In this document: positions 1-6,255 of the stretch, one piece after another
Numbering within the stretch: position 1 is the stretch's first letter
Layout of the letters: each line of letters begins with the position of its first letter
Source of the DNA: a virus
Lineage: Duplodnaviria; Heunggongvirae; Uroviricota; Caudoviricetes
Virus record (IMG/VR): IMGVR_UViG_2778261454_000001
DNA: 6,255 nucleotides
Reading direction: 5' to 3' (one strand)
Program-made: the position numbers and the translations under genes
Notes under the pieces: model-generated
Database searches by the model: none
Seen by the model: the letters and a program-made list of their open reading frames with translations, nothing else
What the model was told of the DNA's origin: nothing

Positions 1-1286
<1,286 letters not shown>

Positions 1287-1294
1287 TAAATATC

Positions 1295-1322
1295 ATAGGG
1301 GATCGGTATGCCAATCCCCTAT
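1295..1322. promoter_or_regulatory. Stem-loop (9-bp stem ATAGGGGAT / ATCCCCTAT, 10-nt loop) between the fibre gene and the next ORF; overlaps palindrome CCTATATATAGG (1318..1329)
   Basis: Inverted repeat read directly from the sequence. No T-tract follows, so it is not a canonical intrinsic terminator. It lies just upstream of the AGGA ribosome-binding site of the 1339 ORF. Confidence 0.4.
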
Positions 1323-1338
1323 ATATAGGAATAATAAA

Positions 1339-1473
1339 ATGAATATCAAACAATCTACCAATTACAAATATAAAAGTACTGTAGTAAGTCCTACACGCAT
1401 TGTCATTACTCAAAAACATATTGAAGTATACGATTCAGAAGGGAAGCTAAGGGTACGTATGAATAAGGATTAA
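1339..1473 (+). CDS. Small protein (44 aa) whose C-terminus repeats the fibre C-terminal motif
   Basis: ATG 1339 is preceded by AGGA (1327-1330) at 8-nt spacing. C-terminus RIVITQKHIEVYDSEGKLRVRMNKD parallels the fibre C-terminus [25 protein letters not shown]. The longer ORF in the track (1243..) overlaps the fibre gene, so the internal ATG is preferred. Confidence 0.5.
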   Translation: MNIKQSTNYKYKSTVVSPTRIVITQKHIEVYDSEGKLRVRMNKD

Positions 1474-1475
1474 CT

Positions 1476-1775
1476 ATGGCACAAGGTTTACAATGCTGGA
1501 ATGGTTCCGGCGTACTTGTTGTAGATCTCACAGATTACAATATACGTTATATGGGTACATATAATATCAACGTATCTTCAAGTACTGCTACATATACCGT
1601 TACAGTACCAAATATGAAAACTACAGGATGGTTCGTACATTACGCCCCAGCGTCAGATAATTTTAATGATTGGTCTGCTTACTGTAACAATGGATCTTTC
1701 ACAGCTATCTATCTACCTGGCAATTTCCCCCCCGCTGGTACAGTTGCCTTTAACGTATATAAATGGGCGGCTTAA
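1476..1775 (+). CDS. Tail-fibre-associated small protein (99 aa), putative adhesin or assembly factor
   Basis: AAGGA (1465-1469) sits 6 nt upstream of ATG 1476, which lies 2 nt after the preceding stop. N-terminus MAQGLQCWNGSGVLVVDLTD resembles the start of the next protein and the fibre C-terminal motif. Rich in Y/W/N/G/T with 2 Cys. Confidence 0.55.
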   Translation: MAQGLQCWNGSGVLVVDLTDYNIRYMGTYNINVSSSTATYTVTVPNMKTTGWFVHYAPASDNFNDWSAYCNNGSFTAIYLPGNFPPAGTVAFNVYKWAA

Positions 1776-1776
1776 T

Positions 1777-2433
1777 ATGTCAGGTTTTGAAGTTTATAAT
1801 TCAGCAGGTGCTTTAACCATAGATAGTACTAACAAATCAATTATGACTGGTGGTGTAAAAGCTATGGGTACATTAACTGATCAAGGCTACTACACTGGTA
1901 TTACTTGTGCCTTTGGTAATGGTGGTGCTCTTGGTTTCTTGAATAGTAATGTAATTGTTAATAGAAACACTACCCAATATTGGTTTCAATTACAAACAGA
2001 TGGTGCCTGGTGTTTTCCTGGTGCTTATCTCTTTATGCCTAATTCTGGTCGATTCATAACAAGCACACATACAGCTACGCCTACTTCTGGTTATCTGGAT
2101 GTATTCAATGCTTCCGGTACTCTTATATGGTCTGCTGCTAGTGCTGCTACTATGCCCCGTATAGTTGGGTTCTTATCGGCTGGTGCTGGCGTAGATCTAT
2201 CTAGTGTAGTTACGGTTACTTCTCCGGTTGCTAATCCGTGGTTTTGTTGGTCACAGTGTCCGGGTAACGTTTCTGATGATGGGACAGTACTAGGTTATTC
2301 AGGGATAGTAATCAAACGTAATTCCAGTACTTCATTTAGTTTTCAGTACATTAATAAACTACAAAGATCATATACTCAGGCAATGGGTAATAATGGTATT
2401 CAGATTGCTTTGGCAACTTTTACCGGATACTAA
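1777..2433 (+). CDS. Putative receptor-binding adhesin / tail-fibre tip or assembly protein (218 aa)
   Basis: ATG 1777 lies 1 nt after the stop at 1773-1775; the track ORF 1666..2433 overlaps the previous gene, so the internal Met is preferred. N-terminus MSGFEVYNSAGALTIDST, with the motif repeated internally (GYLDVFNASGTLIW). Gly/aromatic/Cys-rich composition (…GITCAFGNGG…GAWCFPGAY…NPWFCWSQCPGN…). Confidence 0.6.
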   Translation: MSGFEVYNSAGALTIDSTNKSIMTGGVKAMGTLTDQGYYTGITCAFGNGGALGFLNSNVIVNRNTTQYWFQLQTDGAWCFPGAYLFMPNSGRFITSTHTATPTSGYLDVFNASGTLIWSAASAATMPRIVGFLSAGAGVDLSSVVTVTSPVANPWFCWSQCPGNVSDDGTVLGYSGIVIKRNSSTSFSFQYINKLQRSYTQAMGNNGIQIALATFTGY

Positions 2434-2434
2434 G

Positions 2435-2442
2435 TATAAATA
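2435..2442 (+). promoter_or_regulatory. TATAAATA motif (T4-type late-promoter consensus) about 32 nt upstream of ATG 2474
   Basis: Exact octamer in the 40-bp gap between 2433 and 2474. A single occurrence could arise by chance in AT-rich DNA. Confidence 0.25.
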
Positions 2443-2473
2443 ACTACATAATAACAACAAGGAATAAACACTA

Positions 2474-2746
2474 ATGGATATTGGTACTATTTTGGCACTT
2501 GTTATTTCTGGTTGTGTATTTGTATATACCATATTTCGTGATAATACAAAAGATACAGATGATCTACTTACTCGTGTTAGTGAAATTGAGACTAAACAGG
2601 CAGTACAGGAATCAAGTATTACTCGTATTGAAACGGATCAAGATAAAATGAGAGATTCACTATCTAAACTAGAAGCACAGATCCATGATTTAGATGTTAA
2701 GATTGAAAAGATTATTACTATTCTTGAACAGAAGCAGAAACAATAA
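2474..2746 (+). CDS. Small membrane-anchored coiled-coil protein (90 aa); candidate lysis accessory (holin / antiholin / i-spanin-like)
   Basis: AAGGA (2459-2463) upstream of the ATG. N-terminal hydrophobic helix IGTILALVISGCVFVYTIF, then a charged heptad-like segment. Convergent with the endolysin and ended by the intrinsic terminator. Confidence 0.6.
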   Translation: MDIGTILALVISGCVFVYTIFRDNTKDTDDLLTRVSEIETKQAVQESSITRIETDQDKMRDSLSKLEAQIHDLDVKIEKIITILEQKQKQ

Positions 2747-2750
2747 GCGA

Positions 2751-2792
2751 AAAAAGGCAAGCTACTGATATAGTAGCTTGCCTTTTGTTTTA
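2751..2792. terminator. Bidirectional rho-independent terminator between convergent genes
   Basis: Perfect 11-bp stem GGCAAGCTACT / AGTAGCTTGCC (2756-2766 / 2772-2782) with 5-nt loop, flanked by AAAAA on one side and TTTTGTTTT on the other, so it is followed by a U-tract on either strand. Confidence 0.8.
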
Positions 2793-3239
2793 TTTGTTAG
2801 TTAATGCGGCAATCATTTGATCTACGCGGTTTGGGGTTTGTTTGTACCAATGGGAATCTTTAGCTTGTTTAATTGCTTCAGGATAGTTCTTTTCCTTAAG
2901 TGCTTTTAACATCTTCTTAAACTTCATAGTACCAGCTAAGCCTAATTGGAAAATCATAATTACCATAAAGTCACGCCAATCATTAGGAAGCCAGATATCA
3001 AGAGTATCTAGGTTATGTTGTGCGATCATTATGTCATGGTCTAATAGTTCTTCTGCCTGTACCTCAGTAATACCGTTTGGATAACTTTCACCATGTGTAA
3101 TTAGATGACCATAACCAATCGTTTGATACCCTAATGAATCAGCATATGGATAAAACCTATCATTTCGATAGTACTTCAATGTTGCTTGATACTCTTTAGT
3201 ACCTTCATATTGTTTTAATCTTGTCTTTAAATCACTCAT
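2790..3239 (-). CDS. Endolysin, T4-lysozyme-like (glycoside hydrolase family 24 muramidase)
   Basis: From the internal ATG (rc of 3237-3239) the protein aligns by eye to T4 lysozyme: QYEG…ADSLGYQTIGYGH (Glu/Asp/Thr catalytic positions conserved), MIFQLGLAGTMKF, and HWYKQTPNR versus T4 SRWYNQTPNR. The track ORF starts 20 codons upstream at a GTG, which I consider less likely. No signal peptide or SAR segment, so it should need a holin. Confidence 0.85.
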   Translation of the reverse strand: MSDLKTRLKQYEGTKEYQATLKYYRNDRFYPYADSLGYQTIGYGHLITHGESYPNGITEVQAEELLDHDIMIAQHNLDTLDIWLPNDWRDFMVIMIFQLGLAGTMKFKKMLKALKEKNYPEAIKQAKDSHWYKQTPNRVDQMIAALTNK

Positions 3240-3242
3240 TAA

Positions 3243-3276
3243 TAAATACCTATAGTTAATTTTATATAGGTATTTA
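3243..3276. promoter_or_regulatory. Perfect 12-bp inverted repeat TAAATACCTATA / TATAGGTATTTA with 10-bp spacer, filling the divergent intergenic region
   Basis: Read directly. Each arm ends 3 nt from a start codon (minus ATG at 3237-3239, plus ATG at 3280-3282), so both genes have nearly identical leaders (TATAGGTATTTA-YTW-ATG). Confidence 0.5.
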
Positions 3277-3279
3277 CTT

Positions 3280-3726
3280 ATGGATATACAGATCCCCACG
3301 GAATGGGAATATACAGAAGATTGGGATAAGCGTACTTTGACTAATGGTGATTACGTAGGGTTTGTTTATCTGTTTCAATTTGAGGATGGTAGTACATACA
3401 TCGGTTCAAAACAGATGTATAAACGTGTTAAAGAGATTAAGAAACTTAAACCTACTTCAGAAAGTAACAATTGGGAAAACTATACAAGTAGTTCAAAGAT
3501 AGTTAATCAAAAGATCACAGATGGTGAAAAGTACTGTAAAACTATTCTCTATGCGTTTCCAACTATGCGTGAAACATTACTAGTAGAATCAATTTTGATA
3601 CTACATGAAATGTTGAAACCCAATTGTTTAAATCTCGCAATGATGACGAAGATCAGATCACCAAATGCTAAAGATAAAAAACATCTTTTAGGCATAGTAC
3701 AAGAGCTATTGGAAATATTGAGGTAA
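3280..3726 (+). CDS. GIY-YIG-type nuclease (148 aa): free-standing homing-endonuclease-like or Endo II-like
   Basis: Motifs in GIY-YIG order and spacing: GFVYLF (GIY-like), 8 aa, STYIGSK (YIG), then a conserved Arg (YKRVKE) and later Glu/Asn (LLVESILI…PNCLN). Short, with no obvious extra DNA-binding domain. Confidence 0.55.
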   Translation: MDIQIPTEWEYTEDWDKRTLTNGDYVGFVYLFQFEDGSTYIGSKQMYKRVKEIKKLKPTSESNNWENYTSSSKIVNQKITDGEKYCKTILYAFPTMRETLLVESILILHEMLKPNCLNLAMMTKIRSPNAKDKKHLLGIVQELLEILR

Positions 3727-3730
3727 ATAC

Positions 3731-4309
3731 ATGGCAAGCAGAATAAACGGGATTAGTAGTACTCAGAGTTATATAAAAACTGAAGGTACTAAACTGGGTA
3801 AACTTTTTAATGATGAAATAATTAAACGCTCAAGGCTACTATCCCAAAAAGTACAAGCAGATTTAAATAACTCAGTAGATCGCGGGGCGGTTCCCTTCAC
3901 TCAGAGATCAGTACTGTTTTTTTATAAAAAGAATGGCAAGCAATCAGTAACAGCTACCATTATGATTAAAAATATTCAAGCACAGTATCTATACAATATC
4001 ATTGTTGAACAAAAAACGATTGATAAATTTGTACCTACTAGTATTGCTCGTTTGGATAAGTATGGAAATATTTCAGGATTACGAAAAGGTTTATCAAGTG
4101 GGAAGTACAAGATAGTTAAATCTAAGAATGGTAAAGAACGTTTAATTGATACTACTAAGAAAGATACTAAGAAGAAAACCAAACGTGTAGTTGGTCTAAG
4201 AGAAGAGAAACGCCGTAAGATTATCTATGACTTCTATGGGGAAGTAGATAAAGGTGTAAGAGTAGTAATGAGTGGTATTGAAGGTACATTTAGGATTAGA
4301 AAGAAATGA
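3731..4309 (+). CDS. Hypothetical protein (192 aa) with a strongly basic C-terminal region
   Basis: GAGG (3720-3723) lies 7 nt upstream of ATG 3731. Long ORF with a Lys/Arg-rich C-terminal third (…KSKNGKERLIDTTKKDTKKKTKRVVGLREEKRRK…). Its stop overlaps the next start (ATGA). No family recognised. Confidence 0.6.
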   Translation: MASRINGISSTQSYIKTEGTKLGKLFNDEIIKRSRLLSQKVQADLNNSVDRGAVPFTQRSVLFFYKKNGKQSVTATIMIKNIQAQYLYNIIVEQKTIDKFVPTSIARLDKYGNISGLRKGLSSGKYKIVKSKNGKERLIDTTKKDTKKKTKRVVGLREEKRRKIIYDFYGEVDKGVRVVMSGIEGTFRIRKK

Positions 4310-4617
4310 ATTTTGAACAACATTATGAAGAATTAACAAGTGAAATTAAATTAGGTGGTGTAACACCTAATGGTAATTCAATGCCAATTAATAAAATGTT
4401 TCTTGGTAAAAAGTTTCAAAAGATCATCAAGAATAGTACTCACAATGTGGATAGTTATATGAATGTGATCTTTGAAAAAAAGCAAACCTTTAAAGATGGT
4501 GAAGTACTTGAATGGGAACTACAGGGTGAAGTATTACCCGTGTTTGTAATTGAGTATAAAAAGCTATTCGTAAAAGGTAAACACTTTCATGTATACGCAG
4601 TGGGGATTATTGAATGA
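4306..4617 (+). CDS. Hypothetical protein (103 aa)
   Basis: ATGA overlap with both the upstream and downstream genes, indicating translational coupling. No recognisable motif. Confidence 0.5.
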   Translation: MNFEQHYEELTSEIKLGGVTPNGNSMPINKMFLGKKFQKIIKNSTHNVDSYMNVIFEKKQTFKDGEVLEWELQGEVLPVFVIEYKKLFVKGKHFHVYAVGIIE

Positions 4618-4907
4618 TAGGTGTAATACTAGAACTGCTATCTAAAGGAATGGACTTCTTTATCAAGAGAAAAACCATTCAAGCAGATGTAGAAAAAACA
4701 AATGCCGAAGGGCAAATAGAAACCAACAAAGAAGAGATTGAAAAGGTATCATTCCATTGGCGTAATGCTCTTGGATTTGTGATCACCCTAATCATCCTCT
4801 ATAACTGGATCATAGTACCAGTACTGGATGCTTTTGGTATTGTGGTTATCCAAGTACCATTAGGACAACTACTGCAAGTACTTCTAATCATGGTTGGTGG
4901 TTCATAA
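4614..4907 (+). CDS. Putative holin (97 aa, 2-3 TM; resembles the 3TM GTA-type holin family)
   Basis: GGGGA (4602-4606) lies 7 nt upstream. Hydrophilic N-terminal part then two clear hydrophobic helices (ALGFVITLIILYNWIIVPVL and FGIVVIQVPLGQLLQVLLIMVGG). The HWRNALGF…LYNWIIVP segment matches my recollection of the W-R-P…G-W…Y-N-F signature of that family; not verified. Confidence 0.55.
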   Translation: MIGVILELLSKGMDFFIKRKTIQADVEKTNAEGQIETNKEEIEKVSFHWRNALGFVITLIILYNWIIVPVLDAFGIVVIQVPLGQLLQVLLIMVGGS

Positions 4908-4934
4908 AAAAAGCCCCATTACGGGGCTTTTTTT
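4906..4934. terminator. Bidirectional rho-independent terminator
   Basis: Stem AGCCCC / GGGGCT (4912-4917 / 4923-4928) with 5-nt loop, flanked by an A6 run and a T7 run. It lies between the stop at 4905-4907 (plus) and the stop at 4936-4938 (minus). Confidence 0.8.
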
Positions 4935-4935
4935 G

Positions 4936-6048
4936 TCAGAGATTAAATTCACTAAAGAGCCAATGTTGTTTGCTTAGTGGAATTACAAAGTTTGTCCCTT
5001 TAGGATCTCTACTACGATTTGGTGTTATAATTCTATCAAATGTCGCGTGATATATAGTATCCATTTTTATTCCTTTGTACAGTAATCCATGTACATATCT
5101 ATTCAAAAATCCAGCTATAATATCTGCTATTTGTATACCAGTACTATCTTTAGAATCTTTGAATATCAATTTTGGGGTTTCAATAACTTTGAAATCACAT
5201 GTAGGGATTTTTGGCATAATATCTACATTGACTGTTTTTATCTCAGAGATACAAAAGTCTAATGTGCTAGCAAATTCGCTAGAGGTATCATGTGTTAATA
5301 CGATGTCGGATAGTTTTCTTTTATGAATTTTATTGAGGCGAGCAATCTGGTTATAGAAACTATGTACGTTAGGCAGTAGTTTTATAACATTTCCATTACT
5401 ATCTAAATCTGGAATAGGTACAAACCATTTAATAGCTACATCTGCTGAGTATCTACTTTTTCTGTATTCAAATTCTTGTAAAGTTTTATCGAACATTCTG
5501 CATGTGCCGCCATTATCATCTAGTGGATTACTTTCACTAGAAAAGAATTCTTTCAGGCTCTCAATACATATGTTCAACTTTTCTTCGGATGGGTCTTTAC
5601 ATAACTCAGAGAATGTAGTGAAACAAATTTCTGGTGCAAATGTACTTATTATGTCTACCAATATGTTTCTTACTAACAGCAATTCATTGCTGTCTTCATT
5701 CTCCATTGCAGGTACTATAAGTTGATTTACTATAGAAACTGCTACGTTACACTTTTTATCCATTACTTCACATACTAAAGTGTATTTTTCATCAATTACG
5801 AAATCAACTAATTCGTATACTAGTTCTGGATTTTTAATATAATAATCTTGGGATTTCAGTTCAATTGATTCATCTATGCCGTGTCTTTTCTTCAAGGCAC
5901 GTACAAAACCTTTCATTCTACTAATTTTCCCTTCTGCTACTCCCACGCATGAATGAGTGAAAAGGGGCTGATTAGCAAATCCCATGTCATTTTTTTTATT
6001 AATCAAATCACCTGTGTTACCACTTTCATCTAAGAAATATTCCATCAT
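4936..6048 (-). CDS. DUF3800-like protein (about 370 aa), possible RNase-H-like-fold enzyme
   Basis: N-terminal MMEYFLDESGNTGD and C-terminal GIQIADIIAGFLNR match the DESG and Q-x-A-D signatures I recall for DUF3800. The track ORF begins at a TTG (6058-6060); I place the start at ATG rc(6046-6048), with GGGA about 9 nt upstream on the minus strand. Confidence 0.65.
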   Translation of the reverse strand: MMEYFLDESGNTGDLINKKNDMGFANQPLFTHSCVGVAEGKISRMKGFVRALKKRHGIDESIELKSQDYYIKNPELVYELVDFVIDEKYTLVCEVMDKKCNVAVSIVNQLIVPAMENEDSNELLLVRNILVDIISTFAPEICFTTFSELCKDPSEEKLNICIESLKEFFSSESNPLDDNGGTCRMFDKTLQEFEYRKSRYSADVAIKWFVPIPDLDSNGNVIKLLPNVHSFYNQIARLNKIHKRKLSDIVLTHDTSSEFASTLDFCISEIKTVNVDIMPKIPTCDFKVIETPKLIFKDSKDSTGIQIADIIAGFLNRYVHGLLYKGIKMDTIYHATFDRIITPNRSRDPKGTNFVIPLSKQHWLFSEFNL

Positions 6049-6243
6049 TACCAATCCCAATCTACAGTAGTGTCCAATCCTCTCAGATTCGTATGTTCAG
6101 TACGTGTAGCCTGTAGAACGGTTTCACCAGTGGCGATAGAAACTATATCAAATGACTCTATTTCAGTTTGTCCAAGAGTGATCTTACCCAGCAATAGTGG
6201 ACACGCGGCTAAGTGAGTAAACTCTCAGTCAGAGGTGACTCAC

Positions 6244-6255
6244 ATGACAAAAACA
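6244..6255 (+). CDS. Start of a plus-strand gene running off the window (MTKT…)
   Basis: ATG 6244 is preceded by AGAGGTGA (6231-6238) at typical Shine-Dalgarno spacing. Only 4 codons are visible. Confidence 0.3.

Follow-up and report, generated by a model that had tools for sequence, protein, structure and literature searches.

Gram-negative phage lysis is usually explained by three parts, a holin, an endolysin and a spanin. The lambda S-R-Rz/Rz1 cassette gathers these in one contiguous, co-directional block, in which a holin and a soluble muramidase-type endolysin are expressed late. A holin is likewise paired with a soluble endolysin in the RcGTA locus rcc00555/rcc00556, and the Pfam family PF11351, the GTA-type '3TM' holins, is presumably modelled on the RcGTA holin rcc00556. 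Phage Mu has no holin: its SAR-type endolysin is accompanied by the spanin gp23/gp23.1 and by the 99-aa releasin gp25, a DUF2730 protein encoded downstream in the same operon (PF10805; Chamblee et al. 2022, PMC9239132). Among isolates, DUF2730 has been reported only in Mu-like phages (PMC9239132). In the lambda-like Shewanella prophage LambdaSo, finally, an extra small TM protein of 65 aa, Lcc6, acts at the holin step beside a pinholin, a SAR endolysin and nested spanins (bioRxiv 10.1101/2024.01.23.576932).

The stretch of DNA analysed here (the window, 6,255 nt) carries at positions 2474-4907 a real lysis module, a variant of these known kinds of parts. An earlier note on the same DNA had described it as a split lysis module with two different holin candidates. 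That it is a lysis module is borne out: the ORFs were all found at the coordinates given there, and the gene set p90, lysozyme, p148, p192, p103 and p97 recurs in more than 60 related prophage contigs, with catalytic and TM residues kept across the protein families of the cassette. Taken as a whole, the module is best explained as the sole lysis cassette of its phage, in which p97 would be the holin, a cytoplasmic GH24 lysozyme the endolysin and p90 an accessory protein of the DUF2730/Mu gp25 kind, a reading to which we assign a probability of roughly 65%.

Gene order and strands

The features of the module are as follows.

2474..2746, plus strand: p90, which ends the rightward string of tail-fibre genes
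2752..2786, no strand: bidirectional intrinsic terminator separating the stop codons of p90 and the lysozyme gene
2790..3239, minus strand: GH24 lysozyme of 149 aa, a monocistronic endolysin gene
3237..3282, no strand: palindrome that fills the divergent intergenic region
3280..3726, plus strand: p148, GIY-YIG (SegE-like), first gene of the operon of the candidate holin
3731..4309, plus strand: p192, paired with p103
4306..4617, plus strand: p103, overlapping both neighbours at start/stop codons
4614..4907, plus strand: p97, PF11351 holin candidate, last gene of the operon
4906..4934, no strand: second terminator-like hairpin (repeat I19), between the p97 stop and a convergent DUF3800 gene

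These features would fall into three expression units, namely the rightward string ending in p90, the convergent lone lysozyme gene, and a p148-p192-p103-p97 operon diverging from the lysozyme gene over the 40-bp palindrome. The earlier note had placed the second of its holin candidates at a distance, about 1.4 kb away on the other strand. The strand is indeed the opposite one, but the operon that leads to this gene begins close at hand, with 40 bp between the divergent start codons of the lysozyme gene and of p148. Nor does the 'split' stand as written, since single-strand versions of the module exist in other lineages. The genes are co-directional in contigs L065, L075 and L084-L088, and the ORF order read in L075 and L084 runs p90-like, lysozyme, p148, p192, p103, p97-like. 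Because some lineages have all six genes on one strand, the split is a lineage-specific inversion of the lysozyme gene; conceivably, p90, the lysozyme gene and the GIY-YIG gene travel or are inverted together as one cassette.

The module resembles the lambda cassette in combining a holin candidate with a soluble muramidase-type endolysin and in its late expression. It differs in that its genes do not form one contiguous co-directional block, in that the genes for the GIY-YIG protein, p192 and p103 are interleaved among them, in the family of its holin, and in the lack of Rz/Rz1 or a u-spanin. The pairing of p97 with a soluble endolysin is that of the RcGTA endolysin-holin locus, but here three genes lie between the two, and the endolysin gene is on the opposite strand.

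Terminators and the divergent palindrome

The hairpin between p90 and the lysozyme gene (repeat I4) has a G+C-containing stem of 15-16 bp with an A-run to its left and a T-run to its right. Folded as RNA, it gives -24.6 kcal/mol on one strand and -22.4 kcal/mol on the other (z about -6), and counterparts are present in L001 and L002. The hairpin that closes the operon, with arms AAAAAAAGCCCC / GGGGCTTTTTTT, is bidirectional as well. The palindrome (repeat I3) has arms at 3237-3254 / 3265-3282 around a perfect core at 3244-3254 / 3265-3275, and includes both start codons together with both Shine-Dalgarno-like AGG triplets. Its RNA hairpins fold at -13.7 and -15.4 kcal/mol (z -4.3 and -5.7). It is conserved in the family, where changes in the arms are partly compensatory and the mean best inverted repeat of the region has 11.1 matches, against 6.4 in shuffles; the palindrome may be a site at which the two divergent units are co-regulated. 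A promoter was sought at the cassette, and none could be placed.

The lysozyme

The lysozyme ORF as listed spans 2790-3299, and the family alignment puts the true start at the ATG at 3239, giving a protein of 149 aa. This protein scores 43.7 bits against PF00959 (cut-off 22.3) and also matches lysozyme-family PHROGs. Across 65 unique relatives the motif YEG...DSLG...TIGYGH is kept at a level of at least 60%, and its Glu, Asp and Thr at a level of at least 90%; we take these to be the positions of the T4 lysozyme Glu/Asp/Thr catalytic triad. Judged by the PF00959 match and the conserved Glu/Asp/Thr, the protein is a T4-type GH24 lysozyme. No 19-residue window in it exceeds a KD value of 1.11 and its N-terminus is not hydrophobic, and it therefore has no signal or SAR segment, in line with the lack of a secretion signal stated in the earlier note. 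The note had concluded from this that a holin is needed, and a dependence on a membrane lesion is likewise supported: the lysozyme would fold in the cytoplasm and reach the wall only once the inner membrane has been breached.

p97, a likely holin

The protein that ends the 3280..4907 operon, p97 (97 aa), scores 25.0 bits against PF11351, which is borderline given a cut-off of 24.8; other copies reach 24.9 bits (L001) and 28.8 bits (L002). It matches phrog_3427, annotated 'holin', and NCBI labels its relatives '3TM-type holin'. When a profile of the p97 family was searched against 1.84 billion representative proteins, only 24 relatives (representative clusters) were found; among them are P0316, P0319 and P0320 at E=5e-5 to 3e-4, proteins that themselves score 71.9, 66.5 and 30.3 bits on PF11351. 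Such strong PF11351 relatives of p97 occur in 52 isolated phages and are annotated as holin in many of them, and in Paracoccus phage ParKuw1 the gene of the relative directly follows the endolysin gene.

The layout of p97, an N-terminal amphipathic helix, a charged linker with GQIETNKEE...WR and a two-TM hairpin, is shared with the PF11351 family, whose strong members have the linker motif GQ[IM]E[VT]NKxE...WR in common with it. Hydropathy places strong hydrophobic segments at residues 52-71 and 73-96, and residues 1-18 are amphipathic (muH 0.49; E7, K11, D14) with no clear TM; by eye, the N-terminus of bona fide PF11351 members looks alike. The '2-3 TM' assigned to this protein in the earlier note fits two strong segments plus an amphipathic N-terminal helix. 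The TM count is two clear segments, against the three of the family name. An AlphaFold2 model of p97 is of low confidence (pLDDT 59). A charged C-terminal tail is usual for holins; p97 lacks one, and in this it differs from P0316. It differs from the PF11351 family at large in forming a compact 97-aa subfamily confined to enterobacterial prophages.

On these family matches p97 is a likely holin and a divergent PF11351 family member, which supports the earlier nomination of the operon's last protein as a holin candidate. It would accumulate in the inner membrane as a helical hairpin of N-in/C-in topology whose second TM presents an invariant polar face (Q80, P82, G84, Q85, Q88), and the lesion that it forms would let the lysozyme reach the murein.

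p90 and its relation to Mu gp25

In the other membrane protein, p90 (90 aa), residues 3-21 near the N-terminus form the only TM (mean KD 2.31), and the acidic domain behind it shows a heptad pattern; the hydropathy and the heptad pattern agree with the earlier description of p90 as a single-TM coiled-coil protein. BLASTP against Mu gp25 gives a full-length, collinear alignment with 28% identity and E=3e-5, and three diverged p90 copies match phrog_736, the PHROG of Mu gp25, at E about 3e-4. When 54 p90-family sequences were aligned by hhalign with 5 DUF2730 sequences, the probability was 95.3% (E=2.4e-8) and the score 47, against at most 28.3 for 25 column shuffles, 21.9 for the reversed alignment and 12.0 for the Mu i-spanin; at profile level the resemblance to DUF2730 goes beyond what TM and coiled-coil composition would give. 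Single-sequence comparison of p90 with gp25 by hhalign is weak (5% and 47% in two set-ups). The PF10805 cut-off of 24.9 bits is not reached: the window p90 has no local match at E up to 1, the only PF10805 match seen in the family is that of P0158 (16.9 bits, with Mu gp25 itself at 50.4 bits), and precomputed tables list PF10805 for p90 only as 'weak'. Similar E-values attach to matches of p90 with the 'Rz-like spanin' PHROGs 7686 (E=5e-5) and 739 (4e-3). Proteins with a TM plus a coiled coil are prone to spurious matches.

Among 50 unique p90 variants, 49 lack K/R ahead of the TM and carry 1-3 K/R in the 10 residues that follow it, and the soluble domain carries a net charge of -4. The predicted topology is N-out/C-in, with an acidic cytoplasmic coiled coil of about 70 residues, and the pattern of TM and charges matches the topology signature described for gp25 (PMC9239132). 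The two proteins are also alike in size, in having few residues outside, in the acidic, helical nature of the cytoplasmic domain and in their location in a lysis cluster; they differ in that p90 falls under the Pfam threshold. From these comparisons p90 is best read as a distant DUF2730 or Mu gp25 (releasin)-like protein, membrane-tethered and cytoplasmic. It would serve as an inner-membrane accessory that times or assists holin triggering or helps the endolysin to escape. Of the two roles that had been suggested for p90 besides that of a holin, antiholin or i-spanin-like component, the first, as part of a broader accessory role, lies nearest to the evidence, while the second fails (see below). 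The two candidates were thus not equals, p97 belonging to the PF11351 holin family and p90 resembling DUF2730/Mu gp25.

A p90-like ORF is present in 60 of 64 loci; the gene is missing in L068, L069 and L071 and shortened in L045, and for this reason p90 may be dispensable. These loci bear directly on the proposal that p90 and p97 form a two-component holin, both strictly required at the inner membrane and neither alone 'the' holin. The pair are the small membrane proteins of the cassette, they co-occur in those 60 loci, and pairing is conceivable between the acidic cytoplasmic coiled coil of p90 and the N-terminal domain of p97, which is long, charged and cytoplasmic. Precedents exist in XhlA with XhlB in PBSX and in Lcc6 with the pinholin of LambdaSo, and 7 of 23 p90 family members give weak XhlA Pfam matches. 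Those matches, however, lie far under threshold amid generic coiled-coil noise, the TM of XhlA is C-terminal and that of p90 N-terminal, and all four loci in which p90 is absent or truncated retain the lysozyme and p97. Even with LambdaSo, where the small extra TM protein is essential at the holin step (bioRxiv 10.1101/2024.01.23.576932), a strict two-component holin seems rather unlikely.

It is improbable that p90 is instead the true holin, a single-TM protein of a class III-like kind, and that p97 is an antiholin, a pinholin-type depolariser or unrelated to lysis. To be sure, wherever a lineage carries p90 the gene is the immediate neighbour of the lysozyme gene, and in L065, L075 and L084-L088 it directly precedes that gene on the same strand; single-TM holins do exist, such as T of phage T4. 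T has its N-terminus inside and a large domain in the periplasm, whereas p90 is predicted to be N-out/C-in and has essentially no periplasmic part. Moreover, p90 is missing from some lineages, the direct holin-family assignment belongs to p97, and the best-supported relatives of p90 are DUF2730 proteins, of which the tested member, Mu gp25, is not a holin and brings about no lysis alone (PMC9239132).

The prophage and the state of the window copy

A search with p97 retrieved 65 IMG/VR contigs, 61-62 of which contain the gene set, with protein identities of about 35% to 100%; 5 further contigs retrieved with the lysozyme likewise bear it. A related complete prophage encodes a serine recombinase and a gpA-type terminase, is inserted site-specifically in ybhA and has no annotated transposase. 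The phage is roughly 35 kb, temperate and not Mu-like, and integrates into ybhA by way of the serine recombinase. Its family is common in Enterobacter, Klebsiella and E. coli and frequent in clinical genomes of these hosts.

The window itself is an IS3-bounded fragment of such a ybhA-integrated prophage, with IS3 at both ends. The left IS3 interrupts the tail-fibre gene, and a similar IS3 truncation is seen in E. coli G3/10. There is a slim chance that the module in this disrupted prophage is an inactive relic with no part in lysis, or has been co-opted by the host, but all six genes are intact and the DNA is 99.7-99.8% identical to uninterrupted prophage copies; in any case the matter bears on the state of one copy and not on the nature of the module.

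Spanins and other lysis genes

A scan for lipoboxes in all six frames, which recovered Mu gp23.1 as a positive control, found no o-spanin candidate in the window or in L004, in agreement with the earlier report of no lipoprotein o-spanin. The single match in L003, a complete related prophage, was a low-complexity ORF of 32 codons and was judged spurious. An ISGC pseudo-lipobox within the p90 TM was also set aside, because it lacks a basic n-region and the Cys is not kept in the family. Across 40 left-half contigs there is no conserved lipoprotein and no additional conserved TM protein. The only small TM proteins of L003 are the homologues of p97 and p90 and two cargo proteins, and no other lysozyme is annotated in it. 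No second conserved holin, lipoprotein o-spanin or Rz-like i-spanin was found elsewhere in these phages.

That p90 is a periplasm-spanning i-spanin-like component with an unrecognised outer-membrane partner, as its TM-plus-coiled-coil layout, its weak 'Rz-like spanin' PHROG matches and the want of any other spanin might suggest, is very improbable: the positive-inside rule predicts the opposite topology in 49 of 50 variants, the p90 gene has no lipoprotein ORF within it, overlapping it or nearby (the alternative frame inside it is not conserved, with a median of 29 stop-free codons), hhalign against the Mu i-spanin gp23 gives a probability of 0.3%, and at 90 aa p90 is shorter than gp23 (128 aa) or lambda Rz (about 150 aa).

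The interleaved genes

The first gene of the operon, p148, occurs in 61 of 65 loci and always adjoins the lysozyme gene. Its product scores 58.4 bits against PF19835 (cut-off 25) and has a PADLOC match to 'HEase' (E=7e-8). Conservation is at least 90% at the motif residues VY, Y-G, E and N, among which the Y in FVY, Y and G in YIG, and E and N farther downstream are taken as the GIY-YIG motif residues. The Arg that usually follows YIG in GIY-YIG nucleases is not conserved, and K stands in its place. The PF19835 match and the conserved motif residues point to a SegE-like GIY-YIG protein; p148 has no DNA-binding domain, and on domain content membership among homing endonucleases is not supported.

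The very basic p192 (net charge +27) has no Pfam domain in any of 57 homologues; its AlphaFold2 model has a pLDDT of 63.6, and a Foldseek search was uninformative. p103 is a soluble protein without a family match; tblastn detects it in 38 of 65 loci, and more divergent counterparts occupy its position elsewhere. In L029, L039, L052 and L064 the p192-p103 pair directly follows the tail fibre.

Implications for DUF2730 and for lysis in this prophage family

The setting of p90 departs from that of gp25 in several respects. Its phage is not transposable, its partner lysozyme has no SAR domain where the Mu endolysin is of the SAR type, a holin is present where Mu has none, and no counterpart of the Mu spanin is found. 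The p90 gene is 3' of the endolysin gene and convergent to it, and in the co-directional lineages it is upstream; the gp25 gene is downstream. LambdaSo offers another small TM protein added at the holin step, but Lcc6 has no similarity to DUF2730, and the pinholin, SAR endolysin and nested spanins set that system apart.

Of the endolysin families paired with DUF2730, only 2 of 9 had a SAR segment, and the role of DUF2730 beside cytoplasmic endolysins has been named an open question (Chamblee et al., PMC9239132). It may be suggested, as a doubtful proposition offered with reserve, that DUF2730 proteins are not Mu-confined 'releasins' of SAR endolysins but a broader class of inner-membrane lysis factors, able to act beside a soluble endolysin and a true holin as well, here in a widespread, non-transposable family of enterobacterial prophages that lacks a lipoprotein o-spanin and an Rz-like i-spanin. 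Were this so, an unrecognised route for breaching the outer membrane would be implied, and the candidates for it would be the conserved, very basic p192 with p103, or the invariably linked GIY-YIG protein p148.

For annotation, p97-type genes can be labelled as PF11351-family holins, and p90-type genes should carry neither spanin nor holin labels. In this prophage family a releasin-like protein and a soluble lysozyme go together with a GTA-type holin, and no spanin is recognisable. The cassette is a compact, E. coli-native system for the question of DUF2730 beside a cytoplasmic endolysin, and a place to seek a non-spanin route through the outer membrane.

Gene content and prophage setting

The genes of the window were read from a six-frame ORF list that was cross-checked by family searches.

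Genes of the window
315-1286, plus strand: tail-tip fibre gene, C-terminal fragment (PF09327; last 323 codons)
1476-1775 and 1774-2433, plus strand: two accessory genes
2474-2746, plus strand: p90, with an N-terminal transmembrane segment (TM) and an acidic heptad domain
2790-3239, minus strand: GH24 lysozyme
3280-3726, plus strand: p148, with a SegE-like GIY-YIG domain (PF19835, 58.4 bits)
3731-4309, plus strand: p192
4306-4617, plus strand: p103
4614-4907, plus strand: p97, a membrane protein (PF11351)
4936-6060, minus strand: DUF3800 gene

The window begins and ends in IS3 sequence: 1-122 is the right end of one copy and 6179-6255 the left end of a second, both copies having the same orientation. 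Between them, positions 121-6178 (about 6.06 kb) are 99.7-99.8% identical to the prophages L004-L008, which are uninterrupted and come from assemblies of Enterobacteriaceae and from metagenome contigs. A complete, more divergent relative of about 35 kb lies inside ybhA in E. coli MG48 (L003), with a serine recombinase at one end, the lysis module at the opposite end, and no transposase among its annotations. Given the IS3 ends, the near-identity to uninterrupted prophages and these features of L003, the window is an IS3-bounded piece of a non-Mu-like prophage. Its lysis genes are intact. Searched by megablast and blastn against 50,697 phage records, the window matched only at its IS3 ends and in short parts of the lysozyme gene.

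The uninterrupted counterparts of the 6.06 kb are ybhA-integrated prophages. The left IS3 severs the tail-tip fibre gene (about 1100 aa), of which 323 C-terminal codons are left, and E. coli G3/10 carries a comparable IS3 truncation. A 44-aa ORF at about 1339-1473 is annotated as a gene in relatives. The two genes that follow the fibre encode proteins of 99 aa (phrog_7961) and 218 aa (phrog_4524, DUF8377), correspond to 9003-9960 in the uninterrupted prophage L004, and were seen in no more than about 25 of the 65 relatives; they probably serve as fibre accessories or in host range. The phage also has something of a GTA-like flavour, seen in the tail genes of L003 annotated DUF2163 and DUF6950 (the former presumably connected with RcGTA tail genes), in a holin family named for GTA release, and in a weak match of the lysozyme to the NCBIfam Bartonella GTA endolysin BgtA (29 bits, cut-off 315).

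Synteny of the lysis module

A search with p97 as the bait brought up 65 IMG/VR contigs, and neighbouring genes were then located by tblastn; the lysozyme was found in 61 of these contigs, p148 in 61 and p192 in 62. In most loci the lysozyme gene lies on the opposite strand, and seven loci have it co-directional with the other genes on the plus strand (L065, L075, L084-L088). Where the ORFs of such single-strand loci were read (L075 and L084), the order is p90-like, lysozyme, p148, p192, p103, p97-like. The description of a "split" lysis module in the earlier note thus gives way to that of one module, whose genes share a strand in other lineages. No inverted repeats that could account for the inversion were found flanking the lysozyme gene.

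The genes p192 and p103 move as a pair, which one lineage has directly after the tail-fibre gene and not in the holin operon. At L029, L039, L052 and L064 the pair directly follows the tail fibre, and p97 comes immediately after p148; the ORFs of L052 read p90, reversed lysozyme, p148, p97. It follows from this displaced pair that p90, lysozyme, p148 and p97 form the core and that p192-p103 is separable.

The intervening genes might conceivably have a role in lysis. p148 is a genuine GIY-YIG-domain protein with conserved Tyr, Glu and Asn motif residues, and its gene always adjoins that of the lysozyme; no DNA-binding domain was found in it. For a SegE-like protein of 148 aa, such conservation beside the lysozyme (61/65 loci) is unexpected of a homing-endonuclease-type domain, which is not known to act in lysis. 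p192 is very basic, with 44 K+R among its 192 residues and a net charge of +27. It matches a PHROG "minor tail protein" weakly (E=6e-4), and a Foldseek comparison of its AlphaFold2 model (pLDDT 63.6) with BFVD yielded a single unnamed viral protein plus a weak match to a "tail component". A PDB sequence search with p192 and p148 returned nothing, neither p192 nor p103 could be placed in a fold or family, and an NCBIfam search with p90, p97, p148, p192 and p103 yielded nothing useful.

Between the holin gene and the prophage end there is a slot that holds differing cargo among relatives and has the look of a hot spot for morons or defence genes. The window carries the DUF3800 gene there (4936-6060, minus strand), the product of which weakly matches PADLOC entries PDC-M04A and PDC-S51. 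Downstream of the holin, related loci (L010, L011, L052 and L075 among them) carry a KAP NTPase (L011), a 264-aa protein (L010 and L075, of which the L075 sequence was read), or membrane proteins.

Endolysin and the search for spanins

The listed lysozyme ORF opens at a GTG at 3299. Relatives are 149-150 aa long, and conservation within the family starts from the ATG at position 3239, which was taken as the start for these reasons. As had been claimed, the endolysin lacks a secretion signal: there is no hydrophobic N-terminus, and the maximum 19-mer Kyte-Doolittle (KD) hydropathy is 1.11. The claimed lack of a lipoprotein o-spanin was likewise borne out by an all-frame lipobox scan, which was empty for the window and recovered the Mu lipoprotein gp23.1 as positive control. 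The sole lipobox-like string, ISGC within the p90 TM, was ruled out as a lipobox, the n-region not being basic and the Cys position being C, L, I or G among relatives. An embedded ORF in an alternative frame of the p90 gene (2481-2651) was ruled out as an Rz1-like gene, the frame being closed in most relatives.

A second lysis system was sought in the rest of the phage. Among the 35 annotated genes of L003, small TM proteins are limited to the p97 homologue, the p90 homologue and two cargo proteins, and no second lysozyme is annotated. The left half was scanned in a closer relative, contig 3300029522_000206 (L131 plus L017), and in 39 other loci. No conserved lipoprotein was present across these 40 loci; TM proteins of 208 aa (16/40) and 153 aa with five TMs (5/40) occurred in part of them, neither having a PHROG hit. 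The 153-aa protein (5062-5523 in L131, upstream of terminase) was ruled out as a conserved second holin by its occurrence in only 5 of 40. The canonical holin elsewhere in the genome that the earlier note had allowed for was not found in L003 or the 40 left-half loci, nor was an Rz-like i-spanin or lipoprotein o-spanin found in that set.

p97 as a holin-family protein

The earlier reading of p97 as a protein of two to three TMs agrees with hydropathy, by which an amphipathic helix at the N-terminus is followed by two strong TMs, at 52-71 and 73-96. Searched against holin families, p97 scores 25.0 bits on PF11351 (cut-off 24.8), "Holin of 3TMs, for gene-transfer release", a family presumably modelled on rcc00556, and matches a PHROG annotated holin. 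The copy of p97 in the related locus L002 scores 28.8 bits, and p97 relatives carry the NCBI name "3TM-type holin".

Because the direct PF11351 score is borderline, a p97-family profile (A2) was searched against 1.84 billion representative proteins, of which only 24 clusters matched. The remote matches P0316, P0319 and P0320 score 71.9, 66.5 and 30.3 bits on PF11351. All three have in common with p97 the linker motif GQ[IM]E[VT]NKxE...WR and, judged by eye, a like layout of amphipathic helix and two TMs. Relatives of P0319 occur in 52 isolated phages, are annotated holin in many, and in Paracoccus phage ParKuw1 are encoded directly after the endolysin. In RcGTA, the rcc00555-rcc00556 locus is needed for lysis and release (PMC5026251).

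Unlike typical holins, p97 stops right after TM2, without a charged tail. Its AlphaFold2 model is of low confidence (pLDDT 59). The mean identity of p97 to the window copy, 79%, is the highest of the module genes in a sample that is biased, most loci having been retrieved with p97. Neither p97 nor p90 had a tblastn match among the 50,697 phage records.

p90 and the DUF2730 proteins

The single TM and coiled coil ascribed to p90 were confirmed, the N-terminal TM (3-21, mean KD 2.31) being followed by an acidic, heptad-patterned domain. Precomputed tables list a weak match of p90 to PF10805 (DUF2730), the family of the Mu "releasin" gp25. This 99-aa protein is membrane-tethered and cytoplasmic with an N-out/C-in topology, and is needed to free the Mu SAR endolysin; DUF2730 proteins are also reported to accompany cytoplasmic endolysins, in further Mu-like phages, with a role not known there (PMC9239132).

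Direct tests of the relationship were mixed, and positive overall. BLASTP aligned p90 with gp25 collinearly over the full length (28% identity, E=3e-5), and three diverged p90 relatives matched the PHROG of gp25, phrog_736, at about 3e-4 each. A local Pfam scan of 23 p90 relatives gave at best 16.9 bits on PF10805 (cut-off 24.9) and mostly generic coiled-coil families, so that p90 falls below the threshold for formal Pfam DUF2730 membership; hhalign of the 23-sequence alignment against Mu gp25 alone gave only 5%. Since these two results were weak, a deeper family-against-family comparison was built, which supersedes the single-sequence one. Run with hhalign, it set 54 p90 sequences taken from the loci against five DUF2730 sequences (Mu, Pseudoalteromonas HS6, Pasteurella AFS-2018a, a Mu-like insert in a Stx phage, and Klebsiella Kp4866-3) and returned 95.3% probability, E=2.4e-8 and a score of 47. 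The reversed alignment scored 21.9, and in 25 shuffles of the alignment columns of the soluble domain, with the TM left in place, the score never exceeded 28.3. On these comparisons p90 is probably a distant relative of the DUF2730 proteins and would function like them.

The earlier note had offered p90 as a holin or, alternatively, as an i-spanin-like component. Against the Mu i-spanin gp23, the p90 family scored only 12.0 (0.3%). In 49 of 50 distinct p90 variants there is no K or R ahead of the TM and there are one to three within 10 residues after it, a charge pattern that is shared with gp25 and is opposite to that of an i-spanin. The i-spanin alternative thus fails on both similarity and predicted topology, and p90 is probably not the holin either. 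The main rival to an accessory role would make p90 and p97 jointly required parts of a two-component holin. L068, L069 and L071 lack p90, L045 has a truncated copy, and the lysozyme and p97 are kept in these loci; because of this, an accessory role suits p90 better than that of an essential holin.

The isolated Pseudoalteromonas phage HS6 (L092) has a DUF2730 gene that tblastn relates to Mu gp25. Its lysis cluster is annotated, in order, as an endolysin, two hypothetical genes, a "holin", a DksA-like protein and DUF2730, and so, as annotated, has a DUF2730 protein and a holin together.

Intergenic elements

Three elements lie between the genes.

Intergenic elements of the lysis region
2752-2786: strong bidirectional intrinsic terminator, separating the stop codon of p90 from that of the lysozyme
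3237-3254 and 3265-3282: arms of a palindrome that takes in the two SD-like AGG triplets as well as the start codons of lysozyme and p148
4906-4934: bidirectional terminator-like hairpin, after p97 and before the convergent DUF3800 gene

The lysis region is bracketed by the two terminator hairpins. Within it, the lysozyme and p148 start codons are divergent and 40 bp apart. As RNA, the palindrome between them folds at -13.7 and -15.4 kcal/mol, one value per strand. It is kept across the phage family, with arm changes that are partly compensatory and 11.1 matched positions against 6.4 in shuffles. We infer that it may link the expression of the holin operon to that of the endolysin, acting either as an operator or as a hairpin that sequesters the SD. 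A sigma-70 promoter scan found 3 sites where 13.1 were expected by shuffling, and no promoter is claimed.

A proposed lysis pathway

Taken as a pathway, a soluble GH24 endolysin would build up in the cytoplasm, p97 would make the inner-membrane lesion as a PF11351 protein, and the DUF2730-like p90 would act at the lesion step as a membrane-anchored, cytoplasmic-facing accessory. We put the chance that this three-part reading is correct at roughly two in three. What sets it apart from known systems is that a GTA-type holin is combined with a releasin-like protein outside the Mu-like phages, a soluble endolysin encoded on the opposite strand, an embedded GIY-YIG gene and the lack of a spanin. 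Each single part is of a known kind; it is their combination that is new.

Follow-up and report, generated by a model that had tools for sequence, protein, structure and literature searches.

A palindrome between divergent endolysin and SegE-like genes in a family of Enterobacteriaceae prophages as a probable two-directional relative of the phage T4 late promoter and hairpin switch

The divergent genes and the palindrome between them

The window, i.e. the whole 6,255-nt stretch of DNA that was analysed, comes from a temperate lambda-J-type siphovirus prophage which is no relative of T4. On its minus strand it carries an endolysin gene (2790..3239, 149 aa), the product of which is a T4 lysozyme homologue (PF00959, E 4e-11 in Pfam) with 33% identity to the T4 gene e product (E 1e-19). 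The divergent plus-strand gene (3280..3726, 148 aa) had been called a nuclease gene, which can be put more exactly, the product being a GIY-YIG protein of the SegE type (PF19835, E 1.1e-15, above the gathering score) which also matches phrog_7363, a homing endonuclease, in PHROGs. It opens a plus-strand block at 3280-4907, the last gene of which codes for a holin (4614-4907, +; PF11351 in Pfam).

The SegE-like protein consists of the catalytic domain alone, its C-terminus lying about 40 residues past that domain, while the T4-like homologue is ~60 residues longer; no DNA-binding domain beyond the GIY-YIG fold was found in its 148 residues. Whichever of the two genes served as query, the SegE-like gene adjoined the endolysin gene in each of the 44 family loci found, and this fixed neighbourhood, together with the small size and the absence of a DNA-binding domain, makes it unlike a mobile homing endonuclease gene.

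Two bidirectional terminator-like hairpins are present, one located 3' of the endolysin gene (2752..2786, a 16-pair stem followed by a T-run) and the other between the holin gene and a DUF3800 gene (4906..4934, A7-GCCCC-ATTAC-GGGGC-T7). Their positions suggest that the former would limit plus-strand read-through from the tail genes to the palindrome, and the latter minus-strand read-through. With the window as megablast query, INPHARED phages, PLSDB plasmids and complete E. coli genomes yielded matches only to the IS3 ends and the holin region, and a tRNA search of the window returned none.

The 40-nt spacer between the two start codons (endolysin CAT at 3237-3239 on the minus strand, SegE-like ATG at 3280-3282 on the plus strand) had been described as holding a perfect 12-bp inverted repeat, 3243-3254 / 3265-3276, and both direct reading and a script confirmed this with 12 of 12 positions complementary. 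The palindrome takes up 34 bases in all, and its symmetry axis at 3259.5 is centred between the two ATGs. The left arm TAAATACCTATA (3243..3254) is the 5' arm of the plus-strand RNA, its complement being the 3' arm of the endolysin mRNA, and the right arm TATAGGTATTTA (3265..3276) is the 3' arm of the SegE-like mRNA, its complement being the 5' arm of the endolysin RNA. Between them lies an AT-rich 10-nt loop, GTTAATTTTA (3255..3264), which varies in both sequence and length among relatives. As predicted, both 3' arms stop 3 nt short of the ATG and include an AGG, at 3268-3270 (+) and 3251-3249 (-). Only two of the 12 stem pairs are G-C. As CAT can pair with ATG, a repeat search lengthens the repeat to 18 nt (89%).

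The hairpin folds at -11.5 kcal/mol on the plus strand and -10.7 kcal/mol on the minus strand (43 nt, z about -3.2). In silico, an RNA started upstream buries the ribosome-binding site as had been proposed, the 81-nt context folding at -15.6 (+) and -16.7 (-) kcal/mol with AGG paired and AUG paired to CAU. The palindrome is not an intrinsic terminator, since there is no T-tract on either side, and a terminator scan does not list it. Among Rfam covariance models the sole match was VrrA at chance level (17.8 bits vs a gathering score of 50, E 0.99).

An origin by chance in AT-rich DNA is effectively refuted. Such a repeat arose in 67 of 200,000 composition-matched shuffles of the 40-nt spacer (3.4e-4), and any perfect inverted repeat of at least 12 bp with a 3-20-nt loop was present in 1.3% of 300 first-order Markov windows of 6255 nt. 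To this probability of about 3e-4 for the spacer is added the conservation of the palindrome, with covariation, in hosts from Yersinia to Escherichia. What speaks for chance is that an unrelated AT-rich contig of >200 kb (L005/L006) contains an identical 12-bp stem and that a single arm followed by ATG is common in viral data. The former was judged a coincidence and not a related element, its context being terminator-like, and the pattern of one arm, NNN and ATG, with its >120 viral matches, mostly at unrelated gene starts, was set aside as uninformative.

Conservation and covariation of the stem

Comparison across related phages, which form a family of Enterobacteriaceae prophages, found the hairpin in 41 of 41 divergent endolysin/SegE loci in about 30 distinct versions; GTDB genomes, when scanned for the exact palindrome, gave no match. 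Stem positions 1-6, the outer TAAATA/TATTTA, are invariant among 30 variants. Positions 7-12 are occupied by several types of Watson-Crick pair (CG/TA/GC/AT), both arms changing together, and make up at least 11 arm classes, e.g. CCTATA/TATAGG, CCTTA/TAAGG, CCTTT/AAAGG, CTCCA/TGGAG, TTCC/GGAA and CCTCA/TGAGG. Cognate arms pair at -9.28 kcal/mol vs -5.63 kcal/mol for swapped arms, and none of 20,000 permutations was as good. Relatives also contain compensated insertions on both sides (TAAATATTCC/GGAATATTTA), and the unpaired centre, 10 nt long in the window, ranges from about 3 to 18 nt according to how far inward the stem extends. At the level of sequence comparison the stem is shown to be maintained by selection.

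The stem takes in the Shine-Dalgarno (SD) sequence, and often the AUG too, in 26 of the 30 variants. In one subfamily (L140-L148) the hairpin is reduced to ATAAATA-N11-TATTTAT with both SDs outside it, and in another set of loci (L218-L221) the endolysin gene is served by a separate SD located 16 nt past the stem, so masking is not universal in the family while the pair of boxes is. Two loci in which the genes are co-directional (L222, L225) have a box upstream of the endolysin gene and no palindrome.

The placement of the stem over the SD, often with the AUG, in 26 of 30 variants bears on a set of other roles for the structure in RNA or DNA, namely a 5' stabiliser, an RNase III site, a block to antisense transcripts, a cruciform or a target of a structure-specific nuclease. 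The conservation of the structure would fit these, as would the SD-less hairpins that follow other family boxes (1295-1322 in the window; positions 18272 and 18799 in a relative). Besides the placement of the stem, the lack of a T-tract in either direction and of any link to cleavage tells against them, and we regard such roles as very improbable.

A rather unlikely explanation, yet one with several points in its favour, is that 40 bp simply accommodates two face-to-face boxes and two ribosome-binding sites, the repeat following from this geometry without any regulatory role for the hairpin. TAAATA reads TATTTA on the other strand, where it is the spacer between SD and ATG, and CC complements the GG of the other gene. 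The invariant parts are the boxes and CC/GG only, and overlapping box and SD constraints alone could be the cause of both the invariant outer stem and CC/GG; the reduced subfamily retains the box pair but not the masking of the SDs, and the two co-directional loci retain the endolysin-upstream box without a palindrome. By-product geometry does not account for positions 7-12 and beyond, which covary although they have no shared promoter or SD role and at which cognate arms far outdo swapped ones, or for the compensated two-sided insertions, and an identical architecture has been functionally proven in T4 e (PMC3014915).

Further evidence against simple packing is provided by an unrelated phage with RNR genes (L002/L004), in which a full hairpin with identical arms stands 3 nt before a SegE-like gene (29% identical), immediately following a co-directional gene's stop codon and with no divergent partner. 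Overlap of two divergent control regions thus does not by itself account for the hairpin. The arrangement there is the classic co-directional, free-standing one of T4-type homing endonuclease genes. The identical arms were also considered as proof of a mobile cassette, but this was dropped as convergence is plausible, since 8 of the 12 arm bases are already set by the box (TAAATA) together with the SD complement (CC).

Across relatives the hairpin is tied more tightly to the start codon of the nuclease gene than to that of the endolysin gene. G.U pairs are unevenly shared between the strands, with 21 in the SegE-sense and 5 in the endolysin-sense fold, and the SegE-sense fold is the more stable one in 25 of 29 hairpins. 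This asymmetry may be a sign of selection at the RNA level, but should be taken only as a hint, given that the lineages are not phylogenetically independent and that the SegE-sense strand has a high G+T content. The idea of the hairpin as an element of the nuclease gene only was dropped, as the comparison with T4 e shows that both gene classes use such hairpins.

Promoter-like boxes and predicted transcription starts

The outer half of each 5' arm contains NATAAATA, the core of a T4-late-type box, which is intergenic and strand-specific across the family; each box faces the gene across the palindrome. T4-type late promoters have TATAAATA in T4 and NATAAATA in cyanomyoviruses (PMC2988020, PMC2984593). 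The original prediction had placed a promoter-like element one mismatch from the T4 late consensus in the loop, which proved wrong on both counts: the loop 8-mers TATATAAA and TATAAAAT are two substitutions away from TATAAATA, and the conserved NATAAATA sits in the 5' arm, the loop being not conserved. The SegE-directed box AATAAATA (3241..3248, +) matches TATAAATA at 7 of 8 positions, with the mismatch at -13, where A is tolerated in T4 (PMC2988020). The endolysin-directed box AGTAAATA (3271..3278, -) is degenerate, with 6 of 8 matches and two positions off consensus. Among the 30 family variants the canonical ATAAATA is found on the endolysin side in 23, seven of which have the exact TATAAATA, and on the SegE side in 24; the non-canonical boxes are (C/G)TAAATA, a type of variant reported for Aeh1 (PMC2988020).

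In 12,979 nt of prophage, ATAAATA is absent from coding sequence and present four times in the 256 nt that are intergenic, a pattern of coding avoidance unique among 21 7-mers of the same composition. A complete 32.6-kb relative has 10 copies in its structural region, every one located 25-75 nt upstream of a gene start, that of terS included, and across 814 kb there are 354 copies on the sense strand vs 44 on the antisense strand. No -35 element accompanies the boxes in the 814-kb survey, and T4 late promoters likewise do without one (PMC2988020). A sigma-70 promoter scan found no promoter in the spacer, and by its sequence NATAAATA is a misfit to the A(-11)/T(-7) rule of the sigma-70 -10 element. 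From position, strand bias and coding avoidance we infer that NATAAATA probably serves as a promoter in this prophage family.

The boxes share with T4-type late promoters the 8-bp length, the lack of a -35 element, the AT-rich downstream sequence, the tolerance of A at -13, the position just upstream of late and structural genes, and the (a/g)C variant of Aeh1. Two more plus-strand boxes are present in the window: an exact TATAAATA at 2435..2442, 32 nt before the ATG at 2474, a spacing equal to that from 3248 to 3280, and a AATAAATA box at 1285-1292 followed by a GC-rich hairpin at 1295-1322 (-17 kcal/mol; feature 1285..1322), in the 5' arm of which a +1 at 1298 would sit. Single ATAAATA boxes without a partner precede many other genes of the family.

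The original prediction had offered an operator for a dimeric regulator as the alternative to a leader hairpin. Here the palindrome would act as DNA and switch both genes together when bound by such a regulator or by the nuclease itself, in an autorepression like that of I-TevI, which represses its own late promoter via an overlapping operator (PMC2988022 sect. 10), a precedent that was counted in favour. The outer half-sites TAAATA/TATTTA are, moreover, perfectly dyad-symmetric and invariant. The operator is nevertheless disfavoured, because relatives differ in the distance between half-sites (22 to 40 nt), with no helical periodicity. The occurrence of partnerless boxes upstream of other genes, the lack of a further DNA-binding domain in the 148-aa protein, and the failure to identify an HTH regulator among the non-structural ORFs tested with Pfam and PHROGs also speak against it, leaving the operator highly improbable. 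The Tn10 tetA/tetR pair is a compact divergent control region with palindromic operators, the repressor acting on operators of fixed geometry. Like it, the locus runs two divergent genes from a very short dyad-symmetric spacer; unlike it, the locus shows variable spacing, arm covariation resembling that of an RNA stem, and a half-site that also stands alone at other places in the genome.

By the T4 rule, under which the box spans -13 to -6 (PMC2988020), the predicted +1 of the SegE-directed transcript is 3254 (+), the sixth nucleotide past the box, at which the 5' arm ends, and that of the endolysin-directed transcript is 3265 (-), each giving a 26-nt leader. With +1 at the very end of the 5' arm, local transcripts would lack the stem. 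The RNA from the predicted start at 3254 folds at -5.0 kcal/mol (z -0.2) and is not significantly structured, and that from 3265 (-1.4 kcal/mol, z +0.9) lacks structure. Transcripts from the predicted +1 positions retain 0-5 of 8-16 stem pairs in nearly all variants, a single locus (L138) retaining 7 of 18, and the 5' ends of the two predicted divergent transcripts share a 12-nt overlap.

Relation to T4 gene e and the proposed switch

Translational control of the T4 gene e lysozyme was described by McPheeters et al. 1986, as reviewed in PMC3014915. The leader of e, taken from a T4 genome, is TTTTATAAATACCTTCTATAAATACTTAGGAGGTATTATG; it folds at -14.9 kcal/mol, which is comparable to the -11 to -16 kcal/mol of the palindrome, and has the box in its 5' arm. 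The two have in common a ATAAATACC...GGTATT core, a homologous gene, SD and AUG within the stem and a TATAAATA-type box in the DNA for the 5' strand. They differ in that T4 e is unidirectional, located downstream of co-directional early genes and provided with a second box in the loop, whereas a single palindrome here serves two divergent genes and the endolysin-side box is degenerate in the window.

Hairpins that sequester the ribosome-binding site also precede the T4-type homing endonuclease genes I-TevI/II/III, segB and Aeh1 mobE (PMC2988022 sect. 12), and masking by the hairpin has been experimentally established for e, I-TevI-III, segB and mobE (PMC3014915 sect. 29; PMC2988022 sect. 12). 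As these proven cases comprise the same two gene classes that flank the palindrome, the parallel was counted in favour of a masking hairpin. With the homing endonuclease genes the SegE-like gene shares its GIY-YIG Seg family, an SD-masking hairpin and a box placed so that the late RNA would be without the 5' strand; it differs in being fixed beside the endolysin gene, in its small size and in the missing DNA-binding domain.

It is therefore reasonable to suggest that the palindrome is probably a two-directional form of the T4 switch in which a late promoter lies inside a hairpin masking the ribosome-binding site. The gene e logic put forward in the original prediction is borne out in part: stem covariation, the boxes in the 5' arms and the core shared with the e leader support it, but the box had to be moved from the loop to the arm, the endolysin-side box is degenerate, and no gp55 homologue was detected.

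According to the proposed mechanism, RNA entering the spacer from outside, be it from terminator read-through, from antisense or host- or IS-driven transcription in the lysogen, or from early transcription, would carry both arms and fold (about -11 to -16 kcal/mol), burying the AGG SD and partly the AUG of the downstream gene. In this masked state the lysozyme gene and the block from the nuclease gene to the holin gene would stay untranslated. Once a factor reading NATAAATA was active, RNA polymerase would start at A3254 (rightward) or at 3265 (leftward), and the 26-nt leaders, unable to form the stem, would be translated. As the boxes stand face to face only 23 bp apart, the open complexes would have to be mutually exclusive, and the two mRNAs would have 12 complementary nucleotides at their 5' ends; exclusion and complementarity together may balance the output of the endolysin gene against that of the holin operon. 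With strong terminators on either side, there may be little read-through RNA for the hairpin to mask.

If this holds, one 34-bp element would unite two promoters and two translational masks and form an economical safety catch against premature expression of lysis and nuclease genes in the lysogen, with the cassette arms pointing in opposite directions. A mechanism known only from T4-like virulent phages would also extend to temperate siphovirus prophages, which are widespread in Enterobacteriaceae. What is new is the bidirectionality, hairpin control of the gene e type being known. The about 30 covarying variants would make up a natural mutational series for hairpin-controlled translation, and a compact bidirectional part for synthetic biology is a possible use.

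The question raised is what reads NATAAATA in a phage without detectable gp55. The known users of T4-type late promoters all encode gp55, gp33 and a sliding clamp. A phmmer search with T4 gp55, a single-sequence query of limited sensitivity that a very divergent analogue may escape, gave no match at E<=10 among 3,111 ORF segments from 56 family loci; in the 32.6-kb relative there are no replisome clamp genes, and neither Pfam nor PHROGs revealed a sigma factor or activator among the non-structural ORFs tested. Given that no gp55 homologue is detectable, the palindrome cannot be filed as a T4 late-transcription unit. A distinctly unlikely reading is that late and lysis genes family-wide, with the palindrome among their control elements, depend on T4-type boxes although gp55 is absent, and that these boxes are read by the late sigma machinery of a superinfecting T-even phage; infection by T4 would then switch on the endolysin/holin/nuclease cassette, possibly resulting in piggy-back induction or in a suicide defence. 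Less radically, the family possibly encodes an unrecognised, non-homologous factor with gp55-like specificity.

The GC content of the element is 36%, and that of T4 is close to this value. Together with the T4-type lysozyme and the Seg-type nuclease, it would fit a past exchange with T-even phages.

Inverted repeat between the endolysin and SegE-type genes

The spacer separating the two divergent genes lies between the start codon of the 149-aa endolysin (CAT, 3237-3239, minus strand) and the ATG of the 148-aa SegE-like ORF (3280, plus strand). The endolysin start codon and a TAA are followed by the left arm TAAATACCTATA (3243-3254, the 5' arm of the plus-strand RNA), the loop GTTAATTTTA (3255-3264) and the right arm TATAGGTATTTA (3265-3276), after which come CTT and the ATG. 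As originally predicted, this is a 12-bp inverted repeat with arms complementary at 12 out of 12 positions, an AGG in each 3' arm and 3 nt between the arm end and the start codon on both strands, the whole 46-nt segment being symmetric about an axis at 3259.5. A perfect inverted repeat of at least 12 bp with a short loop was present in only 1.3% of Markov-simulated windows and, when the 40-nt spacer was shuffled 200,000 times, in only 67 cases; the repeat is not a product of chance, and a fortuitous palindrome has a negligible probability.

Folding of both strands, proposed together with the original prediction, gave RNA hairpins of -11.5 and -10.7 kcal/mol (z near -3.2). Extending the context lowered these values to -15.6 and -16.7 kcal/mol for the two strands, because the AUG is then paired with the complement of the opposite start codon. 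An intrinsic terminator was ruled out, the stem having two G-C pairs and no T-tract.

Conservation of the hairpin among related loci

Using either gene as a query, 44 family loci were collected, with relatives found in Pluralibacter, Scandinavium, Escherichia, Pseudescherichia, Enterobacter, Serratia, Phytobacter, Pseudocitrobacter, Yersinia, Buttiauxella and Kluyvera. The endolysin and SegE genes are adjacent in all 44, being divergent in 41 and co-directional in three. The endolysin belongs to Pfam PF00959 and shares 33% identity with T4 lysozyme (E 1e-19), of which it is a true homologue. The predicted nuclease has a GIY-YIG domain of the SegE type (PF19835; phrog_7363; 3280-3726). Since it is only 148 aa long, lacks a DNA-binding domain and always neighbors the endolysin, its gene resembles a domesticated part of the lysis cassette more than a mobile homing endonuclease.

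The comparison across related phages, likewise suggested at the outset, revealed the hairpin in every one of the 41 divergent spacers, in 30 distinct versions. Stem positions 1-6 (TAAATA/TATTTA) are invariant, and at positions 7-12 both arms vary in concert, the inner-stem pairs including CCTATA/TATAGG, CCTTA/TAAGG, CCTTT/AAAGG, CTCCA/TGGAG and CCTCA/TGAGG as well as a two-sided insertion TAAATATTCC/GGAATATTTA. The mean folding energy of chimeric hairpins is -9.28 kcal/mol when both arms come from one lineage versus -5.63 kcal/mol for arms from different lineages, and the same-lineage value was attained in none of 20,000 permutations. The overall hairpin length ranges from 22 to 40 nt. Such concerted changes combined with varying length are the signature of a selected stem, unlike a protein operator with fixed geometry. 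The stem might also serve some other RNA or DNA role, which we consider very improbable; no known Rfam family matched the palindrome.

T4 late promoter-like motif in the arms and across the family

Each 5' arm, when read toward the gene on its far side, belongs to NATAAATA, the SegE-directed box being AATAAATA (3241-3248, plus strand) and the endolysin-directed one AGTAAATA (3278-3271, minus strand; degenerate in this window). The core ATAAATA is exact in 24 of the 30 SegE-directed and 23 of the 30 endolysin-directed arms, with CTAAATA or GTAAATA in the remainder. In 12,979 nt of prophage DNA, the motif is absent from coding sequence and present four times in the 256 nt of intergenic DNA, each time on the plus strand and 27-47 nt ahead of a plus-strand ATG; such an intergenic, strand-specific pattern is seen there for none of the remaining 20 A5T2 permutations. 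The only other exact copies in the window, 1286-1292 (box 1285-1292) and 2436-2442 (box 2435-2442, an exact TATAAATA), are located on the plus strand just past stop codons, and the distance from box 2435-2442 to the ATG at 2474 is 32 nt, equal to that from 3248 to 3280. In a reconstructed 32.6-kb relative (contig IMGVR_UViG_3300029522_000206, combining L285 and L001), all 10 structural-region copies precede the following gene by 25-75 nt, and in E. coli G3/10 one copy is found 19 nt ahead of terS.

In 814 kb of family DNA, the structural strand carries 354 copies and the antisense strand 44, a ratio of 8:1; the ratio is about 1-2.5:1 for almost all same-composition controls and 10:1 for the overlapping 7-mer TAAATAA. 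No -35-like element was found beside the motif in these 814 kb. Judging by its distribution, the motif is a real signal shared by the whole phage family, strand-specific, intergenic and "-10-only". It fits the published definition of the T4 late promoter: a TATA box of 8 bp spans positions -13 to -6 and is followed by an AT-rich stretch, there is no -35 element, 9 of 50 T4 sites have A in place of T at -13, and Aeh1 late promoters have (a/g)C at -13/-12 (PMC2988020). Cyanomyovirus late promoters are likewise described as NATAAATA (PMC2984593). The difference concerns gp55, the late sigma factor that defines T4 late transcription: no homologue was detected in the prophage family at phmmer sensitivity, so the family lacks one defining feature of that system, and Pfam and PHROGs searches returned no sigma factor or activator among the tested non-structural ORFs of a complete relative. 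The temperate family seems to employ T4-type boxes genome-wide without a recognisable gp55.

The palindrome had alternatively been taken for the operator of a dimeric regulator. This reading, or autorepression, is disfavored and very improbable, given the variable spacing among relatives, the solitary boxes elsewhere and the lack of a DNA-binding domain in the SegE-type protein.

Predicted start sites, the T4 gene e leader and surrounding DNA

With the box at -13 to -6, the T4 spacing rule would place +1 at A3254 (rightward) and 3265 (leftward), the final base of the 5' arm in both directions. Transcripts from the predicted +1 retain 0-5 of 8-16 stem pairs in nearly all variants, with the exception of the SegE-sense strand of locus L138 (7 of 18), and those of the window show no more structure than shuffled controls do. 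RNA begun further upstream would contain both arms and hide the SD. The same mechanism is established for T4 genes e, soc and 49 as well as I-TevI/II/III, segB and Aeh1 mobE (PMC3014915 sect. 29; PMC2988022 sect. 12). The retrieved T4 e leader, TTTTATAAATACCTTCTATAAATACTTAGGAGGTATTATG, folds at -14.9 kcal/mol, carries its first TATAAATA within the 5' arm and has the core ATAAATACC...GGTATT in common with the window. The window therefore carries the T4 e design doubled in mirror image, ahead of the two gene classes that use it in T4. The gene e-like logic of the original prediction is retained, with a covarying stem, a box in the 5' arm and the T4 e core; the placement of its promoter element is not, as the loop 8-mers, believed to be one mismatch from the T4 late consensus, differ from it by two and are not conserved. 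The feature is probably a two-directional, conserved form of the T4 switch in which a late promoter lies within an RBS-masking hairpin.

The boxes and CC/GG of two overlapping head-to-head control regions could in principle yield an inverted repeat as a by-product. We find this unlikely, since three observations favor selection acting on the stem as such: the inner positions covary although they have no shared promoter or SD role, the same architecture has a functional precedent in T4, and an unrelated phage (L002/L004) keeps the full hairpin without a divergent partner. In that phage, exactly the window's arms with a different loop stand directly ahead of the ATG of a SegE-like gene (133 aa, minus strand; L002 12027-12464, L004 3909-4346, downstream of the nrdB region), whose product is only 29% identical to the window's; on the other side, the hairpin is bounded by the stop codon of a gene running in the same direction. 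As 8 of the 12 arm bases are dictated by the box and the SD complement, the arm identity may reflect convergence and not common descent; either way, the same solution was used again. Class I ribonucleotide reductase (nrdA, nrdB) and glutaredoxin are encoded by this phage, whose 5' arm begins with the TAA that terminates the upstream gene.

Returning to the proposed masking switch, the stem is shrunk to two boxes in loci L140-L148, with both SDs unmasked, and in L218-L221 the endolysin start is shifted 16 nt off with its own SD, the SegE start still abutting the stem. G.U pairs number 21 on the SegE-sense RNA versus 5 on the other strand, and the SegE-sense strand is more stable in 25 of 29 hairpins, the lineages in both counts being related. 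The G.U excess, this stability and the L218-L221 shift hint, with phylogeny uncontrolled, that masking counts most for the nuclease-to-holin transcript. Where the two genes are co-directional (three loci), the endolysin is preceded by a box and the palindrome is absent.

At 1285-1322 of the window and at 18272 and 18799 of the reconstructed relative, a GC-rich hairpin starts within 2-4 nt after a box, the last hairpin being terminator-like with a T-run; the predicted +1, 6 nt past the box, would sit within the hairpin's 5' arm. Such sites point to a general architecture in which promoters are nested in hairpin arms, possibly also bypassing terminators.

Tail-tip and spanin-like genes lie upstream of the endolysin/SegE region, and a 3TM holin (PF11351) is encoded downstream on the plus strand after two conserved ORFs of 192 aa (3731-4309) and 103 aa (4306-4617), for which Pfam gave no match and PHROGs only a weak "minor tail protein". 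The endolysin-to-holin block is flanked by two strong bidirectional terminator-like hairpins at convergent gene ends (2752-2786 and 4906-4934, A-runs and T-runs on both sides), so that little read-through RNA may be left to mask.

The same 12-bp stem occurs in an AT-rich viral contig of >200 kb (L005 2642-2674; L006 829-861), where it reaches 15 bp, has a 3-nt loop and is accompanied by a T-run. It lies in a long intergenic region after TATAATATAAATA with no SegE gene nearby and probably represents a terminator that matches by coincidence.

IS3 termini form the two ends of the window (1-122 and 6179-6252; 96-100% identical to E. coli IS3), and the 6 kb between them are the right end of a low-GC (36% GC) lambda-J siphovirus-type prophage. 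The identical protein is also encoded on chromosomal contigs, in which the cassette adjoins host ybhA/pgl-like genes. The left IS3 copy cuts a 1100-aa lambda-J-like tail-tip gene, ORF 315-1286 being its C-terminal part. At the prophage end, a 370-aa DUF3800 protein (4936-6048, minus strand) may be accessory or defence-type; the E. coli G3/10 relative has its gene too, at another position. E. coli G3/10 harbors a degraded copy of the same prophage element in ybhA, independently cut by IS3.

Follow-up and report, generated by a model that had tools for sequence, protein, structure and literature searches.

Three overlapping genes in an Enterobacterales prophage remnant probably form part of the distal late region of a lambda-J-type siphophage

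We propose as the likelier reading that three tightly packed genes in a stretch of prophage DNA belong to the distal late region, serving virion assembly and lysis, of an Enterobacterales siphophage with a lambda-J-type tail tip, and that they encode a tail-completion protein, a small beta-barrel partner and a holin. The stretch, hereafter the window, is the whole 6,255-nucleotide sequence of IMG/VR virus record IMGVR_UViG_2778261454_000001, and the triad codes for proteins of 192, 103 and 97 aa. Its arrangement is ordinary phage late-gene organisation. The evidence comes from gene order in relatives, profile searches and predicted structures, and the three proteins are assigned with differing confidence.

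The window is a prophage remnant between two IS3 copies

Both ends of the window derive from IS3. By megablast, positions 1-122 correspond to the 3' end of the element and positions 6179-6255 to the 5' end of a second, equally oriented copy. The phage DNA between them starts with the C-terminal 323 aa of a lambda-J-type tail-tip protein and, since this DNA with its J fragment sits between IS3 ends, we read the window as a defective 6-kb prophage remnant flanked by two IS3 copies. The J fragment is followed by two small post-J genes, a gene for a 90-aa coiled-coil protein, a lysozyme gene on the minus strand, a GIY-YIG gene, the triad and a DUF3800 gene that is convergent with the triad's unit. 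When the whole window was compared by megablast with phages, plasmids and E. coli genomes, the matches were the IS3 ends and the holin gene only. In intact prophages, an identical 192-aa protein is encoded downstream of a full-length J of 1100 aa. Enterobacter assemblies GCA_025409125.1 and GCA_036710435.1 encode this identical protein, and another intact relative is the prophage of E. coli ESBLEC_MG48 (NZ_CM132639.1, about 3.123-3.158 Mb).

Two genes upstream of the triad point to lysis. The T4-type lysozyme, or endolysin (2790..3239, minus strand; PF00959 Phage_lysozyme, E=6e-11), starts at the ATG complementary to 3237-3239, which gives a protein of 149 aa, the length found in relatives. 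The 90-aa protein (2474..2746, plus strand) has an N-terminal membrane anchor followed by a coiled coil and matches phrog_7686 'Rz-like spanin' at E=4.8e-5, and the identical gene in intact prophages has a weak DUF2730 match. Its gene is kept between J and the lysozyme gene in relatives, and it is a probable lysis accessory, either spanin-like or DUF2730-like. A lipobox scan of the window for an outer-membrane spanin partner found none.

The triad is the tail of a four-gene unit

The three genes are chained as first annotated: stop and start codons share an ATGA at 4306-4309, between the 192-aa gene (3731..4309) and the 103-aa gene (4306..4617), and again at 4614-4617, between the 103-aa gene and the 97-aa gene (4614..4907), all on the plus strand. 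The chain does not begin at 3731, because a 148-aa GIY-YIG gene (3280..3726, plus strand) stops 4 nt upstream of the 192-aa gene; the transcription unit thus comprises four genes, with the nuclease gene first. It is closed by a strong bidirectional intrinsic terminator hairpin at 4904..4936 (-19.1 kcal/mol, z=-5.45), which has a 14-bp stem, an A-run on one side and a T-run on the other, and which also serves the convergent DUF3800 gene. This hairpin was found by folding the region directly; a consensus terminator scan missed it because the T-run is part of the stem. A sigma-70 promoter scan gave fewer sites than expected by chance, none of them a candidate promoter for the four-gene unit.

At its upstream end the unit diverges from the lysozyme gene across a 40-bp intergenic region that is filled by a palindrome (3243..3276; 12-bp stem, -12 kcal/mol), whose two arms bear the ribosome-binding sites of the divergent lysozyme and GIY-YIG genes, one in each arm. 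Of 48 distinct relatives, 37 keep at least nine matched pairs of this palindrome, whereas shuffled sequences average 6.4 pairs; the changes in its arms among relatives look compensatory.

We compared the junctions within the triad in about 60 related loci. The 103-aa gene and the holin gene meet in an ATGA overlap in 49 of the 60; the 192-aa and 103-aa genes lie within -4 to +5 nt of each other in 58, with an ATGA overlap in only 14. Tight packing of the triad is conserved and not accidental. In phage late operons such start/stop overlaps are usual and by themselves are no proof of fixed stoichiometry. The fixed stoichiometry that the initial annotation drew from the overlaps is a weak inference, since the overlap of the first two genes is not conserved among relatives and since a tail-completion protein is needed in very few copies per virion (one in phage 80alpha), whereas holins accumulate in large numbers per cell. 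The overlaps would reflect compact late-operon organisation, in which upstream translation may at most feed that of the holin.

The block keeps its place in the late region of relatives

We scanned IMG/VR for the pattern of the 192-aa family and obtained 67 loci, about 66 of which share one gene order: J, a 99-aa gene, a 255-aa gene, the coiled-coil gene, lysozyme, GIY-YIG, 192, 103 and holin. In contigs of about 30 kb, 1-3.5 kb separate the conserved block from the end of the contig, and the block sits at the prophage end, just after J. Beyond the holin gene, the last conserved phage gene, comes variable cargo or the attachment site. In most loci the lysozyme gene is divergent; in nine it is co-directional. 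The same block occurs in E. coli prophages integrated at ybhA/pgl, whose proteins are 37-99% identical to those of the window; the 106-aa E. coli counterpart of the 103-aa protein is recognised by position and weak profile similarity only. Conservation of the triad as a unit and a constant place next to an endolysin gene had both been proposed as checks on its nature, and both hold among the relatives.

The only distant lineage that we found is represented by the DCP80 record, which is labelled T4-like. Its relevant region, the first ~26 kb, is a siphophage module with the same architecture as the window lineage. We rejected the idea that a T4-like phage carries the gene pair in DCP80, a chimeric assembly in which a siphophage module is joined to T4-like fragments. 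Gene order in the module runs from a J-like gene through a membrane coiled-coil gene, an endonuclease VII homologue, a 192-like gene and a 103-like gene to lysozyme, and a homologue of the 97-aa holin was not detected in the 12-kb DCP80 region searched.

The 192-aa protein is a probable remote tail-completion relative

The first protein of the triad is very basic, as originally described: its pI is 10.4, it has 44 K+R against 17 D+E, and 26 of the K+R fall within residues 111-192, the densest part. Its family is small, with 57 clusters at 90% identity and 52 at 50% identity among 1.84 billion proteins, and is found in Enterobacter, Escherichia, Pantoea, Cedecea, Phytobacter, Erwinia and Shigella. 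The window protein lies below every curated threshold, with nothing found in NCBIfam, PADLOC or Pfam, whose tail-completion models are PF06763 Minor_tail_Z and PF04883 HK97-gp10_like, and sequence searches of the PDB with the family profile gave no match.

Weaker profile matches point in one direction. The window protein matches phrog_1924 'minor tail protein' in PHROGs weakly (E=6e-4); 13 of 36 family members match the same entry, and three match phrog_27 'tail completion or Neck1'. In the library of 1.84 billion proteins the family profile finds P0134 at E=2.4e-4. This protein is a full-length member of phrog_1924 (1.6e-45), also matches phrog_27 at 1e-8, and aligns over its whole length with Pfam Minor_tail_Z (PF06763) at 3e-4, with 21.1 bits against a cut-off of 23.9. 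A direct comparison with lambda gpZ by hhalign gave a weak, collinear local match of residues 118-143 to gpZ residues 125-151 (E=0.037; 0.18 in a second comparison), neither value being significant. Lambda gpZ is likewise 192 aa long, and basic patches are common to the window protein and the tail-completion proteins.

The predicted structure is consistent with these matches. In the model, of moderate confidence, a long N-terminal helix is followed by a beta insertion and a C-terminal helix, so that the model has the tail-completion fold, in which two long helices lie alongside each other with a small beta-sheet or insertion. The only structural match above noise is the sole solved tail-completion protein, 80alpha gp51, and the 80alpha paper gives the same succession of helix, beta insertion and helix for the lambda-type tail-completion protein. 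This predicted architecture is common to lambda gpZ, HK97 gp10, SPP1 gp16.1 and 80alpha gp51. Taken together, profiles and model suggest that the 192-aa protein is probably a remote relative of the tail-completion proteins (lambda gpZ, HK97 gp10, Neck1). As their counterpart, and by analogy with 80alpha and SPP1, it would be seated inside the top of the tail. In the neck of 80alpha/SaPI1 the tail-completion protein contacts the DNA end and the tape measure protein. The nucleic-acid binding initially put forward for the basic C-terminal region would fit the known tail-completion proteins.

Gene position differs from that of known tail-completion genes, which normally lie between the head-completion and tail-terminator genes. 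In all relatives the 192-aa gene comes after J and the lysozyme gene, outside the usual neck slot and within the lysis cassette, and it belongs to a small, lineage-restricted family. In a related E. coli prophage, the stretch from capsid to tail-tube genes, where a tail-completion gene would canonically lie, contains only an FII-like 99-aa gene and an unassigned 145-aa gene, and no tail-completion match was found there; it therefore seems that in this lineage the tail-completion protein is encoded at the distal end of the late region. By gene order and similarity, the tail-completion gene appears to have been displaced from the neck slot to a place between endolysin and holin. The displacement of such a gene into the lysis cassette, next to a small partner that is an orphan, is mildly unusual.

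The 97-aa protein is best read as a PF11351-type holin

The third protein is membrane-embedded, in agreement with the initial annotation: a continuous hydrophobic stretch at about residues 45-97 has room for two transmembrane helices, and two clear hydrophobic helices were seen there by hydropathy. Residues 1-17 are moderately hydrophobic and contain E7, K11 and D14, so that the N-terminus consists of a short amphipathic helix, which is followed by an acidic, charged linker of roughly 30 residues.

The protein matches PF11351 GTA_holin_3TM marginally, with 25.0 bits against a cut-off of 24.8 (0.2 bits above it; E=2.8e-5), and the alignment spans profile positions 43-116 of 123, i.e. the C-terminal two thirds. 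It also matches phrog_3427 'holin' at E=5e-5, whereas NCBIfam gave nothing. An E. coli protein that is 86% identical, WP_047400628.1, is named '3TM-type holin' in RefSeq, and members of PF11351 studied as holins include the putative holin TeaA of ICP1 and the GTA holin, the family's namesake. A T4-type lysozyme gene lies 1.4 kb upstream of the holin gene in the window and in essentially all relatives. The holin reading is thus borne out by two family matches and by the neighbouring lysozyme gene, and the 97-aa protein is best read as a predicted holin of the PF11351 ('3TM-type') family.

Small size, C-terminal transmembrane helices and linkage to an endolysin are common to the 97-aa protein and the PF11351 holins. 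It differs from them in its amphipathic, charged N-terminal segment, which shows no clear first transmembrane helix, and in that three non-lysis genes separate it from the endolysin gene. From family and context, the holin would permeabilise the inner membrane and thereby let the divergently encoded T4-type lysozyme reach the wall.

Lysis control by the first two proteins is unlikely

The place of the 192-aa and 103-aa genes, always between the endolysin and holin genes, suggests another reading, in which both proteins are cytoplasmic regulators of lysis, antiholin-like or timing factors, that act on the holin and were recruited from a virion-protein fold. The frequent ATGA overlap of the 103-aa and holin genes agrees with it, as does the hairpin in which the first gene's ribosome-binding site is buried; this hairpin is kept in both gene arrangements and could gate the chain. 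Several observations argue against it. The pair persists in DCP80, where the holin homologue was not detected in the 12-kb region searched. The holin allele is swapped independently of the 192/103 pair, ranging from 36 to 99% identity across loci against 60-90% for its neighbours. Membrane segments are absent from both proteins, neither of which looks like a known antiholin, and the fold and profile evidence described above favours a tail-completion protein. We regard lysis control of this kind as unlikely, while granting it some plausibility.

In a more elaborate form, the whole four-gene unit would be a checkpoint coupling lysis to the completion of virions. Ribosomes would load at the palindrome-buried binding site and pass from one overlapping gene to the next until they reach the holin gene; the tail-completion-like and barrel proteins would also serve as soluble regulators, and their uptake by assembling tails, or their binding to DNA ends, would time the firing of the holin. 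We consider such a checkpoint very improbable.

The nuclease gene behaves as a resident of the block

The 148-aa protein at the head of the unit matches PF19835 SegE_GIY-YIG at E=1e-15 and PADLOC 'HEase' at 7e-8, so that its catalytic domain is that of the T4 SegE-type GIY-YIG homing endonucleases. This raises the question of whether the unit's first three genes, of 148, 192 and 103 aa, form a selfish mobile cassette in which a homing endonuclease carried passengers into the lysis cassette. The different nuclease that precedes the pair in DCP80, from the endonuclease VII family, could be taken in the same sense, as could the strong gene-by-gene mosaicism across related loci. Such a cassette would be expected to be present sporadically, whereas nearly all relatives have an intact nuclease gene at this one site, as diverged as its neighbours (40-95% identity). 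The protein consists of the catalytic domain only, with no further DNA-binding domain, and no relative among the loci compared has the empty site, an uninterrupted lysozyme-holin pair. We find a homing cassette highly unlikely. The fixed position of the gene and the substitution of an endonuclease VII homologue in the same slot in DCP80 instead suggest that the 148-aa protein serves housekeeping DNA processing rather than homing.

The 103-aa protein is an orphan with a split beta-barrel fold

Profile searches placed the second protein of the triad in a family restricted to Enterobacterales, and a widened search added further hypothetical Enterobacterales proteins only. No family in Pfam, PHROGs, NCBIfam or PADLOC was matched. 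PDB searches with its profiles gave nothing, the widened alignment yielding chance-level matches only; comparison of the family with lambda gpU and gpFII by hhalign gave no match; and a Foldseek search of viral predicted structures with the model found none at E<=0.001. The model itself is a confident split beta-barrel that resembles PilZ.

The fold resemblance brings up the reading of the 103-aa protein as a PilZ-type c-di-GMP receptor that couples the second-messenger state of the host to holin firing. The PilZ domain is defined by the motifs RxxxR and (D/N)xSxxG, neither of which was seen by eye in the 103-aa sequence or the family alignments, where P21, N24, S25 and K90-G91 are the invariant residues instead. 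Sequence similarity to PilZ is lacking, the Pfam PilZ profile included, and the split beta-barrel is generic, being shared at a similar Z by FMN-binding proteins and by phage hub and connector domains. We dropped the receptor reading, which we hold to be extremely unlikely, on the lack of binding motifs by eye.

The 103-aa protein is more readily tied to its upstream neighbour. The two genes are adjacent in DCP80, with no holin homologue detected in the 12-kb region searched, and we infer from this adjacency that the 103-aa protein most likely acts in virion assembly together with the 192-aa protein, and not with the holin.

A toxin or defence module is scarcely credible

The initial annotation had also noted that a basic binder, a small adaptor and a membrane effector make up the layout of some toxin/antitoxin, abortive-infection or defence modules. 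The likeness is superficial, although the prophage end often holds defence cargo and the neighbouring DUF3800 gene weakly matches PADLOC candidate systems. None of the 192-, 103- and 97-aa proteins has a PADLOC match at E<=0.1, and the triad is a fixed core of the late region in nearly all relatives, in which the true cargo, the DUF3800 gene, varies. The same annotation had set this module against a triad whose first two proteins belong to ordinary virion families and which always lies beside endolysin genes. Largely, this is what is seen: the first protein probably joins a virion family, the third is of a holin family beside the endolysin, and the triad always adjoins the endolysin gene, although the second protein matches no family. 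The defence or toxin reading, scarcely credible to us, was dropped on the lack of PADLOC matches and the core late-region status of the genes, and new defence or toxin biology is not indicated.

Implications for the prophage family

In summary, the preferred reading of the triad as late-region genes for a tail-completion protein, its partner and a holin moves a formerly 'hypothetical' family of Enterobacterales prophages to a probable tail-completion protein and the last gene of the block to a predicted holin. It also defines the 103-aa beta-barrel family as a candidate tail-completion partner. If the 192-aa gene is indeed the displaced tail-completion gene of this lineage, gene position is an unsafe guide to tail-completion genes.

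An IS3-bordered remnant with a variable cargo gene

Both ends of the window consist of insertion sequence: one IS3 copy contributes its 3' end to the left border (1-122), and a second copy in the same orientation contributes its 5' end to the right border (6179-6255). Only the last 323 codons of the lambda-type tail-tip gene J are left. Since J is shortened and IS3 ends border the stretch, we read the phage DNA as a defective remnant lying between two IS3 elements, a layout that is composite-transposon-like. In the E. coli G3/10 relative, an IS3 element also lies directly upstream of a truncated J gene.

Next to the right border, a DUF3800 gene (4936-6060, minus strand) converges with the holin gene. 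It is variable cargo: among intact relatives with an identical 192-aa protein (the probable tail-completion protein), some carry it and others are without it. Weak matches of its product to PDC-M04A and PDC-S51, both candidate systems in PADLOC, raise the possibility that the prophage carries it as a defence gene.

Lysozyme orientation and the flanking hairpins

The T4-type lysozyme gene (2790-3239) runs on the strand opposite the holin unit in the window and in all but nine of the relatives; in those nine (L030, L032, L039, L040, L047, L050, L059, L060 and L065) it is co-directional with the unit. Since the strand differs between relatives, the gene was inverted during the evolution of the lineage. 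In the window it lies between two hairpins formed by palindromes, one at 2752-2786 and the other at 3243-3276. The first, with a 16-bp stem, separates the lysozyme gene from a convergent gene (2474-2746), 3' of which it lies, for a 90-aa membrane-anchored coiled-coil protein with weak matches to Rz-like spanins and DUF2730. A simple lipobox scan of the window found no outer-membrane spanin partner for this protein.

The second hairpin is a near-perfect palindrome, TAAATACCTATA ... TATAGGTATTTA, that fills the 40-bp gap between the divergent start codons of the lysozyme and GIY-YIG genes, with one ribosome-binding site per arm, each serving one of the two genes. Pairing is retained among relatives: 37 of 48 distinct sequences keep at least 9 matched pairs, compared with a mean of 6.4 after shuffling, and substitutions in the arms appear compensatory. 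At loci with a co-directional lysozyme gene, a hairpin 5' of the nuclease gene likewise buries the ribosome-binding site. The palindrome may serve as an operator, may act in RNA as a hairpin that masks the translation starts, or may simply be a pair of mirrored initiation regions.

Mosaicism around the holin gene

Mosaicism around the holin gene is strong. The window holin (4614-4907) is 99% identical to its counterpart in the E. coli MG48 prophage, whereas the neighbouring 192-aa proteins share just 37% identity. At related locus L015, the 192-aa protein is 69% identical while every neighbour is 88-100% identical. The holin alleles, compared between the window, L001 and IMG/VR loci, fall into two groups, one at about 40% identity and the other at about 80-99%. 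These per-gene contrasts place recombination breakpoints between individual genes.

The record of Escherichia phage DCP80 (PQ671644.1; L073) is publicly classified as a T4-like Gaprivervirus. Its initial ~26 kb hold a siphophage structural and lysis module with an architecture like that of the window's relatives, and T4-like fragments follow, with rIIA present in two copies of opposite orientation; the record looks like a chimeric assembly. In the MG48 prophage (L071), two large genes (13963-18473) sit between the head and tail-tube genes. One encodes a 563-aa protein with a tail-tube-like N-terminus joined to a tail-fibre-like C-terminus, the other a 940-aa "tail protein". This placement is unusual, and the products may form decorated tail tubes or neck fibres.

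A nuclease slot at the head of the holin unit

The GIY-YIG protein (3280-3726) consists of the catalytic domain only, and its position at the head of the unit is fixed throughout the lineage. The corresponding slot in the DCP80 lineage is occupied by a homologue of T4 endonuclease VII (L003, 5292-5759). That one slot holds two unrelated nucleases suggests a putative required function in DNA processing and not homing; debranching of the DNA ahead of packaging is one candidate.

Follow-up and report, generated by a model that had tools for sequence, protein, structure and literature searches.

The window, which is the whole 6,255-nt stretch of DNA analysed here, carries a DUF3800 gene on its minus strand (Table 1). 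The corresponding minus-strand ORF extends over 4936..6060 and counts 374 aa from a TTG codon. Since the homologues start with M-x-Y-[YF]-L-D-E-S-G, however, translation likely begins at the ATG at 6048 or at 6045, not at this TTG (6060). The first-pass annotation had proposed a DUF3800-like gene of about 370 aa from the sequence alone, and both points were upheld: the product matches Pfam DUF3800 (PF12686) with 50.7 bits (cutoff 21; E = 4.2e-13), over profile positions 2–149 of 149, and has 66 full-length homologues, a combination far beyond chance. One of these homologues is 100% identical and is named by NCBI as DUF3800 domain-containing protein [Escherichia coli].

Table 1. Features of the DUF3800 locus and of the ends of the window (positions refer to the window)
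Feature	Position	Strand	Remarks
IS3 right terminus, second copy	1..122	+	same orientation as the other copy; truncates the 1100-aa tail tip fibre gene
Bidirectional intrinsic terminator hairpin	4904..4936	.	from folding; GCCCC/GGGGC stem flanked by A and T runs
DUF3800 coding sequence	4936..6048	-	370 aa from ATG at 6048; second ATG at 6045; stop 4936-4938
Motif QIADIIAG	5110..5133	-	helix residues 303-324; Q306, D309 invariant
H253-D254	5287..5292	-	C-terminal end of strand residues 249-254; both invariant
All-helical insertion, ~150 aa	5311..5757	-	residues 98-246, within the RNase H core; subfamily-specific
Motif EVMDK	5755..5769	-	end of strand residues 90-97; E94, K98 invariant; D97 at least 90% conserved
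Motif FLDESGNTGD	6007..6036	-	strand beta-1; D7, E8, S9, G10, G13, D14 invariant
3' remnant of the 69-aa gene	6048..6178	-	42 codons and stop; truncated by IS3
IS3 left terminus	6179..6255	+	100% identity over 77 nt to annotated IS3; start of orfA at 6245

The DUF3800 gene is convergent with a holin gene, and the stop codons of the two are separated by a hairpin that folds stably on both strands (−19.1 and −16.9 kcal/mol, z-scores −4.7 and −3.4), in agreement with the bidirectional terminator initially noted beside the gene. Sub-threshold Rfam matches to Thr_leader on both strands turned out to be merely this hairpin. The upstream flank is GC-richer than the gene, as had been claimed (42–46% versus 32%), but is not intergenic, being made up of a truncated gene and the end of an IS3 transcribed away from DUF3800. 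Of the truncated gene, 69 aa long when complete, the last 42 codons (6051–6178) are left, and its TAA stop and the start codon of DUF3800 overlap as TAATG. Comparison of E. coli with Klebsiella (12 synonymous versus 5 non-synonymous codon changes) indicates that the 69-aa gene evolves as coding sequence; it has no Pfam match, and its one marginal PADLOC match was regarded as noise.

The original description of the gene as standing alone inside a structural/lysis region did not survive comparison with intact loci. In those of E. coli and Klebsiella, DUF3800 is the outermost gene of the prophage, at its att-proximal end, and adjoins pgl/ybhA (the attachment site being ybhA). The gene is also not strictly stand-alone, because it is the last of a co-directional block composed of a HAD phosphatase gene, the 69-aa gene and DUF3800. 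The same placement beside lysis genes was found in K. aerogenes and, at a different integration site, in Citrobacter.

In the window, IS3 cut this block within the 69-aa gene, 130 bp upstream of the DUF3800 ATG, and the native promoter was probably lost. A consensus scan detected no promoter-like site between IS3 and the start codon, nor, in intact loci, between the HAD gene and DUF3800. The gene could be a silent passenger in this strain, IS3 having removed both its promoter and its translational coupling; it would then be functionless here, irrespective of the role of the family elsewhere. The prophage is probably defective, its tail fibre gene being cut by the second IS3, and this points in the same direction. 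Against this, the ORF is intact and its protein is identical to that of undisrupted loci (1 mismatch in 1243 nt), while the consensus scan is crude and outward promoters can arise at IS ends. We consider silence of the gene in this strain possible, if somewhat doubtful.

The slot that the gene occupies is variable: E. coli G3/10 carries there an unrelated 235-aa gene and strain MG48 the 69-aa gene without DUF3800. The presence of other genes at the same site in related prophages bears out the moron-like accessory character that had been suggested. The 69-aa gene was considered as a partner or antitoxin and rejected, being absent from a 62%-identity homologue and from more distant ones and present without DUF3800 in MG48. 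Three cargo proteins of sister prophages have no Pfam match, and together with the neighbour in the P2 hotspot (see below) and a 1486-aa Sphingopyxis neighbour they make five proteins without a PADLOC match. The DUF3800 gene itself appears to be rare in E. coli, since megablast against 5,426 complete E. coli genomes yielded no match. No description of the ybhA-edge slot as a hotspot was found in the literature searched.

A comparable slot is known from P2, in which the gpA–gpQ interval (old/tin locus) is a documented defence hotspot (PMC9122126, PMC13586616). DUF3800 genes account for 16 entries in the P2 hotspot table of PMC9122126, and a Proteus homologue, 37% identical, lies in a P2-like prophage, with the portal gene gpQ on one side and the replication gene on the other. 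Like P2 hotspot cargo, the gene studied here occupies a variable att- or cos-proximal slot in which sister prophages have alternative genes; the host prophage, however, is not P2-like, being low in GC, equipped with a lambda-J-like tail tip fibre and integrated at ybhA. Other homologues adjoin OLD-TOPRIM/AAA_15, DUF4365 and HEPN genes, one adjoins an Argonaute-associated nuclease gene, and one lies within a his operon together with Fic/RhuM, Bro-N and DUF2726 genes. The 115 nearest neighbours at 33 non-redundant loci, surveyed with crude ORF calling and no background control and hence to be read descriptively, not as statistical enrichment, contain no conserved partner; they include TIR, NACHT, RES/Xre, AbiJ, GajB-like UvrD, Cas1/Cas7, YobI, integrase and transposase genes. 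Among them cas genes are sporadic (Cas1 and Cas7 with one member each by Pfam, two by the PADLOC Cas1 models). That homologues occur in the P2 hotspot and in islands of defence or mobile-element genes further supports the accessory character of the gene, and in this descriptive sense the variable cargo slot and the defence islands are of the kind expected for an anti-phage defence gene.

The mobile-element side of these neighbourhoods also fits a selfish or addictive nuclease cassette, persisting by moving or by harming cells that lose it and conferring no immunity on the host. The block formed by a ybhA fragment, the HAD gene, the 69-aa gene and DUF3800 has 97% nucleotide identity between E. 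coli and Mangrovibacter (99% for the DUF3800 protein), in contrast to the diverged phage DNA next to it; one homologue stands as a lone inserted gene in a his operon; 16 loci in several alphaproteobacterial genera are at least 80% identical; and the neighbours include transposases, integrases, ParB and RES/Xre toxin–antitoxin genes. Such a cassette is nevertheless unlikely: no conserved antitoxin-like partner was found, neither a target-site signature nor terminal repeats were seen around the gene, and no homing endonuclease is known to have an RNase H2-like fold.

The two sequence motifs initially reported, FLDESGNTG near the N-terminus and QIADIIAG toward the C-terminus, are present (Table 1), and the acidic residue at the end of the first strand and the Asp of the C-terminal helix that had been pointed out correspond to conserved positions (D7/E8 and D309). 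Across 49 sequences, down to 22% identity, nine residues never vary (D7, E8, D14, E94, K98, H253, D254, Q306 and D309). QxxD is the motif that defines DUF3800 and an N-terminal DE motif is also part of the definition (PMC7736814); here they are represented by D7-E8 and Q306-x-x-D309. The E94/D97 region is a candidate for the second acidic position of the active site. While the Pfam domain model has 149 positions, the protein has about 370 residues, and the helical insertion of about 150 aa together with a C-terminal extension of about 45 aa marks a subfamily. The insertion had no informative structural match.

An AF2 model of the protein (pLDDT 92.7, pTM 0.91) bears out the RNase H-like fold proposed earlier and specifies it as type 2 RNase H-like, the best structural matches being RNase HII, H2A and HIII. 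As in these enzymes, an adjacent D-E pair on beta-1 is followed by a glycine-rich loop (DESGNTGD versus DEVGRGP), so that the motif FLDESGNTGD parallels GVDEVGRGP of RNase HII. D7/E8 on beta-1 match the RNase HII D-E pair, and the conserved D97 or E94, D254 and D309 sit at strand ends or on a helix, which makes them candidates for the rest of a DEDD catalytic tetrad. The protein is accordingly predicted from the model to be a nuclease of RNase HII-like fold. Neither the fold prediction nor the family assignment is new, an RNase H fold having already been proposed for DUF3800 (PMC7736814, PMC10910872, PMC12669027).

Several features set the protein apart from type 2 RNases H. Identity is only 10–13%; the junction-sensing GRG motif of RNase HII is absent in its literal form, the loop reading S-G-N-T-G-D; H253/D254 and Q306/D309 are extra invariant residues; the helical insertion is missing from RNase HII; and type 2 RNase H is a housekeeping gene, whereas the DUF3800 gene is accessory and carried on mobile elements. 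There was no Pfam match to RNase_HII at E ≤ 0.1 and no meaningful match in PDB by sequence or by profile. The likeness to RnhB is structural only, since hhalign, run with the family alignment and E. coli RnhB, gave a probability of 0.1%, i.e. no profile similarity, and at the sequence level the protein falls outside type 2 RNase H (RNase_HII). In the BFVD viral fold search the sole match was an uncultured siphovirus protein that also belongs to DUF3800 (E = 7.6e-4).

The resemblance raises the question of a genuine RNase H serving phage DNA metabolism, in primer removal, ribonucleotide excision or R-loop resolution. It would agree with the closest structures and with the DE-x-G motif on beta-1. 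Apart from the sequence and insertion differences just described, the location of the gene argues against it: it is not part of a replication module but lies past the lysis genes at the edge of the prophage, on the opposite strand, and it is dispensable, judging from the sister prophages that carry other genes at the same site. We regard this role as very unlikely.

The gene was also compared with described systems that contain DUF3800. The effector of type VII retrons (DefenseFinder model Retron_VII_2; Mestre et al. 2020, PMC7736814) belongs to the same Pfam family, and both proteins are predicted to act as RNase H2-like effectors in an anti-phage setting; the type VII proteins, however, lack the Q of QxxD (PMC7736814), whereas Q306 is invariant here. 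No retron reverse transcriptase was present among the window ORFs scanned or in the Pfam-annotated homologous loci, which rules out a retron accessory, and there was no Rfam match to msr/msd or another ncRNA in the window or in the homologous loci scanned. In CRISPR loci of Cas12a2, Cas12a3 and type VI-F, accessory TPR-DUF3800 proteins share the DUF3800 domain, which is described there as an RNase H fold with catalytic rearrangement (PMC10910872, PMC12669027, bioRxiv 10.64898/2026.01.16.699850). The protein studied here is without a TPR domain (Pfam), and the window contains phage genes and IS3 only, with neither cas genes nor a CRISPR array; lacking Cas gene and TPR domain, the gene is not a CRISPR accessory. 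DUF3800 genes are moreover associated with many ncRNA motifs (DUF3800-I to XI, drum and skipping-rope; PMC5737381), of which none had an Rfam match in the window at E ≤ 1 or in 14 homologous loci at gathering score.

Among PADLOC candidates, PDC-S51 (a single gene, with a profile of similar length, 376 positions) and PDC-M04A gave weak local matches (E = 2.6e-4 and 8e-5, respectively), and one homologue matches PDC-S51 at 1.3e-6. These matches span only 28–95 residues, and the protein therefore belongs to a related but distinct DUF3800 subfamily; like the gene studied here, both are unvalidated candidates put forward from genomic context. Literature searches on PF12686, PDC-S51 and RNase H-like single-gene defence returned no functional study, and in the literature searched no experiment ties any DUF3800 protein to a phenotype.

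Being phage-borne, the gene might act in counter-defence and, at induction or in the course of infection, destroy a nucleic acid of host immunity, for example retron msDNA, guide RNAs or primed RNA:DNA intermediates. Within this prophage lineage it is retained down to 47% identity, a divergence about that of the late genes, and such retention is also compatible with a gene that serves the phage itself; RNA:DNA hybrids, as in retron msDNA, are substrates of RNase H-type enzymes, and the ncRNA motifs tied to DUF3800 genes (PMC5737381) are in line with this. Set against it are related prophages that do without the gene, homologues in chromosomal islands and in a his operon with no phage around, and the failure of tblastn to find a homologue in 50,697 sequenced phage records. 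Elsewhere the family is on the defence side, as the retron type VII effector and the Cas12a2/Cas13 accessory (PMC7736814, PMC10910872, PMC12669027). In addition, the gene opposes the late operon and runs in the same direction as a housekeeping-type gene at the att site, an orientation that suggests expression in the lysogen. Counter-defence therefore seems to us rather improbable, and we infer that defence is to be favoured over anti-defence.

We thus consider the gene a reasonable candidate for anti-phage defence. More precisely, we give about an even chance to its encoding a single-polypeptide DUF3800 nuclease, carried as accessory prophage cargo and most likely protecting the lysogen from other phages. 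The protein would be a metal-dependent nuclease with a type 2 RNase H-like core contributing D7/E8 (beta-1), E94/D97, H253/D254 and Q306/D309, into which the helical domain specific to the subfamily would be inserted; its acidic character (pI 5.5) counts against this reading. The gene is cargo in a family of low-GC enterobacterial prophages, whose att-proximal end offers a slot of variable content. In intact prophages it is co-directional, and probably co-transcribed, with the phage-borne ybhA-like phosphatase gene and the 69-aa gene, and would therefore be expressed in the lysogen. The nuclease would cleave a nucleic-acid structure made during infection by other phages, such as an RNA:DNA hybrid, an RNA–DNA junction or another structured substrate, presumably with no need for a dedicated partner protein.

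DUF3800 is widespread and recurs beside retrons, CRISPR effectors and at least eleven different structured RNAs. The prophage protein is short and partner-free and occurs in tractable hosts (E. coli, Klebsiella), which makes it a convenient entry for phage-challenge experiments and for nuclease work on RNA:DNA substrates. If the defence function is true, it would add a single-gene RNase H2-like system and help to explain what DUF3800 does at loci of type VII retrons and of Cas12a2/Cas13; if not, a selfish or phage-internal role would be indicated. More tentatively, the whole ~370-aa subfamily may constitute an undescribed single-gene anti-phage system with an RNase H2/PIWI-like effector and the inserted helical domain as sensor or regulator, although we would sooner expect otherwise. 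In its boldest version, suggested by the kinship of the fold to PIWI and by the large number of ncRNA motifs associated with DUF3800 genes, the nuclease would be guided by nucleic acid or would recognise a specific RNA:DNA structure of invading phages. The subfamily comprises roughly 300 clusters at 50% identity and ranges across Proteobacteria, with a few members in other bacterial and in archaeal (Thermococcaceae) genomes.

The minus-strand open reading frame that the first-pass annotation had placed in the DUF3800 family is present in the six-frame ORF list, contains both motifs quoted for it (FLDESGNTGD and QIADIIAG) and scores 50.7 bits against Pfam DUF3800 (PF12686; cutoff 21). Since its homologues begin with M-x-Y-[YF]-L-D-E-S-G, the real start is ATG 6048 or ATG 6045; the former gives a 370-aa protein and is also called in public records. 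A long ORF at 32% GC is no chance event, as the searches bear out: 66 full-length relatives were found among 5.8 billion proteins, one of them 100% identical and named 'DUF3800 domain-containing protein [Escherichia coli]' at NCBI. The bidirectional terminator reported beside the gene is real; the hairpin, placed between the holin and DUF3800 stops, folds on both strands (-19.1 and -16.9 kcal/mol).

In the literature searched, DUF3800 is treated as a predicted nuclease without established function. The DUF3800 component of type VII retrons was modelled on RNase H2 (PMC7736814), Cas12a2-linked TPR-DUF3800 proteins were described as having an 'RNase H fold with a catalytic rearrangement' (PMC10910872), DUF3800 is listed as an 'RNase H fold nuclease' accessory of V-A2 and VI-F loci (PMC12669027) and eleven unrelated RNA motifs were associated with it (PMC5737381). 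These contexts were ruled out here: the window and the intact loci have no reverse transcriptase or Cas gene, the protein lacks a TPR domain, and scans of the window and of 14 homologous loci found none of the RNA motifs. The protein's own PADLOC matches (PDC-M04A and PDC-S51) are weak and partial. Earlier papers and databases thus already contain the family assignment, the proposal of an RNase H fold, a general connection of DUF3800 with defence and the annotation of the identical protein; what is added for this subfamily (the ~370-aa type) is a specific type 2 RNase H match of the predicted structure, together with its helical insertion.

Sequence and profile methods revealed no RNase H-type likeness, and a parallel with RNase HII is visible in the beta-1 motif (YFLDESGNTGDL against VAGVDEVGRGPL). 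Residues D7, E8, S9, G10, G13, D14, E94, K98, H253, D254, S299, Q306 and D309 are invariant across homologues down to 22% identity, and D97 is conserved in at least 90% of them. The AF2 model places the conserved residues in helix 303-324 and where strands 2-9, 90-97 and 249-254 reach their C-terminal ends, the kind of position in which RNase H-type enzymes have their carboxylates; the exact catalytic tetrad is an inference. Among 1.84 billion cluster representatives, a profile search gave 300 clusters at E <= 1e-30, most of them ~340-410 aa long and matched over nearly their full length, which form a coherent subfamily of moderate size. In Psychromonas, a subfamily member has a second DUF3800 gene in tandem (Pfam 2.8e-10). 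Sixteen loci (L034-L047, L054, L085, L089) from Bradyrhizobium, Afipia, Xanthobacter, Bosea and one Sphingomonas carry DUF3800 proteins at least 80% identical, which suggests that a mobile element has spread them recently.

The region upstream of the gene had been described as atypical, GC-richer and intergenic. It is GC-richer (42-46% vs 32%), but we correct its nature to a truncated gene and IS3. One IS3 copy cuts a conserved 69-aa gene (MTEEQFERDYPRDQ...TTVDWDW) whose TAA stop and the ATG of DUF3800 overlap in the sequence TAATG, and a second copy truncates the 1100-aa tail tip fibre gene; the 6,056 bp of prophage DNA that they bracket match undisrupted prophage loci of E. coli at 99.8% identity. 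The two copies could have inserted independently, could form a composite-transposon-like unit or could serve as a substrate for deletion mediated by IS3. In the sister prophage of E. coli G3/10, IS3 likewise lies immediately upstream of the tail tip fibre gene, adjoining a terminase gene fragment, so this prophage family has been struck by IS3 more than once. The 69-aa gene is a real coding sequence (E. coli and Klebsiella copies differ by 12 synonymous and 5 non-synonymous codon changes); a Pfam scan gave no match and PADLOC only a marginal one. It was ruled out as a dedicated DUF3800 partner, being present without DUF3800 in E. coli MG48 and missing beside the 62%-identical and more distant homologues.

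Coordinates of features in the window and in related loci (locus-own numbering)
Feature	Sequence	Position	Strand	Remarks
IS3 right end	window	1-122		second copy, same orientation as 6179-6255
Spanin-like gene	window	2474-2746	+	
Second hairpin, AAGGCAAGCTA...TAGCTTGCCTT	window	2754-2790		found only as sub-threshold RefA9 match
Lysozyme ORF	window	2790-3299	-	169 aa from GTG; mechanical call
SegE-like GIY-YIG gene	window	3280-3726	+	Pfam 1.1e-15; between lysozyme and late genes
Terminator hairpin	window	4904-4936		
DUF3800 ORF	window	4936-6060	-	374 aa from TTG
QIADIIAG	window	5110-5133	-	
FLDESGNTGD	window	6007-6036	-	
69-aa gene, last 42 codons	window	6051-6178		6048-6178 including stop overlap
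IS3 left terminus	window	6179-6255		includes orfA start; 100% identity over 77 nt to annotated IS3
ybhA 5' fragment/HAD region	L003	8555-9767		
ybhA 5' fragment/HAD region	L095	8456-9668		
ybhA 5' fragment/HAD region	L096	8042-9257		
69-aa gene	L003	9792-10001		intact
69-aa gene	L095	8208-8417		E. coli MG48, without DUF3800
IS3	L096	660-1822		E. coli G3/10
DUF3800 tandem	L021	900-1994, 2098-3270		Psychromonas
1486-aa ORF	L018	3548-8008		Sphingopyxis
his operon with DUF3800	L016	4665-13560		Pasteurella

Intact E. coli and Klebsiella loci share one gene order. On one strand, host pgl is followed by the remaining 5' fragment of ybhA, then by the phage's own full-length ybhA-like HAD phosphatase gene, the 69-aa gene and DUF3800. 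The genes converging on this block are those of the 3TM holin, two unknown ones, and those of the SegE-like GIY-YIG protein, lysozyme, the spanin-like protein, DUF8377 and the tail tip fibre. This order makes DUF3800 the outermost prophage gene at the ybhA integration site, and not, as first annotated, one placed inside a structural/lysis region. Integration leaves ~73 codons of host ybhA, and the prophage's own HAD (pyridoxal phosphatase) gene apparently replaces the disrupted one. The moron-like character proposed for DUF3800 was upheld: different cargo is found at this one position, which marks it as an accessory slot. In complete RefSeq E. coli genomes this gene was not found at megablast sensitivity; two of them, G3/10 and MG48, have sister prophages at the same site, the former with an unrelated 235-aa gene between HAD gene and holin, the latter with the HAD gene and the 69-aa homologue followed by a 259-aa gene, while Klebsiella carries DUF3800 plus an additional 261-aa gene. 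This exchange of cargo at the end of the prophage family nearest ybhA is also new here. The RNase H2-like fold could also be that of a genuine phage RNase H serving replication; since sister prophages carry other genes instead, we consider this quite improbable.

K. aerogenes (62% identity) retains DUF3800 beside the lysis genes, as does Citrobacter (47% identity), where the integration site differs, and the gene is at least as conserved as the adjacent late genes (47-86% vs 37-61%). In Mangrovibacter, the block from the ybhA fragment through HAD, 69-aa and DUF3800 genes to the terminator is 97% identical in nucleotides to E. coli (DUF3800 protein, 99%) and the phage DNA outside it is diverged, which indicates a recent cassette exchange. 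The ybhA fragment already lies within this block, which is odd if it is host-derived DNA. A selfish or addictive mobile cassette might behave in this way, a reading that we hold to be unlikely.

The surroundings of remoter homologues speak for a role in defence. In a P2-like prophage of Proteus, a 37%-identical homologue is flanked by portal gpQ and the replication gene, the documented P2 defence hotspot (PMC9122126, PMC13586616) in whose table DUF3800 genes are listed 16 times (PMC9122126); the presence of this subfamily there is a further addition of our analysis. The Sphingopyxis homologue sits amid OLD-TOPRIM/AAA_15, DUF4365, SEC-C ATPase and HEPN genes, another adjoins an Argonaute-associated nuclease gene (PADLOC Aga_Nuclease, 8e-76) and the Acinetobacter homologue is in an integrase and tRNA island. 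In Sphingopyxis, a 1486-aa ORF that matches nothing in Pfam or PADLOC shares 8 nt with the start of DUF3800 and could be a lineage-specific partner in a defence island. In Pasteurella, the homologue belongs to a set of foreign genes inserted in a his operon, which is interrupted by Fic/RhuM, DUF3800, Bro-N, an unknown 217-aa gene and DUF2726, an unusual accessory mosaic within a biosynthetic operon. Around 33 non-redundant loci, the 115 nearest ORFs match 104 different Pfam families without a recurrent partner, among them TIR, NACHT, RES with Xre antitoxin, AbiJ, GajB-like UvrD, Cas1/Cas7, YobI, ParB, integrases and transposases; the survey, with crude ORF calling and no background control, is descriptive only. 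The enzyme might instead be a phage counter-defence protein, which seems to us rather unlikely.

We propose a single-protein, metal-dependent RNase H2-like nuclease that would be expressed from the prophage in the lysogen and would limit superinfection by other phages through cleavage of a nucleic-acid structure that these produce, with the helical insertion serving substrate selection or regulation; we regard this proposal as evenly balanced between right and wrong. The analysis shows the fold, the residue conservation and the cargo behaviour, and from these we infer the activity, the substrate and the phenotype. Transcription would probably begin at the ybhA/HAD promoter: a promoter-like site is present upstream of the ybhA fragment, and a scan of the interval between HAD gene and DUF3800 found none. 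Independently of all these readings, the window copy may be silent, as IS3 stands between the gene and any upstream promoter, with its own transcription leading away from the gene. The gene is a good and cheap candidate for defence assays, though no surprise to a specialist.

Some minor observations concern the lysis region. The start of the SegE-like gene overlaps the divergent lysozyme ORF; the gene is kept in all sister prophages examined (42-49% identity) and so looks more domesticated than a recently mobile homing endonuclease. Lysozyme in homologous loci has 149 aa and begins MSDLKTRLKQ, and its true start is therefore probably an internal ATG near 3239. The second hairpin, between the convergent spanin-like and lysozyme genes, is probably another bidirectional terminator.
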